Shown here one piece after another: positions 1 to 64,000 of a stretch of 64,000 nt of DNA; the first letter of the stretch is position 1, and every line of letters begins with the position of its first letter. The notes below the pieces were generated by a model. That model was given only the letters and a program-made list of their open reading frames with translations, did not search any database and was not told the DNA's origin. Location: positions 1 to 64,000 of the IMG/VR virus record IMGVR_UViG_3300043036_000358; one strand, written 5' to 3'. Source of the DNA: a virus (lineage: Duplodnaviria > Caudoviricetes). Made by a program: the position numbers and the translations under genes.

Positions 1-40
1 TCGGAAACGGGATGGGGTTCGACTCCTCTGCCACCCGCCA
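1..40 (+). tRNA. 3' part of a class II (long variable arm) tRNA, probably tRNA-Ser; truncated by the window edge
   Basis: Variable-arm loop GGAAAC, T-loop GGTTCGACTCC, ends G-CCA (G discriminator). The anticodon lies outside the window. Confidence 0.75.
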
Positions 41-111
41 TATATTAGCACACTCCGCTGATGTGTAAAAACTGGGGCTGCTTGCTAGCAAAGCGTGTGC
101 TAATATATGGC
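37..111. repeat. 17-bp perfect inverted repeat (long hairpin)
   Basis: GCCATATATTAGCACAC (37-53) is the exact reverse complement of GTGTGCTAATATATGGC (95-111). Confidence 0.9.
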
Positions 112-268
112 AAAGAAATTATGGACACTATGGGCAAATGCCCTCGGCGCCAAAGCCGGAAAAAACAACAGCGAAGCTGACGTGATAGCAATTATCAGAA
201 CACTGATAATTCTTAGTTATATAGTCACTAATTGCTTTATTATTGCAGGTGTATGGAGGCATTGGTAG
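107..268 (+). CDS. 53-aa membrane protein of a family common in aquatic phages (not in ORF track)
   Basis: Manual translation: MAKKLWTLWANALGAKAGKNNSEADVIAIIRTLIILSYIVTNCFIIAGVWRHW*. The LW..ALG.KAG....EAD.IA.IRT..TNCFIIAG pattern is recalled from cyanophage and freshwater phage proteins. Confidence 0.8.
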   Translation: MAKKLWTLWANALGAKAGKNNSEADVIAIIRTLIILSYIVTNCFIIAGVWRHW

Positions 269-564
269 TGGCTCTACAGTTCAATAAATTAAAGAACCCT
301 AAACTTGGGCTAACAGACACTATTACATTTGGTAAACTAGCCGGATGCCGTATTTGTGATGTTGCACAAGATCACTACGAGTACTTGATCTGGGCTGAAA
401 AGTCAGGCTTTGTTAAGTACCAACCCGAAGTAGTTAGTCTAATTCAAGAACAAGCTAATTTTGCCCGTTGGACAATTCACCAAGCAGAAGAAGTCGATCC
501 TTACAAAGACGATTTTGATCTGCCAAAACCAGTCATCTTTGACGATGACGATGTACCATTTTAA
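268..564 (+). CDS. hypothetical protein with a FGK-x-x-G...YL-x-W motif (DUF3820/exodeoxyribonuclease X C-terminal-like)
   Basis: Track ORF 232..564; the GTG at 268 overlapping the previous stop is the more plausible start. Motif TITFGKLAGCRICDV...EYLIW; acidic DDDDVPF tail. Confidence 0.65.
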   Translation: MALQFNKLKNPKLGLTDTITFGKLAGCRICDVAQDHYEYLIWAEKSGFVKYQPEVVSLIQEQANFARWTIHQAEEVDPYKDDFDLPKPVIFDDDDVPF

Positions 565-639
565 GCAGGATTAATTCAGTGGTAGAATGTCTCGTTGCCA
601 ACGAGAATGTCGTCGGTTCGAACCCGACATCCTGCTCCA
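565..639 (+). tRNA. tRNA-Gly (GCC)
   Basis: Acceptor GCAGGAT/ATCCTGC, anticodon arm TCTCG-TTGCCAA-CGAGA, T-loop GGTTCGAACC, encoded CCA. Confidence 0.95.
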
Positions 640-649
640 GATAATTATT

Positions 650-859
650 ATGTACCGAATATACTACACAGACCCTAAAGCAGTGCATCTTCCAAAGTAT
701 CAAGACGTTGGCGAGTTAAGCAACGCACTAGAATGTTGCGAGTTTTTGCGTAAGGTCAACATGATCTACGTGGTTATGGTTTCGGACTACCAAGACATGA
801 TAGGCAAACCAGGTGCTAGTAGCCCAGATGCCAACTATGTACCACAAATGTTAAATTAA
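650..859 (+). CDS. hypothetical phage protein (69 aa)
   Basis: Track ORF 587..859 overlaps the tRNA; ATG at 650 gives MYRIYYTDP...VVMVSDYQDMIGKPG, a pattern recalled from aquatic phages. Confidence 0.7.
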   Translation: MYRIYYTDPKAVHLPKYQDVGELSNALECCEFLRKVNMIYVVMVSDYQDMIGKPGASSPDANYVPQMLN

Positions 860-863
860 TAGT

Positions 864-937
864 GCGGGGTTAGTTTAGTGGCAAAATGCTATCCTTCCAA
901 GTTAGAGTTGCGAGTTCGATTCTCGCACCCCGCTCCA
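864..937 (+). tRNA. tRNA-Gly (TCC)
   Basis: Acceptor GCGGGGT/ACCCCGC, anticodon loop CTTCCAA, T-arm GCGAG-TTCGATT-CTCGC, CCA end. Confidence 0.95.
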
Positions 938-939
938 GT

Positions 940-1014
940 GCATCCTTAGCTCAGTGGTAGAGCGTCTCGCTTACACCGAGAGGGTCGGCAGTTCGAAACT
1001 GTCAGGATGTACCA
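940..1014 (+). tRNA. tRNA-Val (TAC)
   Basis: Acceptor GCATCCT/AGGATGT, D-arm GCTCAGTGGTAGAGC, anticodon arm TCTCG-CTTACAC-CGAGA, CCA end. Confidence 0.95.
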
Positions 1015-1022
1015 AAATTCAC

Positions 1023-1051
1023 TTGAAATCTGTCCCTGAATACGGTATAAT
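1023..1051 (+). promoter_or_regulatory. sigma70-type promoter
   Basis: TTGAAA-17 bp-TATAAT, preceded by AAAATTCAC. Confidence 0.85.
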
Positions 1052-1089
1052 AATTACTGTTTCGGGGATTATTTATTTATAACAAAACA

Positions 1090-1539
1090 ATGTCAATAAC
1101 ATTAGAAAACTTAGAAGGTGCCTTGGCCGGAGAGTCTATGGCACACGCAAAGTATCTGTACTTTGCACGTATTGCGCGAGCCGAGGGCTTTGAAGATGTG
1201 GCACAACACTTTGAGCACACAGCAGCACAAGAACTAAAGCACGCTTGGGGTCACCTAGAGCTGCTGATTGGCACGCCTAGTACACGAGAGTGCCTAGAAA
1301 AAGCCATCGAAGGTGAAACATACGAGTACACAACAATGTACCCTCAGTTTGAGCGTCAGGCAAAAGCCGAGAAAAACATTGAAGCTGTTAAGGAGTTCAA
1401 CGAACAAGGTCGTGAAAGCCTACAACACGCCCAAGAATTTCAAGCCGTACTAGATAAAGCTGCAAAACGCTTTGCTGCACTAAAGCGTGTAGAGCAACGT
1501 CATGCACAAGCATATCAACAAGTATTAGAAAGCATTTAA
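1090..1539 (+). CDS. rubrerythrin-family ferritin-like protein lacking a fused rubredoxin domain
   Basis: AGES...Y..FA..A..EG...A..F...A.QE..HA and EGETYE...MYP.F motifs of the rubrerythrin diiron four-helix bundle. Confidence 0.9.
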   Translation: MSITLENLEGALAGESMAHAKYLYFARIARAEGFEDVAQHFEHTAAQELKHAWGHLELLIGTPSTRECLEKAIEGETYEYTTMYPQFERQAKAEKNIEAVKEFNEQGRESLQHAQEFQAVLDKAAKRFAALKRVEQRHAQAYQQVLESI

Positions 1540-1673
1540 TGACACACATTTGCATTGTATGTGACCATGTTCACGACCCAGAAATCGAAGGCGCCTGGGA
1601 TACTCTACCAGATGACTTTGAGTGCCCTGAGTGCGGCGTAGGCAAAGAAGACTATGTAGAATTTGAGGACTAA
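1539..1673 (+). CDS. rubredoxin (44 aa, not in ORF track)
   Basis: Manual translation: MTHICIVCDHVHDPEIEGAWDTLPDDFECPECGVGKEDYVEFED*. CxxC...LPDDFxCPxCGVGKxDY is the rubredoxin signature; ATG overlaps the rubrerythrin stop. Confidence 0.93.
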   Translation: MTHICIVCDHVHDPEIEGAWDTLPDDFECPECGVGKEDYVEFED

Positions 1674-2066
1674 ATGCTAGAGTGTTTAATCTTAGGTGAT
1701 AGTATTGCTGTTGGTATCGCACAACACAGACCAGAGTGCGCTGTGTATGCCCAAGTAGGTATTACTAGTCGCGGCTGGAACAACAAGTATCTGGTTAAAA
1801 AACCAGATGCTAAAACAACAGTGGTTAGCCTAGGTACAAACGACTATAGCGAAACAGCTACATTCAGAGAGCTTTATGCGTTAAGGCAAACATTACCTAG
1901 TAAGGTAGTATGGATTCTTCCAGCAAATGGTGTAGACCGACAAACTGCTGTGGTAAAAATTGCTCAGATGTATAACGATGCTACAGTGGTTATACCCGAG
2001 CTATCCAAAGATAAAATACACCCCACAGCCCGTGGGTATCGTGAATTAGCAGAACAAGTGCGCTGA
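1674..2066 (+). CDS. SGNH/GDSL hydrolase-family protein
   Basis: Blocks ILGDSIA, SLGTND and DKIHP (S-G-N-H catalytic motifs). Confidence 0.85.
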   Translation: MLECLILGDSIAVGIAQHRPECAVYAQVGITSRGWNNKYLVKKPDAKTTVVSLGTNDYSETATFRELYALRQTLPSKVVWILPANGVDRQTAVVKIAQMYNDATVVIPELSKDKIHPTARGYRELAEQVR

Positions 2067-2136
2067 TAGCTCAGTTGGTTAGAGCAGTGAACTCATAATT
2101 CATTGGTCACAGGTTCAAGTCCTGTTCGGCGTACCA
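2060..2136 (+). tRNA. tRNA with CAT anticodon, most like tRNA-Ile2 (lysidine type); elongator Met not excluded
   Basis: Acceptor GCGCTGA/TCGGCGT, arm GTGAA-CTCATAA-TTCAT, TTAGAGCAG...TTGGTC..AGGTTCAAGTCC as in ileX-type tRNAs; CCA end. Confidence 0.9.
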
Positions 2137-2146
2137 ATACCACACC

Positions 2147-2172
2147 AAACCCACCATCAAGGTGGGTTTTTT
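2147..2172 (+). terminator. Rho-independent terminator
   Basis: AAACCCACC-ATCAA-GGTGGGTTT followed by a T-tract. Confidence 0.85.
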
Positions 2173-2190
2173 GTTTGTGGAAATATTCAC

Positions 2191-2219
2191 TTGAAATAAT
2201 GATTACTTTCGGATATAAT
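2191..2219 (+). promoter_or_regulatory. sigma70-type promoter
   Basis: TTGAAA-17 bp-TATAAT, preceded by AAATATTCAC. Confidence 0.85.
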
Positions 2220-2254
2220 TATTCTTTAACAACGCAACCCAACCACAAAACAAC

Positions 2255-2614
2255 ATGAAAATTAATTTTGCTCAAGTTTCCCACACAGACATTGATATGT
2301 TTGGTGATGACAGCCTATTCGGCCCTGATGAGTCTGGTGACTTTTACTACAACTATGTAGAGTTCGGTACAAACCCAGGTGGCGTAGACGAAGTTGCTAT
2401 CCACGATGGTTGCAATCGCTATATGCCTATTGCAGTTGAACACATTCCAGCACTGATTGCCGCACTAGACGAGTGTTTCAAAATCGCAGAGTCACTGCGT
2501 CATGCCGATAAAATCCTAGACTACGTTTCCTCTGACTCACAAGCATACGTTAATGATGACACAATCGACTACGAACCCATTCAAAACGCTGCTCTCTGGC
2601 CTTTCACAGAATAA
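2255..2614 (+). CDS. hypothetical acidic protein
   Basis: 119-aa ORF directly behind a promoter. Confidence 0.7.
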   Translation: MKINFAQVSHTDIDMFGDDSLFGPDESGDFYYNYVEFGTNPGGVDEVAIHDGCNRYMPIAVEHIPALIAALDECFKIAESLRHADKILDYVSSDSQAYVNDDTIDYEPIQNAALWPFTE

Positions 2615-2792
2615 AACCTACCCAGTTACCTTGCAATTCTTAGAGTGGGTAACTGGAGTTATTAATGAACCCAGTGTAGTTGTTCAAACATACGGCGAAG
2701 CGTTTCAAGTGCTAGAGTTCTTGGATGCTGCTCGTGTGGTTAAATTAACAAAAATACCTGAATCTGAAATATACACAATCGAGAAACTATAA
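2553..2792 (+). CDS. hypothetical protein (start uncertain)
   Basis: Fills the gap and its stop overlaps the next ATG; overlaps the previous gene by about 60 nt. Confidence 0.45.
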   Translation: MMTQSTTNPFKTLLSGLSQNKTYPVTLQFLEWVTGVINEPSVVVQTYGEAFQVLEFLDAARVVKLTKIPESEIYTIEKL

Positions 2793-3178
2793 TGGCAACA
2801 AAATCTAAAACACCCGCAACAGCAGTTGCCGTACCCCAAGGCGTAGCACGTACTCAAGCCAATCGTAAGCGTAGACTTCAGCGAACACTTAAGCAGCAGC
2901 CAAATAACACGCAAGTGCAAAATGCCCTGCTGGAAGTTGGTCGTCAACGCAAAGCACCTGTTACGGCTCAGTGGTCTCATACCGCAATTCGTTTGGCAAA
3001 ACTGTATAAAGAATTTACAGGACGTGCTCCAAAAGAACTGTTTAGTTCTAACCCTAAGGTAGCGCAAGCGGCAGCGAGTGTGCCAAGCACAAAACAGTTT
3101 GTGAACCTGCCACAAGGCAAAGTAGACTTCTCAATTGGTGCACGTGCCTTTATGCGTGAGAATAAGACATGGAATTGA
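2792..3178 (+). CDS. hypothetical basic protein
   Basis: 128-aa K/R-rich ORF, coupled to its neighbours. Confidence 0.7.
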   Translation: MATKSKTPATAVAVPQGVARTQANRKRRLQRTLKQQPNNTQVQNALLEVGRQRKAPVTAQWSHTAIRLAKLYKEFTGRAPKELFSSNPKVAQAAASVPSTKQFVNLPQGKVDFSIGARAFMRENKTWN

Positions 3179-3429
3179 TTGGGTACTATGTTATATTTGC
3201 ATTTACTACCTCAATTACTGCTTGCATTTTTTGGTTCTGGCCGCTAATAAAAGAAGCACAGCAGCTAGAAGTAGTCAATAGTTTTACACAATATCCATTA
3301 ATTAGTACTGTTATTTATATTTTTCTAAGTGCCTTGGTAGCTCCTATGCTGATACCACCAATGTTTAGTCAAGCCATGGCTGATCGCTTCTCTCGTGGCT
3401 TGAGGACAGAAATCTTAAAATCAGATTAA
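3169..3429 (+). CDS. small two-TM membrane protein
   Basis: Two hydrophobic segments (YYVIFAFTTSITACIFWFW; LISTVIYIFLSALVAPMLI). Confidence 0.7.
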   Translation: MELIGYYVIFAFTTSITACIFWFWPLIKEAQQLEVVNSFTQYPLISTVIYIFLSALVAPMLIPPMFSQAMADRFSRGLRTEILKSD

Positions 3430-3440
3430 AAAATTCAATC

Positions 3441-3469
3441 TTGAACGCATAGTTTAATCGCTGTATAAT
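3441..3469 (+). promoter_or_regulatory. sigma70-type promoter
   Basis: TTGAAC-17 bp-TATAAT with extended -10 TG. Confidence 0.85.
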
Positions 3470-3502
3470 AGTGGCTTAGATTGATACAAAACAGGATACA
3501 CA

Positions 3503-3775
3503 ATGAAAATCAAAGAATTTACATACACAAAACCAAATGGTGAAGTATCTCAACGCACTCTTGTTGAGTTGGTTAGCCCAACTGAGCACATTGAAGGCAT
3601 TGATGTTACCGAGCTTAGCATGGATGCCTATGCCGATTTTACGACACAGTTGCGCGAACTTGAGTCCAATCTTTACACACAACGTATGGCATTGTATTCG
3701 CAGTTTGACTTAGCACACAACTACCGACGCTTTTTGCCATCTCGTATGACAAACGTAACCACCGAATTCGCTTAA
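3503..3775 (+). CDS. hypothetical protein
   Basis: 90-aa ORF with AGGA SD; FTYTKPNGEVSQR pattern seen in small phage proteins. Confidence 0.75.
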   Translation: MKIKEFTYTKPNGEVSQRTLVELVSPTEHIEGIDVTELSMDAYADFTTQLRELESNLYTQRMALYSQFDLAHNYRRFLPSRMTNVTTEFA

Positions 3776-3804
3776 TTTAAAAAATCACAGAAAGAAAATA
3801 TATC

Positions 3805-4170
3805 ATGGCAGCTACCTGGACAGACGAACTCAAATCCGAAGTTATTGCAAAATACGAAGCCGCAGGCCCAACTCCTGAGTCTTCAACCGAAATCATCAAA
3901 GACATTGCCGAAGAATTCGAGCAGTCTCCTAACGGCGTGCGTATGGTGCTGGTACAAGCTGGCGTTTATGTCAAGAAAGACCCAAGCGCACCCAGCACAT
4001 CAAAAACCAAAACTGGTACAACTGGCGACAAGCCTGCTCGTGTGAGCAAAGAGTCGGCTATTGCTGACTTGAAAGCAGCTATCGAAGACGCTAACAAGCC
4101 AGTTGATGAAGACATCCTGAGTAAGCTGACAGGCAAAGCCGCAGTTTACTTCCTCAGCATTATCAAGTAA
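3805..4170 (+). CDS. T5 D3-like protein
   Basis: WTDE.K..VI..Y...S.EI...IA.......NGVRM.L..A.VY.KK and KLTGKAA match recalled T5 D3; synteny agrees. Confidence 0.75.
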   Translation: MAATWTDELKSEVIAKYEAAGPTPESSTEIIKDIAEEFEQSPNGVRMVLVQAGVYVKKDPSAPSTSKTKTGTTGDKPARVSKESAIADLKAAIEDANKPVDEDILSKLTGKAAVYFLSIIK

Positions 4171-4172
4171 TC

Positions 4173-4201
4173 ACAAGCGGCCTAGTGCCGCTTGTTTCGT
4201 T
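4173..4201 (+). terminator. hairpin/terminator after D3-like gene
   Basis: ACAAGCGGC-CTAGT-GCCGCTTGT then TTCGTTT. Confidence 0.65.
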
Positions 4202-4213
4202 TAAAGGACTATT

Positions 4214-4840
4214 ATGGCAACCAAGAAGCGTAGTGAATTAGAAACCGAACTGATGACTCCGGCTAACATTAGCCGAGTTATTCGTCTGCTTGAACCGGCC
4301 GAAGAAGGTGTAAAGCCTATTACTAAAAAAGATGCTTGTCAAATTCTTGGCATGGCATATAATACTACGCGTCTTGGTACAATCATTGACGAGTTTAAAA
4401 AGACTCAGGCGCGTAATGCACAACGTCGTGCTGAACTTCGTGGCAAGCCCGCCTCGCGGGAAGATGTAGTTTATATTATTAGCGAGTACCTGAACGGCGA
4501 GACTGTAGACGCTATTTCAAAGATGACTTATCGTAGTCCAACTTTTATCAAGCGTATCTTAGAAGATAATGCTGTACCTATTCGTGTTCCAGGTTCAACC
4601 TACTTTAATCCTGAAATGATCCCTGATGGTGCACAGCGTGATCGCTTTAGTGTTGGTGAAGTGGTGTACTCAACCAAGTACGATTCCACTGCACTGATCG
4701 AATCAGAAAAACTCACTGAAAAGTACGGCTATATCTACCGCATCTTCCTGCTAAGTGACAAGTGGTTGCAGAGTGCTTGGCAAGAGCACTATGAACTGGC
4801 CAGCTTGCAACATCTTCGCGAACTAGGAGTACGAATCTAA
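4214..4840 (+). CDS. T5 D2-like DNA-binding protein
   Basis: TKK.AC.ILG HTH-like segment, YLNGE...I....YRS..FIK..L, and YELAS..HL..LGV match recalled T5 D2. Confidence 0.72.
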   Translation: MATKKRSELETELMTPANISRVIRLLEPAEEGVKPITKKDACQILGMAYNTTRLGTIIDEFKKTQARNAQRRAELRGKPASREDVVYIISEYLNGETVDAISKMTYRSPTFIKRILEDNAVPIRVPGSTYFNPEMIPDGAQRDRFSVGEVVYSTKYDSTALIESEKLTEKYGYIYRIFLLSDKWLQSAWQEHYELASLQHLRELGVRI

Positions 4841-5118
4841 TGGATGAAAATATACAGTTTAGCAAAATCATTGACGAAAACATGGAAAAAGGTTTTCAGA
4901 TCAGACTAGCTGTTAATGATTTTCGTGACATTACCTACATTCAACTTCGTAAGTTCTTTTTGAGCTACGAAGGTGAGTGGGTTCCTAGTCGTGAAGGTGT
5001 CAGTATTCCAGCGAGTACTGAAAATATCTATGCCATCTTAGATGGTTTGTTTGAAATCTGTAGTGTGGCTGAAGGCGAAGAAATTATAAAACGCTATTCA
5101 GACCGGCTAAAATCTTAA
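4840..5118 (+). CDS. PC4-like ssDNA-binding protein / transcriptional coactivator homologue
   Basis: IRL.VNDFRDITYIQLRKFF...GEWVPSREGVSIP is the PC4 fold signature; position matches T5. Confidence 0.85.
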   Translation: MDENIQFSKIIDENMEKGFQIRLAVNDFRDITYIQLRKFFLSYEGEWVPSREGVSIPASTENIYAILDGLFEICSVAEGEEIIKRYSDRLKS

Positions 5119-5119
5119 C

Positions 5120-5148
5120 TTGTTTCTGTGACCCTAAACTGGTATAAT
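5120..5148 (+). promoter_or_regulatory. probable sigma70-type promoter
   Basis: TTGTTT-17 bp-TATAAT upstream of ligase A. Confidence 0.6.
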
Positions 5149-5155
5149 TGTCTTT

Positions 5156-6106
5156 ATGAACAAAATTACACAATATTTAGACTCAGCATCAAAAGCATAC
5201 TACGCAGGCTGGCCCATTATCACGGACGAGCAGTTTGATCGCTTGGCTGAGTCAGTTGGTTACAATGCTGTGGGCGCTAAGCAAAACTCCAAAACCGAGC
5301 GTCATTTGTTTCAAATGTACTCACTACAGAAGTATTACGAAGATGAAGGTACCAAACCACTCCAAGATGTTAGATCGATTGCTACAAGTATTAAGTTGGA
5401 CGGGGCAGCTCTCAGCCTACTTTATGTTGATGGTAATCTTGTTCGAGTTCTTACCCGTGGGGATGGTGTAGAAGGTCAAATTGTAACTGACAAGTTCCTG
5501 GGCAATCCTATTGTTCCACAAACTGTCCCATTCCAAGGTGTATACCAGATCACTGGCGAGATTGTTGCTCCAATCAATATTGAAAATGCTCGCAACTACG
5601 CAGCAGGCGCTCTTAACTTAAAAGATGTAGCAGAATTTCAATCACGAGCACTATCGTTCTTTGCATACGGTGTTCAGCCTAGCTTAGCATCTACATTTAA
5701 CGAAGACCTATCCATGCTTAAAATGGCAGGTTTTGGAGTAATCAATGAAGCAGACTTGGACAAAATATTTCCCTGCGACGGCATCGTGTTCCGAGTCAAT
5801 GACAACAAGACCTTCTACGAGATGGGTTACACAGCAAAGCATCCTCGCGGTGCATACGCTAAAAAAGAACGAGCAGCCCATGTTGAAACCCGTTTACTCG
5901 ACGTCGAGTGGCAAGTCGGCAAGTCTGGTAAGGTTACTCCTGTTGCTATTCTTGAGCCTGTTCTTGTTGGTGATGCCTTGGTATCTAGGGCTACCCTTAA
6001 CAATCCTGGCTTTATCGAAATGCTAGACCTGCGAATTGGTGACACAGTGGCGGTTATCCGAGCTGGAGAAATCATTCCTTGTATTCTACACAAAGTCGAT
6101 GCTTAA
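5156..6106 (+). CDS. ligA: NAD-dependent DNA ligase subunit A (Ia, adenylation and OB domains)
   Basis: YY.G.P.ITDEQFDRL (domain Ia), KLDG motif I, TRGDG, WQVGKSGKVTPVA, RAGEIIP. Confidence 0.95.
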   Translation: MNKITQYLDSASKAYYAGWPIITDEQFDRLAESVGYNAVGAKQNSKTERHLFQMYSLQKYYEDEGTKPLQDVRSIATSIKLDGAALSLLYVDGNLVRVLTRGDGVEGQIVTDKFLGNPIVPQTVPFQGVYQITGEIVAPINIENARNYAAGALNLKDVAEFQSRALSFFAYGVQPSLASTFNEDLSMLKMAGFGVINEADLDKIFPCDGIVFRVNDNKTFYEMGYTAKHPRGAYAKKERAAHVETRLLDVEWQVGKSGKVTPVAILEPVLVGDALVSRATLNNPGFIEMLDLRIGDTVAVIRAGEIIPCILHKVDA

Positions 6107-6123
6107 GCAGTAAAAATTTACAC

Positions 6124-6152
6124 TTGTCAAACCATACCTAATCAGATATAAT
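6124..6152 (+). promoter_or_regulatory. sigma70-type promoter between the ligase halves
   Basis: TTGTCA-17 bp-TATAAT, preceded by AAAAATTTACAC. Confidence 0.8.
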
Positions 6153-6176
6153 ATAGTCTACAAAGCAATAAACAAC

Positions 6177-6944
6177 ATGAAGATCCAAATCCCCACAACC
6201 TGCCCTTGCTGTGATTACAAACTTGAATTGGTCAACGATCAATTGTTTTGTCGCAACACGGCTTGCGGTGCTCAGCTTGGTAAAAAAGTTGAACATTTTT
6301 GCAAGACACTAGGCATCAAAGGCATGGGGCCTAAGAGTGTTGAAAAACTAAATCTACAAGACTTAACTGAGCTATTTTACTTAGACCCAGATTCAGTAAT
6401 CGAAGCACTTGGCAGTGAGAAAACTGCACACAAGTTACTAGATGAAATTGATCGTGCTAAGAGTGCTGATTTAGCAACTGTGTTGGCTAGTTTTAGTATT
6501 CCACTTGTTGGCAACACAGCTTCACAAAAGATTTGTAGCGTTGTAGACCATATCAGCCAAATCAATTACGAAACTTGCAAAGCAGCAGGTCTAGGTGACA
6601 AAGTTACCGAAAACTTAGTTGGCTGGCTACAAACAGATTTCCCTGACTTACAAGAGTTTTTGCCGTTCTCTTTTAAGTCCAACCGCAATTCCACATCAAA
6701 CAGTAATAATAATTCCAAGACTGTTTGTATCACTGGAAAGTTATCTTCTTATAAAACTAAAGCAGAAGCCTACAAAGCACTAGAAGAGGCTGGTTTTAAA
6801 GTTACAGAAACTGTAACCAAAGCCACTGACATTTTAGTTGATGAAGAAGATAAAGCTAGTACAAAACGCAAAAAAGCCGAGTCCCTTGGCATCCAAATCA
6901 TAACAAACCTAAATACTTTCTTGAAAGAAAATACAAATGACTGA
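6177..6944 (+). CDS. NAD-dependent DNA ligase subunit B (Zn finger, HhH, BRCT)
   Basis: CPCC...FCRNTAC zinc finger, IKGMGPK HhH, VCITGKL...TVTKATDILV BRCT; T5-type split ligase. Confidence 0.93.
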   Translation: MKIQIPTTCPCCDYKLELVNDQLFCRNTACGAQLGKKVEHFCKTLGIKGMGPKSVEKLNLQDLTELFYLDPDSVIEALGSEKTAHKLLDEIDRAKSADLATVLASFSIPLVGNTASQKICSVVDHISQINYETCKAAGLGDKVTENLVGWLQTDFPDLQEFLPFSFKSNRNSTSNSNNNSKTVCITGKLSSYKTKAEAYKALEEAGFKVTETVTKATDILVDEEDKASTKRKKAESLGIQIITNLNTFLKENTND

Positions 6945-7686
6945 AAAAACAACTAAAAACTGGTCTGACGAAGCTGTTGACCAACTGATGAACATCGTTG
7001 GAAACGAAAGCCCTGTTAGCGTTGAAAGCGTTGAGCGTGCTGCTGAACAACTGGGTAAAACCACTCGTAGCATTGCCAGCAAACTGCGTCAACTAGACCG
7101 TGAAGTTGCTAGTCTTGCAAAAGAAAAAACATCTGCATTTACTGCTGACGAAGGCGCTGATCTTGCCGATTTCGTCCAAGCTAACGCAGGTAACTTGACA
7201 TACAAAGATATTGCTGAAAACTTTGCTGGCGGCAAATTCACTGCCAAACAAATCCAAGGCAAACTGTTGGCCTTGGAATTGACTGGTTCAGTTAAGCCAG
7301 CCGAAAAAGTTGAAGTTGCACGTACATACACAGAGTCCGAAGAAATGACTTTTGTGAAAATGGCCGATGCAGGTAGCTACATCGAAGAAATCGCTGCTAA
7401 ACTCAACAAAACCGTTGCATCGGTTCGTGGTAAAGCACTGAGCTTGACTCGCAAAGGTCAGATTGCTAAGATTCCTGCACAAAAAGAATCTCATGCTAAA
7501 GAGTCCGTTGACCAAGTTAGCGCATTGGGTGCAGCAATTGCAACAATGACTGTAGCAGAAATTGCTGCTAAGGTTGACAAAACCGAGCGTGGTCTGCGTA
7601 CATTGCTGACTCGCCGTGGTATCAAAGTTGCTGACTATGATGGTGCAGCTAAAAAAGCCAAAGCAGAAGCCAAAGCTGCTGCTTAA
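6937..7686 (+). CDS. T5 D5-like DNA-binding regulatory protein
   Basis: TY.DIA..FAGG.F.AKQIQGK.L.LE.T, SVRGKALSL, TERG...LL.RRG..V.DYDGAAK closely match recalled T5 D5. Confidence 0.85.
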   Translation: MTEKTTKNWSDEAVDQLMNIVGNESPVSVESVERAAEQLGKTTRSIASKLRQLDREVASLAKEKTSAFTADEGADLADFVQANAGNLTYKDIAENFAGGKFTAKQIQGKLLALELTGSVKPAEKVEVARTYTESEEMTFVKMADAGSYIEEIAAKLNKTVASVRGKALSLTRKGQIAKIPAQKESHAKESVDQVSALGAAIATMTVAEIAAKVDKTERGLRTLLTRRGIKVADYDGAAKKAKAEAKAAA

Positions 7687-7702
7687 TTTGGTTTAAACCA
7701 GT

Positions 7703-7740
7703 AGCCCGGGAGTTCCATAAAGCTCCCGGGCTTTTTCTGT
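7703..7740 (+). terminator. Rho-independent terminator
   Basis: AGCCCGGGAG-loop-CTCCCGGGCT-TTTTCTGT. Confidence 0.9.
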
Positions 7741-7756
7741 TTAGGAGGTTCATAGT

Positions 7757-8056
7757 ATGAAGGTAACAATTACATACCATGACAACGAGTCATTTACAAT
7801 GGAAGAAGTTGTAAAGCAGGCCGTTCATAATTATGGAAAAGCAGCTCAAGTAGAAATCAAACCAGAATCTACTATGGCGTATGACCACATCTATTTTGGT
7901 CTACAGCAACTAATTACTCACGAACAACTGAGTTTGCTATATGATAGTGGTGCAACTTATCAGCAAGATTTAAAAAAGCTACGAGAGCAAGTAATGTACA
8001 AAGTTACTGAAATCGTGGATCAAGTTATTATTGACAATGAAGCGAAAGTAGGGTAA
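7757..8056 (+). CDS. hypothetical protein
   Basis: 99 aa; strong AGGAGG SD. Confidence 0.8.
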   Translation: MKVTITYHDNESFTMEEVVKQAVHNYGKAAQVEIKPESTMAYDHIYFGLQQLITHEQLSLLYDSGATYQQDLKKLREQVMYKVTEIVDQVIIDNEAKVG

Positions 8057-8058
8057 TC

Positions 8059-9447
8059 TTGGATACTAGTGCAGTAGTCTTAAACAAATTATTAACTGAG
8101 CGTAACCTAGATATTTGGGCTAAACTCAAGTTGGTATTTTTAGACCCTGCGTATTCTTCCTTGTACAGCGTAGTAAACAAATACTACGAAAAGTACAGCG
8201 CAATTCCGTCTTTTGACGATCTTGAGCTAACCTTAAGGGAGGGTCCGGCGTCTAAAACACTGGCAACTCTCCGGTTAACCGAGGTACCAGACGTTTCCGC
8301 AGAAGTAGCACTGGACGCACTAATCGACCAGTATACTCAGAACGAAACGGTAAAATTATTAGATAAATTCGTAGACAAATTACCCCTCTACGATACAAAT
8401 GAAATAAAAGAAAACTTAGCCTCCATTGCACTAACAATCGAGGAAAAGACGCATACAAGCGAAAAAGTGTTTACAATGGCTGACATGATGATGTTTAGCC
8501 ATCCAGAAGATTTGGAGAAAGAACGTGTTTACCTTGGTCTCAATAACGGCTTTGATAGTGTTCTTGGTGGAGTTGCTCGTCAAGAACTCATTCTCATTGG
8601 GGGCAAACGGGGATCCGGCAAATCTATTGCTAGTAGTAATCTTTTTGTTAATCAATATGAGTCTGGTAACAGTAGCATTTATTTCAGTATTGAAATGACC
8701 GCTAAAGAAACTATGGAACGTAACCTTAGTATCTTAGCTAATGTAAACTTACAAAATTTAAAACAACATAAACTAACAGACGACGAACTGCTACGAGTAG
8801 TAAAAGCTCGTGCAGAAATGTTTGTGGACAGTGGTGACTTAGTAAGCGAGTTTTTGCGTCACAGAGACCGCTTTAAGTTTGAAGAAACCCTAGTGCGTAA
8901 CTGCGTACTAAAAGCTGATAATCAGATGATTATTGTTGATGACCGTGATCTGACCCTAAGCAGTATCGACTTGCACATTGGTAAAGCCAAAGCAAAGTTC
9001 GGTGATAAACTCAAGCTAGTAGTAGTTGACTACCTTAACCAAATTGTACTAGAAGGAAACGATCAGTATGACTGGAAACCGCAGATCGAAGTCTCCAAGA
9101 AACTTAAGAATCTCGCCCGTAAGTACGAAATTGTCATGGTTAGTCCATATCAAATCGACGCCAACGGGGAAGCTCGTTTTGCGAAAGGTATTCTTGACGC
9201 AGCGGATATTGCTCTTACCATGGAAGCTCACGATAAAGAGACCAACGCGATCTCGTTTGCTACGACCAAGATTCGTGGCGGCAAGGAAATGGCGTTTACA
9301 TGTCCAATTGACTGGGATACCTTACGTATCTCGCCACAAAGTGTGGATAAGCCTCAAGCTAAAGAAGCAGTTAAAAAAGTAAAGAAAGGCCAAGAAGAAG
9401 CAGCACCTGTTAGTGATAGCGGAGCAGACTTACCTTGGAACGCATAA
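8059..9447 (+). CDS. DnaB-like replicative helicase (T5 D6-like)
   Basis: Walker A GGKRGSGKS, FSIEM, VVVDYLNQI; TTG start. Confidence 0.93.
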   Translation: MDTSAVVLNKLLTERNLDIWAKLKLVFLDPAYSSLYSVVNKYYEKYSAIPSFDDLELTLREGPASKTLATLRLTEVPDVSAEVALDALIDQYTQNETVKLLDKFVDKLPLYDTNEIKENLASIALTIEEKTHTSEKVFTMADMMMFSHPEDLEKERVYLGLNNGFDSVLGGVARQELILIGGKRGSGKSIASSNLFVNQYESGNSSIYFSIEMTAKETMERNLSILANVNLQNLKQHKLTDDELLRVVKARAEMFVDSGDLVSEFLRHRDRFKFEETLVRNCVLKADNQMIIVDDRDLTLSSIDLHIGKAKAKFGDKLKLVVVDYLNQIVLEGNDQYDWKPQIEVSKKLKNLARKYEIVMVSPYQIDANGEARFAKGILDAADIALTMEAHDKETNAISFATTKIRGGKEMAFTCPIDWDTLRISPQSVDKPQAKEAVKKVKKGQEEAAPVSDSGADLPWNA

Positions 9448-10302
9448 ATGTCAGACCCAGTACTAGAACTAATTCAAAAGAACGATCTCCAGTTTACAGT
9501 ATCTGGGCGTGACTACCTAATCAAATGCTTGAACCCAGATCACAGCGACAGCAACCCAAGTTTCAGAGTTGATAAAGTTAGCGGTGTAGCACACTGCTTT
9601 GCGTGTGGCTTTAAAACCAATCTTTTTAAGTTCTACGGTGTTTTCACAAACCCAGTACCTATTAAGATTATGGCCTTAAAAGAAAAGCTGGATGTACTAA
9701 AACGGTTTGGTCAAGAACTAGACCTTCCACAAGGATATACACCCTGGACAAAAGTGTTCCGTGGTGTTAGTCCTCAAACACTAAAACACTTCGGTGCTTT
9801 TTATACTAACCAAGTAGAAAAGCTTCAAGATCGTATTGTGTTTCCTGTAAAAGATATTACAGGTAAAAATGTTGTGTTTGTTGCACGTCATACTATGTCG
9901 CAAGGAAATCCCCGATATGTTAACTATCCCGTAGGAGTTAAGATGCCGGTGTTTCCTGCACACTTACCAAGTGGATACAGTTCAATGGTAATTGTAGAAG
10001 GTATGTTTGATATGCTAAACTTATACGACAAAGGTTGTGAAAATGTGGTATGTGCATTTGGCACTAACACACTGCAAAATGACACTAAAGCTAAACTTTT
10101 ACCATTTAAAGCGCAAGGTATCACACACGTATACTTGCTGTTTGATGGAGACGAAGCTGGACGCAAATCAGCTAAATTAATGAAGCCACTTATCGAAGAC
10201 GAAGGATTCATTGTGGAAGTCGTTGACCTACCAGATGGAACCGACCCAGGTGAACTAGACACAGAGAATGTACGAAGCATTGCCGAGTACATTAATAAAT
10301 AA
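9448..10302 (+). CDS. DNA primase (Zn-binding + TOPRIM)
   Basis: CLNPDH.D..PS...HCFACG; IVEGMFD; LFDGDEAG; DPGE. Confidence 0.95.
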   Translation: MSDPVLELIQKNDLQFTVSGRDYLIKCLNPDHSDSNPSFRVDKVSGVAHCFACGFKTNLFKFYGVFTNPVPIKIMALKEKLDVLKRFGQELDLPQGYTPWTKVFRGVSPQTLKHFGAFYTNQVEKLQDRIVFPVKDITGKNVVFVARHTMSQGNPRYVNYPVGVKMPVFPAHLPSGYSSMVIVEGMFDMLNLYDKGCENVVCAFGTNTLQNDTKAKLLPFKAQGITHVYLLFDGDEAGRKSAKLMKPLIEDEGFIVEVVDLPDGTDPGELDTENVRSIAEYINK

Positions 10303-10304
10303 AC

Positions 10305-10333
10305 TTGAAATGTTAGCCAAGATACGCTATAAT
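10305..10333 (+). promoter_or_regulatory. sigma70-type promoter
   Basis: TTGAAA-17 bp-TATAAT. Confidence 0.85.
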
Positions 10334-10355
10334 AAAGTATCAAAGGAAATTATAA

Positions 10356-12635
10356 ATGAAAATTGCCATTATTGACAAAGCACCCAATCGTACACGATAT
10401 TCGGACTATTTTGAGTTTGAGTACGATCAGTACCACATGAGTTCAGTTCCGATTACCAAGCTACTGAAAAAAGATGTAGACTTGGTAGTGGACTTGGAAC
10501 CTTATGATTTTGTGATCTTGGTTGGAGCAGAAGCCGCCAAAGAGTACGCAAAGATTACCTCGGTCACAAATATGGCGGGTCAACTGGTGCAAGACAAGTA
10601 TATTGCTATTTCAAATCCAGCAATGTTGAGTTTTAAACCAGAAGGTAAGCCCGACTTTCAGCGTGCAGTCGATCGTATTCACAAGTACGTTAAAGGTCAG
10701 CTAAAGCCCACAGTACAAGGTGACTTTAAGGGTATTGATGACACAGCAGAAGCCAAACGATTCTTGCGTGAAGTGCTAGACAATGCTCAAGGCTATGTTG
10801 CGTGGGACACGGAAACAACTTGCCTGTATCCACGTGATGGTTACGTGCTTGGCGTGTCTATGAGCTACAAAAGCAAGCACGGCAGATATATCTTAACTGA
10901 TTGCCTAGACGATGTTTGCCTAGACTTGATGCAAAAGATTGCTAATGAGTTTTACACAGTGTTTCACAACATGAAGTTTGACTACAAGATGATTAAGTAT
11001 CACCTTGATATCGACTTTCCTCGTAAGCGTGTGCATGACACTATGGTTATGCACTATGTACTGGACGAAACTGATAGTCATGGTTTGAAACCTCTGGCCC
11101 TAAAGTACACCGATTACGGTGACTATGACAGCGAACTGGATGACTTTAAAAAGGCATACTGTGCAGCACATGGCTTGTTGCAAGATGACTTCACCTATGA
11201 CCTTATTCCCTTTGATACGATTAGTCGTTACGCTTCGATTGACACGGCCGTTACATACGACCTTTTCCATAAGTTCTGGCCGATTGTCCAAACCAATGAT
11301 AAACTGCGTAAAGTTTACGAAGAAATCTTGATTCCTGGTACACTATTCCTAATGGACATGGAAGAAGTAGGTATTCCTATGAGTACTGAGCGTATGGCTG
11401 CTGCTAGCAAGTACTTAGACTATGAAATTGAAGAAGCCAAAAAAGTTGTTTACAGCTTTGATGCAGTAAAACAATATGAAAAAGATAGTGGCAAGATCTT
11501 TAATCCTAATTCGGTTATGCAGCTTCGCGTTGTGCTTTTTGACTATTTGGGTCTTAACCCAACTGGTAAAAAGACCGCTACTGGTGCTGTTTCTACTGAT
11601 GCTGAAGTATTGGGTGAGTTATCAGACGAGCATCCACTACCAGCCGCAATCCTAAAGGTGCGTCAACTTGGTAAAATTCAAAACACCTATATTCAAAAGA
11701 TTCTGCCAGAAATTGACCGTGATGGTCGTATCCGTACGAATTTTAATCTTATCTTTACTACTAGTGGTCGCTTGTCTAGTAGTGGCAAGTTCAACGCTCA
11801 GCAAATTCCTCGGGACGACCCTATTATCAAAGGTTGTATTGAGGCTCCAGCAGGATATAAGATTGTATCGCAAGACTTGACCACAGCTGAGATGTATTAT
11901 GCGGCTGTGTTGAGTGGCGACAAGAATCTACAAGAAGTTTTTAGCAGTGGCGGTGACTTTCACTCAACAATCGCTAAGATGGTATTTAACCTGCCTGGCC
12001 CTGTTGAAGAAGTCAAAAAACTATACGGCTCAATGCGTCAATCGGCTAAGGCTATTTCATTCGGTATCTTATACGGTTCAGGTGCTAATAAAGTATCTCA
12101 GACCGTATCAAAAGCCACTGGTGAAGTCTACCCTGTTGAGCAGGCACGAGACGATATTAAACAATACTTTACTAAATTCAATCGCCTTAAAAAGTGGTTG
12201 GAAGATCGCAAAAACTTTATTCAAACCAATGGCTATACATACTCATTCTTTGGTCGGAAACGCAGACTACCTAATGTATTTAGCGCAGATAAAGGAATTG
12301 CCGCTCACGAAGTTCGTAGTGGCATTAACGCCGAAGTACAAAGTCTTGCCAGCGATGTTAACTTACTTGGAGCTATGCGAACAGCAGAAGAAATTGCGGC
12401 AAAGGGACTAGACGCTAAAATCTTTATGCTAGTTCATGACTCAATTGTTGCGCTCGTAAAAGACGCTAATGTGGTGGAATACTGCGAGATCCTAAAGCGC
12501 AACACGCAACACCAGTGGGGCTGTGAGATTCCAAATGCCCCAATCGGTGTAGATCAAGATATTGGCGAGGACTATAGTTTTGGACATTTTAGCGAAACAT
12601 ACAAGTTTGTTGGAGATACGCTGGCCCGTGTTTAA
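10356..12635 (+). CDS. polA: DNA polymerase, family A (T5-type) with 3'-5' exonuclease
   Basis: Exo motifs DTET, HNMKFD, HDT, YASID; polymerase motifs TTSGRLSS, QDLTTAEM, RQSAKAISFGILYG, VHDS. Confidence 0.97.
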   Translation: MKIAIIDKAPNRTRYSDYFEFEYDQYHMSSVPITKLLKKDVDLVVDLEPYDFVILVGAEAAKEYAKITSVTNMAGQLVQDKYIAISNPAMLSFKPEGKPDFQRAVDRIHKYVKGQLKPTVQGDFKGIDDTAEAKRFLREVLDNAQGYVAWDTETTCLYPRDGYVLGVSMSYKSKHGRYILTDCLDDVCLDLMQKIANEFYTVFHNMKFDYKMIKYHLDIDFPRKRVHDTMVMHYVLDETDSHGLKPLALKYTDYGDYDSELDDFKKAYCAAHGLLQDDFTYDLIPFDTISRYASIDTAVTYDLFHKFWPIVQTNDKLRKVYEEILIPGTLFLMDMEEVGIPMSTERMAAASKYLDYEIEEAKKVVYSFDAVKQYEKDSGKIFNPNSVMQLRVVLFDYLGLNPTGKKTATGAVSTDAEVLGELSDEHPLPAAILKVRQLGKIQNTYIQKILPEIDRDGRIRTNFNLIFTTSGRLSSSGKFNAQQIPRDDPIIKGCIEAPAGYKIVSQDLTTAEMYYAAVLSGDKNLQEVFSSGGDFHSTIAKMVFNLPGPVEEVKKLYGSMRQSAKAISFGILYGSGANKVSQTVSKATGEVYPVEQARDDIKQYFTKFNRLKKWLEDRKNFIQTNGYTYSFFGRKRRLPNVFSADKGIAAHEVRSGINAEVQSLASDVNLLGAMRTAEEIAAKGLDAKIFMLVHDSIVALVKDANVVEYCEILKRNTQHQWGCEIPNAPIGVDQDIGEDYSFGHFSETYKFVGDTLARV

Positions 12636-13131
12636 GCTAGGTGACAAGAAGCCAACCCAGCAAGATGGGTTGGTATTCTATCATACACACTACGTAGATG
12701 AAAATAATTCGGAGACTTATACTATTAGAATGGTTGATGATAAAACACTGCCACAGGCGACACTTGGTCTCAGACGACTAGCAATGAAAGCACTAAAGGT
12801 TGAGTTGTTCCCAATCCGCACAGCCATCTACTTTTTAGCAGACTTGGTTAAACTTGCAAAAGCAACTACTTGGTTTGTGGACAGCAGTGGCAGAGTATTT
12901 CAGTACGAAAAAACCACACGCGCCAAACTCACAACAAAGAAACTAAAAAATGTTTTACCTGCGGAAGGGTTAGGGTGTGTGTTTGAATTAGTGGGAGTAC
13001 CTAACCGATTTAAAGCAATGCGTCACCCTGATGATAGCGAACAGTATGCCCGAGTGTTGCAGTTGGGTATGGCATTTATTTTTTATGGTTTTTGCAGTGA
13101 GCACAAACCCGATAGTTGGAGAATGGTATGA
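12628..13131 (+). CDS. conserved T5-like hypothetical protein between pol and D10
   Basis: Track ORF 12562..13131; the GTG at 12628 avoids a long overlap with pol; syntenic with T5. Confidence 0.7.
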   Translation: MFKLGDKKPTQQDGLVFYHTHYVDENNSETYTIRMVDDKTLPQATLGLRRLAMKALKVELFPIRTAIYFLADLVKLAKATTWFVDSSGRVFQYEKTTRAKLTTKKLKNVLPAEGLGCVFELVGVPNRFKAMRHPDDSEQYARVLQLGMAFIFYGFCSEHKPDSWRMV

Positions 13132-13376
13132 ACAAAAGAATTGAAGAACTTTGGAACAAAGCAGCAGCACAGTCTAGTGACTCTTGGGAAGGCCAAAAAA
13201 AGTTTGTGGAAGCACTAGTTCAGCTGGCTGTACAAGATTGCATTGACAAGATCGAGACTTATCATATTCCAGTTGGAAACAGTGCAGCGGGTGAAATAGC
13301 GTGTGAAATGACGTATTTTGCACTACGTGATATTCGGGACGATATTCGCGAGACATTTGGAATAACGGATGCCTAA
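13128..13376 (+). CDS. hypothetical protein of a freshwater-phage family
   Basis: MNKRIEEL...KFVEALVQ...IRETFG pattern (MNERIKEL...EKFAELIV...IKEHFG type). Confidence 0.7.
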   Translation: MNKRIEELWNKAAAQSSDSWEGQKKFVEALVQLAVQDCIDKIETYHIPVGNSAAGEIACEMTYFALRDIRDDIRETFGITDA

Positions 13377-14664
13377 AGCAGTAATATCAAATAGAATATA
13401 CATGGATAATCCTGGTGTAGAGCATACTAAAAAGATTATCGGTGCACTTACATACAAGATCAAAAAAGATACTGGAAGCAAACGGTTTGCTACAGTAGAA
13501 ACTATCAAGAATTATAGGGTGTTGCCAAAAGGTATTCTTAGTATTCCACAAGGCCGACTAGATTTGATACCCGAAGATTATGAAATCATTGATAAACGAG
13601 TGCTTGAGGATGTACCTTTCCCAACGCCTAAATTCCCCCTACGACCCGAACAGCAAGTCGTTTATGACCCAATCGACGACACGTGCTTTATTAACGCTCT
13701 TGTCGGCTGGGGGAAAACCTTTACAGCTTTACACCTCGCCCACAAGTTTGGGCAAAAAACATTGGTTATCACTCATACAGCAGCTCTCCGAGACCAGTGG
13801 TGTGAAGAAGTCGAAGTCCTATTCGGGATACAACCCGGAGTTATTGGTGGTGGACGAGTTGACCACGCCGACCACTTTATCACAGTTGCGAATATACAGA
13901 CGCTCAGCAAGTGTGCTGGTGACTTGGCTAAGGAGTTTGGGACTATTATCTTGGACGAAGCCCACCACTGTCCTGCCACTACATTTGCACAAACAGTGGA
14001 CGTGTTCCATGCCCGTTACCGAATCGCCCTTAGTGGCACAATGATTCGCAAAGACGGCAAGCACATCTTGTTCGGTGACTACTTTGGACCACTGGTATAC
14101 AAACCACCACAGAGCAACACACTGACTCCAACAGTGCATATTGTTAAGTCGGGTATTACCCTAAAGCCAGGAGTACCGTGGGTAGAAAAAGTCAGTGATC
14201 TACTAGAATCAGAAAAGTATAGACAGTTTATTGCAACTATTGCACTAATGCATATGCAAGAGGGTCACTCAGTGTTGGTAATCGCTGACCGAGTGGAGTT
14301 TTTACACAAAGTGAAAGAATACATTGGCGAAGATTGCGCGGTTGTTACAGGCGACACAGACTACGAAGAACGACAGTACATCAAACAAGAAGTGCTTTCA
14401 GGAACCAAAAAAGCTATATGCGGCAGCAGGCAAATATTCTCAGAAGGCATATCTATTAACACACTCAGCTGTGTTATTCTTGCAGCCCCAATGAGTAACG
14501 ATAGTCTGCTAGAACAAATTGTGGGTCGCGTTCAGCGATTGCATGAAGGTAAACTTGACCCACTAGTTGTGGACATTAACTTTGCTGGTTATGCGGATAA
14601 AAAACAAAACAACGATAGACTAGCCTTGTATTTACGTAAAGGCTGGCAGGTAATAACAGCATGA
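13369..14664 (+). CDS. SF2 helicase (T5 D10-like)
   Basis: LRPEQ, GWGKT, DEAHH, ALSGT, EGI, QIVGRVQR. Confidence 0.95.
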   Translation: MPKAVISNRIYMDNPGVEHTKKIIGALTYKIKKDTGSKRFATVETIKNYRVLPKGILSIPQGRLDLIPEDYEIIDKRVLEDVPFPTPKFPLRPEQQVVYDPIDDTCFINALVGWGKTFTALHLAHKFGQKTLVITHTAALRDQWCEEVEVLFGIQPGVIGGGRVDHADHFITVANIQTLSKCAGDLAKEFGTIILDEAHHCPATTFAQTVDVFHARYRIALSGTMIRKDGKHILFGDYFGPLVYKPPQSNTLTPTVHIVKSGITLKPGVPWVEKVSDLLESEKYRQFIATIALMHMQEGHSVLVIADRVEFLHKVKEYIGEDCAVVTGDTDYEERQYIKQEVLSGTKKAICGSRQIFSEGISINTLSCVILAAPMSNDSLLEQIVGRVQRLHEGKLDPLVVDINFAGYADKKQNNDRLALYLRKGWQVITA

Positions 14665-14676
14665 TAAAATTTACAC

Positions 14677-14705
14677 TTGCAGTAGGTTCGCTATTATGCT
14701 ATAAT
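14677..14705 (+). promoter_or_regulatory. sigma70-type promoter
   Basis: TTGCAG-17 bp-TATAAT, preceded by AAAATTTACAC. Confidence 0.8.
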
Positions 14706-14724
14706 ATAGTCTAAGTCAAGCATT

Positions 14725-15102
14725 ATGGCACTCTTTTTTAACCTGGATTTATTAGAAACAGAAACACATTGTGACCCTAAATTAATGTTAAGTATGCTGG
14801 AAAGGCATTATGGCAAAAAGCCAGTACCGAAAAACCACCGTGAACTAAATAGCTTCAAAAACTTGTCGGGTCACAGCTTTTTGTTAAATGCCCAACCTCT
14901 TTTTCAAGACACTTGTGATATTGCGTATAAAGCGCAGTATATCAGACTTGCAGGAAGGCGTGATTATAGCTTATATAAACTTTATCGTGTAGTCTATCTA
15001 GACCTAAGCTATTTTAAAGATCTTGACTTAGACATCTTAAAACACAATCCACTGCTTACAATAACAGACAACAAAATTTACTTTAAATACGAAAACAACT
15101 AA
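14725..15102 (+). CDS. conserved T5-like hypothetical protein
   Basis: Lies between D10 and D11; QYI.LA..RDY..Y...NPLL pattern. Confidence 0.75.
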   Translation: MALFFNLDLLETETHCDPKLMLSMLERHYGKKPVPKNHRELNSFKNLSGHSFLLNAQPLFQDTCDIAYKAQYIRLAGRRDYSLYKLYRVVYLDLSYFKDLDLDILKHNPLLTITDNKIYFKYENN

Positions 15103-15104
15103 CT

Positions 15105-15746
15105 ATGGCAATTTCATTTAAAAACACCAAAGGCAAAGCTCAATCAAACAAAGTTGAGGCTTATGAATACAAAGACGGCGAAAACACCGTTCGCTTAGTA
15201 GGCGGAGTTCTTCCTCGCTACATTTACTGGATCAAGGGCAGCAATAACAAGGATATTCCTGTTGAGTGCTTGGCTTTTAGCCGTGACAAAGAAAAATTCG
15301 ACAACATCGAAAAAGATCACGTTCCACAATTCTACCCAGAATTGAAGTGTAGCTGGAGCTATACAGTTAACTGTATTGACCCAAAAGACGGCAAAGTAAA
15401 AGCACTAAACTTGAAAAAGAAACTTTTTGAGCAAATCGTAAGTGCAGCAGAAGATTTAGGTGATCCAACCGATTTTGATACTGGTTGGGACGTTGTATTC
15501 AAGCGTACTAAAACAGGCCCACTAGCTTTTAATATCAGCTACGATCTGAGCGTACTGCGTTGCAAGCCACGTAAGCTAACACCTGAAGAACGTGCAGCAG
15601 CTGAAGCAGCTAAGTCTATTGATGAAAAATATCCTCGCCCTACAGAAGCTGATGTACTAGCACTGTTGGAAAAAGTTACTACTAACACAGATGACAGCGA
15701 TGCAGGCGATGATTCTGCCCAAGAAGCTGTTAAAGAACTAGGTTGA
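15105..15746 (+). CDS. ssDNA-binding protein (T5 D11-like)
   Basis: GENTVRLVGGVLPRY.YW...PVECL, LKKKLFEQI, PTDFDTGWDV.F.R.KTGP; acidic tail. Confidence 0.85.
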   Translation: MAISFKNTKGKAQSNKVEAYEYKDGENTVRLVGGVLPRYIYWIKGSNNKDIPVECLAFSRDKEKFDNIEKDHVPQFYPELKCSWSYTVNCIDPKDGKVKALNLKKKLFEQIVSAAEDLGDPTDFDTGWDVVFKRTKTGPLAFNISYDLSVLRCKPRKLTPEERAAAEAAKSIDEKYPRPTEADVLALLEKVTTNTDDSDAGDDSAQEAVKELG

Positions 15747-15752
15747 TATATG

Positions 15753-15789
15753 TAGCCCGCAATCCTAAACAGCTTGCGGGCTATTTATT
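15753..15789 (+). terminator. terminator-like hairpin after D11
   Basis: TAGCCCGCAA-loop-TTGCGGGCTA-TTTATT. Confidence 0.75.
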
Positions 15790-15805
15790 CTCTAAAAGTT
15801 ACAGC

Positions 15806-16276
15806 ATGAATCATATTAAACACGAAAGACTATGTGAATTATTGCACTACTGCCCAGATACTGGAATATTTACTTGGAAAGTAGATAGAAAAAGGCTAGC
15901 TAAAGCAGGTACAATTGCTGGTAGTAAGAATGGTACTGGGTATATACAAATAAGTGTTGATGGTAATCTATATTTAGCTCACAGATTGGCATGGTTCTAC
16001 TGTTTTCAAGAATGGCCAGAAAAAGTAATAGATCATATAAATAGTATTAGAGATGACAATAGATTAGACAACCTACAGGATGTATCGCAAAATACTAACA
16101 TTAGAAAAGCTAATGGTAAGGTAGGCGTTTCTGGTTATCGTAATGTTAGAAAAATATGCAACAGGTATCAAGCTGCTATAAAAGTTTCTGGTAAAACAAT
16201 ACACATAGGTATGTATGAATCAGGCAAAGCCGCAAGCGAAGCAGTTGAAAAATATAAGAAAGATAATAACATATGA
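15806..16276 (+). mobile_element. free-standing HNH homing endonuclease with an AP2-like C-terminal domain
   Basis: YLAHRLAWF...W....IDHINSIRDDNRLDNL (HNH_3) plus G..NVR....Y.A.I...GK..HIG.Y. More AT-rich than its flanks; ATG at 15806 lies after the hairpin. Confidence 0.9.
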
Positions 16277-17232
16277 AAATTCTCTTCTGTGCCGACGTGC
16301 ACATAAAGTTGGGAAGTAAAAACGTACCAGTAGATTGGTCTAAAAATAGGTTCAAGATGTTTTGTGAGCAATTTGCAGAAATGCAGCACCAAGCAGACTT
16401 GATAATTGTAGGCGGCGATGTGTTCGACCGGTTGCCTACAATGGACGAAGTTGAGCTCTACTTTGACTTTGTGGAAAGCTTCCACAAACCTACACTGATT
16501 TATCCAGGTAATCACGAAATGTTGAAAAAAGACTCAACATTTTTGACTAACCTTAAAAAGTCCACACACCGATTAAATCCACTAGTAACTATTATTGATG
16601 ACTTTTATTCGGACGATATAGTAGATATTATTCCATATAATAAGTTAAAAGAGTTTGAAAAAGCTCCGCACTTAACACATGGCAAAATATGCTGTACACA
16701 TGTACGCGGCGAAATTCCTCCACACGTTAAGCCTGAAATAGATTTAAGTTTACTAGATCGCTGGGACGTTGTACTAGCAGGTGACCTACACTCATATGAA
16801 AACTCTCAGCGCAATATTCTTTATCCTGGTAGCCCTTATACTACTAGTTTTCACCGTTCCAGAGTCGATACTGGCGCTATTATCCTTGATGTTGATAGTC
16901 TCAGTCATGAGTGGCGGAAATTCAACTTACCGCAGCTCATCAAGAAAACAATCACTGCCGAAGAGGCCTCCACCTCCGCCAATGCCACCGACTTTGACCA
17001 CACAATCTATGAAGTGCAGGGTGATATGCAAGAACTCGGAGAGTTGCAAGATTCAGAGCTGATTGCTAGCAAAGTCCTAAAACGCGATACCGATTCAGCA
17101 CTAATGCTTGATGCAGAAATGTCCTTGGATCAAGAAGTACGCGAGTATGTAACCTATATCTTAGAACTACCAGAACCCACGGTAGATAAGGTTTTAAAAG
17201 AGATGCAAAATCATGCAGAAAAATTCACCTAA
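16273..17232 (+). CDS. SbcD/Mre11-like nuclease (T5 D12)
   Basis: ADVHI, GGDVFD, GNHE, HVRG, AGDLH, YPGSP metallophosphoesterase motifs. Confidence 0.93.
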   Translation: MKILFCADVHIKLGSKNVPVDWSKNRFKMFCEQFAEMQHQADLIIVGGDVFDRLPTMDEVELYFDFVESFHKPTLIYPGNHEMLKKDSTFLTNLKKSTHRLNPLVTIIDDFYSDDIVDIIPYNKLKEFEKAPHLTHGKICCTHVRGEIPPHVKPEIDLSLLDRWDVVLAGDLHSYENSQRNILYPGSPYTTSFHRSRVDTGAIILDVDSLSHEWRKFNLPQLIKKTITAEEASTSANATDFDHTIYEVQGDMQELGELQDSELIASKVLKRDTDSALMLDAEMSLDQEVREYVTYILELPEPTVDKVLKEMQNHAEKFT

Positions 17233-17485
17233 AGTAGCTGAAGTATGGTCACAAACAAACTGCCCTGCTTGTATGGAAGCTAAACGATTGCTAGAAAACC
17301 ACGGTACATTTATTGTGGAAAAGATGCTTGGTATTAATGGTTATACTAAAAAAGACTTAATTGAATTAGTTCCAGATGCTCGCAGTGTGCCTCAAATATT
17401 TTTAGACGGCGTATACATTGGCGGACTACAAGAATTAAAAAGAAAACTAGCAAATGATAACAATAAAAACACTAGCATGGTCTAA
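17213..17485 (+). CDS. glutaredoxin
   Basis: WSQTNCPAC..AK.LL and RSVPQIFLDG..IGG. Confidence 0.9.
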   Translation: MQKNSPKVAEVWSQTNCPACMEAKRLLENHGTFIVEKMLGINGYTKKDLIELVPDARSVPQIFLDGVYIGGLQELKRKLANDNNKNTSMV

Positions 17486-19292
17486 TGCTTTTAGTTACGG
17501 ACAAGATAATAAAATTGATTTTGTGGCTGCTCCACTCACACAGCTTGTGGGTAAGAACGGTCACGGCAAGAGTTCTATTGCACTAGTACTTGAAGAAGTA
17601 CTGTTCAATAAGAATAGCAAAGGCATTAAAAAAGCAGATATTCTTAATCGGTATGTAAAAGACAAACACTATGCAATTGAGCTAGTGTTTGATCGTGATG
17701 GTACTGAGTATAAGATTGAGACTCGTCGTGGTACTTCACAAACAGTTAAGCTCTACAAAGATGGCGTAGACATTAGTGCACACACTGCGACTGCTACCTA
17801 CAAGATTGTAGAAGAAGTAGTTGGCATTGACCATAAAACTTTCAGTCAAATTGTTTATCAGTCAAATGCATCAAGTCTAGAGTTTTTAACAGCTGCTGAT
17901 ACTGCACGTAAAAAGTTTTTGATTGAAATCCTAAACTTGGGCAAGTATACTCAAGCACAAGATGTTTTTAAGCAAGTAGCACAAGACTTAGGCAAAGATA
18001 TTACTGCAACGCAATCTCAAGTCAACACAGTAGTTGCTTGGCTAGACAAGTATTCCAAAACAGATTTAACTACCAAGCAACCAGTTGCTGTTCCTGATCT
18101 TGACTCTGAGGTTCTACAAGAAGCTGCTAAACTAGAAGTGTCTATTCAAGGCGTAGAGTCTACTAATCGTAAGATTTCCCAGAATAATACTTACAAGCAG
18201 CTACAGTCAAAAATTACATTGCTACCACTGCCGCCTAAACCAGACGATGATATTAGCCAAGCTCAGTTAGAAGCTAAATTCCTTAATACCGAAACTATTG
18301 AGTTACAGAAAACAGTTAAAGATTCAGAAGCATTTGTTCAAAAAATGAATAAGCTGCATGGTAATTGTCCTACTTGCTTACAGACTATTGATACAAATAA
18401 AATAGCTGAACTTGTTAAAGAGCAAGTAGATATTCAGTTAAGTGCAGAAAATAAAGTTGCCCTACTACGTTCGCGTCTTGAGCAAATAAACACAGAATAT
18501 CGTGCATACACAGCTAAAAAATCTACTTGGGAAGCTGCACAAAAATCTCAGGAAGAATGGGAAAAGTATCATCAGCTTATTGATACTGAACTACCCGATA
18601 CTGTACTAGATAAAGCTGCGCTGCAAAGCAGCTTAGCTGATCTTGAGACTAGTATTAAGGCTACACGTGACAAGATTGCAGCTGCTGAAAAAACCAATCA
18701 GGCTGTTAGTGCACATAATTCCAAAGTAGAAACCATCAGCAAGCAACTAGCTGAAATGAGTGAAGAACTGGAAGTGTACAGTGAAAAACTTCACGAGCTG
18801 TCGGAGCGCATGAGTATTGTAAATGTGCTAACCAAAACATTCTCTACAACTGGGCTAGTAGCCTATAAGATTGAATGCCTGGTAAAAGACCTAGAAGAAA
18901 TCACAAACAACTACCTTGTAGACTTAAGTGATGGCAGATTTCAAATTAGCTTTAAAATCTCTGCTAGTGACAAACTAAATGTTGTTATCACTGATAACGG
19001 CAGAGATATTGAAATGCTGGCACTAAGTGGCGGTGAGCGTGCACGAGTAAATGTGGCCACACTGCTAGCTATTCGTAAACTAATGCAGACCCTAAGTTCA
19101 AGCAGAATTAACTTGCTGATCTTAGATGAAACCGTTGAAGCACTCGACGTAGACGGTAAAGAAAAACTGGTGGAAGTCTTGTTAAAAGAAGAACACCTAA
19201 ACACCTTTTTAGTATCACATGGATTTTCACATCCACTACTAGAAAAAGTCAACGTTGTTAAACGCAACAACATATCTCACATAGAGGCATAA
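17454..19292 (+). CDS. SbcC/Rad50-like ATPase (T5 D13)
   Basis: GKNGHGKS, CPTC zinc hook, LSGGE, LILDE; coiled coils. Confidence 0.95.
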   Translation: MITIKTLAWSNAFSYGQDNKIDFVAAPLTQLVGKNGHGKSSIALVLEEVLFNKNSKGIKKADILNRYVKDKHYAIELVFDRDGTEYKIETRRGTSQTVKLYKDGVDISAHTATATYKIVEEVVGIDHKTFSQIVYQSNASSLEFLTAADTARKKFLIEILNLGKYTQAQDVFKQVAQDLGKDITATQSQVNTVVAWLDKYSKTDLTTKQPVAVPDLDSEVLQEAAKLEVSIQGVESTNRKISQNNTYKQLQSKITLLPLPPKPDDDISQAQLEAKFLNTETIELQKTVKDSEAFVQKMNKLHGNCPTCLQTIDTNKIAELVKEQVDIQLSAENKVALLRSRLEQINTEYRAYTAKKSTWEAAQKSQEEWEKYHQLIDTELPDTVLDKAALQSSLADLETSIKATRDKIAAAEKTNQAVSAHNSKVETISKQLAEMSEELEVYSEKLHELSERMSIVNVLTKTFSTTGLVAYKIECLVKDLEEITNNYLVDLSDGRFQISFKISASDKLNVVITDNGRDIEMLALSGGERARVNVATLLAIRKLMQTLSSSRINLLILDETVEALDVDGKEKLVEVLLKEEHLNTFLVSHGFSHPLLEKVNVVKRNNISHIEA

Positions 19293-19293
19293 A

Positions 19294-19593
19294 ATGATTA
19301 AAATTGAACGAATTACGGCTAAAAACCCAACATTACTACGTAATGGAGTGCGTCAGCCTGTTACGCAGAATATGACAGTAACTTCTGCAGAAATTGCAAG
19401 TATTGAGGCAACTGATGGTAATATTATATACTCAGTTGATGAACTGGACATAGAAACAATCACATTTCCTGCAAAACCAGTTGATACACCACCAGCACCT
19501 AAATCCGCCGTAAAACCAGTTATCAAGCAGCCACAACCCAAGGTTGCCGAGCCAGTTGTGGAACCTGGAAGTGAAGAAAAAGCGCCTGAGTAA
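19294..19593 (+). CDS. hypothetical protein with P/K-rich C-terminus
   Basis: 99-aa ORF abutting both neighbours; GAGG SD. Confidence 0.7.
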   Translation: MIKIERITAKNPTLLRNGVRQPVTQNMTVTSAEIASIEATDGNIIYSVDELDIETITFPAKPVDTPPAPKSAVKPVIKQPQPKVAEPVVEPGSEEKAPE

Positions 19594-20051
19594 TGGTCGT
19601 AGACGCTAGAGCCAAGGGAGCGCGTACTGAAACCACAGTACGCGATCTTTTGCGTAAACATACCGGTTTAGGGTGGGAACGTATTCCTGGAAGCGGTGCC
19701 CTTGACCCTAAACATTTGCTAAAAGGTGACTTATACGTGCCTGGGCGAACTAACCTTTGGTGTGTAGAAGTAAAAGGTTATGCAGAAGACCACGTTACAT
19801 CACACTTGCTGACTTCAAAAACTCCGCAGCTAGTGGAATTTTGGGAACAAAGTGTTCGTCAAGGCAAGCAAGTTGATAAGAAACCACTGCTAATCTTTAA
19901 GTTTGACCGAAGCAAAGTGTTTGTGGCTTTTGATGATATGCCTAACTCGCAAGCGTATCGTTGTATTTACTACAATCACGAAACGCATGAGTTTTATGTT
20001 GCTCTCTTAGAAGATTGGTTGAAGTATGAGCAACCACAATTTGTGACTTGA
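19593..20051 (+). CDS. Holliday junction resolvase-like PD-(D/E)xK nuclease (T5 D14)
   Basis: RAKG..TE..V...L, ERIPGSGA, KGDL, VEVK. Confidence 0.88.
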   Translation: MVVDARAKGARTETTVRDLLRKHTGLGWERIPGSGALDPKHLLKGDLYVPGRTNLWCVEVKGYAEDHVTSHLLTSKTPQLVEFWEQSVRQGKQVDKKPLLIFKFDRSKVFVAFDDMPNSQAYRCIYYNHETHEFYVALLEDWLKYEQPQFVT

Positions 20052-20076
20052 ACAAAAGCGGTTAATAGTGTATAAT
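20048..20076 (+). promoter_or_regulatory. sigma70-type promoter
   Basis: TTGAAC-17 bp-TATAAT with extended -10 TG. Confidence 0.85.
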
Positions 20077-20102
20077 ATACACTTAACCACAAAGAATACA
20101 CT

Positions 20103-20948
20103 ATGAGTATTACATTTAAAAAAGCAACTGAATCAAACAATACTCTGCTGATCGTAGATGCGTTAAACTTGGCTTTTCGCTATAAACATAGCGGAGCCAC
20201 AGATTTTGCCACAGACTACATTCGCACAGTAGATAGCCTAAAGAAAAGCTACAAAGCATCACACGTTATCATTGCTTGTGACCAAGGCAGTTCTAGCTAT
20301 CGCAAAGCACTAAGCCCAGAATACAAACAAAATCGTAAAGACAAGCAAGAACAACAAACTGACGCTGAACGCGCAGCTTTTGAGTTGTTCTTTGAAGACT
20401 TCCTAGATACTATTGCTACAATCGAAACCACCACTAGCTACCCAGTGCTGCGTTTTCAAGGCGTAGAAGCAGACGATATTGCTGCATACATTGTATCGCA
20501 AAAATCTAAATTAAGCACTGATGATATATGGCTTATCTCTAGTGACCGAGACTGGGACTTGCTTGTACAACCAGCTGTTTCGCGCTTTAGCTACGTCACA
20601 CGCAAAGAAGTTACACTAGATAATTGGAATGACCACTATGATTTTAACCCTGAAGACTATATTAGTATTAAGTGCCTTACAGGTGATAGTGGCGACAATG
20701 TCGCTGGTGTCCCCGGCATTGGTCCTAAACGTGCTGTTTCTCTTATTAATGAATGGGGTAGCACTTATGACATTATCGCTAGTATCCCTATTGCAGGCAA
20801 GTACAAATATATTCAAGAACTCAATAAGTGCAAAGACATCTTGATGCTAAACTACCAACTAATGGACTTAGTAACACACTGTCACGAAGCCATTGGTAGT
20901 GATAATATTACCACAATTGACCAAACACTAAAAACCTACTTAAAATGA
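20103..20948 (+). CDS. 5'-3' flap endonuclease (T5 D15-like)
   Basis: IVDALNLAFR, YR...PEYK.NR, GVEADD, SSDRDW, GDSGDNVAGVPGIGPKRA. Confidence 0.95.
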   Translation: MSITFKKATESNNTLLIVDALNLAFRYKHSGATDFATDYIRTVDSLKKSYKASHVIIACDQGSSSYRKALSPEYKQNRKDKQEQQTDAERAAFELFFEDFLDTIATIETTTSYPVLRFQGVEADDIAAYIVSQKSKLSTDDIWLISSDRDWDLLVQPAVSRFSYVTRKEVTLDNWNDHYDFNPEDYISIKCLTGDSGDNVAGVPGIGPKRAVSLINEWGSTYDIIASIPIAGKYKYIQELNKCKDILMLNYQLMDLVTHCHEAIGSDNITTIDQTLKTYLK

Positions 20949-21421
20949 GCAATTTTTTAAATATTAACCGAAATTACGACCATCATACTGGCAAAGACAT
21001 AAAACAAGTACTGGAATGTCAAGTACAGCCTGGAGCACAACTACCAAAGCGTGCACATCCTACAGATGCCGGAGCAGATTTGTTTAGTTATGAATCTTGC
21101 GAAATCTATCCTGGAGAACAAAAACTTGTTGATACGGGTATAGCGATAAAAATTCCAGAGGGTTACGGAGGCTTTATTTTCAATCGCAGCTCGCAAGGCA
21201 AAAAAGGCATTACAATCCCTCATAGTGTTGGCGTAATAGATGCTGACTATCGTGGAAATTTAAAAGTCCTGCTAAAAAATATTGGCGAAGACCCTTATAA
21301 AATCGAGGTTGGCGACCGAATTGCTCAGCTGGTTATTATGCCAGTGTTGCTGCCGGAATTTAAAGATATTTGGAATGACACGGTAAGAGGGGTTGGTGGT
21401 TTTGGAAGTACCGGACAATAA
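20945..21421 (+). CDS. dut: trimeric dUTPase
   Basis: AGADL, RSS, GVIDADYRG, RIAQL, RG.GGFGSTG. Confidence 0.97.
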   Translation: MSNFLNINRNYDHHTGKDIKQVLECQVQPGAQLPKRAHPTDAGADLFSYESCEIYPGEQKLVDTGIAIKIPEGYGGFIFNRSSQGKKGITIPHSVGVIDADYRGNLKVLLKNIGEDPYKIEVGDRIAQLVIMPVLLPEFKDIWNDTVRGVGGFGSTGQ

Positions 21422-21435
21422 ACTAGAAAGAATAA

Positions 21436-21693
21436 ATGAACAAAGTAACAATAGAAAGACTCCTTGGGAAGATAGTAAGTGAAACATATACTATCCTGCC
21501 TAGCGGTAAAGTGTTGGTGTGTGAGTTAGTGCTAGAAAACGGATTTTCTGTTCGAGGCGAGGCTGCTGTGGTAAGCAAAGAGAATTTCAACGAGGAAATT
21601 GGCCGCAAGATTAGCAAAGAGAATGCAATTAACAGTATTTGGCAACTAGAAGGCTACTTACTACAAGAAGAACTTTACAAAGGAAATAAATGA
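21436..21693 (+). CDS. N4 gp49 / Sf6 gp66-family protein
   Basis: CELVLENGFSV.GEAA.VS.ENFNEEIGRKI...NA...IW.LEGYLL. Confidence 0.85.
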   Translation: MNKVTIERLLGKIVSETYTILPSGKVLVCELVLENGFSVRGEAAVVSKENFNEEIGRKISKENAINSIWQLEGYLLQEELYKGNK

Positions 21694-23657
21694 ACTCACC
21701 ATCAACACGAGCGCAGGTAATAACTCGCAGGACCTATAATAGGCCCACTAGCGACGACGGAAAAGAATTTGAAACATGGCAAGAAACAGTTGCCAGAGTT
21801 ATTGACCACCAAGAGTGGTTGTGGGCACGAGTAGTAGACCGTGATTTAAATGACGTAGAGTACGCAGAACTTTATGATCTTGAGCAATTAATGCTAGATC
21901 GCAAGGTTCTAATGAGTGGTCGTACACTCTGGCTAGGCGGTACTGATGTTGCTAAAACTCGTGAGGCTTCGCAATTTAATTGCAGCTTTACACACGTTGA
22001 AACAATCTATGACGTAGTAGATTGCTTGTGGCTACTGCTACAAGGTTGCGGCGTTGGATTCAAGCCAATTGTTGGTACATTAAATGGTTTTTCAAAGCCA
22101 ATTAAAAATATTAAGGTAGTACGTAGTACTCGTACTACAAAAGGTGGTAATGAAGAAAACGTTGAATACTGGGAAGAAGCAACTAAAACTTGGACTATTC
22201 AGGTCGGAGATTCCGCAGAAGCTTGGGCAAAGTCTGTTGGAAAGCTGCTTGCGGGTAAGTATCCTGCTGATACTCTCGTACTTGATTTTTCACAACTTCG
22301 ACCTGCTGGCGAAAGGTTAAAAGGCTATGGTTGGATTTCAAGTGGCGACAGCGCTATATCAACTGCATATGTGGCTATTGCAAATATCCTCAACGGCCGT
22401 GCTGATAGTTTACTTACTCGGATGGATATTCTTGACATTGTTAACCATCTCGGTACTATTCTTAGTAGCCGTCGCAGTGCGGAAATTGCTTTGTTCGATT
22501 ATGGTCAACCAGAGTGGGAAGAATTCGCAGTAGCCAAAAAAGACTGGTGGTTGCATAACAATGCGCACCGTACACAATCAAACAACAGTTTAGTATTTAA
22601 AGAAAAGCCGCTTAAGTCTGACCTAGAGAAAATCTTTGGAATGATGATTGAAGCAGGCGGTTCAGAACCAGGATTTATTAATGAAGTCGAAGCACTCCGC
22701 CGCGCTCCATGGTTTAAGGGAGCCAATCCATGCGTTGAAATCTTACTCGGTAACAAGGCTTTCTGTAACCTTACCGAAACTGACATTGCCAAGTTCAAAG
22801 GCGACACTGCCGGTTTGCACAACGCTATACGACTGGCAGCTCGTGCCAACTACCGACAAACGTGTGTTAACTTACAGGACGGCATACTTCAAGAATCTTG
22901 GCATCTTAACAACTATTTCTTACGACTTTGCGGTGTAGGCCTAACAGGTATTGCAATGCGTCCAGATATGGGAAGTTATGACTACGAATACTTAAAGCGT
23001 ACTGCTACCAGTGCTGCTGTTGGTATGAGTCAAGAGCTTGGATTGCCTGCTCCTAAAAACGTAACTTGCGTTAAGCCGTCTGGTACCTTATCAAAGATCA
23101 TGGACACTACAGAAGGTGTTCACAAACCACTAGGAAAGTATATTTTCAACAATGTACAATTTAGCAAACATGACCCGGTGGTTGAGAAGCTACGTGAAGC
23201 GAATTACCGTGTTATTAATCATCCTGTTGATGATTCTGGAGTGCTTGTTACGTTTCCGGTAATGTGGGACGGAGTTCCTTTTGATAAAGTTGACGGCAAA
23301 GAAGTTAATATTGAGTCAGCTATTGTTCAGCTAGAACGCTATAAACTCCTACAAACTTCTTGGAATCAACAGAACACATCAGTAACCATTAGCTACGACC
23401 CAACCGAAGTTACTGGTATTATTGAATGGTTGTTAGATAACTGGGATTGTTATGTTGGCGTAAGTTTTATCTACCGAACAGACCCAACTAAAACAGCCAA
23501 AGACCTAGGTTACTTATATCTTCCACAAGAAGTAGTAACTGAACATGACTACCACGAGTATGTTAAAACACTAGGCAGTGTTGATCTTAACAACACCAAC
23601 AGCTTCGATGAAATCACCGATGCCGAATGTGCCACGGGCGCTTGCCCAATTAAATAA
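21690..23657 (+). CDS. nrdJ: class II (adenosylcobalamin-dependent) monomeric ribonucleotide reductase
   Basis: RRTY.R, GRTLW..G, NC, GCGVGF, NPCVEI, CNLTE, TCVKPSGT, C-terminal CATGACPIK. Confidence 0.93.
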   Translation: MNSPSTRAQVITRRTYNRPTSDDGKEFETWQETVARVIDHQEWLWARVVDRDLNDVEYAELYDLEQLMLDRKVLMSGRTLWLGGTDVAKTREASQFNCSFTHVETIYDVVDCLWLLLQGCGVGFKPIVGTLNGFSKPIKNIKVVRSTRTTKGGNEENVEYWEEATKTWTIQVGDSAEAWAKSVGKLLAGKYPADTLVLDFSQLRPAGERLKGYGWISSGDSAISTAYVAIANILNGRADSLLTRMDILDIVNHLGTILSSRRSAEIALFDYGQPEWEEFAVAKKDWWLHNNAHRTQSNNSLVFKEKPLKSDLEKIFGMMIEAGGSEPGFINEVEALRRAPWFKGANPCVEILLGNKAFCNLTETDIAKFKGDTAGLHNAIRLAARANYRQTCVNLQDGILQESWHLNNYFLRLCGVGLTGIAMRPDMGSYDYEYLKRTATSAAVGMSQELGLPAPKNVTCVKPSGTLSKIMDTTEGVHKPLGKYIFNNVQFSKHDPVVEKLREANYRVINHPVDDSGVLVTFPVMWDGVPFDKVDGKEVNIESAIVQLERYKLLQTSWNQQNTSVTISYDPTEVTGIIEWLLDNWDCYVGVSFIYRTDPTKTAKDLGYLYLPQEVVTEHDYHEYVKTLGSVDLNNTNSFDEITDAECATGACPIK

Positions 23658-23666
23658 TAGAAACCT

Positions 23667-23837
23667 ATGAATAACAAAGAATTAACCTTTACTTTTACCG
23701 TTGACGAAGCCAATGCTATTCTAGCAGGCTTACAAGAACTACCTGCTAAAGTTTGCAATCCGCTATCAGCCAAGATTCAACAACAAGCTAGTGGTCAACT
23801 AGAGTCGGAAACCAAAGCCGACGAAGTAGCCGAATAA
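23667..23837 (+). CDS. 56-aa hypothetical protein (not in ORF track)
   Basis: MNNKELTFTFTVDEANAILAGLQELPAKVCNPLSAKIQQQA...; the EAN.IL.AL.ELP.K....L..KI..QA pattern is common in phages. Confidence 0.75.
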   Translation: MNNKELTFTFTVDEANAILAGLQELPAKVCNPLSAKIQQQASGQLESETKADEVAE

Positions 23838-23851
23838 ATTTTAGGCCAAAC

Positions 23852-23888
23852 AAAAAGCCCCCGCGTTGCAAAACTCGGGGGCTTTTTT
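23852..23888 (+). terminator. Rho-independent terminator ending the replication arm
   Basis: AAAAAGCCCCCCG-loop-CGGGGGGCTTTTTT. Confidence 0.9.
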
Positions 23889-23990
23889 GTCGTTAAAAAT
23901 TGTCAGGGTGCGCCAATGCACTTGCCCAAAAATACCCTGCATAATTTCTTATTACCGTGCATTTTAACTCCTGGAACCCTAAAAGTTGGG

Positions 23991-24019
23991 TTGCAGTACA
24001 TACCATTTTGTTGTATAAT
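23991..24019 (+). promoter_or_regulatory. sigma70-type promoter of the accessory operon
   Basis: TTGCAG-17 bp-TATAAT with extended -10 TG. Confidence 0.8.
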
Positions 24020-24099
24020 TATATCAGTTCTTAAATTTTTAGGAGCTGCGCGATGATACGCAGTATCATATCAATCCACTACACAGAGATTAATTTTAT

Positions 24100-25029
24100 A
24101 TGGATGATACTACAACTAGCGTACCTATTTCTACAGCAGCAGCTGAAGAAGCTATGGATGCGCTCAAGAAACAAGCTAGCTTTGCGGAACAATATTATGC
24201 AAAACTAGCATCTCAAGTTAAAGAAACCTTAAAGGAAAATAAAATGGCAGAAGTAATGACACCCGGTATGATTATGGGTATGGGCAACGGCGGCGGTGAT
24301 GGTTTATTTGGTGGCGGAGGCGGCTTAGTAGGTGGTCTTATCCTAGGAAGCCTATTGCGCAACGGTAATGGCGGATTTTTAGGTGGTGATGGTAATGGTG
24401 CTGGTGCAGCACTAGGCGCAACACTACGTAACCCACCAGAACAAAACCAAGCTAATATGGATTTAATGGCTAGTATTGGGCAAGTTGACAAAGCAGTTGC
24501 AGTTTCAACAGCAGCAATGGAAGCTTCACAAGCTCTACAAAGTTCTAGCATTGTTAGTCAACTAAACAACGTAGCTGGTTCACTAGCTTCTCGTGTTGAC
24601 AATGTAAAAGATATTGTTAATGCTAATGCAGTTGCGCTAATGCAAGGTCAAGCAGCTATTCAGCAAAACATCATGGAAAATCGTTATGAATTATCCAAGG
24701 ATATTACTAACGATGGTGAAAAGACTCGTGCATTGATTACATCACAGTACGAACTAAACCTACAGCGTCAATTAGCTGATGCAAATGCAGCGATTATTGA
24801 ACTACGTAGCCGTGAGTACAGTGGTAACACAGCACGTGGTATTGAAGTTACTACAACAAACAACATCAACCAGATGCAACAACAACAGCAACAACAAGCT
24901 CAGTATGGTCAACTGGCCAATCTGATTTGGAGCTTAGGTCAAAGCATCCGTAACGATAACAGCGCAATCAACGTTGGTAGCGGTACACAAACTTCTACAC
25001 CAACAAACACAAATACTAACATTCGTTAA
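24100..25029 (+). CDS. Gly-rich / coiled-coil / Q,N-rich protein of unknown function; second in-frame start at 24244
   Basis: GGGGGLVGGLILGSLL hydrophobic Gly segment, long amphipathic A/L/Q helices, Q7 run, ...NVGSGTQTSTPTNTNTNIR end; AAGGA SD before ATG 24244. Confidence 0.85.
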   Translation: MDDTTTSVPISTAAAEEAMDALKKQASFAEQYYAKLASQVKETLKENKMAEVMTPGMIMGMGNGGGDGLFGGGGGLVGGLILGSLLRNGNGGFLGGDGNGAGAALGATLRNPPEQNQANMDLMASIGQVDKAVAVSTAAMEASQALQSSSIVSQLNNVAGSLASRVDNVKDIVNANAVALMQGQAAIQQNIMENRYELSKDITNDGEKTRALITSQYELNLQRQLADANAAIIELRSREYSGNTARGIEVTTTNNINQMQQQQQQQAQYGQLANLIWSLGQSIRNDNSAINVGSGTQTSTPTNTNTNIR

Positions 25030-25042
25030 TATTTAGGTTACT

Positions 25043-25077
25043 AAGCCCCCAAGACCACAAGTCGTGGGGGCTTTTTT
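25043..25077 (+). terminator. internal Rho-independent terminator
   Basis: AAGCCCCC..GAC-CACAA-GTC..GGGGGCTT-TTTT. Confidence 0.8.
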
Positions 25078-25091
25078 CATAAGGAATAAGA

Positions 25092-26021
25092 ATGTTATTT
25101 CAACAACAACAACAAGGTCCATTTGGCTGGCCAATGGGACCTTTTATACCTATAGCCCCTATTATTGATGACTGTGATTTATTTATCAACAGCATAGTAA
25201 ACGGTCAACCAGGGCCGCCTGGACCAGCAGGACCAGCAGGACCAGAAGGGCCACCGGGACCTGAAGGGCCGCCAGGGCCGCCAGGACCTGGCAGTGTATC
25301 AAATTTTGCTGACTTTTTTGCACTAATGCCACCTGATAATGCAGCAACAGTTGCTGTGGGTGCTGACGTGGACTTCCCTCAAGATGGACCTACATCAGCT
25401 ACAACTATTACCAGAATATCTCCTAGTTCTTTTAATTTAGCAGATATTGGCTCTTATTTAGTACAATTTCAAGCTAGCGTAGACGAAGCCGGACAGCTCA
25501 TACTAACGCTAAATGGCGTTGATTTGGCCTATACTGTTAGCGGTCGTGCAACAGGAACTAACCAAATTGTCGGTACAGTAATTGTTACGACTACTGTTGC
25601 AAATTCTGTTTTAACAGTACGCAACCCAGCAGGAAACTCAACTGCATTAACAATCACACCTAATGCTGGAGGCACTAGACCTGCCTCTGCGCAGCTCGTA
25701 ATTGTTCAGTTGAACGGAACTGGAGTAACTCCGGTAGCTCCTAGTCCTGTGCCTACAACTATTGTGACCACTACACCATATGCAGTGCTATTAACTGATT
25801 ACTACTTAGCCGTAAACGTAGCAGGGCCAGCTAGTGTAGTATTACCGGTTGCACCCGTTGGTACGGTCTTTGTTGTAAAAGACACAGATGGTGATGCCAA
25901 TATTAGCCCAATTACAGTAACTGCTAGCACTACTATTGATGGTACAGCTAGTGCACTTATTAACTCACCATACGGTAGCCTAACCTTTATATTTAACGGC
26001 ACCGAGTGGAACATTGTTTAA
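25092..26021 (+). CDS. collagen-like protein with a BclA C-terminal (C1q/TNF-like) domain and an extra C-terminal beta domain
   Basis: About nine GPx triplets, then ADFFALMPPDNAATVA.G.DV.FPQDGP...FNLA.IG.Y.V.FQ.SV.EAGQLILTLNG..LAYTV.GRATGT.QIVG...LTVRNPAGNSTALTITP.AGG as in Firmicute BclA-type proteins. Confidence 0.85.
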   Translation: MLFQQQQQGPFGWPMGPFIPIAPIIDDCDLFINSIVNGQPGPPGPAGPAGPEGPPGPEGPPGPPGPGSVSNFADFFALMPPDNAATVAVGADVDFPQDGPTSATTITRISPSSFNLADIGSYLVQFQASVDEAGQLILTLNGVDLAYTVSGRATGTNQIVGTVIVTTTVANSVLTVRNPAGNSTALTITPNAGGTRPASAQLVIVQLNGTGVTPVAPSPVPTTIVTTTPYAVLLTDYYLAVNVAGPASVVLPVAPVGTVFVVKDTDGDANISPITVTASTTIDGTASALINSPYGSLTFIFNGTEWNIV

Positions 26022-26030
26022 GGAACAAAC

Positions 26031-26429
26031 ATGTCATATACAAATAACCCAACCTCAATCCTAGCCGGTACAGGTATTACAGTAACACCAACAACAGGTA
26101 CAGGTGCTAATACTATTACAATTAGTGCAACTGGAACACCAGTTCAAGCAGTGCAAATTGCTGTAGCAACACCAGTTACGGTAACAAATGCCGATGACAT
26201 AGTAAGTGTTGAAGTACCAGGTCCTGTTGCTGTAGCAGTTAATCTACCTGCTGGCGTTACTGGACAAATATTTTACGTTAAAGATGGACTAGGTTTAGCA
26301 GCACCTGCAACGCCTATTACTATTACTCCTGTTGCAGGTACCATCGATGGTTCGGCAACAGCTACTATTGACACACCTTATGGAGCATTAACCCTAGCGT
26401 ACAGTGGTGTGCAGTGGTTAATATTGTAA
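26031..26429 (+). CDS. small fibre-like protein, paralogue of the C-terminal domain of the previous gene
   Basis: AGTGITVT..TITIS shaft motif plus V.LPAG..G..F.VKD...ITI...TIDG...I..PYG.LT...G..W.I. Confidence 0.8.
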   Translation: MSYTNNPTSILAGTGITVTPTTGTGANTITISATGTPVQAVQIAVATPVTVTNADDIVSVEVPGPVAVAVNLPAGVTGQIFYVKDGLGLAAPATPITITPVAGTIDGSATATIDTPYGALTLAYSGVQWLIL

Positions 26430-26430
26430 T

Positions 26431-26904
26431 ATGTCCTATACTAGACAACCTAACTCGGTACTAGCGGGTAGGGCTTTGGCCCAAAGTCCTGCTGCTAGTA
26501 CAACATCACCACCTGGTGTAGTACCAGTTACACTTCATGCTAATATTTCAACTACGACTGAACTGGGCGTAGTGCAAGTTGGTAGTGGTTTAAGCATAAC
26601 GCCACTTGGTGTGTTATCAGTAGAAACCGCAGGACTAGTACAAGTAAAAATAACTAATGTTAACTATACAGCATTAGCTAGCGATTATTATATTGGTGCT
26701 AATAGTAATGGTATAACTATTACACTGCCAACAGGCGTTACGGGTAAAATTTACATAGTAAAAAATCAAGTAAATGGAAACATAACTCTGGTAGGTACTG
26801 GTGGGCAACAAATCGACAGCAGCAATACTAAAACTTTAGGTTCTAATGATTGCGTTATTGTGTTATTCAACGGCACTCGCTGGAGTATAATCTCAGAGGA
26901 ATAA
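26431..26904 (+). CDS. small fibre-like protein, third paralogue
   Basis: TTTELGVVQVGSGLSIT..GVLS fibre repeat plus ITLP.G..GKIYIVKN...IT.......ID...FNGTRWSII. Confidence 0.8.
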   Translation: MSYTRQPNSVLAGRALAQSPAASTTSPPGVVPVTLHANISTTTELGVVQVGSGLSITPLGVLSVETAGLVQVKITNVNYTALASDYYIGANSNGITITLPTGVTGKIYIVKNQVNGNITLVGTGGQQIDSSNTKTLGSNDCVIVLFNGTRWSIISEE

Positions 26905-26905
26905 A

Positions 26906-27343
26906 ATGGAAGAACTAAAACTTGCGCTTAAACGCGCTTTTGCAACAACTTATGCGTTCCTAGTAAAAGCCGAAAACTTTCACTGGAACGTAACAGGCCC
27001 AAACTTTGTGCAACATCACGAATTGTTTGGTAAAATATACGACGAGGTAGATGATGAGCTGGATGACTTTGCTGAGCGTTTGCGCGCTTTACGCTGTTAT
27101 GTGCCTGCTAGTTTCGCACAACTTAGTGAAAATTCGGCGATTTTGGATACGTTGGAAATATTACCACCAACCGAAATGGTACGTACACTATACGTTGACA
27201 ACGGAAAAATACACACGGCGCTAATGGCGGCCTATGCACTTGCTGAAACTGAAGGTGAACACGGACTTAGTGCGTTTTTAAGTGAACGCATTGATGCACA
27301 CCGCAAACACGGTTGGATGTTGTATTCAACAATGCAACCATAA
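26906..27343 (+). CDS. dps: Dps-family mini-ferritin
   Basis: FHWNVTGPNFVQHHELF..IY......D.FAER ferroxidase motifs; H.K..WML end. Confidence 0.93.
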   Translation: MEELKLALKRAFATTYAFLVKAENFHWNVTGPNFVQHHELFGKIYDEVDDELDDFAERLRALRCYVPASFAQLSENSAILDTLEILPPTEMVRTLYVDNGKIHTALMAAYALAETEGEHGLSAFLSERIDAHRKHGWMLYSTMQP

Positions 27344-27344
27344 C

Positions 27345-27384
27345 AAAAAGCCCCTAACTAGCAATAGTTAGGGGCTTTTCTTTA
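27345..27384. terminator. bidirectional terminator between the converging arms
   Basis: AAAAAGCCCCTAACTA-GCAA-TAGTTAGGGGCTTTTCTTT. Confidence 0.92.
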
Positions 27385-28020
27385 TAGTGGAGTATCTTCC
27401 GTGCTGTCAGTATCGTCTACGTCTTCGTAGTCAACTACATCTTCTGGTGCTAGTTCGCTGAATACTAAGACTAGTATATCACGATAAGGTTGTTCTACAA
27501 GATGTAAGTCTAGTAAGTAAGTATCAAGATGATTATTACGTAGCAACTGAGCATGGTACATAAACTGACCAAAAGCATCTAGTTGTTGCGAAATATTCTC
27601 ATTTGCGTAGTTTTCTAGAGTCTGTGCAGCAGCCATTAGCATTACGTGTGGAATCTGTGATTTTGTTACAGTTACTAAGCGCAGTGCTTTGGCTTCTCGT
27701 GCACGCATAATTTGATTACGCTTGGCTGTGCTCCAACTATAACCACCGTCTCCGCCCCATAAGTCCCAAGCTACTCGACCCTTACTTGGAAAACCTTCTT
27801 CGCCGCTGCGAAAACCAGTTGCGGACTTATCTGGCTCGTGACGAGAGAAAAAGCTATACATGCGTAGCACAACGCTTTCCGATAGCGGTTCACGATCTTT
27901 TAGTTGATTAGCGCGTGCTAGCCCTACTAGTGTGCCACCAGGTTCACCATCTGCTTTCCATGCCAGGGCACGCTTGGCTGCTGTAGCCATGCCTGTTGTT
28001 GGTTTGTATGTTTTTGCCAT
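27382..28020 (-). CDS. hypothetical protein; its N-terminal domain resembles one often fused to phage head/prohead proteins
   Basis: YKPT.GM...A.RAL.W...GG..VG..RA.QL...LS...V.RM.SFFSRHE.DK...GF..GEEGFPS.GRVAW.LWGGD.G.SWS. Confidence 0.75.
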   Translation of the reverse strand: MAKTYKPTTGMATAAKRALAWKADGEPGGTLVGLARANQLKDREPLSESVVLRMYSFFSRHEPDKSATGFRSGEEGFPSKGRVAWDLWGGDGGYSWSTAKRNQIMRAREAKALRLVTVTKSQIPHVMLMAAAQTLENYANENISQQLDAFGQFMYHAQLLRNNHLDTYLLDLHLVEQPYRDILVLVFSELAPEDVVDYEDVDDTDSTEDTPL

Positions 28021-28347
28021 TTATTTTACTGCCTGTTTTTGCAAGTACTTAATCTTTTCTTCGTGAATAGAAATAGCTTCCCTATTTGACTGGATAGCAT
28101 CACGGTTCCGTTGAATTGCTTCTGTTAGATCCTGACGTAGTCTTTCACGAGCTAGTTCAGCACCAGTATTTGGAGCTTGTTTATTGTCGCTAGTTACAAC
28201 TAAACTAACCTTGCTTTCTAAGATAGTTACTTGATGTGCTAGTGTACCCACTGCACTTAGTAAATAACCTACACCTGCTATAATTAGAGGTAACAAGGCA
28301 AATAGTAGTTTTTCTATAAACATACCTTTTTCGTTTTGATCTGCCAT
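28021..28347 (-). CDS. single-TM coiled-coil protein (holin/antiholin-like candidate)
   Basis: N-terminal TM LLFALLPLIIAGVGYLL followed by a heptad helix. Confidence 0.6.
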   Translation of the reverse strand: MADQNEKGMFIEKLLFALLPLIIAGVGYLLSAVGTLAHQVTILESKVSLVVTSDNKQAPNTGAELARERLRQDLTEAIQRNRDAIQSNREAISIHEEKIKYLQKQAVK

Positions 28348-28349
28348 AC

Positions 28350-29105
28350 TTAATTCCTATAAGCCATAATAATTTGTTTACACATCTTGCTACGAACAAT
28401 ATCTTCGTCTAAGAACTCAACTACTTCAATGCCTTCGATACCTTCTAGGCGATCTACAGCATCTTCAAGTCCGCTATCGTGTATGTCTGATTGCTCAGTG
28501 TCACCGCTAAAGATCATTTTACAGTTCTTGCCAATACGTGATAAGAGCATTTTCATCTCCTCACGTGTGCAGTTTTGTGCCTCGTCTACTAGCACAATGC
28601 AGTCGTCAAAAGTTGTGCCGCGTAAAAATCCCAGCGGAGTTGGTTCAATGTCCTTGGACTTTAAACAATACTCATAAAAGCCTTTGCCTAGCGCACGTGT
28701 AAAGATTGCATCAAAAGGCAGCAAGTATGGTGCGTACTTTTCTTCCAGCGTACCAGGCAAGAACCCTAAACCGCGGCCAGTTTCCACATTGGGTCTGGTT
28801 AAGATAACTTTTGAAACTCGCTTGTAGTAAAGTTCACGTGCAGCATAACTAGCAGCAATAAAGGTTTTACCTGTGCCTGCGCTACCAATACCAAATACTA
28901 CTTCACAGTTTTCAATAGCATCTAAGTAGTCTGCTTGTATTGAGTTTAGTGGTTGGATCTCTTTGAAATTATAATTACGCTGTGGCTGTGGCTCTGGGTT
29001 GCCTGCTTGTTTTTCACTACGTAATTTGCTCTTTTCTTCTTGAGATACGCGAGCTGACTTTTTTGCTGGAAAGGTGCGATGGGATTTACCACTATTTCTT
29101 GCCAT
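28350..29105 (-). CDS. phoH: PhoH-family ATPase
   Basis: G.AGTGKT, LTRP.VE, LGFLPG.L.EK..PY, FLRGTT, DEAQN, GD..Q.D, DIVRS. Confidence 0.95.
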   Translation of the reverse strand: MARNSGKSHRTFPAKKSARVSQEEKSKLRSEKQAGNPEPQPQRNYNFKEIQPLNSIQADYLDAIENCEVVFGIGSAGTGKTFIAASYAARELYYKRVSKVILTRPNVETGRGLGFLPGTLEEKYAPYLLPFDAIFTRALGKGFYEYCLKSKDIEPTPLGFLRGTTFDDCIVLVDEAQNCTREEMKMLLSRIGKNCKMIFSGDTEQSDIHDSGLEDAVDRLEGIEGIEVVEFLDEDIVRSKMCKQIIMAYRN

Positions 29106-29146
29106 GAGTTTCCTTAAAAGGTTAATAAAATTCCTGATAAGTGCTT

Positions 29147-29175
29147 ATTTTACCAGGAAATTTGTGTGCTGTCAA
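29147..29175 (-). promoter_or_regulatory. sigma70-type promoter for phoH, overlapped by an inverted repeat
   Basis: Minus strand TTGACA-17 bp-TAAAAT; TTCCTG...CAGGAA arms flank the -10. Confidence 0.75.
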
Positions 29176-29183
29176 ATATAAAT

Positions 29184-29384
29184 TTACTTCGGGGCTTTTG
29201 GTGGTACGGGTGTACCTTCCAGCTTTTTATGAATTTTTACTTGTTTACAAACTTCTTTTGGTTTCTTAGTTTTTGGGTCTGTTTGTTCTACACAAACCCG
29301 CTTGGTTTCGGCAGCAAGCACTGAGTTATTATATCCCAGGAAAAAAATGCCTGAGACTAAGGCTAATACTAGTAATGGATTCAT
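29184..29384 (-). CDS. small secreted basic protein with two Cys
   Basis: Signal peptide ending VLA-A, then KRVC...KEVCK..KIHKKLEGT.VP. Confidence 0.75.
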   Translation of the reverse strand: MNPLLVLALVSGIFFLGYNNSVLAAETKRVCVEQTDPKTKKPKEVCKQVKIHKKLEGTPVPPKAPK

Positions 29385-29837
29385 TTAAATCTCCGGTTGT
29401 GGTGCTGGTTGTGGTGCTGGCTTGCCATTAATAAGTCTGATCTCTGCTAGTGCAGTACCATTAAAACCAGCTGTAGTAGATAACCCAGTATGAAATGTTG
29501 GTTCTTGGCGCGGCACATAGCTGGTTTTGGCAGCAGCTGCGGCATTGGCTTGAGCTTGTTTCATCATAGCCAGTGTAGCGTCTACTTCCTCCTTGCTGCC
29601 ACCAGCCAACATAATTCCACTTAGAGTACCAGTTAAGAACGTGGCGATTGGAACAATTAACTCAAAAAACTTTTGGTCAATTGGTGAGATTGCGTTTAGT
29701 GGTTGTGTTACAAATATCAAGCTATAAAGAACAACAAACACAATACCTGTTAGTGTGAGGGCTAAGCACACTCCAATAAAGAACTTTAGGCGAGCCATTA
29801 GCTGCTCGTCGGTGTATAAGAAATCGTTACTTTGCAC
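29385..29837 (-). CDS. two-TM membrane protein
   Basis: RLKFFIGVCLALTLTGIVFVVLYSLIF...FFELIVPIATFLTGTLSGIMLAG. Confidence 0.8.
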   Translation of the reverse strand: MQSNDFLYTDEQLMARLKFFIGVCLALTLTGIVFVVLYSLIFVTQPLNAISPIDQKFFELIVPIATFLTGTLSGIMLAGGSKEEVDATLAMMKQAQANAAAAAKTSYVPRQEPTFHTGLSTTAGFNGTALAEIRLINGKPAPQPAPQPEI

Positions 29838-30093
29838 AGGCTACTCCGGGGTTGGTTGCTTGAGGCACTACAGCACCTTTTGGGTCTAAGCGCGGATCGC
29901 GCTGACCTTTAAAAATATGATCTGGACAAGTGCGTGTTACGTCGCAGATAGGTCGATGACACTGAGGTGTATCCCAGTTATCAGGATTCTGGCACGGGTA
30001 TCTAAAACGATCACTACCAAAAAATGACAGTGCTATTGGTAACAACACAAGCAGCCCAAGCCACTTAAATAACTTTATATCATTCATTACCAT
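29827..30093 (-). CDS. membrane-anchored Cys-rich periplasmic protein
   Basis: N-terminal TM then DRFRYPCQNP.NW..PQC.RPICDVTRTCP. Confidence 0.8.
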   Translation of the reverse strand: MVMNDIKLFKWLGLLVLLPIALSFFGSDRFRYPCQNPDNWDTPQCHRPICDVTRTCPDHIFKGQRDPRLDPKGAVVPQATNPGVACAK

Positions 30094-30575
30094 CTCCCAG
30101 CATTGCTGCCTAGTTCATAGAAGATCCCAGTAAGGTATATGCCTAAGGCTAGTACAACAGCTAAAATACTGCCCCAAAAAGCATTTTCTAGTAGCTTTGC
30201 GCGTCTTCTTAGCTTTTCTTTTTCAGCAGCTTCTCGGTCTTCTCGTAGTTTTTTACGAAGCTGTATAAACTCGTGGTAGCCGGCACTGCCCAACTCCTGC
30301 AGCTCACCATAAGTAAACATATGGTGAATTTCTTTTTCCATCTGCTGAAGTTGAGCTTTAGCAGCCATTATATCAAATGCCTGACCAGTAACAGAGCCAA
30401 GTACTTTAGCTCCAGGTCTAGAGCTTTTATTAATAGCTTCGGTTAAGTTTCCAGCATGGCTAGCCCACTTACTTAGTTGCGAGTAAATATCTTGAGCTTC
30501 TCGCCCAACTGCAATTGCTTTCTTAACTCCGTTAAAAGCAGCACTAGTTAAAGCTAGTATTGTTACTGGATCCAT
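30087..30575 (-). CDS. conserved phage protein with amphipathic N-terminus, coiled coil and C-terminal TM
   Basis: MDPVTILA...AAF..VKK.I..G.E...(coiled coil)...FWGSILAVVLALGIYLTGIF. Confidence 0.8.
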   Translation of the reverse strand: MDPVTILALTSAAFNGVKKAIAVGREAQDIYSQLSKWASHAGNLTEAINKSSRPGAKVLGSVTGQAFDIMAAKAQLQQMEKEIHHMFTYGELQELGSAGYHEFIQLRKKLREDREAAEKEKLRRRAKLLENAFWGSILAVVLALGIYLTGIFYELGSNAGRW

Positions 30576-30587
30576 AATCCCGCTCCT

Positions 30588-31205
30588 TTAGGTATCTAAT
30601 ACGTGTAGTGCATGCTCATAATGCTTTATTCGGTCTTCAAGTCCAATAGTACCACCATTGATACGTTTGGTTAGTGTTAATATATCGCCACTATCTGCCC
30701 ACTGATTTAGATTATTAGTTTCCCAAAACCAGCAAGCCGACTGCGCAGCGCCTTCAAATGTTTCTAAGTACTCAGCCGCCTCCTCAACACCGATGCCAAG
30801 ACTAGCAGCAAACCAGCTGTAGTTATCGCGGCCGGTTAGTTGAATAAGCCCGCGTCCACAATATCTGTACCCATCACCGGACTCTGGTGGCCCATTACCC
30901 ATGCGGTTGGCGTATACAAGATTGGCAATTGCGGCTTGCTTGCCTGCATACTGCTGCGCTAGTTCGTCACTAGGAAAGTATTTAGGAAATATTTTGCGTA
31001 GCGTGGCTGCACGATAGTTTAGGTTTTCACGTAGTGCCGTAAACCCGCCGGACTCGTGCGCACACTGTGCTATAAAAGCTGCAATACGTTGTGGGGTATT
31101 GATTTCGTAGTCTGGCAGGAGTTTTGCGAGCGCACTATGCCAGTGCTTGACGTGTGAGTTTCGTGGCAGCAACTGCTGTAGTTGTTGTAGTGTTAGTTCG
31201 GTCAC
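30588..31205 (-). CDS. endolysin, glycoside hydrolase family 19
   Basis: R.AAF.AQ.AHESGGF..L.ENLNY, VYANRMGN, GDG..Y.GRG.IQLTGR.NY, T.RINGG..GL.DR. Confidence 0.93.
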   Translation of the reverse strand: MTELTLQQLQQLLPRNSHVKHWHSALAKLLPDYEINTPQRIAAFIAQCAHESGGFTALRENLNYRAATLRKIFPKYFPSDELAQQYAGKQAAIANLVYANRMGNGPPESGDGYRYCGRGLIQLTGRDNYSWFAASLGIGVEEAAEYLETFEGAAQSACWFWETNNLNQWADSGDILTLTKRINGGTIGLEDRIKHYEHALHVLDT

Positions 31206-31462
31206 TTTAACCCTTCATGGATAATTTTTTGTTGCTGATACCATTCCTGCCATGCAGTTAATTTAACCACACACTGGTAGTATTGAGTGTAGTTTTGGTT
31301 AACCACCTCGGCTACTTGGCTTAGTGTGGGGCTACTGGGTAACTGTTGTAGCTCACCACAAGCCTGCGTGCTTTGCAAGCCTGGGGCCTCTGGCCAGTGC
31401 TGCGTGACTGGCACAACTGAGGCGCAGCCGGTTAAAAATAGTGCTAGTAGTATAACTTTCAC
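31202..31462 (-). CDS. o-spanin (Rz1-like lipoprotein)
   Basis: Lipobox LFLTG-C, Pro-rich mature part, YYQC...W..WY. Confidence 0.8.
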   Translation of the reverse strand: MKVILLALFLTGCASVVPVTQHWPEAPGLQSTQACGELQQLPSSPTLSQVAEVVNQNYTQYYQCVVKLTAWQEWYQQQKIIHEGLK

Positions 31463-31878
31463 TTTGGTGCCTTTGCTGCACTATTATGTGCTGTAACAAA
31501 CTCAACTGGTATTTGACAAGTTGCATCATGTTTTACAACTTCACGAGTAATGTACTCGGTAGTAGCTTCACCACGTTGACGTATAACTTGAGTTTTGGTA
31601 ATCACGCGTTCTTTTATTGTTTCGTTTACTTGTTGCGATTTAGCTTCTGCAACCTCAACTTTATGCTGCAAGTCTTTTGCGGCTTGTTGCCACACACCAT
31701 CGGCGTATAAGAGTCCCATAATAAAAATTACGGCAAGCACTACCACACCACCGACTATTTTAATAGGCAACTGGTACGTTTTTAGTGGAACTAGTTGTGA
31801 TAGAAAATAGCCGGAAAATCCCGCTAGCAATAGTAGCCCCCAAAACCAATCTGGAAAAATTTCTAAAATCCAAAACAT
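31459..31878 (-). CDS. i-spanin (Rz-like)
   Basis: Two N-terminal TMs, periplasmic coiled coil, C.IP.EFV.AHN.AA; overlaps the o-spanin by 4 nt. Confidence 0.8.
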   Translation of the reverse strand: MFWILEIFPDWFWGLLLLAGFSGYFLSQLVPLKTYQLPIKIVGGVVVLAVIFIMGLLYADGVWQQAAKDLQHKVEVAEAKSQQVNETIKERVITKTQVIRQRGEATTEYITREVVKHDATCQIPVEFVTAHNSAAKAPK

Positions 31879-31907
31879 TTGGCAACCTTGTGTTATTTAG
31901 TATAATT

Positions 31908-32489
31908 TTATGCGGGCCAAGCAATTGTTGGGAGCAGGGCCATTACTTGAGCATGTGAAGTTGGTTGCGGTTCTTGTGCAAGATCTACTCTACCTAAGTA
32001 GTCTTCAAGGATTGTCCAAACTTGATCGCGTAGTTGAAGGCAATGCAAAGCTTCGGTTCTATATGTTTCGTTGCTTGAAGAAGTGTAGCTAACAGTCTCA
32101 AGGATACTTTCGTAGCCACGTGCTCTGGCCATTGTTTCCAAGTCATTCTTGGCGCGGGACACAATGATGTTGCGCACATCCCGCCACTGGTGGTCGTATA
32201 CGTCATACGTCATGGTGATGTTCTTTGCTTCGTGGTCGCGTTCCCACTGCAAGTCTGGTTTCAATACAGCGTGCTGAAAATCACCAGTGCTTGGAGGTGA
32301 GTTTATGAGCTTGTACAAGCCCAGTGCTTTGACCTCGGCTTCAGGCTGCTGTAAATCAACCTGGGAGTACGCTACCCCGTCTAAAACAAAATTTGAGTAG
32401 GTAACATCGACCAAGTTGTCTCCGTCAATGTAGACCCAGTGGTTTACAGGAGTTGGCGTGTCGAATAAAGGTGTGGTTGTTTCAGTCAT
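31908..32489 (-). CDS. tail fibre assembly/chaperone-like protein (DUF4376-like C-terminus)
   Basis: A..RGY.SI....SY..S....Y..EA......RDQ.W...LP...WP; directly follows the fibre genes. Confidence 0.65.
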   Translation of the reverse strand: MTETTTPLFDTPTPVNHWVYIDGDNLVDVTYSNFVLDGVAYSQVDLQQPEAEVKALGLYKLINSPPSTGDFQHAVLKPDLQWERDHEAKNITMTYDVYDHQWRDVRNIIVSRAKNDLETMARARGYESILETVSYTSSSNETYRTEALHCLQLRDQVWTILEDYLGRVDLAQEPQPTSHAQVMALLPTIAWPA

Positions 32490-32495
32490 GTTATA

Positions 32496-33884
32496 TTAAG
32501 CATTAAATGTAATTAAAATTTGGCCCGGTTTACCGCTTACTCCGGCATAGCGATTGGCTACATTGGGGTTTAAGGGGCCTTTCCCAGCGCCTCCATAACC
32601 AACAGTTCCTTGTGGGTTCGGTGGGGTGCTAGAAATTCCAGAAGATGCTGTTGACCCGGAGCCACGATAAACCTTATTTGATCCACTGCCACTACCGCGT
32701 TGAAACCCTCCAGTACTTCCTTGGTCAGCAAAATGCTGTGGATTTGGGGCTCCGCAAAAAGCTCCGCCACCGCCGTGACCTGAACCAAGGTAGGTTAAGC
32801 CAGCAGCTCTATCCGTCTCGTTTGCTGCTGTATTGATAGAAGATGGGCCCAAACAAGCCAAAACTGCTTCTTCAAAAAATACCGCTGTGCCTGCGGTACG
32901 TGTAGCATCAAGATGTAAGCCGCCACCGATAACACCCTTAACAAAACCGGGATTATTAGCAACAAACCCATTACCGTGTGCAGTTGTAGTAGCCCCTGTA
33001 CCAGAGCCAGAGTAAAACCCAGCAGACCCAGAATCAGCAGAACCGCCACTACCTCCACTACCGGAACTGCCGACGCTCCAATTTATTCCACCACCTCCAC
33101 CACCTCCACCAGCAATTAACACACAATTTGCTGCGGAGAACAGGTCTTTATAGTTTGCGCTGTTCCAGTTTAAGGCTGAATCTGGATACCAACTAGACCC
33201 TTCAAGAACATACACTGCACTGGCCCAGCCTGCATTTCCGGTGTACCAAGTAGCCGACCCACCAGCCCCACCAGCCCCCGCCATACAGCAAAGTACTTGT
33301 CCTACAAAAACATCAGTTCCTACGGTAATTGTTGTTGTGGCATACCCACCAGCTCCTCCGTTACCCGGACTACTACCAGAAGTCCACGAGCCTCCTGAAC
33401 CACCGCCGCCGCCCCAAGCTTGAATGGTAATTGTTGAACAGCCGCTAGGAACAACAAAATTACTAACCGCGTTTTCAAACTCAGGATAATACGTAGCACC
33501 CGGGGTTCTTAAATCACTAGAAGTAAGAGTTGCTCCAATCACGACGTTTGAGCCAAGATAAGTGTAGTCTGTGTAACCAGTATCCAGACCCTCATGAAAA
33601 GAACTTACAACTGCATTAACTGTACCAATAACAAACGCAGGTCTTCTGCTTGAAAACAGCACAGTGTTATTGATTGAGTTAGTGTTTCCAATCGTTGGTG
33701 TAATAAATGCGTTTTTGCCTCTGAAGTCAGACAAAGCAATCTGGGACAAAGCAGTTCTTTTACCAGCTAAATACCGTAGTGTGGTGCTGTCAAGCGAAAG
33801 CTCCGTAGCGTTAGCTGCACCTAAAAGCGAAGAGTTAATTAAACCAAAACTAAGATTGGTTTGGCTGTATAAAATTAGTGCCAT
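32496..33884 (-). CDS. glycine-rich fibre-tip adhesin (polyglycine-II type)
   Basis: Short helical N-terminus (..LSDFRGK) then AWGGGGG, GGAGG, IAGGGGGGG repeats and G..G.ILI end. Confidence 0.75.
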   Translation of the reverse strand: MALILYSQTNLSFGLINSSLLGAANATELSLDSTTLRYLAGKRTALSQIALSDFRGKNAFITPTIGNTNSINNTVLFSSRRPAFVIGTVNAVVSSFHEGLDTGYTDYTYLGSNVVIGATLTSSDLRTPGATYYPEFENAVSNFVVPSGCSTITIQAWGGGGGSGGSWTSGSSPGNGGAGGYATTTITVGTDVFVGQVLCCMAGAGGAGGSATWYTGNAGWASAVYVLEGSSWYPDSALNWNSANYKDLFSAANCVLIAGGGGGGGGINWSVGSSGSGGSGGSADSGSAGFYSGSGTGATTTAHGNGFVANNPGFVKGVIGGGLHLDATRTAGTAVFFEEAVLACLGPSSINTAANETDRAAGLTYLGSGHGGGGAFCGAPNPQHFADQGSTGGFQRGSGSGSNKVYRGSGSTASSGISSTPPNPQGTVGYGGAGKGPLNPNVANRYAGVSGKPGQILITFNA

Positions 33885-36800
33885 TACTTCACCTGCAAAC
33901 GAAGTGCATCGACTTCGGCTTTCAGTTCTTTGATGGCTTCAATCAGCAGCGGCACCAGTTTTTCGTAAGCAACTGCTTTAATGCCACTGCCCCTAGTACC
34001 AACAATTTCTGGTAGTACTAATTCGACTTCTTGAGCAATAACACCTGTGTCTGCTTTACGAACAAAGTAACCGTCTTCACCACCACGTTCTTCAATGTAA
34101 CTTTGCTTCCAGTCAAACATAACACCATTAAGAACCAGAACTTTATCAAGAGCACCTGTGATGTTACGAATATTTTCTTTTAGCGAACGATCTGAAGTAT
34201 AGTAGCCTGTGATGTTGCTTGTAGCGCGAATTTCACCTGTGGTGCCAGAGGCCGCCGTTCCTACTCCAAAACTATCAACCCTTATGTCAGCGGAAGTTAC
34301 AGCAGTAGCAACAGCTGCTGCTGTAACAAGCTCTGTTTTGACGTTTGCTAAAGTTTTGGGTCTAACGAATCCATCCGAAGCAGTTTCAACAAAGTAGTGC
34401 GTTGCAGCGGTTGCGGTGTCGCCAGTGCCTAAAGTGTTCAGGTTTGTTACGTAAAAGTTTCCAGAATAATTTAGTCGCGTAGTACCCGTAGGAGTTGTAG
34501 CACTTGTGTTAAAGAATCCAGCAACATCAGTTGTTCCAATAACAGCCATGGTACCTGCGGCATCAGGCATGGTTATAATTCTGTTTGCAGTTGCTGCGCT
34601 AACTAGTGAATTATAAAAAGTACCTGCAGAATTATAAATTCTAAAGTCACTTGTACCGCCAATGACTGCAGCTAATTTTGGAGCACCGGCATTAGGCGCA
34701 GTCCAAAACTGTAGTTCTCCACCACCAGTTGTGCCAACAGCAACTCCTAGTATATACGTGGTATCACCAGCACCGCCTGCTGCTGCGTCACGTGCATTAA
34801 AATAAATACCACCAAGCTCTTGACCAGCAGCTAGACTTGTATCATTTGATCCAAGTCGGATTCGTGAGGAGGCACCGTATAGTGAAATATCAACGGTTCT
34901 TACTGTATCAACAGTAATCAAACCACCAGAGCCAGTTCCGCCTAGTGCAGTAATGGTTAGTGTATTACCAACTTGGAATCCAGAACCCCGCTCAGTAATT
35001 GTAGCAACTGTTACTATCCCACCTACTACAGTAAAGTCAAAGGTAGCGTATACACCCTGTCCACCACTTAACACAATATTTGGGTAAGATCCGTCTACGT
35101 AATCAGTACCGCCTGAAGTTAAGGTATATGTAAGAATTGGGCCTGAGTTAGCAGGCATATCTTTCCACAATGTAGCAAAGCGAAGATCGTTAATTCTAGA
35201 ACCAGCTGTAGTACTTTGTGCAGTTAGCGCGGAAGCTGCTGCTAGGTAGTAAGTTGTGCCTGAACTATACAACGTTGGAACTGTTAAGTTACCAGTTAGT
35301 GTTCCGCCGGCGATTGGTAAATAACTAGTAGCATTGCTAAGTGGTGTAAAACCCAGTGCAGTAGTAACGTTAGCGCTAGTAATTTCGCCACGAATAGTTG
35401 CTGAACTTTTATTTTCAACGCTACCTAAACCTACATCGCTGCTAGTAAGCGTAACGATACCGGTTTTACCAGCTACACTATCTACAGCACCGCTGTTAAA
35501 TGACACGTAAACAGTACCGCCCCAACGATAAGTTTTGTTGGTGTCTAGGTCAATATAAATTTTACCGGTTTCGCCTGTGGCTGGAAAAGCCGCTAGGTTA
35601 GCGTATTCTAAGACGTCGTCTACGTAACTTGGCAGTCTAGCAGCATCAATTGTACCGCTGGTAATTTTGTTGGCATCAAGACTAGGTATGTCTGCTGCTT
35701 GAATTGCAGACATTACCACATTTGTACCGTTACCGCGAAGGTAGCTACCACTTGTAACAGCACCTGCAAAAGCATTCATGCCTAGTTGCGCTGTTGCAGC
35801 CCCACTACCACCGTTAGCTAAGGCTACTACACCTGTAACGTTTGTTGCATTGCCAGTTAAGTCGGCAGTTATTCCATTAGGTACTTCAAGAGTACTAGAT
35901 ATTGTACGAACAGTTGAGGTTGTCGTAACTTCAGTTAAACCAGCTGTATTTAGTGCGGTTAGTGCTACAGTTTGTTGCAGGTAGTTATAGTCGCCACGTT
36001 CTTGAACGCGCAGTGACCAACCAATGTTTTGAAGTGATGCATTAGTAGTATATCCAATTACTACCAGACCACTAGCAGTATCGTGATAAACACGAACATT
36101 GATTACTCTGCCAAGATTTGTGATTTCTTCTTCAAAAAATGTAAAAGATTTTGAACTAACTGGTGTATCTGTGCGTATGTTTAGTATAAAACGGTTTACA
36201 CCAACTGAGGCACCACTGCCACCACGAATTTCGCCAACAATTGCAACGTTTTGGCTAACACCAGTAAAGGTTAATCGCCCAAGTTCATATAGTGTACTAC
36301 CAACAACTGTGGTGCTAAACCCAGATGCATAGTCACGTACATATACATTAGTACCTTGCAGAATTTGTGATGCTTTTAGTATACCTGTACTGGTTAAATT
36401 TCCAGATATAGTAGTATTGCCATCACTGGTCATTCTTAGACCAACACCGCCAGCCACGCTTGACCAAGGTGCAATAACTAAAGCACCGGCGTTTTGTGTT
36501 CCGGTTGAGAAAATAAGGCCAGTATCGTCAGTTTGTACAATCGAGTTATAACTACCAGCACCAAGTCTTGGGTAAACTCTTAGTGCGTAATTACCATTTG
36601 CAAATACAGCAGACGCTGTTGTAGAGGCTACAGCTCCACCTACGTTTGTTATAAGTGTATCTGTAAAAGTTTTTGAACCAGCAATAATTTGTGCACCGGT
36701 AGTATATACACCATTAGTTACGGTGTCTGCATTACCTGCAGTTGCAACGTTTAAGTTAGCAACACGTGTAGTTGATGCAACTACAAATGGTGCAGTATTG

Positions 36801-37402
36801 GTTACTACTGTAGATGTTATCTGAGAACTTGTGGTTAAGCCACCACTAAAACTTTGTCCATTTTGGGAACTTAATAAACCAGTTGTTTGATTTATTACAA
36901 ATGGTCTAAGTGTGTTCCAAGTACCACTAGGGCTAGTACCAGCGGCACTAAAAAGAATATAGTAATCGGTACCATCTTTTCTATGAATTACTGTTGAGTC
37001 ATTATTGACACTATTTTTAAGTAATAACTGGTTTCCACCAGCTGTAAAGTTTGTGACACCACTATAAGTCCAAGTACCATATGCGGATATATTTGAAGCT
37101 ACCCCGCTAACCTCCGAACCAATAGTTATATTTGTTGTTGAGCCTGTCTGTCCACCAGTACCCAATTTGATGGTCTTGGTTGTGGCATTAGCAGTTAGAC
37201 CAGTGCCCAGGTTTAGGGTTTGTGCCGCTGTGGACTGACCAATCGTAATAGGGGCTGTGCTAGTAGTGGTGCCAACAGTAAGTGCACCATCGACTTTTAA
37301 GTCACCAGGAATATTTAGTGAATCACCATCTTGATAAGCAAGCTTGCCTAAGTATTGATTTAGCGGAACTTGGTTGGGTAGTGTTCCAAATAATTGTGGC
37401 AT
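33884..37402 (-). CDS. tail fibre protein with a C-terminal peptidase S74 chaperone
   Basis: Fibre repeats, LPSYVDDVLEY...GETGKIY motif, SDRSLKENI...GVIAQEVE...AYEKLVPLLIEAIKEL. Confidence 0.9.
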   Translation of the reverse strand: MPQLFGTLPNQVPLNQYLGKLAYQDGDSLNIPGDLKVDGALTVGTTTSTAPITIGQSTAAQTLNLGTGLTANATTKTIKLGTGGQTGSTTNITIGSEVSGVASNISAYGTWTYSGVTNFTAGGNQLLLKNSVNNDSTVIHRKDGTDYYILFSAAGTSPSGTWNTLRPFVINQTTGLLSSQNGQSFSGGLTTSSQITSTVVTNTAPFVVASTTRVANLNVATAGNADTVTNGVYTTGAQIIAGSKTFTDTLITNVGGAVASTTASAVFANGNYALRVYPRLGAGSYNSIVQTDDTGLIFSTGTQNAGALVIAPWSSVAGGVGLRMTSDGNTTISGNLTSTGILKASQILQGTNVYVRDYASGFSTTVVGSTLYELGRLTFTGVSQNVAIVGEIRGGSGASVGVNRFILNIRTDTPVSSKSFTFFEEEITNLGRVINVRVYHDTASGLVVIGYTTNASLQNIGWSLRVQERGDYNYLQQTVALTALNTAGLTEVTTTSTVRTISSTLEVPNGITADLTGNATNVTGVVALANGGSGAATAQLGMNAFAGAVTSGSYLRGNGTNVVMSAIQAADIPSLDANKITSGTIDAARLPSYVDDVLEYANLAAFPATGETGKIYIDLDTNKTYRWGGTVYVSFNSGAVDSVAGKTGIVTLTSSDVGLGSVENKSSATIRGEITSANVTTALGFTPLSNATSYLPIAGGTLTGNLTVPTLYSSGTTYYLAAASALTAQSTTAGSRINDLRFATLWKDMPANSGPILTYTLTSGGTDYVDGSYPNIVLSGGQGVYATFDFTVVGGIVTVATITERGSGFQVGNTLTITALGGTGSGGLITVDTVRTVDISLYGASSRIRLGSNDTSLAAGQELGGIYFNARDAAAGGAGDTTYILGVAVGTTGGGELQFWTAPNAGAPKLAAVIGGTSDFRIYNSAGTFYNSLVSAATANRIITMPDAAGTMAVIGTTDVAGFFNTSATTPTGTTRLNYSGNFYVTNLNTLGTGDTATAATHYFVETASDGFVRPKTLANVKTELVTAAAVATAVTSADIRVDSFGVGTAASGTTGEIRATSNITGYYTSDRSLKENIRNITGALDKVLVLNGVMFDWKQSYIEERGGEDGYFVRKADTGVIAQEVELVLPEIVGTRGSGIKAVAYEKLVPLLIEAIKELKAEVDALRLQVK

Positions 37403-37414
37403 ATATTTTTTCCT

Positions 37415-37639
37415 TTATGCCCAAACTCGTTGTGGCGTTGCGGGTGTTATTTGAAATGGCTCTAAAGCTTCGGCATCTTCACCAGCTACCAATCGCACAT
37501 TAACATGCCAACCTGGAACAGCCTGCTCGTTTTTGTATACCGCGCCAACGGTGTCGATATTCTTATAGTTGGGCACGTTTTCTCTATACAACACAACCCT
37601 AGCTTGATATTCATCTGCGAAAGATAAGTAATAGTCCAT
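37415..37639 (-). CDS. small fibre-associated protein
   Basis: DYYL.FADE..A...L...ID..G......GWHVNVR...P.TP.RVWA pattern seen next to phage fibres. Confidence 0.7.
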   Translation of the reverse strand: MDYYLSFADEYQARVVLYRENVPNYKNIDTVGAVYKNEQAVPGWHVNVRLVAGEDAEALEPFQITPATPQRVWA

Positions 37640-37648
37640 TCGGTATCC

Positions 37649-38965
37649 TTAACTTGTTAGGGCTTGTAGTTGAGTGTTTGTAACACGAGCAGGGTAGTAG
37701 GCAATCTTTTTTAACGTACCATTAAAAGCGCCTGCAGCAAACGTAAACTGAGTAACCGTAGGCACAACTCCTACAATATCAGTTATTGGTGTTTGATCTG
37801 GTACAACGTAAGCAAAATCATTTGTCTTGTAGGCATAAGCATATTTTCTAAAGACGTTTGGCGTGACTGTAAACTCAGCAGTATCTACATGATTTGTGTT
37901 ACCAGATGTAACATAGAAGTCCGCACCAGAGTTAATAACAATACCACATCTCAATGTAATAAGGTTTGAACTAGTTGCGTCATCAACTCTTAGAATACTA
38001 TTTGTTCCAGTTAATGGGAGACCTGCGAGAGTAAATTCACCATACATTGCCCCTTCAGCTTGGTTATACCAACTTGAAAAGTTTGTTCCAGTCATAATTG
38101 CAACATCTGCGGCGCGAGTAGCCTGTGCAGCCACTGTGGGGATGTAGCTAGTAGGAAAAGTTGCACTGGTAGTTGCAGTTCCTACCTCTGTTTGTTCGCC
38201 CCAAATAATAAAAGTCTGGGCTGTTCCGGCGCTGTCTGGGCGTGCAAATAATCTAACGCTGGTTGTATCTGCGGCAAAAGCAAACCAGTACCTATACCAG
38301 CCATTACCAACTGCTTGAGATCCAGAACCAAGAAGAGTTCCACTTGTTGCTGTAATTGCACCAGTTGTGGGATTAACAACTATATGACGACCAGCACCGG
38401 TATCATCACGAAGCATAATCGAGGTTGCTGTTCCGGCCTTAATGAACACAGAGTGACAATAATTTGTTGCGACGGTTGCGTTTACGGTTTGGTATATACC
38501 AAGACCACTATCAGCAGTAACTGTATCTGCTGATACTGTGCCATCTGGAGCAACTGTTGTGTTGCTTGTGACTGTTACACCCGCACTTTTTGTCCAGGCT
38601 ACGTTATCAAACTGTGCAGAGTAAGTCAGCAAGTTTGTTCGCTGTTCTTCAATCAACAATCCTAGTGATTCGTCTGTAGCTGGGTTGTGATCAAATCGCG
38701 GCACACCAGATGCGGCTGTTTGCATAACGCCCAATTGGTTATAGTAAGTTGCCACACTAGCGCGGGTAAAAGTAATGCGAGGATCAAGTTGTCTAGTATT
38801 AGCAAAATCAAGCAGCAGCGTTGGCTTGCTTGCTGGATAGTTGCTAAAACTCATTAACTGTGTGAGATCTGTGTTTAAGTTAATAAAGTTATTGTCTAGC
38901 TCTGTATTAGTAAGGGGACGTGCAACGGATGTATCCCCTGTTTGGCGAGTAACTATGGTTGCCAT
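37649..38965 (-). CDS. fibre/spike protein with a carbohydrate-binding-like domain
   Basis: TIVTR...PLTN.ELD.NF.NLN start; LLLDFA...ITFTRAS...PRFDH....LGLLIEEQRTNLL...PTSYIPT...TRAAD. Confidence 0.8.
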   Translation of the reverse strand: MATIVTRQTGDTSVARPLTNTELDNNFINLNTDLTQLMSFSNYPASKPTLLLDFANTRQLDPRITFTRASVATYYNQLGVMQTAASGVPRFDHNPATDESLGLLIEEQRTNLLTYSAQFDNVAWTKSAGVTVTSNTTVAPDGTVSADTVTADSGLGIYQTVNATVATNYCHSVFIKAGTATSIMLRDDTGAGRHIVVNPTTGAITATSGTLLGSGSQAVGNGWYRYWFAFAADTTSVRLFARPDSAGTAQTFIIWGEQTEVGTATTSATFPTSYIPTVAAQATRAADVAIMTGTNFSSWYNQAEGAMYGEFTLAGLPLTGTNSILRVDDATSSNLITLRCGIVINSGADFYVTSGNTNHVDTAEFTVTPNVFRKYAYAYKTNDFAYVVPDQTPITDIVGVVPTVTQFTFAAGAFNGTLKKIAYYPARVTNTQLQALTS

Positions 38966-38989
38966 GAGTATCCCTTAAACTATTAAAAA

Positions 38990-39454
38990 TTAAGCTATTG
39001 TTACTTTCCAAGTAATTACTAGCGTATCTAGTGCTTCTTTGTTAATAACTGGAAACACTGTGCGGCATAGCATTGTACCGCTTGTAAGAGCATTGAAAAT
39101 ACCTGCTTCGCTAATAGCGGCAGTTGCAGCTGGTACGTTAGGACCAAAAGTGGCAACATACTGAATTGAGTCGCCAGCTAACGTTGTGGTTACAATTGTA
39201 GTTGAGTCTAGCACAACTCGCGCACCAAGTGGTGTAGTTAGCGCAGTTTGAGCTGTTGCTGCTGCTGTAGCACCACCACTACCAACACCCATGTGTGTCA
39301 TTACAGTAGCAGTGGCATCCTTCATACGGCTAGCAATATACGCTAAGCCAGCGGTTACTACTAAGTTGGTCTCATCTTGTTGTTTGATGTTACCGTTTTG
39401 ATCCGTTAGTACCAGTGTTAAGGTACCTTTGGCTTTAATTGAATCATTTACCAT
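38990..39454 (-). CDS. virion structural protein (fibre-anchor/collar-like)
   Basis: NLVVT.G...IASR...HM.VG.G...ISEAG.FNA..SGTMLCRT.F.V.NK...DTL.ITW.VT. Confidence 0.75.
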   Translation of the reverse strand: MVNDSIKAKGTLTLVLTDQNGNIKQQDETNLVVTAGLAYIASRMKDATATVMTHMGVGSGGATAAATAQTALTTPLGARVVLDSTTIVTTTLAGDSIQYVATFGPNVPAATAAISEAGIFNALTSGTMLCRTVFPVINKEALDTLVITWKVTIA

Positions 39455-39464
39455 GATATATCCT

Positions 39465-41261
39465 TTAAGAAAAATTGGTGTTAGTTCCTACGTACCCAGC
39501 AGTTGTATATGTGCTAGCAGTGTAGTTTTGGTTATTAGCGAAACCACTGTCAGTATTAACAAGTGTTTCTTGAAAAAATCGATTTCCAAACTTAAAAAAC
39601 GAAATTAAGTCTAGGCTAGACACAGTCTCAGTTCTGGCTTTATTTATTAATAGGGTACGTCTTTCAGTATTACTGGTGTAGTCAACCACACGTTTACCTA
39701 CACTGGCTATCTGATCATCGTCTGTGTTGGCTACACCAAAGAAGTCGTCTGTGGCATCTACGCCATCCAAGAACGCTCTGTTAAAAGCCGTAGTTCTGGT
39801 AAATAAGTCACTAGCATCAGCGGCCTCTGTTATTGGCTTGCCAAACAGCATAGATTCTTGATCTGCTGCAGTCTTTGCTTCCAGTAAACTTTTGGCAAAA
39901 CTAATTGTTTTTTGATCTGCTGTAGTTTTTGTTTCTGTAACCGCTTTATTAACCCGCAGCGTTTTTTGATCAGAAACAATTTGCGGTGTTTCGGTTAGGG
40001 GCTTAGTAAACGTCCAGGCTTCTTGATCTGCGACAGTTTTTGCTTCCAGTAAGGGTTTTGTAAAACTCAGAGCTTTTTGATCTGATGCAGTTTCTGTTTC
40101 TGTAACTGCCTTGTTAACCACCAGCGTTTTTTGATCAGAAACAATTCTGGGCGTTTCAGTTACAGCCTTAGTAAACGTCCAGGCTTCTTGATCTTGAGCA
40201 TCGGCAGCTTCAAATAAGCGCCTGCTAGTACGTACGGCTATTCGATCTACTGCAGTTTTTGTTTCTGTAACCGCTTTACCAACTCGCAGCGTTTTTTGAT
40301 CAGAAACAACTTGCGGTGTTTCACTTACAGCCTTGGTAAAGGCCCAGCTTTTTTGTTCTGCGGTAGTTTGTGATTCTGCTATAGCCCTATTAAAAACAAC
40401 AACTCTGCTAAATATATCACCAATAGTGCTTACTTCTAGCAGTGCTTTAGTATAAGTTTTATTAAGTAAGTCAAGGTTATTGATATAGTCAGCCACGCGT
40501 TTACCTACGCTGGCTATCTGGTCATCGTCTGTATTAGCCACGCCAAAGAAATCATCTGTGGCGTCTACACTATCTAAGAACACTCTGTTAAATGCTGCAG
40601 TTCTGGTAAATAAGTCACTAGCGTCAGTTGTTTCTGAGACCGCCTTACCAAAACGCAGGGTTTTTTGGTCTGCTACAACACTTGCTTCCAGCAATTTCTT
40701 GCCAATATTTAATATGTCTTGATCTTGTGCAGTTTTTGCTTCTGCAAGTACTTTACCTAAAGATACTTGTTTGATATCAGATGCATCTGCTAGATCCGTT
40801 ACAGCCTTAGTAAGTTTAATAACTCTGTACGCGTCACTTGCTATTTTTTGTTCTAGTAGTGATTTACTTACACGTTTTGAGAATCGTTCAGAACTACTTA
40901 GTGTTTCTCGTAAGCCCTTACCAGATCGTAGGGTTACCTTATCAGTTGCAGCATAGTATTCTTCCAATCTTTTAAATAAACCTGGGCTAGGAACGTTTTC
41001 CTCACCCATATTTACCACTGTACCAAATACTTTTACAGCATCTACTGCCGTATTTATTGTAGTGCTGCTATTTACAGCCGTACTTAAAGTTGTACTAGTT
41101 ACATCAGTTACTTTTGTGGTATATACGGATGTATTTACCACGGTTTGGCTGCTTACATTAGTAGTTATATTCGTGGTAGTTACATCTGTTACTTTTGGAG
41201 TGTATGTTGGTGTAGTAGCACTAACTATTTGTGCTGTAGTTTGTACTATTTTATCAGACAT
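39465..41261 (-). CDS. repetitive probable virion protein with about 18-19-aa repeats
   Basis: Recurrent K.(V/L)TE.....DQ... units; the block DATDDFFGVANTDDDQIASVGKRV occurs twice. Confidence 0.8.
   Translation of the reverse strand: MSDKIVQTTAQIVSATTPTYTPKVTDVTTTNITTNVSSQTVVNTSVYTTKVTDVTSTTLSTAVNSSTTINTAVDAVKVFGTVVNMGEENVPSPGLFKRLEEYYAATDKVTLRSGKGLRETLSSSERFSKRVSKSLLEQKIASDAYRVIKLTKAVTDLADASDIKQVSLGKVLAEAKTAQDQDILNIGKKLLEASVVADQKTLRFGKAVSETTDASDLFTRTAAFNRVFLDSVDATDDFFGVANTDDDQIASVGKRVADYINNLDLLNKTYTKALLEVSTIGDIFSRVVVFNRAIAESQTTAEQKSWAFTKAVSETPQVVSDQKTLRVGKAVTETKTAVDRIAVRTSRRLFEAADAQDQEAWTFTKAVTETPRIVSDQKTLVVNKAVTETETASDQKALSFTKPLLEAKTVADQEAWTFTKPLTETPQIVSDQKTLRVNKAVTETKTTADQKTISFAKSLLEAKTAADQESMLFGKPITEAADASDLFTRTTAFNRAFLDGVDATDDFFGVANTDDDQIASVGKRVVDYTSNTERRTLLINKARTETVSSLDLISFFKFGNRFFQETLVNTDSGFANNQNYTASTYTTAGYVGTNTNFS
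39650..40640. repeat. intragenic repeats: 165-bp period (three copies) nested between two blocks 807 bp apart
   Basis: CGTTTTTTGATCAGAAACAA at 39960, 40125 and 40290; CCAAAGAA-containing blocks at about 39736 and 40543. Confidence 0.85.
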
Positions 41262-41268
41262 AACTACC

Positions 41269-41895
41269 TCATGTTACAGTTTGGTTTACGTCTACAGTTA
41301 CATCAGTTGGACTAAATAATATTTCAACCATACCACGCACTGGCTTAAATGTACGCGGAAAATTCATAGAATCTGTTGGTTCCGTTACTCGCAGCTCAAA
41401 AAATCCGTATACCGGAGAGTCTACTTTTGGCTGAACGCTCCAAGTGGCTGCCATAGTGGACGGAAATCGCAGATAAATAGTGTTTAGTGTAGTTTCAACC
41501 CACAGTGGGTCTACAGTTGGTGCCCCGGTGGTAATACCAGCGCCTTTTGTAAGTTTATAGTATTTGCCTACGTGTAGCACTACTTCTTCCTTGTTGTACG
41601 CTGATCCAGCTCCCCACGTACCTATTAATCGGGGAATTCTAATAACCAGTTTATCTTGTACGCCGCCGACTCGTACATCCACAGGTATTTCGGTTTGACC
41701 GCTGACGTTAGCTGCTTCAACAACTACCGCTTCGTACACATAGTTCAGATTTGAGGGGGTTTTTATTGACGCGTCTTCAACGAAGTTAAGTACTATTGGG
41801 AATTCTAGTTGCTCACCTTTTACAAAACTCCACAACACAGCTCCACCATCGGCAATAAGATCTAGTGTTGTATTAGTTAGTCTTGATCTTGCCAT
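41269..41895 (-). CDS. virion structural protein (BppU-like beta-sandwich with a CBM-like insert)
   Basis: GEQLEFPI.LNF...YGFFELRV.E...T.KP.RG.VE..FSPT; W...AYN...VV..GKYY insert. Confidence 0.6.
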   Translation of the reverse strand: MARSRLTNTTLDLIADGGAVLWSFVKGEQLEFPIVLNFVEDASIKTPSNLNYVYEAVVVEAANVSGQTEIPVDVRVGGVQDKLVIRIPRLIGTWGAGSAYNKEEVVLHVGKYYKLTKGAGITTGAPTVDPLWVETTLNTIYLRFPSTMAATWSVQPKVDSPVYGFFELRVTEPTDSMNFPRTFKPVRGMVEILFSPTDVTVDVNQTVT

Positions 41896-42229
41896 ACTTT
41901 TCCTTTTGTGTAATGGTTTTTAGTTCACTTATTTCAGCAGTTAGCGCTATTACTTCTACTTGCAGACGCTGATTTTCAAGTGTTAGGTTCTGTAGTTGCG
42001 TACTTAACGCAATAATTTCAGTATGAAGTCTTCCAAGCTCTGTGCTTAGTGCAGTATTCTGCGTGCTCATTCTGTCGAGTTCATTGTGCATAAGTGTTAT
42101 TACACTTGTTTCTGCACTTGTACCACGCCAGTCTTTTATGATTTTTTGAGCTCCAACAAAAACGGCTATAACTGCCAGGGCTATTAAGCCGGCACCTTCT
42201 ACTAATTGATCTGTTATATTACTTAGCAT
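41873..42229 (-). CDS. single-TM coiled-coil protein (holin-like candidate)
   Basis: TM AGLIALAVIAVFVGA, then long heptads. Confidence 0.6.
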   Translation of the reverse strand: MLSNITDQLVEGAGLIALAVIAVFVGAQKIIKDWRGTSAETSVITLMHNELDRMSTQNTALSTELGRLHTEIIALSTQLQNLTLENQRLQVEVIALTAEISELKTITQKEKYGKIKTN

Positions 42230-42354
42230 GCTTGTGTTCCTGCCTGTTAAAGTTACTAATATGTTGCGCTTGCTACGGTTTAGGGTGGTAGTAAGCTTTA
42301 AGCGGTTTTAAGTTTGTCAAGTAAAAACTATCATACCTTAAAAGATTTTGTACT

Positions 42355-42383
42355 ATTATAGCATATAGGGTCCATCTTGTCAA
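42355..42383 (-). promoter_or_regulatory. consensus sigma70 promoter within the structural arm
   Basis: Minus strand TTGACA-17 bp-TATAAT. Confidence 0.9.
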
Positions 42384-42386
42384 TGC

Positions 42387-42421
42387 AAAAAAATACCCTG
42401 CCCATTTGCATGGACAGGGTA
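42387..42421 (-). terminator. Rho-independent terminator
   Basis: Minus strand ACCCTGTCCAT-GCAA-ATGGGCAGGGT-ATTTTTTT. Confidence 0.85.
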
Positions 42422-42435
42422 AAGTTTTATTTTTA

Positions 42436-42801
42436 TCACAAAGTAATATTTGAAGCTATGCTAGCTGGAGTAGTATTTTGTTGTGACTGACTTTGACGTA
42501 AGTCTCTGGCTTCTGCTAAATCAAGGTATAGTGAATACAGGGCCTGGTACACAAGGGACTGTAGAATTACATTTCCAGTTTTTTCACCTGTTTCAGGATT
42601 ACGTAGACTAATTAAGTATTCTGGGTCGAACCTAGTACTTAAGATACCAGATTCGGTTTTAAATATTTTATCACCAAGTTGTGCTATATTTTCTTCAAAA
42701 AACGTTATGTTCTTATTTCCAGCATATTCATTGTTTATAATTACTTGTTTTGCTCGTGTCCAGCTAGTTCCTGAACCTGTTTGTTCTTTATAATTTGCCA
42801 T
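42436..42801 (-). CDS. hypothetical fibre-associated protein
   Basis: NYKE..GSGTSW.RA..V.I.N...I.F.EE...L.NP.TG...YQ.LYSLY...A..RD pattern seen after phage fibres. Confidence 0.75.
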   Translation of the reverse strand: MANYKEQTGSGTSWTRAKQVIINNEYAGNKNITFFEENIAQLGDKIFKTESGILSTRFDPEYLISLRNPETGEKTGNVILQSLVYQALYSLYLDLAEARDLRQSQSQQNTTPASIASNITL

Positions 42802-42815
42802 GTGTTACCTTATTG

Positions 42816-44630
42816 TTATAGCCATATATTATTAAATTCTTGGCTGGTTTTAGTTTCGTGACCACTGCGCTCTAGCTTAAATTGAATGTCATATTGAGCG
42901 TTGGCACTGGTGGTATTAAATACTGTAGTAGCAAAGCTGCTCTTAGAGTCGGCGAGTACGTTTATTGTGGTTGCTAGGGCTGTCCAAGGGCCCCACGCGG
43001 CTCCACCAGCTTCTTTAAATTTATAGTATACTGTAAAATCTCTAAGATACCCTACCGAAGCTATTCTTGTTATTCTGACTACTACGGTTCTGGCTTGACC
43101 AGTTGCATTGGTTCCTTCAATCGAGAATGTTGCTCCGTATACAGGAAATACAAAAGCTTCTCCATTTTTAACAATGGTATATGTTTCGTAAGCAGAGTTA
43201 CTTATAATATACTGCATATCATAAATACCAACTGTACCTTCAGTAGCCAAATACTCAAATGGTTCAATAGCAGCACTGCTAGTCTGACCTGCGCCTACTG
43301 TTACTGTATAGGGCGCTTGTTGTGAATAATCTGCTTGGGTAATAACTGTAAAAGTTCTGTCAACCGGATAACTGCTGATACCGGTTATTTGTACTGAAGC
43401 ATAGCTACCGGTTGCGCTAATTATTTGTGCAGGGCTTTGAATAAGTATACTGTCAAGAAGCCGAATTGGAGTACCTGTATTAGGGTCATTTATATACCAA
43501 AACAAGAATATGCTTTCCTGCCCCTCTGCGATAGTATCTAGTGCAGCATACACTATGAAATCTACTACGTCCGCAGTCAATATTAGTTCGCCTGTTAAAG
43601 TAGCAGTTGTACCGTCAGTAATTAACCAGTCTGCAGCAACAGCGTTACCTAAAATTGTAGATTGACGCCAAAAGAAGCTTGCAGCACTACCATAAGGTAT
43701 ATTAGTTGTAGAGCATGTAATTGTAGAAGACTGCCCTTCTCGAATTGTAGTAGGACTAAAACTAATAGTAACGTCCGGCATTGCTAGTAGTGTTATAGCA
43801 GTACTTGTGCCCAATATACTTCCGCTGCTGTTAGTTAGTCTATATCTAACATAGACATTTTTATCTGCAGTTATGTCTTTAGTACCGTTCCAGTCTTTAC
43901 TTCTTACTGTTACAGTAACAATCCCGTTTGCAGGTACTGTTAACGTACCTGTTAAACTAGCAGGCAGTTCTATATCTGCGGATGTTAGTGCTGCATCTCC
44001 ATATACTTCATAATATACTGTTGAACCAACTAGACCAGCTGTGGTTAAAGTAGCTACACTAGTTCTGTAACTAGTATCTTTATTAGCATACCTATAAATA
44101 GTGGTACTACCTAATGTTAATGCTGCCGTATAAGTATCAGTTACTGTAAGTGTAGAGCTTTGACCAACAGACACAGTTCTTAAAGAATCACTATAAAAAG
44201 TTACATTAAAAGTACCGCTGCCTTCTATAGCAGCGTCTGTTACAGGTCCAAAAGTAAAACTTGGGTAAGACTCGCTGGTAGAATTATAGCTCACAGAACC
44301 GGACACAGCATCAAAATCAGCATCTTGTAGGTTAGAGTAATCTGTTAGCTTCCAGTATATTGTTGGATATACTGTGGTACTAGCAGATACAGTTACTGTA
44401 AAATTATTACCTTCTGCAGTAGTACCAGGTGTAACAACAGAAGTTAGTGGTGTGGTTTTTGTTTTTCCACGCAAGTTATTCATGCTAATAGTACCAGAAC
44501 TTGGAACTCCACTAAGCCCGGCGGGCACATAAGACCCGCCGGCGTAGTATTCATCCAAAGCAATCGGACTGCTACCACCAAATTCGGTTTGTATATCTGT
44601 CATTGATATTGTTCCGGTAGGTGTAGTCAT
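42816..44630 (-). CDS. fibre-tip/adhesin protein with Ig/Calx-beta-like repeats
   Basis: N-terminal GTISMTDIQTEFGG..PIAL.EYY...SGTISM.NLRGK module; T/S-rich beta repeats (EG.ES, D...EG.GTF). Confidence 0.75.
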   Translation of the reverse strand: MTTPTGTISMTDIQTEFGGSSPIALDEYYAGGSYVPAGLSGVPSSGTISMNNLRGKTKTTPLTSVVTPGTTAEGNNFTVTVSASTTVYPTIYWKLTDYSNLQDADFDAVSGSVSYNSTSESYPSFTFGPVTDAAIEGSGTFNVTFYSDSLRTVSVGQSSTLTVTDTYTAALTLGSTTIYRYANKDTSYRTSVATLTTAGLVGSTVYYEVYGDAALTSADIELPASLTGTLTVPANGIVTVTVRSKDWNGTKDITADKNVYVRYRLTNSSGSILGTSTAITLLAMPDVTISFSPTTIREGQSSTITCSTTNIPYGSAASFFWRQSTILGNAVAADWLITDGTTATLTGELILTADVVDFIVYAALDTIAEGQESIFLFWYINDPNTGTPIRLLDSILIQSPAQIISATGSYASVQITGISSYPVDRTFTVITQADYSQQAPYTVTVGAGQTSSAAIEPFEYLATEGTVGIYDMQYIISNSAYETYTIVKNGEAFVFPVYGATFSIEGTNATGQARTVVVRITRIASVGYLRDFTVYYKFKEAGGAAWGPWTALATTINVLADSKSSFATTVFNTTSANAQYDIQFKLERSGHETKTSQEFNNIWL

Positions 44631-47600
44631 CTGGTTTTCCTGTCAAGTTCAAGTATTGCTTCTATTAGTAATGGAATTAACTTTTCATAGCTAACTGCTA
44701 GTGTACCATCTTGTCTAGTATGTACTGCTTCTGGTAATTGTTCTAACACTTCTTGTGCTATAACACCTACATCATGTGCCTTTATTAACCCCAGTTTAAC
44801 TTCCTTTTGATACTTACTTAAGTAATCTGGTGTCCAATCATAGTTGTAACCACCTAGTGCTCTTAGCTTTTGTAAAGGTTTTGTTATTCGCAAAATATTT
44901 TGCTTTAGTCTACGGTCACTAGAGTTATATGCTATAATATTTCCTGTTGCTGAAATGGCGCCAGTAGTAACAATGTCACCAATAACATCAATACCAGCAT
45001 TAACATTAAGCTTGCGAGTAATTGTTACATTGCCCTCAAAAGTACCGGCCTGACTAATTCCTCCATAACTTTTTGCAACTACCGCAGTACAACTAGCAAC
45101 AGGTGCACTTGCATATAAACAAACTGCATCACCAACGGCAATTAAACCTATACCTTTTCTATTACCTGGATACTGCCAAGTAGAAGGATCCGCTTGAGGA
45201 TCATTATTACCTGCTCCTTCTGCGACAGCAAATACACCAACGTTCCACGCACTATACAGAGTTAAGTCTGGAGCATATCCAGCTAGGCCTACTCGTAGTA
45301 CATTTTTTTCAGGATCGTTTGCAGGAATAGGGTAAAGAGCCGGGTTTAGTGCACTAACACCGCCTTGAGCATAACCTAGTAATGCAGATCTTGCCTTGTA
45401 GGTTTGCTCTAGCAAGGCTATACCTTTATCATTAGTCCAATTTACTGTTACAGTATTAGTCTGGCCTTTAGCAACAACTTGGCCTTGCATATAGACATTA
45501 GTACCGTAAAAATCACCAGTATCTTTTTTAATATAGTAGCCTGCTTGTACTGCACCAGTAGAGTTACTATATATATTTAAGAAAGACTGTAAGTCTGGTA
45601 CTCCGGTACTAACTGTTTGAGACTGGTTAATATACTGCCAATTATCACTACGTATATCTTGAAATATACTAGCAGCAATTGGTGCACTCCATTTAGTAGT
45701 ATTAAGTGCAATACCTTCAGGCGCACTAGCGTCATCTTCATTATATCGTCCATAACTATACCATACTACATTACCTATTGTTGCTGTAGGTGCTGTATCA
45801 GTCCAAACAGAAGCACCACTTGTTGGTACAGAAGTATTTCCAGTAGTAGTTGTAGAGTAAGCTGGAGCTCCTAGATTTTGTGCTACAAGCTTATATGCTA
45901 CACGAGTAGATATACCTTTTGCTCCTGTACCCCCTGTTGTGCTAGCGCCTGTGGCACCAGCTTTGGATTTAGCGAAGCTTTGGCGTACTATTTGAGTACC
46001 GGTCTGACCGGTTGTAGTTACATAGCTTATGGTATAGTCTATATATGCAATATCTGCAGTCATTGCTGAATGTGTGTCATAGTCTATTGTACTAGCAGAT
46101 AATGTAGGTGAAGTATCTGCAGTAATACCACTAGCAGATGTACTAGAAACATACCAAGTACCATTAGCATATGGAGAAGCTGCGTCTACTGTTAAAAGTG
46201 TATTACCTTGCTTTACACGTATAGTAGTACCACTACCTGTATATCCCGAAGTTGCAACAGTGCCATCGTTTGCAGCAGGTATAACATGAGCACTGTTTGA
46301 TAACTCAACAGTTATCTGCTCAGTACCATCATTAATACGATATAGTGTAAAGCTATCGGTTACAGTACCAATAGTAGCTGTTACAATTACTGTTCCAACC
46401 GTTACTCCCAGAGCAGCAAACTGAGCTCCGGTTATTGTAATGGTATTGGTTGCTTGTGTAAAAGTTACAGCACCTGTAGTATTACCAGCACTAGTTACTA
46501 AAACCCCAGTGCGAGTATATGCTGTAGCTGTAAAAGTAGGTGTACCAGTAATATTTTTAAGAGCAGCAGTTATTACTGTGTTAGCTGTTACTGGTGTTGT
46601 TGCAAATTGATCCTTAAATACAAAATCACTGTTAGTTGCAGATAGCTGAATTAGTGGAGCAGCAATACCTGCTTTAGATTTAGCGAAGCTTTGGCGTACT
46701 GTTTGCGTACCTGCTTGACCGGTTGTAGTTATATAGGTTATGGTATAGTCTATATACGCATTATCAGCAGTCATTGCTGAATGTGTGTCATAGTCTATTG
46801 TACTAGCAGATAATGTAGGTGAAGTATCTGCAGTAATACCACTGGCAGATGTACTAGAAACATACCAAGTACCATTAGCGTATGGAGAAGTTGCATCTAC
46901 TGTTAAAAGTGTATTACCTTGCTTTACACGTATAGTAGTACCACTACCAATATAGTTAGCTGATACTGTGCTACCACTTTCTGTAGCGGGTATTAGGTGA
47001 GAACTATTTGATAACTCAACAGTTATCTGCTCAGTACCATCATTAATACGATATAGTGTAAAGCTATCGGTTACAGTACCAATAGTAGCTGTTACAATTA
47101 CTGTACCAACCGTTACTCCCAGAGCAGCAAACTGAGCTCCGGTTATTGTAATGGTATTGGTTGCTTGTGTAAAAGCTACAGCACCTGTAGTATTACCTGC
47201 ACTAGTTACTAGCGCGCCTGCACGAGTATACGCTGTAGCTGTAAAAGTAGGTGTACCTGTAATATTTTTAAGCGCTGCTGTTATTACTGTGTTAGCTGTT
47301 ACTGGTGTTGTTGCAAACTCATCCTTAAATACAAAATCACTGTTAGTTACAGATAGCTGAATTAATGGAGCGTTAGCTCCAGGTGCACCGCTATTAGATT
47401 TATTTAGTGTAAGTATTTTGCTTAGTGTAAGAGTACCGAGTTTTGCATTATATGTTGCGCTAGCACTAACTGCACTTATAGCGCTAATAGCAATAACTCC
47501 AGTAGTAGCGTTTATAGTACTGGTCATACCAGTTTCGGATGCTTTTTCCCAAGTAACGCCGTCACTATTAGTAAGCACAGCGCTTCCACGTAAAACTACT

Positions 47601-49387
47601 AACTTACTTGATAGTGGTAACTGCCCTGCTATAGGTGTTCCTGTACTATCGCAGCTTACAGTTTGATTCTCGTTTTCTAAACCTGCTACTATAGTGTCGT
47701 CGCCCTCTTTCACTGAATATAGAGTAAGTAGGTCATACCCTGTTTCACCATCGCCTGTTACATCTACCCGTATTAACACAGTGCCTGCGGCAAAGCTGCT
47801 ACGTGTAAGCGTGTTACCAGTAGCACCTTCAATAACTGTTAGTGTAGCACCTCCATCAGTACTTGACTTCCAAACGTACGTAGGGCTGGCACCAAAATTA
47901 GAAGCAGTAGCAGTAAGTGTAACTGAACTTGGCGTTACCGTTCCTGTATTTTTTTGTTTTATAAATACTTGACCAGTAGAAGTTAGTGTTACTAATGGTG
48001 CACTAGAACCAGTTATACCGGCTTTGGATTTAGCAAAACTCTGACGAACTACTTGACTACCTGTTTGACCTGTGGTAGTTCTATAATATATTGTATAATC
48101 AATATATGCACTGTCCGCAGTCATGGCTGCATGAGTGTCAAAATCTATATAGTTACTGGCAACCGTAGGTGTAGGATCGCAGGTAATACCAACACTGGTG
48201 ATATCAAATATATTCCAAGTACCTACGCTATCATACGGTGAAGTTTGGTCCACTGGTAGATAAGTGTTGCCTTGTTTTACACGAACTGTGGTGCCGCTAC
48301 CAATATAGTTAGCTGCTACTGTATCACCGTTTTCTGCAGCAGGTATTAGGTGAGAACTATTTGATAACTCAACAGTTATCTGCTCAGTACCATCATTAAT
48401 ACGATATAGTGTAAAGCTATCACTTACTGTACCAATAGTAGCTGTTACAATTACTGTACCAACCGTTACTCCCAGAGCAGCAAACTGAGCTCCGGTTATA
48501 GTAATAGTATTACCGGATGTTGTAAAAGCCACTGCACCTGTAAGGTTACCTGGGGTGGTTACTAGTACCCCTGCACGAGTATATGCTTTGGCTGTAAAAA
48601 CAACCGTACCCGTAATATTTTTAAGAGCTGCAGTTAACACTGTGTTAGTGGTTAAGGAAGTTGTTGCAAACTGGTCTTTAAACACAAAATCGCTGTTAGT
48701 TGCTGACAACTGAATTAGCGGTGCATTAGCTCCAGCTATACCCTTATAAACATTCCATACTTGCTCTACTACAACAGTTTTATATGTTGCCAGAAACGTA
48801 ATACTACCGCTATTTGCAGTCATTCCTGTACAACTATAAACACCACTATTGGCATCTATAGTTGCCCCAGTAAGAAAACTATTACTATTTGCTTTAATGC
48901 TATAAACAGGTCCTGCACCTGTAACGTCTTGGCTTACATCATATACCTTAAAGGTACCAGTAGCAAGACTGAAGTTTCCACCAGTTCCGTCTGCAGCAGT
49001 TGCAATGCCGGTAGGGTCATTGGTTAGATAACCATACACAGTAACATTTTCGTCATACACTACTTGAGTTAGTTCACTAGAAACAGTATAAGATTCTGGC
49101 CCCGTAGGGCCTGCTGGATCTACTTCATCGGAATCAATAGCACTAATAAAAGCATACTTTACATAGTACCTTGTGTTGGGTACTAAGTTTGTAATGATTA
49201 CTGATAAACTATTACCAGAAGGCACCAATGTGCCCTGTCCATTATTTGGATCAAATCCAGTTGTTGTAGAATACCATACTCTTACCGATTGTAAGTCGTC
49301 CCTGATGTCTGTAGTCCTAACAGTGTCATATGGTTTATCTAGTACCAAATGTAGCGATTTTACGCCGGGGTATAAATATGCCGCCAT
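44627..49387 (-). CDS. long tail fibre: FN3 N-terminus, three repeats of about 237 aa, C-terminal S74 chaperone
   Basis: YYVKYAFI FN3-like start; APLIQLS...QSFAKSKAG three times; SSDRRLKQNI...GVIAQEV...YEKLIPLLIEAI.EL. Confidence 0.9.
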   Translation of the reverse strand: MAAYLYPGVKSLHLVLDKPYDTVRTTDIRDDLQSVRVWYSTTTGFDPNNGQGTLVPSGNSLSVIITNLVPNTRYYVKYAFISAIDSDEVDPAGPTGPESYTVSSELTQVVYDENVTVYGYLTNDPTGIATAADGTGGNFSLATGTFKVYDVSQDVTGAGPVYSIKANSNSFLTGATIDANSGVYSCTGMTANSGSITFLATYKTVVVEQVWNVYKGIAGANAPLIQLSATNSDFVFKDQFATTSLTTNTVLTAALKNITGTVVFTAKAYTRAGVLVTTPGNLTGAVAFTTSGNTITITGAQFAALGVTVGTVIVTATIGTVSDSFTLYRINDGTEQITVELSNSSHLIPAAENGDTVAANYIGSGTTVRVKQGNTYLPVDQTSPYDSVGTWNIFDITSVGITCDPTPTVASNYIDFDTHAAMTADSAYIDYTIYYRTTTGQTGSQVVRQSFAKSKAGITGSSAPLVTLTSTGQVFIKQKNTGTVTPSSVTLTATASNFGASPTYVWKSSTDGGATLTVIEGATGNTLTRSSFAAGTVLIRVDVTGDGETGYDLLTLYSVKEGDDTIVAGLENENQTVSCDSTGTPIAGQLPLSSKLVVLRGSAVLTNSDGVTWEKASETGMTSTINATTGVIAISAISAVSASATYNAKLGTLTLSKILTLNKSNSGAPGANAPLIQLSVTNSDFVFKDEFATTPVTANTVITAALKNITGTPTFTATAYTRAGALVTSAGNTTGAVAFTQATNTITITGAQFAALGVTVGTVIVTATIGTVTDSFTLYRINDGTEQITVELSNSSHLIPATESGSTVSANYIGSGTTIRVKQGNTLLTVDATSPYANGTWYVSSTSASGITADTSPTLSASTIDYDTHSAMTADNAYIDYTITYITTTGQAGTQTVRQSFAKSKAGIAAPLIQLSATNSDFVFKDQFATTPVTANTVITAALKNITGTPTFTATAYTRTGVLVTSAGNTTGAVTFTQATNTITITGAQFAALGVTVGTVIVTATIGTVTDSFTLYRINDGTEQITVELSNSAHVIPAANDGTVATSGYTGSGTTIRVKQGNTLLTVDAASPYANGTWYVSSTSASGITADTSPTLSASTIDYDTHSAMTADIAYIDYTISYVTTTGQTGTQIVRQSFAKSKAGATGASTTGGTGAKGISTRVAYKLVAQNLGAPAYSTTTTGNTSVPTSGASVWTDTAPTATIGNVVWYSYGRYNEDDASAPEGIALNTTKWSAPIAASIFQDIRSDNWQYINQSQTVSTGVPDLQSFLNIYSNSTGAVQAGYYIKKDTGDFYGTNVYMQGQVVAKGQTNTVTVNWTNDKGIALLEQTYKARSALLGYAQGGVSALNPALYPIPANDPEKNVLRVGLAGYAPDLTLYSAWNVGVFAVAEGAGNNDPQADPSTWQYPGNRKGIGLIAVGDAVCLYASAPVASCTAVVAKSYGGISQAGTFEGNVTITRKLNVNAGIDVIGDIVTTGAISATGNIIAYNSSDRRLKQNILRITKPLQKLRALGGYNYDWTPDYLSKYQKEVKLGLIKAHDVGVIAQEVLEQLPEAVHTRQDGTLAVSYEKLIPLLIEAILELDRKTR
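45960..47381. repeat. 711-bp tandem duplication within the fibre gene; third diverged copy at about 48021-48735
   Basis: AGCGAAGCTTTGGCGTACT at 45971 and 46682 (offset 711, in frame); long stretches near-identical. Confidence 0.9.
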
Positions 49388-49396
49388 TTTTATCCT

Positions 49397-52300
49397 TTAT
49401 GTAATAGTTTTAACAACTATTGTTCCTAGAGTACTTACAGTACTGTAATTTCCTTGACGATCTAGTGCCCTGCAAGCTATTCTGTAGGTAACTCCAGCTG
49501 CGGAAAGTCTTGGCCTTGGTTGTTCACGAAGGTCAAATCTAGCATCTCCGGTGCTTTTAACAATTTTAATACCATACTGCGGATCACTGATATCTAATTC
49601 CCAGAAATCTTCTGTACCAGTATCTTTGCGTAATCTGTACTCGTAAGTTAAAAAATCAGGCATTTGTGTTGTTACAGCTGGCTTTGCAACAATAAAAGTA
49701 CCTTCTAAATCTACTTCCAATGTTGGCGCTAAAGACCCATTAACAGTTTTACCAGAATTTAAAAACCAAAATATCTCGCTCCAAGGACCGACTATTAATC
49801 CAGACTTACTGCTATACCTAGAACGCATTTTGTATGTGCTGTCTGTAGTTAGTCCATTAACTACTAAACTGCTAATAGATTTATCAACTGTGTATATTTC
49901 ACTTAAACTACTAGAATCAAAATCCGAATCTGCACGAATAATCTGCGATTCAATTTGCTCAGCATTTTGACTTAATCCCATAGGGCTAGAGAAACTAACA
50001 ATCACTACGTTTTGATAAGTTCCACCAGAGATTGCTTCACTTAAGGCACTTTCGCTACTTACTTGATTGATAATAGGTGCTTGTGTTATGGTATTTTTAA
50101 CAATATCAGTATTATCTAATGTAATATTTGCGTCAAATGTTAATAATTGGTCTAAATCAGCAGTGTATATTTCTGGGGAATAGTCAACAAGAGTTAACTT
50201 AGCTCCAGTACTACTTGTAGGCTCTATGCTTAGAACCACTAATTCTTGAGTTACTCGATCTAACTCGCCCAACATAAATAAATTATCAGGCTCTATACCA
50301 TCAGATAATTGAATTATTGAAGCATCGGATAACTGTATTGTAGTATAGAAATCAGTAATAGTAATTGGAGCTAATGTTTTTGTAATTCCATCTGGCTTAG
50401 TTTTATCGTTTGTTCTAATTAGTATGCTATAAGTTTTACCGGCAGTTAACTTCATTGGCTCGGTTAACTGAAGTGCGGTACTGCCTACTGTAACAGCTTT
50501 AATTCTGCCACTGCCCACGCCCCATAGAGGCACATCGTGGCTTACCTTTACAACGTCACCGCGATTACATACCAAGTATTCAAAGTCAGTATTAATAGAG
50601 TAAGTTTCTGGTCGTAGTTTTATCTGAGCATGGTGCCATCTAGCTAAGAACTTTGCTTGATCTTTATTAGTTACTCCTGGTAGTGTCAGGCTTTCAAATA
50701 ATGTAGCGGCTTCTTTACCACTAGTACCATCTTTGTTATATCCGTAATTATAAACAATAAGTTCATTGGTTTGATACGCCTGTTGCTCGTCTAGTAAGTT
50801 TATTCTAAACGCATGTGGAAGTCTTAACAATGTTTTTGTAGACTCGAAATCCCAACTATTGTATGGTGTAAAGTACTGAGTAGTATACGGTCTTGGCTTA
50901 TCTACTACAACGGACCATTTGCCGTCAATAAATAATGGACTTGCTAGCCCTGCAGCACATATATCACGTAATACATCAATAATACTCATGTTATTAGTAA
51001 GAGTATTATTGTACTCTAACTTACCACCGCTTGAGTTACCAGTATCACAAAACTCGTGCCAGTCTTGTAACGTAGCTAAGTCAATTTTATCTCGCCACTC
51101 TGTGTTTTTGATAGCGTATGCATTTGCAGGATGCATTAGTACATGCATAAATAAACTAGCAGGATTGCTAGTAGGTCTATTAATCCATGTCTGCGTAGCC
51201 TTATCCCAGTCTAAACAAATTGATTGTACTAGTGCATTTACACCTTCAATGCTGCCATTGATCTTGTTAGTACTTTGTACTTTGATAGCAGTTTTTGCTA
51301 ACCAACAGCCTGGAGGATTTACCGCAGGTCTAGTATTATCGAAACAGGCTGCAGTAAATAGCACAATCTTATTTAAATAGCGCAAGTCTCCTTGTTCTTC
51401 TATACTACTATTAGTTCTCTTACACCTTATTGCATACCTAGCTTTAGGTAATTGCTCGAAATATTGTGTGTATCCACCCGCATCTTTGCGTTTATGAAAC
51501 AGTCCAGGAGCACCAAAAACAATTTCTGTATAAGTTTTTGCAACTGTGTTAATACCGCCACGAGTATACTTAACAACAAGTGAACCACCTATTAATCCGC
51601 CCCCTGAATTATCTGCTTTTAATCTAACAGTGTGATTTCCCTTTTCTAAATAGTGTAAGGTACTTTGTACTTCTCTCCAACTAAGTGCTTTTATAATAGT
51701 TATACCATCTACTATTACTTCTCCACTATCATCAGCGCTTGTTTCAAACAAGTACTGCCCAGAGTACGGAAAGTACACTGTTTGTGAATAGTCTAAACTT
51801 GTACCGCTCTTGTTACCGTCATTTGAAGCAATGCCGTAGTTATTTAGTAAGCTAGTCCAACCACTATAACCCTCAGCATTTGTCTTACCTATAAACTGTC
51901 GAGAAGTAAATATAGTCTCAGTTTCAAGACCACTATCTTCAGTTACTACATTAGATGCAGCATTTTTAATTATGTACCCTGCTTGTACGTCAAATTTTAC
52001 ATAACCACTAGGGCTATATACCGTTGTATTAAACTCGCCCTGATAAGCTTCAGTTAACTGAGTGACAGTTAATCCCAGGCCTTCGTGCATAGAATACTGA
52101 CTTAAATAACTAATTGTACTTTCTACCTCTCCGCTGCCTTTTAATAATACTGTATGTATTGGTAAAAAATCTTGTGGAATTACAGGTATAGTAGAAAATT
52201 TAGCACTTATGTCCTCTAGCATCCAACCATAGTTACTTTTTTCCGCAGCAGCTATTTCTGATGAGGTTAGAACCCCGTTAGGGTTTGAATAAACAATGCC

Positions 52301-53872
52301 ATCAAATATTTGTACGCCACCGGTAGGTGCTATAGCAAAAGTAAAAAATTGATGGTATGGAACGTAGTTAGCTACAGTAGTATCGCCCATAGGAACGTCA
52401 GTGGTATTACCTCCAGGTGCTGGTAAAGTAGTAGTAAATGCTGCAGGGTCTAATTGGTTCGAGTTATACGCACCCAGCGAATAAGGAGTTTGAGGACTAA
52501 AGATCCATTGTGCAGTGGCGGGATTATACACACCTAATTCCACAGATACTTTAGCTGTGGTTTCTGACACATCACCATTTTTAGTATTAACGGCACGCAT
52601 ACCTTCAGGAGCAGTAAAAGAAACAGCTACTCGGGTAGACTCTTGATTAAAGTAAATATACTGCCAAGGGTTGTCGGCCTCTAAATTTACTAGCTCTACT
52701 TGCTTTGCTGGGGCCTGCTCTACGTCGGAACCATATAGTGCATTAAAACTTGTTTCGTCCTGATCTGTAGTACCGTATAGTGTAACTGGTCTAGGAGTTT
52801 CTAGTGCTAGTCCAGTATAGTAATTTTCTAGTTGATTGGCACCAATACAAATATCATTAATTGCTAGTGGGCCAAAACCCCATACAATTAATAAGTTTAA
52901 TAAAGTTGTATCGCTTAATGTTTCTATGTATGGTGTAGCACCTAACAAACCAGACATTCTAACTTTACCAAGTACTACAGGTATCGCTCCGAATCTATTT
53001 TCTTGATTGCTAGTACCAGTAAATACATTTAGTGGATTAGAGTTACCAGGATCATTTACGGTAGGTTGTCTAACTGGAAAAATAGCGTTTACAAGTGCAG
53101 AAGCCGCAATAGCTACCGCAAACTTACCAGCTGCTGCTGCAAAACTACCTGCTGCAGCTGCTCCGCCTGCAAGGAATTTGCCTACCATTGGTCCTAAGTA
53201 GACTACGGCTACAAAAACAATTACCATTTTTAAAACTTGTTCGCCGGCAACTGCTTTGTAAGTAACTACTTCTCCTGCTTTTAAAACAGTAGTAGCCCAT
53301 AAATCCTTTTGTACTGGCACACCGTCTACTAAAATAACTAGTTTTTCTGTGTACTGTGTACTATTAATAGCATATTTTTGTGTGATAAAATCAGCTACTT
53401 CTTGAACAGTTTTACCTGCCGCAGAAGATTCAAATACAATGCTTGATTTTAGTGGGTGTGGAGCACCTACAAGTTGTACTTGATTTTTAGTACTGTACTT
53501 GTATACTCCTTCTATTCGCTTAGTCCACTTGCTTGAAGTAAGTGACTCTACTACACTGTTTGCACCACTTCTGCAGTGTATAAACTTATTGTTATCTATA
53601 TAAACGCCAACGTGCGAAGGCTCGCCTAGCATATTAAATACTATTACGTCTCCGGGAGCATACTCAGTGGTTTTTTCCCAGTTATCTTTGTAAAGATTAA
53701 CCAAGCTAGAAATATCAGGGTCGCTGCGACCGTAATACTCTGTAGTATAGCTAGGTAGATCAATACCTAGTTCTTCTTTATAATAAAGGCGAACTAGTCC
53801 CCAGCAATCTATGCCGTCAATATCTCTACCATTATCTTTGTATGGTAATCCTATATATTTATCATATTTCAT
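49397..53872 (-). CDS. tail tip protein: NlpC/P60 + ubiquitin-like (gpI-like) + gpJ-like hub with PA14-like insert and FN3
   Basis: IDCWGLV...HVGVY..IHC; LV.LVDG...VL..GEVVT..AVAG; GAIPVVLGK.R..G, TAIKVQST.KING, NP...Y.EKL; SADD..EV.VDG...GNH.VRL. Confidence 0.88.
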   Translation of the reverse strand: MKYDKYIGLPYKDNGRDIDGIDCWGLVRLYYKEELGIDLPSYTTEYYGRSDPDISSLVNLYKDNWEKTTEYAPGDVIVFNMLGEPSHVGVYIDNNKFIHCRSGANSVVESLTSSKWTKRIEGVYKYSTKNQVQLVGAPHPLKSSIVFESSAAGKTVQEVADFITQKYAINSTQYTEKLVILVDGVPVQKDLWATTVLKAGEVVTYKAVAGEQVLKMVIVFVAVVYLGPMVGKFLAGGAAAAGSFAAAAGKFAVAIAASALVNAIFPVRQPTVNDPGNSNPLNVFTGTSNQENRFGAIPVVLGKVRMSGLLGATPYIETLSDTTLLNLLIVWGFGPLAINDICIGANQLENYYTGLALETPRPVTLYGTTDQDETSFNALYGSDVEQAPAKQVELVNLEADNPWQYIYFNQESTRVAVSFTAPEGMRAVNTKNGDVSETTAKVSVELGVYNPATAQWIFSPQTPYSLGAYNSNQLDPAAFTTTLPAPGGNTTDVPMGDTTVANYVPYHQFFTFAIAPTGGVQIFDGIVYSNPNGVLTSSEIAAAEKSNYGWMLEDISAKFSTIPVIPQDFLPIHTVLLKGSGEVESTISYLSQYSMHEGLGLTVTQLTEAYQGEFNTTVYSPSGYVKFDVQAGYIIKNAASNVVTEDSGLETETIFTSRQFIGKTNAEGYSGWTSLLNNYGIASNDGNKSGTSLDYSQTVYFPYSGQYLFETSADDSGEVIVDGITIIKALSWREVQSTLHYLEKGNHTVRLKADNSGGGLIGGSLVVKYTRGGINTVAKTYTEIVFGAPGLFHKRKDAGGYTQYFEQLPKARYAIRCKRTNSSIEEQGDLRYLNKIVLFTAACFDNTRPAVNPPGCWLAKTAIKVQSTNKINGSIEGVNALVQSICLDWDKATQTWINRPTSNPASLFMHVLMHPANAYAIKNTEWRDKIDLATLQDWHEFCDTGNSSGGKLEYNNTLTNNMSIIDVLRDICAAGLASPLFIDGKWSVVVDKPRPYTTQYFTPYNSWDFESTKTLLRLPHAFRINLLDEQQAYQTNELIVYNYGYNKDGTSGKEAATLFESLTLPGVTNKDQAKFLARWHHAQIKLRPETYSINTDFEYLVCNRGDVVKVSHDVPLWGVGSGRIKAVTVGSTALQLTEPMKLTAGKTYSILIRTNDKTKPDGITKTLAPITITDFYTTIQLSDASIIQLSDGIEPDNLFMLGELDRVTQELVVLSIEPTSSTGAKLTLVDYSPEIYTADLDQLLTFDANITLDNTDIVKNTITQAPIINQVSSESALSEAISGGTYQNVVIVSFSSPMGLSQNAEQIESQIIRADSDFDSSSLSEIYTVDKSISSLVVNGLTTDSTYKMRSRYSSKSGLIVGPWSEIFWFLNSGKTVNGSLAPTLEVDLEGTFIVAKPAVTTQMPDFLTYEYRLRKDTGTEDFWELDISDPQYGIKIVKSTGDARFDLREQPRPRLSAAGVTYRIACRALDRQGNYSTVSTLGTIVVKTIT

Positions 53873-54402
53873 TAAAATAATCCTGGGAAATAGCCAGGTG
53901 TAAAATTATAGCACGGAAAAGGCTCACGACTTAGATTAACCATCTCTAAACTAAGGTTGATTTGCTGTGCGTTATACGTTACACTGGTTATAGAGAAATC
54001 GGAGAAAGTTGCCTCTACATAGTCTGGAGTACTAGATAGTACTAGCTCTAGCAGTATTTTTGTGGGCTTTGTTATGTTTTGTCGTATTAATGCTATTAAG
54101 TCTGGAGCAGCATATTGTAATACAATATTAAACTGCCCCATACCTATTTCTTGCTCTGTTGGCAAGGTTATTTCCATAGGTAAAAAGTAGTAACTATTAG
54201 ACCTACTTGTTACACCATAAATAATCTCCTGGTCCGTAGTTAAACTTGCTAACCTGCCTGTAAAGCCGTTAGCAAGTCTACCTACTACAGTACTTGGATT
54301 TTCAGGATCATATATGGTTAAAAGCATTAATAATGCTTCATTTGTTTCCGAACCATACATTGCTTTTATAGCATTAGAAGATAGTCTATTTAATCTACTC
54401 AT
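53872..54402 (-). CDS. DUF1833-like tail tip protein
   Basis: LMLLTI...V.SR...Y...P.EITLP...L.LVL.STPD.VE...FP...FTP..FPGLF. Confidence 0.8.
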   Translation of the reverse strand: MSRLNRLSSNAIKAMYGSETNEALLMLLTIYDPENPSTVVGRLANGFTGRLASLTTDQEIIYGVTSRSNSYYFLPMEITLPTEQEIGMGQFNIVLQYAAPDLIALIRQNITKPTKILLELVLSSTPDYVEATFSDFSITSVTYNAQQINLSLEMVNLSREPFPCYNFTPGYFPGLF

Positions 54403-54764
54403 GGCATTACTTCAAGTTTTAAGCTAGTTGACCAGTATCCTGGTGCAATATATTGTAGTGTATAAAATTCGCCAGAATTAGCTGGTATAATACGAACATC
54501 TATTATAGTGTTTAGTAATCTGGGGTGTGGAAAACGGAATCTATTTGTACCATAGACGTAGTCTTTTACAAATTCTTCCAGTATTTGAGTTTGAGCTGTT
54601 GTCATTATAAATGACAGTGACAATTCTGTTGGCTTTGAACCACGTCTGCGCTGTTTTGCAGGGCCGGCATCAGTTTGACTGCGAATTATATTAACACCCA
54701 CAGTCTCCTGAAACCCTTTTTGAGGAGACTGTGGTAAAGTGCTAGGCCATAGTAATACTGCCAT
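54399..54764 (-). CDS. distal tail (Dit/gpM-like) protein
   Basis: WP.TLPQ.P...IRSQ.DAGPAKQRRR...F.FPHP...W...L.LEV.P; follows the tape measure gene. Confidence 0.8.
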   Translation of the reverse strand: MAVLLWPSTLPQSPQKGFQETVGVNIIRSQTDAGPAKQRRRGSKPTELSLSFIMTTAQTQILEEFVKDYVYGTNRFRFPHPRLLNTIIDVRIIPANSGEFYTLQYIAPGYWSTSLKLEVMP

Positions 54765-54767
54765 TTA

Positions 54768-57700
54768 TTATCTCCTTACAATGGAAGGACGTTGTCCAAA
54801 TCCATTAGTTAGTGCTTGCTGGGTACTTGAACCAGGCTTGCTTAATTGGTCTGCTACCATGTCACCTACCATAACCTCAATCTTACGATTGCCCTTGCTG
54901 TCCACAGTTTCTTTGGTTTCTGCTTTTTCAGTACTATAGTTATTAATAACTACTTCTACATTGCTTCCACCACCCTGTGCGCGAACGCCCAGATTTCCAC
55001 TACCGTCACGTGTAAGTGGCATAATGGCTTCTGGGCCGGCTTCGCCCATTAGCCCTGTGCCTTTTGCAAACTTAAATAAGGTTGGTGAATTAACAATACT
55101 ATTGGTAAATGCACCACCTTTGGCAAATGCCTCAATACCATAGTCAAAGGCATTACCTTTGGCGCTAGGAGCCATCATATTAAGTCCAGCATCAAACATC
55201 GCGTTACCCGCAGCATTTGTATCGCCCATAGTAGCAAAGTAGTTGAAGCCTGCATTAAGTATACCACCAAAACCACCAGAACCTCTAATAAAGGACATTT
55301 GTGCTTGCTGAATTTCGTAGCGCAGTAATCCTTCTATAAAGCTAGAAATCATTGACTCAAAACTGAGTTTACCAGTTTTAGTAAATTCTACAATGGCATC
55401 TTCCATGCCTTTCATGGAATTTTCAAATATATCTGCATAAGCTTTTTGGCGAACACTTAGTTCACCGAGTATATTTAATCGTTCTTTGTCTGCGGTGCCT
55501 TGTTCTCTGATTCTCTGTGTAGAGTCAGTATAAAACTTCAGTGCATTTGCTTTGTCGGTTTCAATTTGAGCACTACGTTGAGGTGTTACATTTCCGGCAG
55601 CTATTTCTTTATTTAAAGCAACAGTTTTATTAATATAATCTGATAAAGCCTGATTTAACTGCTGTGCAGTATTCAGCTCCACTCTTTTTAACTCATTGAG
55701 ATTAGTCTGATCTTCGTACTGCTGCTGACTAATTGTTTTTTGAGCTAGTTTTGTATCCAAGGACTTTTGATCTATGTCCAGGCTTTGTACTCTGGTATCG
55801 TACTCTAGTGTACTTGCTGCGTTATTATCAGAAAGAATTTGAGATATTCTATCATAGTCTCTGGCAGTAGTTTCGACTAATAAGGCTGACTTAGCTTGAG
55901 TATCTGTAGTTGCTTCTAGTATAGCGAAGCGAGCCTCAGCGTCCTTTGTTTGCTTTTCATAGGTAGGTAAATCAGTTCTTGCTGCTGTTAGTGCCTCTTG
56001 ACCTGCCTGAGCAGCAGCTCCACTAATACCGTTAACTGCTGGCTTAGTTACTATGTCTATAACACCTTTTGCTTGTGACACAGTTTGTCGTTCTGCTATA
56101 GTAGCTTGACGTTTTCTCTCTGCTTCAGTAACTAATCTGAATTGCTTGTTTATAGTGTCTCTATCTTCTAAGGTTAAGCCTTCTTGAGCTAGTTGGGCAT
56201 CTCTTTGTACTTCTTTCTCTTTTATGTAATCAGCATCATTTCTATTGTCTTGCTCAAATAGTGCTAACTTTTTATCAAGTGCTCTTTTTTGCTCGTTGCT
56301 TATCTTATTTATATCTAGTACGGCTAGTTGAGACTGCATACCTGATCTTAGCTGCTGCTGTTCAAAATAAGCACCTTTTAACTCTGCTGGAACGTTTTCT
56401 TTTGCAAGTGTACCCCTGTAGATTTGCTCTTCAGCTTGGGCTAATCCAAGTTCTTTGCTTATTTCTGCTTGCTTTTCTGGCGTAGCATTTTGTAGTTTTT
56501 TCTCTAGATCCATTACTTTCTGAGAAGCAGTTGATATTTTTAATTGGTTAGTAAGCGTATAGATTGATTGAATTTCTTGCTTGCGAATATCAATTGACTT
56601 ATTTTCCAAAGTCATCTGTGCTTCAATAGTTGCCTGTGACTTGGGTAGTGCTGAAACTAAACCTTTTTGCTGATCTATACCGGCTTGTGCGGATGCTGTT
56701 TTTACTTTTGCTAAAGCTATTTTAAAAGCGTACTCCATGGAATCAGCTGTAGCTTTCTTTAAAACATTACCAAGTTCAGCTAAACTCTTTTTATCTGCTT
56801 GTAGCTTTACAAAAATAGCATCTCGTTGCAGTGAATCATATGCTTGAGTATCAATATCTTCCCAATAACTTGCACCACTCAAGGATTTAAGTTGAAGCTC
56901 TGCGTCTTGTATTGCTTTTGTTAATCTTTTGAAATCCTCAGCAACAGCTAAAATTTGAGCGGCCGACTCTGGCGAAAAGGCTTGGAGCTTACTTGTGTCT
57001 GCTATTATATCATTAAAAGTAGCTGCCGCAACTTTTGGATTCTCAAATGCCTTAGTCATGATATCTGACTGCTTGGCAATTGCACTAGCATAGTTAGATA
57101 CTACATCGTTTGGTTTTAATGTATTTTCTAGTGCTGTAAATGCTGTAGTTACATTTTTGAATCCATCACGTATTAGGGCAACAGAACTAGCTACTGCTTG
57201 GTTCTTTACTTTTAATTCTTCGGCGTCTTTTGTTAATTGTTTTAACTTTTTAGGGTCAATACTATCTAGTGCATCGTCTATTGCAAAAAAGTTTAAGTCG
57301 TCTATTGATAGTAGATTCTTTAACTTACCCTCAAATTCGCTTTTTAATGCCGGATCTTCTATGGTTTCTAACAACTTGGTTATGCTAGAGGCTAATCCTT
57401 TGGCTACATCATCTTGTTTTGATAGACCTACCAGGCTTTTTAAGCTTTCCCATACCATATCTACACCGTTGGAAGCTTTATCAAAATCCGCAAACTTATT
57501 AACTAACTTATCCATAGCATCTACTAGGCCAACTGTTGCATTGGCTTTGGCCATTATTGACTCTGAAGAAAGTACGTTGTTGAACTTCTCAAAAGTACCG
57601 GTGGCAGTTTTTACAGCTTCATCTGATTGTTCAATGGCGGAACCTAGAGCCTCGGCTTCTTTACGGTTTTTTGACATAAAGGAGTATAGAGTAGATAGTG

Positions 57701-59381
57701 CTCCAACTACTAGACCAACTGTACCAAAAAATCCAGTTACAACACTTGCAGCTCTTGAAATAGCGGTGGTTGCGATTGCAGCTGCACCGCCTACTCTGGT
57801 AAATCCAGCAGATATTCCTGTTAATTTTTCGTCTTTGATACCTTTGTTTAGCTTTTCCCAAGACTGTGACATAGAACCGGTTGAAGCATTTTCCGCCGCC
57901 TCAGATATCAATGCGGATCTAGACTTGGAGATTCTTGCTTTATTTAGCTCATCTCTGGCAAAACCTGCTGCAGATAACTTGCTAGCACCTGATATGTTTT
58001 TATTTGTTTGATCGCTGATCTTTTCTAGTAATTTTTCGTGTTCTTTTTCGGACTTTATCCAACCATCTAAAGCTACACGAGCTTCTTTATAAGCCGCGGC
58101 CAATTGTTTATTACCAGCTGCAGCTGCTTCTGCTTGTTTTGACTGTAAATATCCTCGATCTTCTTTGCTAAGTGTTGTGCCTTGTAATATATTTTGAGTA
58201 CGTTCATCAAAAACACCAGCCATACCCTTGGACTTTTTAAGTCTTCGCTCTGCTTTTTCAAAACTAGCTAATTTTGCATCTGCCTCAGCCTCGGACATAT
58301 TAATAATGTACTGAAACTGATCTTTTTCAATCTTTTTAATAGCGTCGCTTTTTTGTTGCCACTTTTTCTCAGACTCATCTGCTGATGAAGCTAAAGCTGA
58401 CTTATACTGTCCTATTGCTGGTATAGCTTGTTTTAGTAGCAAACTACCTAAACCTGCTACCACTATGCCCAAAGCAGTTGGACTTGAGCTTAGCAAGCTG
58501 ATTAGTGGTCCAAGTGCTGTGTTAATAAAACCCAGTACTTTGTTAGACAAGTTTGTTAGTGAGGCAGCTAACTGGTCGTAGGGGTTTGCCTCAATTTTGA
58601 TACTGCCAAACTTAGCAGTACCTTCTGCAAGCACAGCATTAGCAAATGCCTGACGTTTTTCAAAGTCTGTTAAACTAGCTGCTGATTTACCAATTCTTTT
58701 TGCATAATCTTCTGTTGCAGCACCTACTTTGGTAAAGATACCCAATTCGTCTAATAGTTCTGGTTCTAGCTTGGTAATACCACGAGTAAGACGACTAACA
58801 GCATCGGCCATGTCGATACCTAGGGCTTTACTAGCATTATTTGCTACTTTTCCCAACTGTTCGAACTGTGCTTGACTTAGTCCACTAGACACTGCTTTAA
58901 CAGTTGCAGAAACGGCATCTTTTAAACTGATTGCACCATCCGAGGCTTCTACAAATCTTTGCGCCATGCTGCCCAAAGCTATACCACTGGAAATTCCCAG
59001 TTGATTCATACCTTGAATCATGTTAGTGACGTTTGCGGCGTTACTTAGTGCACTAAACGCAGCGCTAACGGCAAATATGTTAGCTGCCCAGGTAGCGTAT
59101 AGGCGAACTAGTCCACCAAGACCTTGTGCTTGGTTGGCAAAATCACGAGCACCGGCTCCTGTTGCTCCCATACTTCCGCGAGCACGGCCGTATTCAGCGT
59201 TTTCACTACCACCCATTGCGGAGCTATAGCTAGACTTTACGGCGCCGCTACCAGACTTAGTACCAGTACTAAGTCTCTTTGTTTTCTCTAATTCACGGTT
59301 TAAGCTTTCAACTTCACTCTTACGACTTTTAATACTGCCTTTGGTGTCTTCTAAACTTAAATCTATTTTGACTGTTGCCAT
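54768..59381 (-). CDS. tail tape measure protein
   Basis: About 1537-aa helical ORF (ATG 59381 with AAGGAG SD); L..GI.KLEPELLDELGI N-terminal motif, FAKGG...GEAGPEAIMPL lambda-type C-terminus. Confidence 0.95.
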   Translation of the reverse strand: MATVKIDLSLEDTKGSIKSRKSEVESLNRELEKTKRLSTGTKSGSGAVKSSYSSAMGGSENAEYGRARGSMGATGAGARDFANQAQGLGGLVRLYATWAANIFAVSAAFSALSNAANVTNMIQGMNQLGISSGIALGSMAQRFVEASDGAISLKDAVSATVKAVSSGLSQAQFEQLGKVANNASKALGIDMADAVSRLTRGITKLEPELLDELGIFTKVGAATEDYAKRIGKSAASLTDFEKRQAFANAVLAEGTAKFGSIKIEANPYDQLAASLTNLSNKVLGFINTALGPLISLLSSSPTALGIVVAGLGSLLLKQAIPAIGQYKSALASSADESEKKWQQKSDAIKKIEKDQFQYIINMSEAEADAKLASFEKAERRLKKSKGMAGVFDERTQNILQGTTLSKEDRGYLQSKQAEAAAAGNKQLAAAYKEARVALDGWIKSEKEHEKLLEKISDQTNKNISGASKLSAAGFARDELNKARISKSRSALISEAAENASTGSMSQSWEKLNKGIKDEKLTGISAGFTRVGGAAAIATTAISRAASVVTGFFGTVGLVVGALSTLYSFMSKNRKEAEALGSAIEQSDEAVKTATGTFEKFNNVLSSESIMAKANATVGLVDAMDKLVNKFADFDKASNGVDMVWESLKSLVGLSKQDDVAKGLASSITKLLETIEDPALKSEFEGKLKNLLSIDDLNFFAIDDALDSIDPKKLKQLTKDAEELKVKNQAVASSVALIRDGFKNVTTAFTALENTLKPNDVVSNYASAIAKQSDIMTKAFENPKVAAATFNDIIADTSKLQAFSPESAAQILAVAEDFKRLTKAIQDAELQLKSLSGASYWEDIDTQAYDSLQRDAIFVKLQADKKSLAELGNVLKKATADSMEYAFKIALAKVKTASAQAGIDQQKGLVSALPKSQATIEAQMTLENKSIDIRKQEIQSIYTLTNQLKISTASQKVMDLEKKLQNATPEKQAEISKELGLAQAEEQIYRGTLAKENVPAELKGAYFEQQQLRSGMQSQLAVLDINKISNEQKRALDKKLALFEQDNRNDADYIKEKEVQRDAQLAQEGLTLEDRDTINKQFRLVTEAERKRQATIAERQTVSQAKGVIDIVTKPAVNGISGAAAQAGQEALTAARTDLPTYEKQTKDAEARFAILEATTDTQAKSALLVETTARDYDRISQILSDNNAASTLEYDTRVQSLDIDQKSLDTKLAQKTISQQQYEDQTNLNELKRVELNTAQQLNQALSDYINKTVALNKEIAAGNVTPQRSAQIETDKANALKFYTDSTQRIREQGTADKERLNILGELSVRQKAYADIFENSMKGMEDAIVEFTKTGKLSFESMISSFIEGLLRYEIQQAQMSFIRGSGGFGGILNAGFNYFATMGDTNAAGNAMFDAGLNMMAPSAKGNAFDYGIEAFAKGGAFTNSIVNSPTLFKFAKGTGLMGEAGPEAIMPLTRDGSGNLGVRAQGGGSNVEVVINNYSTEKAETKETVDSKGNRKIEVMVGDMVADQLSKPGSSTQQALTNGFGQRPSIVRR

Positions 59382-59437
59382 CTTTGCTCCTTTACTTAGA
59401 ACCTGTGGCTTAAATTGCACAAACTTTGATACAGACC

Positions 59438-59466
59438 ATTATATCATGTAACCATTATAATGTCAA
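59438..59466 (-). promoter_or_regulatory. consensus sigma70 promoter for the tape measure gene
   Basis: Minus strand TTGACA-17 bp-TATAAT. Confidence 0.9.
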
Positions 59467-59485
59467 ACCAAAAAATTTTTAACAT

Positions 59486-59520
59486 AAAAAAACCCGCGAG
59501 GTTTTAAGTCGCGGGTTTTT
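59486..59520 (-). terminator. Rho-independent terminator
   Basis: AAACCCGCGA-loop-TCGCGGGTTT flanked by A and T tracts. Confidence 0.85.
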
Positions 59521-59896
59521 CGGCTGCTTTTTTACTGTTTATTTCTTGAGCACGTACTTGATCTATTAGCCGCACAAGAGTAATAATAAACTTATTATCT
59601 TCTGGACTGATTTCGGAAGCTTCTAATATTTCAGTAATACCAATTAGTGTTTTACCAAGATAAACGCCACTCATGCTATCCCACTCATCACGCAACATTC
59701 TGTAAACTCCAAACGCCTGCTGAACTTCTATTGGAAAGTCATCAAGTTCAACCGGAATTTCTGAATCAACCGGCTCACTACCCAAGGCTTCGCACATTTC
59801 AAAGTACTGATCCCGGGTCATGTTCACATTAGAATTTTGCATGTAATTTACGAGCAACTCATTTAAGGCTTGTTGCTGCTCGAAGAAAAGTTTCCC
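59504..59896 (-). CDS. tail assembly chaperone C-terminal (gpT-like) frame reached by -1 frameshift
   Basis: Frame open from the GGG AAA shift site to the stop; T5 p139-like YFEMCE.LG.EP...IP.E..D.P. Confidence 0.75.
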   Translation of the reverse strand, partial: GKLFFEQQQALNELLVNYMQNSNVNMTRDQYFEMCEALGSEPVDSEIPVELDDFPIEVQQAFGVYRMLRDEWDSMSGVYLGKTLIGITEILEASEISPEDNKFIITLVRLIDQVRAQEINSKKAAEKPAT

Positions 59897-60279
59897 AGGT
59901 CCGATACCTGTTCGCTAATAAAAGCATCAAAGTTACTTGAGTTCTTCATTAAGTACAGTGCATTTTCTGCACTGAATTCTAGCTCGTCTTCTGGATTTTG
60001 TCCAGTTAAGTCTACTGGAGCCAATTGTTCAAGGTAAGCCAGTTTTAGTCCACTCCAGCCTTTTACAGCATTTTCAACATAAAGTTGCAGGAATAAGTCC
60101 TCATTGAACTCATCAGATGCTTGACGATTTTTAAAGCTAGTTTTAGTAGACTTTTTGCGAATGTTAAGAAGCGTTTCGCGCGATAAGAACGCAATGTTAA
60201 CCTTGAAGCCATAGAGGCCAGGATACTCTACTTCAACGGATTTTGAAGGAACCAACAGAGATTTTAGGGAAATTGACAT
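59863..60279 (-). CDS. tail assembly chaperone (gpG-like)
   Basis: Between tube and tape measure; YPG..GF.V....LSRE...I.K...AVKGW.GL; AGGA SD. Confidence 0.85.
   Translation of the reverse strand: MSISLKSLLVPSKSVEVEYPGLYGFKVNIAFLSRETLLNIRKKSTKTSFKNRQASDEFNEDLFLQLYVENAVKGWSGLKLAYLEQLAPVDLTGQNPEDELEFSAENALYLMKNSSNFDAFISEQVSDLGNFSSSSNKP
59890..59896 (-). other. programmed -1 ribosomal frameshift heptamer G GGA AAC
   Basis: Zero frame CTG GGA AAC; the -1 frame GGG AAA CTT runs 13 stop-free codons into the downstream ORF. Confidence 0.8.
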
Positions 60280-60296
60280 ATTTTTATATTAAGTAA

Positions 60297-60330
60297 GAAA
60301 AAGTAGGGTTGGGGATCAATCCAACCCTGT
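60297..60330 (-). terminator. terminator after the major tail gene
   Basis: Minus strand AGGGTTGG-loop-CCAACCCT-ACTTTTT. Confidence 0.8.
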
Positions 60331-60337
60331 AGAAAAA

Positions 60338-61471
60338 TTAAGTTGGAGTTGTATTAGGAGTTGTATATGTAATATTCAACTCGTTAGCTGCACCAATATC
60401 AAAACTGGTACCAGTGTACCCTTGAGCAGTAAAATTAATTGTTGTTGACACAACTTGCTCAGCGTTTACAGCAGGAATTGATAACACAACCGCAGGCATT
60501 TCAAACTCTACTCTAGTAGTATTAGTTCCGCCAACTGCAATCTTTAAGTAGAAGTCAGGATCAACTGATGTAGTGGAGTTTGTTAGCATGGTATCCATTA
60601 GACCCTGCGTGTTGGTAGTGCCTGTACGTAAGTAAGCATTTAAACTTCCGCTAATAGAGCGAGTACCTGTAAAGTATGTAACTGCTTTATTAACAGTAGC
60701 TAAGTTAGCTGGTGTTAAGTAAGTAACATTATTACTAATTGTTAGTGAGCCACCAGTAATAGGCACGCTGTAAGAGGAGCCACTAGCACCACCAATAACA
60801 TCTTTTAGTGTAACAACACTCAACTTATTAGCAATATAAGGTGCAGTTGTTACCTTTTGCTTGAAGTTTCCACCGATAGTACCACTAATTGTTCCACCAC
60901 TAATTGTTGGGGACGTAATCTGACGTAGTTCACTGCCTTGACCAGACCACTGAATACTAGCAATAGCATCTAAGCCGAAATCAACCGTTGCGGTGTTTAA
61001 CACACAGTTATCAATAACAAAAGTTGTTGTATCAAGTACAATAATTAAACCAAATTTTTGTAGTTGGTGTTTATTAGAGTTTGTTACTACACAAGTAGCA
61101 TTGCTAGTATCGTCTTCCCAAGCAGGGTCAGTACCACCAATTGCATCAACTGCAAACATTGCGTTCCACAACACAGATTCTTCACAAGTGATGTTTGTAC
61201 CACCGTCTTGTGGGCGCATATAAGTTGTAAACGAAAAGTCCGCTGGGTCTAGACTTGTGTTAAAACTACGCTGACCACGAACTGGGCTAGCGCCAGCTTC
61301 GTTTAGTGTAACTGTTTCTTGACCAGTATTCTGACTAAAACTAAAACCTTCTAGTACTTGAATTTCGCGGGTTGTATCCGCTGTGTGACTTGTAGCTTCT
61401 ACCTTACCAGTAGTTGAGTCGACTTTAGTCGTGAAGAATACTCGACTATTACGAATTAAATTAAATGACAT
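60338..61471 (-). CDS. major tail tube protein (T5 pb6-like, without Ig extension)
   Basis: L.RN.RV.F.T, EIQVL.GFSFSQ, R..R.FN..L.PA..SF.TY.RP, DF..DAIA.I.W.G, TG.RS.SGSL.AYL. Confidence 0.9.
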   Translation of the reverse strand: MSFNLIRNSRVFFTTKVDSTTGKVEATSHTADTTREIQVLEGFSFSQNTGQETVTLNEAGASPVRGQRSFNTSLDPADFSFTTYMRPQDGGTNITCEESVLWNAMFAVDAIGGTDPAWEDDTSNATCVVTNSNKHQLQKFGLIIVLDTTTFVIDNCVLNTATVDFGLDAIASIQWSGQGSELRQITSPTISGGTISGTIGGNFKQKVTTAPYIANKLSVVTLKDVIGGASGSSYSVPITGGSLTISNNVTYLTPANLATVNKAVTYFTGTRSISGSLNAYLRTGTTNTQGLMDTMLTNSTTSVDPDFYLKIAVGGTNTTRVEFEMPAVVLSIPAVNAEQVVSTTINFTAQGYTGTSFDIGAANELNITYTTPNTTPT

Positions 61472-61547
61472 ATCTCATTTCCTTGTAGTTAGTACACTAG
61501 TACCTTAACTAGACATTTATCTGTTGCTGGCACTTTGGTACGGTTGC

Positions 61548-61985
61548 TTACATAATCTGGTATCGGACTTGTAAGTTAATTTCGCCAACTGCATAAGGGG
61601 CTAAAAGCCCTTCATCAGTTGTTATTGACTGAATTAATATTTCAGTTGTTTCGTAGTTGGTAGTGGCATCGTATACGAGCACACGATTTGCGTCCACACA
61701 ATTCTCTATGTCTTCTAGTAGTAGTTCTAGTTGTTCACTGGAATCTTCACCGTGGCAATATACTTTAATGGCTATACCTAGGTATCCCCAAGTAAAGTTG
61801 CCAGGATGATACTCACGTTGCTCAGAACCAGGTGTTAAGTACACTGCTGGAAAGTCTTTTACTTCGTCCCAGAATTTTAGCTTGGCATAAGCATTTTGGA
61901 ATAAGTTGGTTTTATAAGGTGCTTGACCGTTTATTAAGGCTAGCTTAGCAGTCAAGACTTTTACGATTGAGGTTCTACGACTCAT
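61548..61985 (-). CDS. tail terminator (T5 p142-like)
   Basis: RR..I...L..I.G, N.Y..LKF.DEV.DFP.V.L..G.E.REY, TDEGLL.PY..GE..L.VRY. Confidence 0.85.
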   Translation of the reverse strand: MSRRTSIVKVLTAKLALINGQAPYKTNLFQNAYAKLKFWDEVKDFPAVYLTPGSEQREYHPGNFTWGYLGIAIKVYCHGEDSSEQLELLLEDIENCVDANRVLVYDATTNYETTEILIQSITTDEGLLAPYAVGEINLQVRYQIM

Positions 61986-63625
61986 ATATTTACTGCCCTT
62001 AAACGATTGCCTACTTGTTGTGCAGCAATTTCACGAATTGACTTGCTTATCAGCAACTTAGGGTCGCGTGATGCAGGGGAACTTTGTTTTCCGCCACTTG
62101 AGAATGTTGCGTAAGGATTCTTCATGTAGGTATAAAAAGCAGTTATTAAACCTGCTCTGCTTTGGCTCATGCTTTCAACTTTGGCACTTGAAGCTAGTCT
62201 ACCAGATCGGTAGTTTAACACACTACGAGAACTTCCGTCACCCATATTGGCGCTGATAACATCTTGCAACTGCTGGTTGATTAGGTTTTGTAATCCGGTT
62301 AAATTAGCCTGTAACTCTGTCGATACAGCTAAACTAACTTTGTTACTTTTAGCTGTAGGCTTATTGAAACTAGTCTTTTCAGATTTATTTTGTACAGAAT
62401 TTTTTACTGTTTTTGAAGTTCTAACAGTTGTTGAGCTTTTTTCGCCGGCTACACGTTTGCCTAACAGTATTCCAGAATAAGCTTCTGTTAAAAAATCTAC
62501 AATAGACCTAGACGATTTTCCCAATGCTGGATTATTTCTAAGTACTAGTCTTAATATAGTATTTACTATCTTATCTTTTGCTGATTTAGTAATAGTAGTT
62601 GGTTTCTGTATATTAAAACTACGAACTGCGCTAGCTTCTGAAATCCTACCACGCTGTTGATTTAACTCTGCATCTTCTATATTTGTAAATGTAACGCCTA
62701 GGGCCAATAGTACACCGTAGCCACCCTGACTACTTAAAAAAGTCTTATCTACTCTTATACTATTTTCTAAAAGCTTACTTTCTATTTTAAATATTTCTGC
62801 TGCTTGTTGTGGGCTTGATGACCTACTAGATCTTCCGGAACTTACGCCGTACAGTACTTGAGCAAAGGCAGGGCTATTAACAAAAGACCCTAGATCATTA
62901 ATTAATGAGGCATGTCCAGCGTTTACTAGTGTACCTAAACCGAATCCTGAAACTGTATCAGTACCTAAAGTAGCTTTTATAAAAGCCTCTACTGGTTTAT
63001 ACACGTTTTCTTTTATAGGAGTACCAATTGCATTAAATGAAGATGAAAAAAATACAAATCTAGTACTTGAACTACCAAGTCTAGGGTCTACCGCTGCTAG
63101 TACAGCTCTATTGCCGAAAATAGAGTTTATGTTTTTAGAGAACTCAAGGCCTAGTATTCTAGCAGATATTGGATTATCTATTTTTCTTGTTCTTGCAAAT
63201 AGTTTACTAGATAGTGAGTTTAGTGCATCTATCGGGTTTTTTACTGTCTGATTACTAAGTAGCTTGTTATGGTATTTACTTAAACTATCTACAACTATTT
63301 TACTGAGATTTTTATATTCTGTACTATTTTTATCTGCAAACCTTGCGGCTATGCCTGTATCTGCTCCTGGATCCAGTACGTTTTTACCGGCCTCTGCCAA
63401 TCTATTTGCAAGTATATTAGTAAAAGACTCTGCGTCTATTACATGTACGTTTGGAATATATTTATCATATGCTAAACGTAGTTTTGTATCTATTTCGCTA
63501 ACAAAAGTATTAATATCTTTTGCTGCTTTTTCTTTGGAGTTATAATATGAGGCTTGCTCAGCAACTAATCCAGTTAAAAACTCTTTTGCATTTGTTGCTA
63601 TACTATAAGGTATCTCAATAGCCAT
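61982..63625 (-). CDS. tail completion protein (T5 p143-like C-terminus) with a long N-terminal extension
   Basis: C-terminal L.YRSGRLA.S..V...YTY..PY..F...RDP..LI..SIREIA; synteny. Confidence 0.75.
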   Translation of the reverse strand: MAIEIPYSIATNAKEFLTGLVAEQASYYNSKEKAAKDINTFVSEIDTKLRLAYDKYIPNVHVIDAESFTNILANRLAEAGKNVLDPGADTGIAARFADKNSTEYKNLSKIVVDSLSKYHNKLLSNQTVKNPIDALNSLSSKLFARTRKIDNPISARILGLEFSKNINSIFGNRAVLAAVDPRLGSSSTRFVFFSSSFNAIGTPIKENVYKPVEAFIKATLGTDTVSGFGLGTLVNAGHASLINDLGSFVNSPAFAQVLYGVSSGRSSRSSSPQQAAEIFKIESKLLENSIRVDKTFLSSQGGYGVLLALGVTFTNIEDAELNQQRGRISEASAVRSFNIQKPTTITKSAKDKIVNTILRLVLRNNPALGKSSRSIVDFLTEAYSGILLGKRVAGEKSSTTVRTSKTVKNSVQNKSEKTSFNKPTAKSNKVSLAVSTELQANLTGLQNLINQQLQDVISANMGDGSSRSVLNYRSGRLASSAKVESMSQSRAGLITAFYTYMKNPYATFSSGGKQSSPASRDPKLLISKSIREIAAQQVGNRLRAVNI

Positions 63626-64000
63626 TACGAATAATCCGCCACATAAAGATCTAGCACGCGCTTAATTTGTGCTGGAAAGTTAGTGTTCATAATATACTCT
63701 AGTTGAACACTGCCACCAGCACCTGGTGACTTATTGTTATGTACAGACCCATCGTTTTGGCGATAGTAGCTTACTAAATCCATTGCTGCAAGCGCAATAT
63801 CCAGCGGCACATCATCATAACCTGCAGCATAGGATACACGGTATCCACGAATTCTTTTTGCCCAGTATGCATCTGTGTTTAGTGGAATAACATAATCACC
63901 ATCTTGAACCCAGTCAGTGTATTGTGTTAAGTTGCTGTAGCTTTGACCGTAGTTATCACTTTGTTGAACTAGGTTAACCGATACAACTGGACTTTCGCTA
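63625..64000 (-). CDS. head completion / head-tail adaptor (T5 p144-like), 5' truncated
   Basis: Frame is open to the window edge: ...SPVVSV...GYRVSYAAGYDDVP.DI.LA..DLV.YY...FP.QIKRVLDLY. Confidence 0.85.
   Translation of the reverse strand, partial: SESPVVSVNLVQQSDNYGQSYSNLTQYTDWVQDGDYVIPLNTDAYWAKRIRGYRVSYAAGYDDVPLDIALAAMDLVSYYRQNDGSVHNNKSPGAGGSVQLEYIMNTNFPAQIKRVLDLYVADYS

Follow-up and report, generated by a model that had tools for sequence, protein, structure and literature searches.

Genomic context and gene organisation

The stretch of DNA analysed here, referred to as the window, comprises positions 1-64,000 of the virus record IMGVR_UViG_3300043036_000358. The window harbours a cassette of five genes at 23890-27384, all located on the + strand. 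These are G1 (24100-25029, 309 aa), encoding a Gly-rich coiled-coil protein, the genes for the short fibre proteins G2 (25092-26021, 309 aa), G3 (26031-26429, 132 aa) and G4 (26431-26904, 157 aa), and Dps (26906-27343, 145 aa). The cassette occupies a variable hot spot, with the replication arm on one side and the PhoH/lysis/tail arm on the other, and its strand is that of the early genes. Head and tail modules are complete and encoded on the opposite strand.

On sequence grounds the carrier phage is classified as a distant T5-like siphophage of a predicted Gram-negative host. Its major tail protein is T5-like (33% identity), and an o-spanin lipoprotein and an endolysin encoded in the genome indicate a Gram-negative host. 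Phages of the carrier clade are of roughly 100 kb. A DNA search among cultured phages did not find a close relative of the cassette.

A previous description made from the letters alone (the sequence-only reading) had presented the locus as a self-contained five-gene operon of tightly spaced genes, flanked by two terminators and opposite in strand to all tail genes. Most of this description holds. A strong intrinsic terminator on the + strand, consisting of a GC-rich hairpin and a T-run, closes the replication-arm operon upstream (23856-23888). Downstream, a strong bidirectional intrinsic terminator (27346-27379, both strands) with a stem of 15-16 bp is shared with the convergent - strand genes. 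The gaps G2/G3, G3/G4 and G4/Dps are 9, 1 and 1 nt, and every tail gene lies on the - strand. However, although the five genes share a + strand unit, its unity was overstated, as only G1 and one fibre gene are conserved across relatives.

Promoter, leader and internal terminator

In 10 related loci, the stem of the terminator at 23856-23888 is invariant and its loop variable. Alignment of related loci delimits a highly conserved upstream region on the + strand (23889-24019), which contains a promoter with the -35 element TTGCAG (23991-23996), a 17-nt spacer and the -10 element TATAAT (24014-24019), the latter invariant in 10 related loci. The non-coding core upstream of G1 is nearly invariant, though the G1 proteins of the aligned loci are just 61-79% identical. 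Words containing TGCA repeat approximately every 20 nt upstream of the -35 element. The sequence-only reading had assigned the cassette its own extended -10 sigma70 promoter; a conserved sigma70-type promoter is present, but it is not a textbook extended -10, since the TG directly abuts TATAAT. The promoter is of host type, and a simple promoter scan did not list it. No extended motif like the G1 upstream region was found elsewhere in the genome, and a search for a regulatory motif common to this region and the rest of the genome, intended to date expression, returned only chance 11-mers.

RNAalifold analysis of 15 loci predicted two 5' leader hairpins on the + strand (24028-24045 and 24046-24063). 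At two positions, pairing in the first survives changes on both sides of the stem (AU/UA/UG and UA/CG), and the second is invariant. A 51-codon upstream open reading frame starting at ATG 24053 is unlikely to be a gene, as its ATG falls in the loop of hairpin 2 and the apparent Shine-Dalgarno sequence (SD) is not conserved.

The internal terminator claimed after G1 was found on the + strand at 25043-25077 (-25.2 kcal/mol, z -4.3 against shuffled sequences). The hairpin is followed by TTTTTT and then by the ribosome-binding site of G2, AAGGA. Presumably this terminator attenuates downstream expression; the downstream genes would therefore be made by read-through, presumably at a lower level.

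The Gly-rich coiled-coil protein G1

The AF2 model of G1 (103 homologues) predicts a helix at residues 12-45, a Gly-rich region at residues 47-112 with low confidence, and a single helix at residues 113-277. The latter is approximately 165 residues long, with pLDDT above 90 for residues 131-240. The Q/N-rich C-terminal tail is the best conserved part of the protein, even between siphoviruses and a myovirus, yet it is modelled with low confidence. This conservation across phage types argues against binding to one particular capsid or tail. A second in-frame start on the + strand, M49 (24244), would yield a form of 261 aa. Its SD, AAGGA, is kept across differing codons, and many G1 relatives begin at the equivalent Met. 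The conserved internal start and SD thus predict two G1 isoforms, long and short.

G1 belongs to a family of more than 2161 homologues at 90% clustering (284 clusters at 50%), and all the homologues collected carry only the name 'hypothetical protein'. The family appears confined to phages, in a representative library that carries no taxonomy. Searches of G1 against Pfam, NCBIfam and PADLOC gave no match, and so no link to known defence or anti-defence families, though G1 may still have such a role outside the families covered there. Among the PHROGs only phrog_9288, a family of unknown function, was found. Sequence and profile searches of the PDB returned just low-complexity or helical noise (syntaxin, stathmin, DnaJ G/F region), the ESM Atlas returned unnamed viral clusters and nothing else, and a Foldseek search of BFVD with the G1 model gave no match below E 0.4. 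Fused G1 forms of at least 542 aa were sought and none was found; one form of 575 aa (P0342) has a low-complexity, unrelated N-terminus. For P0254, a G1 variant with an N-terminal beta-domain, the ESM Atlas search gave no usable match.

G1 lacks a signal peptide. A Gly/Leu stretch of about 19 residues, uncharged and nearly invariant in the family, is a borderline membrane helix, with a best 19-residue Kyte-Doolittle window of 1.57 in the Gly-rich region compared with 2.1-2.7 for proteins of the lysis cassette. A role of G1 as a spanin or holin was rejected because a clear transmembrane helix is missing and the lysis cassette, with an endolysin, candidate o-spanin and i-spanin and holin candidates, is located elsewhere. 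In related phages, G1 is 55-80% identical whereas the neighbouring RNR is 91-96% identical, and this faster divergence is as expected of surface or host-interaction genes.

The short fibre proteins G2-G4

G2, G3 and G4 share a common plan of a disordered N-terminal peptide, a short shaft and a C-terminal beta-sandwich (CTD) of the XD1/T4 gp9 fold. By architecture they are predicted to be short trimeric phage fibres. The sequence-only reading had recognised three genes with trimeric-type fibre folds, and for G2 the collagen, the BclA head and the CTD were confirmed by sequence and by the AF2 model; for G3 and G4 the assignment rests on the shared domain.

In G2, a Pro/aromatic peptide (aa 1-36) is followed by a collagen shaft (aa 37-66), a BclA/C1q head (aa 67-208) and the XD1-like beta-sandwich (aa 219-309). 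The collagen repeat immediately precedes the head and can be recognised in the sequence by eye; as it is short (about 10 triplets) the Pfam Collagen match (E 4.4e-4) stays below the gathering score. The AF2 model has a mean pLDDT of 81, and 98 for the C-terminal domain. In phmmer searches the head matched the PDB entries 9h38 (F-BclA-CTD, E 4e-7) and 1wck (BclA, E 1.8e-5), and VIA-align superposed it on both structures (9h38, Z 19.2, rmsd 2.2 A; 1wck, Z 18.9, rmsd 1.8 A). Homologues of G2 bear PF18573 (BclA_C), while G2 itself falls under the Pfam cut-off. With short Firmicute proteins of the collagen-BclA_C type (Desulfuribacillus P0152), the head shares 71% identity. G2 in the window phage has gained a BclA/C1q-type head.

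The G2 CTD matched residues 79-175 of CBA120 TSP4 (XD1) over 90 of its 91 residues (Z 13.1, rmsd 1.7 A, 24% identity) and the baseplate protein of Klebsiella phage KP1 (Z 11.4, 20% identity). Among relatives, identity is 66-94% for the G2 N-terminal peptide, compared with 27-86% for the knob.

G3 possesses an N-terminal MSYT..P.S.LAG motif, a beta shaft and an XD1-like C-terminal domain (CTD HMM, 3.5e-26) that aligns with the C-terminus of G2 and with G4. G4 has the same N-terminal motif and C-terminal domain (CTD HMM, 2.9e-26) and matches phrog_37034; the beta shafts of both proteins are recognised from sequence motifs only. Weak sequence matches of the shared domain point to T4 gp9 and phrog_967/20556/972, those of G3 including T4 gp9 and baseplate/fibre PHROGs, and the matches in BFVD are phage collagen, tailspike and Gp9/Gp10 proteins. 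Export signals are absent from G2-G4. Among the tail proteins of this genome, the narrow CTD HMM did not detect the domain again.

Dps

The fifth gene had been named as Dps, and its assignment is secure: the product has a four-helix ferritin-like domain and matches Pfam Ferritin (PF00210, 1.3e-17, 64.5 bits against a cut-off of 24.5), phrog_3636 (2e-30) and PDB 8ff9 (E 1.6e-19 over residues 7-143). By eye, helices 1-2 show FHW, QHH and DE/DD, candidate residues for a ferroxidase site of the pattern HW..H..D..E. E. coli Dps binds DNA through a Lys-rich N-terminal tail, which is missing from the Dps of the cassette.

Linkage across related loci

Linkage was counted in 59 non-redundant related loci. 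G1 is followed by one to four fibre genes with the shared CTD in 54 of them, and stands without any fibre gene in the remaining five. Dps is present in 18 loci and absent from 41; its location varies, and some loci hold a second copy on the other strand. The BclA head, present in the window, is a rare insertion found in two of the 59 loci. In other phage types, the distant G1 homologues stand without the other four genes and without a collagen or XD1 neighbour, and G1 is trailed there only by a small acidic helical ORF. From these counts, together with the lone distant G1, the conserved core of the cassette is G1 plus one collagen fibre. The neighbourhood of the G1 family, in which the sequence-only reading had proposed to test for recurrent linkage with collagen, BclA-type and Dps genes, thus bears out the link to collagen but not those to Dps and the BclA head. 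Homologues do occur unlinked in distant phages, while most of the nearer loci keep the fibre. The sequence-only reading had also mentioned an association of Gly-rich coiled-coil genes with BclA-type genes in prophages of Firmicutes. No such association was observed, and two Firmicute homologues are lone chromosomal genes.

In Iodobacter phage PhiPLPE, the G1 homologue gp38 adjoins a gene annotated as putative tail fibre and two virion proteins confirmed by MS. In Acinetobacter phage At2, the G1 homologue has upstream neighbours whose products are beta-rich and fibre-like by sequence only. Flavobacterium phage FL-1 is a further cultured carrier of the G1 family. In locus L083, G1 lies among accessory genes and adjoins an Acb2/Tad1-like gene.

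Possible function of the cassette

We favour the interpretation of the cassette as an independently transcribed accessory virion-fibre module, serving as adhesin or decoration, in a variable hot spot, and give it somewhat less than an even chance. G1 would be transcribed from the conserved sigma70-type promoter with its structured leader, and G2-G4 and Dps would be expressed by read-through of the G1 terminator. The abundant lead subunit with minor trimeric fibre proteins that the sequence-only reading had envisaged agrees with the folds, with the promoter and with the terminator that follows G1. G1 may self-assemble via its rod and conserved tail and act as base or assembly partner of the fibres, whose trimers would be held through their N-terminal peptides, either on the particle itself or on assembled G1. 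The BclA head and the knobs at the C-termini would be exposed and recognise ligands, for instance surface glycans. Dps would be an auxiliary gene in its own right, serving to sequester iron or to protect against peroxide, and would share the transcription unit here by chance. Against the accessory-fibre interpretation we counted the early-gene strand, the host-type promoter, the borderline membrane helix in G1 and the fibre-free G1 loci, as well as the fact that no G1 relative of known function was detected.

Alternatively, G2-G4 could belong to the receptor-binding complex at the tail tip, where they would be adaptors or would branch off the large tail fibres as side fibres, with G1 as a whisker or fibre-assembly factor like T4 fibritin or gp57A. 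By identity, the shared domain is closest to tailspike and baseplate modules (TSP4 XD1, KP1 baseplate, T4 gp9), its PHROG matches are baseplate and fibre-connector families, and PhiPLPE gp38 is itself annotated, like its neighbour, as a putative tail fibre. However, XD1 modules are described as spacers which, once they are embedded in a chain, cannot dock trimeric partners (PMC8825819). The lack of another domain copy in the tail proteins of this genome, the location of the cassette apart from the tail operon on the opposite strand, and G1 homologues in phages of differing tail types also make this arrangement unlikely.

It is likewise unlikely that G1 is a highly expressed non-structural protein of the host envelope or cytoplasm, such as a membrane-anchored coiled coil, a self-assembling scaffold or a condensate, which shares an island with unrelated fibre and Dps genes. 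The host-type promoter and early-gene strand, the Gly/Leu stretch, the two nested isoforms and the accessory neighbours in L083 would fit such a protein. So would the lone G1 of five related loci and of distant phages, from which it follows that G1 does not need fibres. Nonetheless, the hydrophobicity is just borderline, signal peptide and PADLOC match are missing, and a candidate holin and spanins are already present in the lysis cassette. Moreover, 54 of the 59 loci retain a fibre gene immediately after G1 and in unchanged order, which is more than would be predicted from a hot spot alone.

More doubtful is the idea that G1 represents a new class of self-assembling scaffold or coat, on the particle or in the cell, into which interchangeable short fibres with a terminal XD1 knob plug via their N-terminal peptides. 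G1 would combine a cohesive, GLFG-like head rich in Gly, a rod about 25 nm long, a Q/N-rich tail and two nested isoforms. Surface heads could in this way be gained, lost or exchanged by phages, among them heads acquired from spore-forming Firmicutes.

A dedicated structure co-expressed with Dps, whether a coat on the infected cell or a form in which phage DNA persists under protection, is highly improbable: Dps is co-transcribed in the window and some relatives, but it is missing from most loci, moves within them and has no Lys-rich tail, G2-G4 have no export signals, and G1-G4 match no dormancy-related family in Pfam, PHROGs, NCBIfam or PADLOC. The dormancy or persistence role proposed by the sequence-only reading is therefore without basis. 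A functional partnership of Dps with the fibres was rejected on the same distribution (18 of 59 loci, at varying places), and Dps is probably a passenger or cargo of the variable hot spot, outside the fibre system.

The function of G1, once found, would annotate thousands of genes. In the carrier clade, G1 stands first in a locus that evolves more rapidly than the backbone of the genome, as is usual for host-interaction genes. The G2 head clearly exemplifies the reuse of a domain from spore surfaces in a phage with a Gram-negative host, and swappable short fibres, if shown, would offer a simple natural system to alter the display of phage particles.

Comparison with known systems

T4 fibritin (Wac) and the phi29 head fibre gp8.5 are long helical fibrous accessory proteins of the virion, dispensable for assembly. 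G1, with its long predicted helix, may be comparable, but no relation in sequence or fold emerged, and its hydrophobic Gly-rich head and Q/N-rich tail have no counterpart in these proteins.

Similar to G2, the BclA and F-BclA tip fibrils of the Bacillus exosporium and of F-ENA appendages (1wck, 9h38; PMC12357932) possess a Pro-rich hydrophobic peptide ahead of the collagen, and then a C1q/TNF-like head. In contrast, G2 comes from a phage of a Gram-negative host, its collagen has about 10 triplets, and its head is internal with an XD1-like domain after it. On inspection of the window, no gene for an ExsFA/BxpB-type anchor was recognised.

The CTD of G2-G4 is a 9-stranded beta-sandwich like CBA120 TSP4 XD1 and the middle domain of T4 gp9 (7rej, 1qex; PMC8825819). 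The XD1 module is a mixed beta-sandwich of some 90-100 residues (80-178 in TSP4). In tailspikes and gp9 the module is an internal spacer, whereas in G2-G4 it is terminal, which would leave one face of the predicted trimer free. The XD1-type fold binds glycans in CpaA and StcE (PMC8825819).

The capsid spike gp52 of Pa223 and P5 of PRD1 are, like the predicted G2-G4, short homotrimers in which a shaft links the anchor at the N-terminus to a jelly-roll knob at the C-terminus. The G2 CTD matched the distal knob of Pa223 gp52 with Z 10.1 and PRD1 P5 with Z 11.8, at low identity (12-18%). The shaft of PRD1 spike P5 is collagen-like, and that of Pa223 gp52 is a triple beta-helix. In Pa223, a 40-residue N-terminal peptide alone anchors the trimeric spike with its C-terminal knob (bioRxiv 10.1101/2025.06.11.659172).

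Linkage of G1 with fibre genes

G1 (24100-25029, +), the 309-aa gene heading the cassette, is linked in related viruses to short fibre genes. Eighty viral loci with a G1 relative were fetched, and counts were taken from the 59 non-redundant ones with at least 1.5 kb downstream. A gene carrying the C-terminal domain common to G2, G3 and G4 lies within 450 nt of G1 in 50 of these loci, a Dps gene is interposed in a further four, and G1 stands alone in five. The sequence-only reading had proposed a self-contained five-gene operon; linkage of G1 to a fibre with the shared domain held (54/59), whereas linkage to Dps (18/59) or to the BclA head, limited to the window and loci L019-21 and L076, did not. 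The locus has a fixed position, flanked at one end by the ribonucleotide reductase (RNR) plus a small gene and at the other by a 212-aa gene and PhoH in convergent orientation. It holds from zero to four fibre genes in constant order. The Dps gene (26906-27343, + in the window) is found before or after the fibres, with a second copy on the opposite strand in some loci, and probably travels as a passenger in a variable hot spot. Among related loci G1 is 55-80% identical, compared with 91-96% for RNR.

Fibre proteins G2 to G4

The shared C-terminal domain of G2 (25092-26021), G3 (26031-26429) and G4 (26431-26904) has the fold of XD1 of CBA120 TSP4 (Z 13.1, 24% identity), whose closest relative is the middle domain of T4 gp9 according to the TSP4 paper (PMC8825819). 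The AF2 model of G2 (mean pLDDT 81; last domain 98) comprises 36 disordered N-terminal residues, collagen, a jelly-roll head and the C-terminal beta-sandwich. Structural matches to the head are BclA (Z 18.9) and F-BclA-CTD (9h38, Z 19.2), the latter described in PMC12357932 as the tip fibril of F-ENA endospore appendages. Head and collagen share 71% identity with a Desulfuribacillus protein and 66-87% with numerous proteins from Firmicutes; two of these Firmicute genes stand alone in the chromosome and have no G1-like neighbour. G2 has acquired a head of the spore-surface type.

G3 and G4 share the N-terminal motif MSYT..P.S.LAG and contain fibre-type repeats. The typical G1 partner has 150-220 aa, with a Q-rich, PFGWP, Pro-rich N-terminal peptide, a ..DxDLFIN.. 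motif, collagen and an XD1 knob. In the first fibre, conservation is higher in the N-terminal peptide than in the knob, which argues for an anchor at the N-terminus and a variable end outside. For G2 to G4 the best explanation is a set of short trimeric fibres on the virion, which the N-terminal peptides would anchor, leaving the knobs facing outward.

G1 protein and its expression signals

Gene calls bore out the coordinates previously assigned to the five cassette genes. The terminators claimed upstream (23856-23888), after G1 (25043-25077; -25.2 kcal/mol, z -4.3) and downstream (27346-27379, bidirectional) were likewise confirmed. The cassette has its own promoter, TTGCAG-17-TATAAT at 23991-24019, as had been claimed, but not of the strict extended -10 form. 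The -10 hexamer does not vary among ten related loci, and in these the approximately 200 nt from the upstream terminator to the start of G1 are better conserved than the protein that G1 encodes. TGCA-containing words recur at ~20-nt intervals ahead of the -35 (region 23889-24099), and no motif similar to this region was found elsewhere in the genome. The leader folds into two hairpins, the first keeping its pairing through two-sided, compensatory changes. An uORF at 24053 was rejected, as its Shine-Dalgarno (SD) sequence and ATG are the 3' arm and loop of the leader hairpins and the translation signals are not conserved. Together, promoter, leader and terminator would raise G1 output far above that of the fibres.

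The AF2 model of G1, built with 103 homologues, shows a helix (12-45), a low-confidence Gly-rich stretch (47-112) that includes a short hydrophobic helix, and a single helix (113-277; pLDDT >90 at 131-240) followed by a low-confidence tail. The Gly-rich stretch, with a hydrophobicity of 1.57 against 2.1-2.7 for real transmembrane (TM) proteins of the same phage, would be at best a borderline membrane helix. Within the clade, conservation is highest in the tail and last third of the rod, and lowest in the N-terminal helix and mid-rod; self-assembly or binding of a conserved target is the more likely role of the tail. Positions invariant across the whole family are confined to the Gly/Leu segment, a motif reading DGEKTRALI and a stretch of alternating Gln.

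At Met49 (ATG, 24244), an SD sequence (AAGGA/AGGAG) lies correctly spaced 7-8 nt upstream in 20/20 close relatives, compared across the window and equivalent sites in loci L002-L076, and is retained despite differing residues from the overlapping codons (LKENK, LKEPK, TEGKT, TGDTK). Because of this retention, and because many relatives start exactly at the Met49 equivalent, G1 is likely made as two nested forms, long and short. The short form would begin with the Met-rich peptide MAEVMTPGMIMGMG. Some family members carry alternative N-terminal extensions, either a beta-rich domain of ~100 residues or His-rich stretches (runs of H, HK or HD/HE repeats in proteins P0306, P0338, P0359 and others); metal binding by the His-rich extensions or the Met-rich N-terminus is possible. 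Clustered at 90%, the family numbers more than 2161 proteins, and clustering at 50% leaves 284 clusters. Searches of Pfam, NCBIfam, PADLOC and PDB found no relative, and source records name these proteins only 'hypothetical protein'.

Phage genome and host

The window covers the first 64 kb of an IMG/VR virus record that totals 72,974 bp, is estimated as ~68% complete, and has no close cultured relative; a DNA comparison with cultured phages also gave no close match to the cassette. The major tail protein is 33% identical to T5-like Klebsiella phage counterparts. The complete siphovirus tail module, with a J-like central fibre and two large fibre proteins, lies on the minus strand, as does the head module (terS, terL, portal, protease-MCP fusion, adaptor, tail terminator); the plus-strand arm includes tRNAs and a class II RNR. 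On size and position alone, the 1550-aa ORF at 54768-59420 is the probable tape measure gene. Capsid protein and protease appear fused in a single 638-aa ORF (L088 3281-5197, genome 64280-66196; L088 is a stretch reaching past the window end) that matches head maturation protease and major head protein families. The large terminase gene is flanked by two homing-endonuclease-like genes of GIY-YIG/HNH type PHROGs (L088 6978-7559, genome 67977-68558, +; L088 8821-9504, genome 69820-70503, -). Identical 11-mers 711 nt apart (46201/46912, 46358/47069, 46570/47281) in the 1586-aa fibre gene (~46200-47290) suggest an internal tandem duplication of ~237 codons.

The lysis cassette (29184-31878), on the minus strand, encodes a two-TM holin candidate (29385-29837), a protein with a C-terminal TM (30087-30575), a chitinase/GH19-like endolysin identified by PHROG matches (30588-31205), and overlapping candidate o-spanin (a lipobox protein, 31202-31462) and i-spanin (31459-31878); this content points to a Gram-negative host. 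An additional protein with a TM and a coiled coil maps to 28021-28347. A 462-aa protein (32496-33884, -), located between the lysis genes and the 1172-aa fibre, has long Gly/Ser-rich runs and weak minor tail protein PHROG matches. The three cultured G1 carriers, At2, PhiPLPE and FL-1, infect Acinetobacter, Iodobacter and Flavobacterium.

Distant homologues and possible function

Distant G1 homologues occur in these phages (PhiPLPE being a myovirus) and one metagenomic contig, with no collagen, XD1 or Dps neighbour. In 4/4 of these unrelated phages a small acidic helical ORF (50-95 aa), without transmembrane segment, lies directly 3' of the homologue (L082 8663-9243; L083 3416-3613; L084 9696-9848; L085 7401-7598). 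It may be a G1 partner that is absent from the T5-like clade, or replaced there by the collagen fibre. In FL-1 the two genes form a separate unit on the opposite strand, and in At2 and locus L083 beta-rich genes just upstream are fibre-like on sequence alone. The PhiPLPE homologue, gp38, is annotated as putative tail fibre and adjoins two MS-confirmed virion proteins and another putative tail fibre gene.

We tentatively read the cassette as encoding accessory fibres, an interpretation we hold at somewhat less than even confidence, in which G1 may serve as a base for the fibres or as their assembly partner. Against that role, G1 exists without fibres and in phages of different morphotypes, and the part of it that is best conserved is the tail. 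That G1 is non-structural is an unlikely alternative. A variant of the fibre reading with the cassette as a tail-tip adaptor is similarly doubtful. The dormancy or persistence structure first proposed is highly improbable, as no evidence supports it and Dps is probably a hot-spot passenger. Among known systems, the accessory-fibre reading finds a likeness in the Pa223 capsid spike, whose distal knob resembles the shared C-terminal domain of G2 to G4 (Z 10.1).
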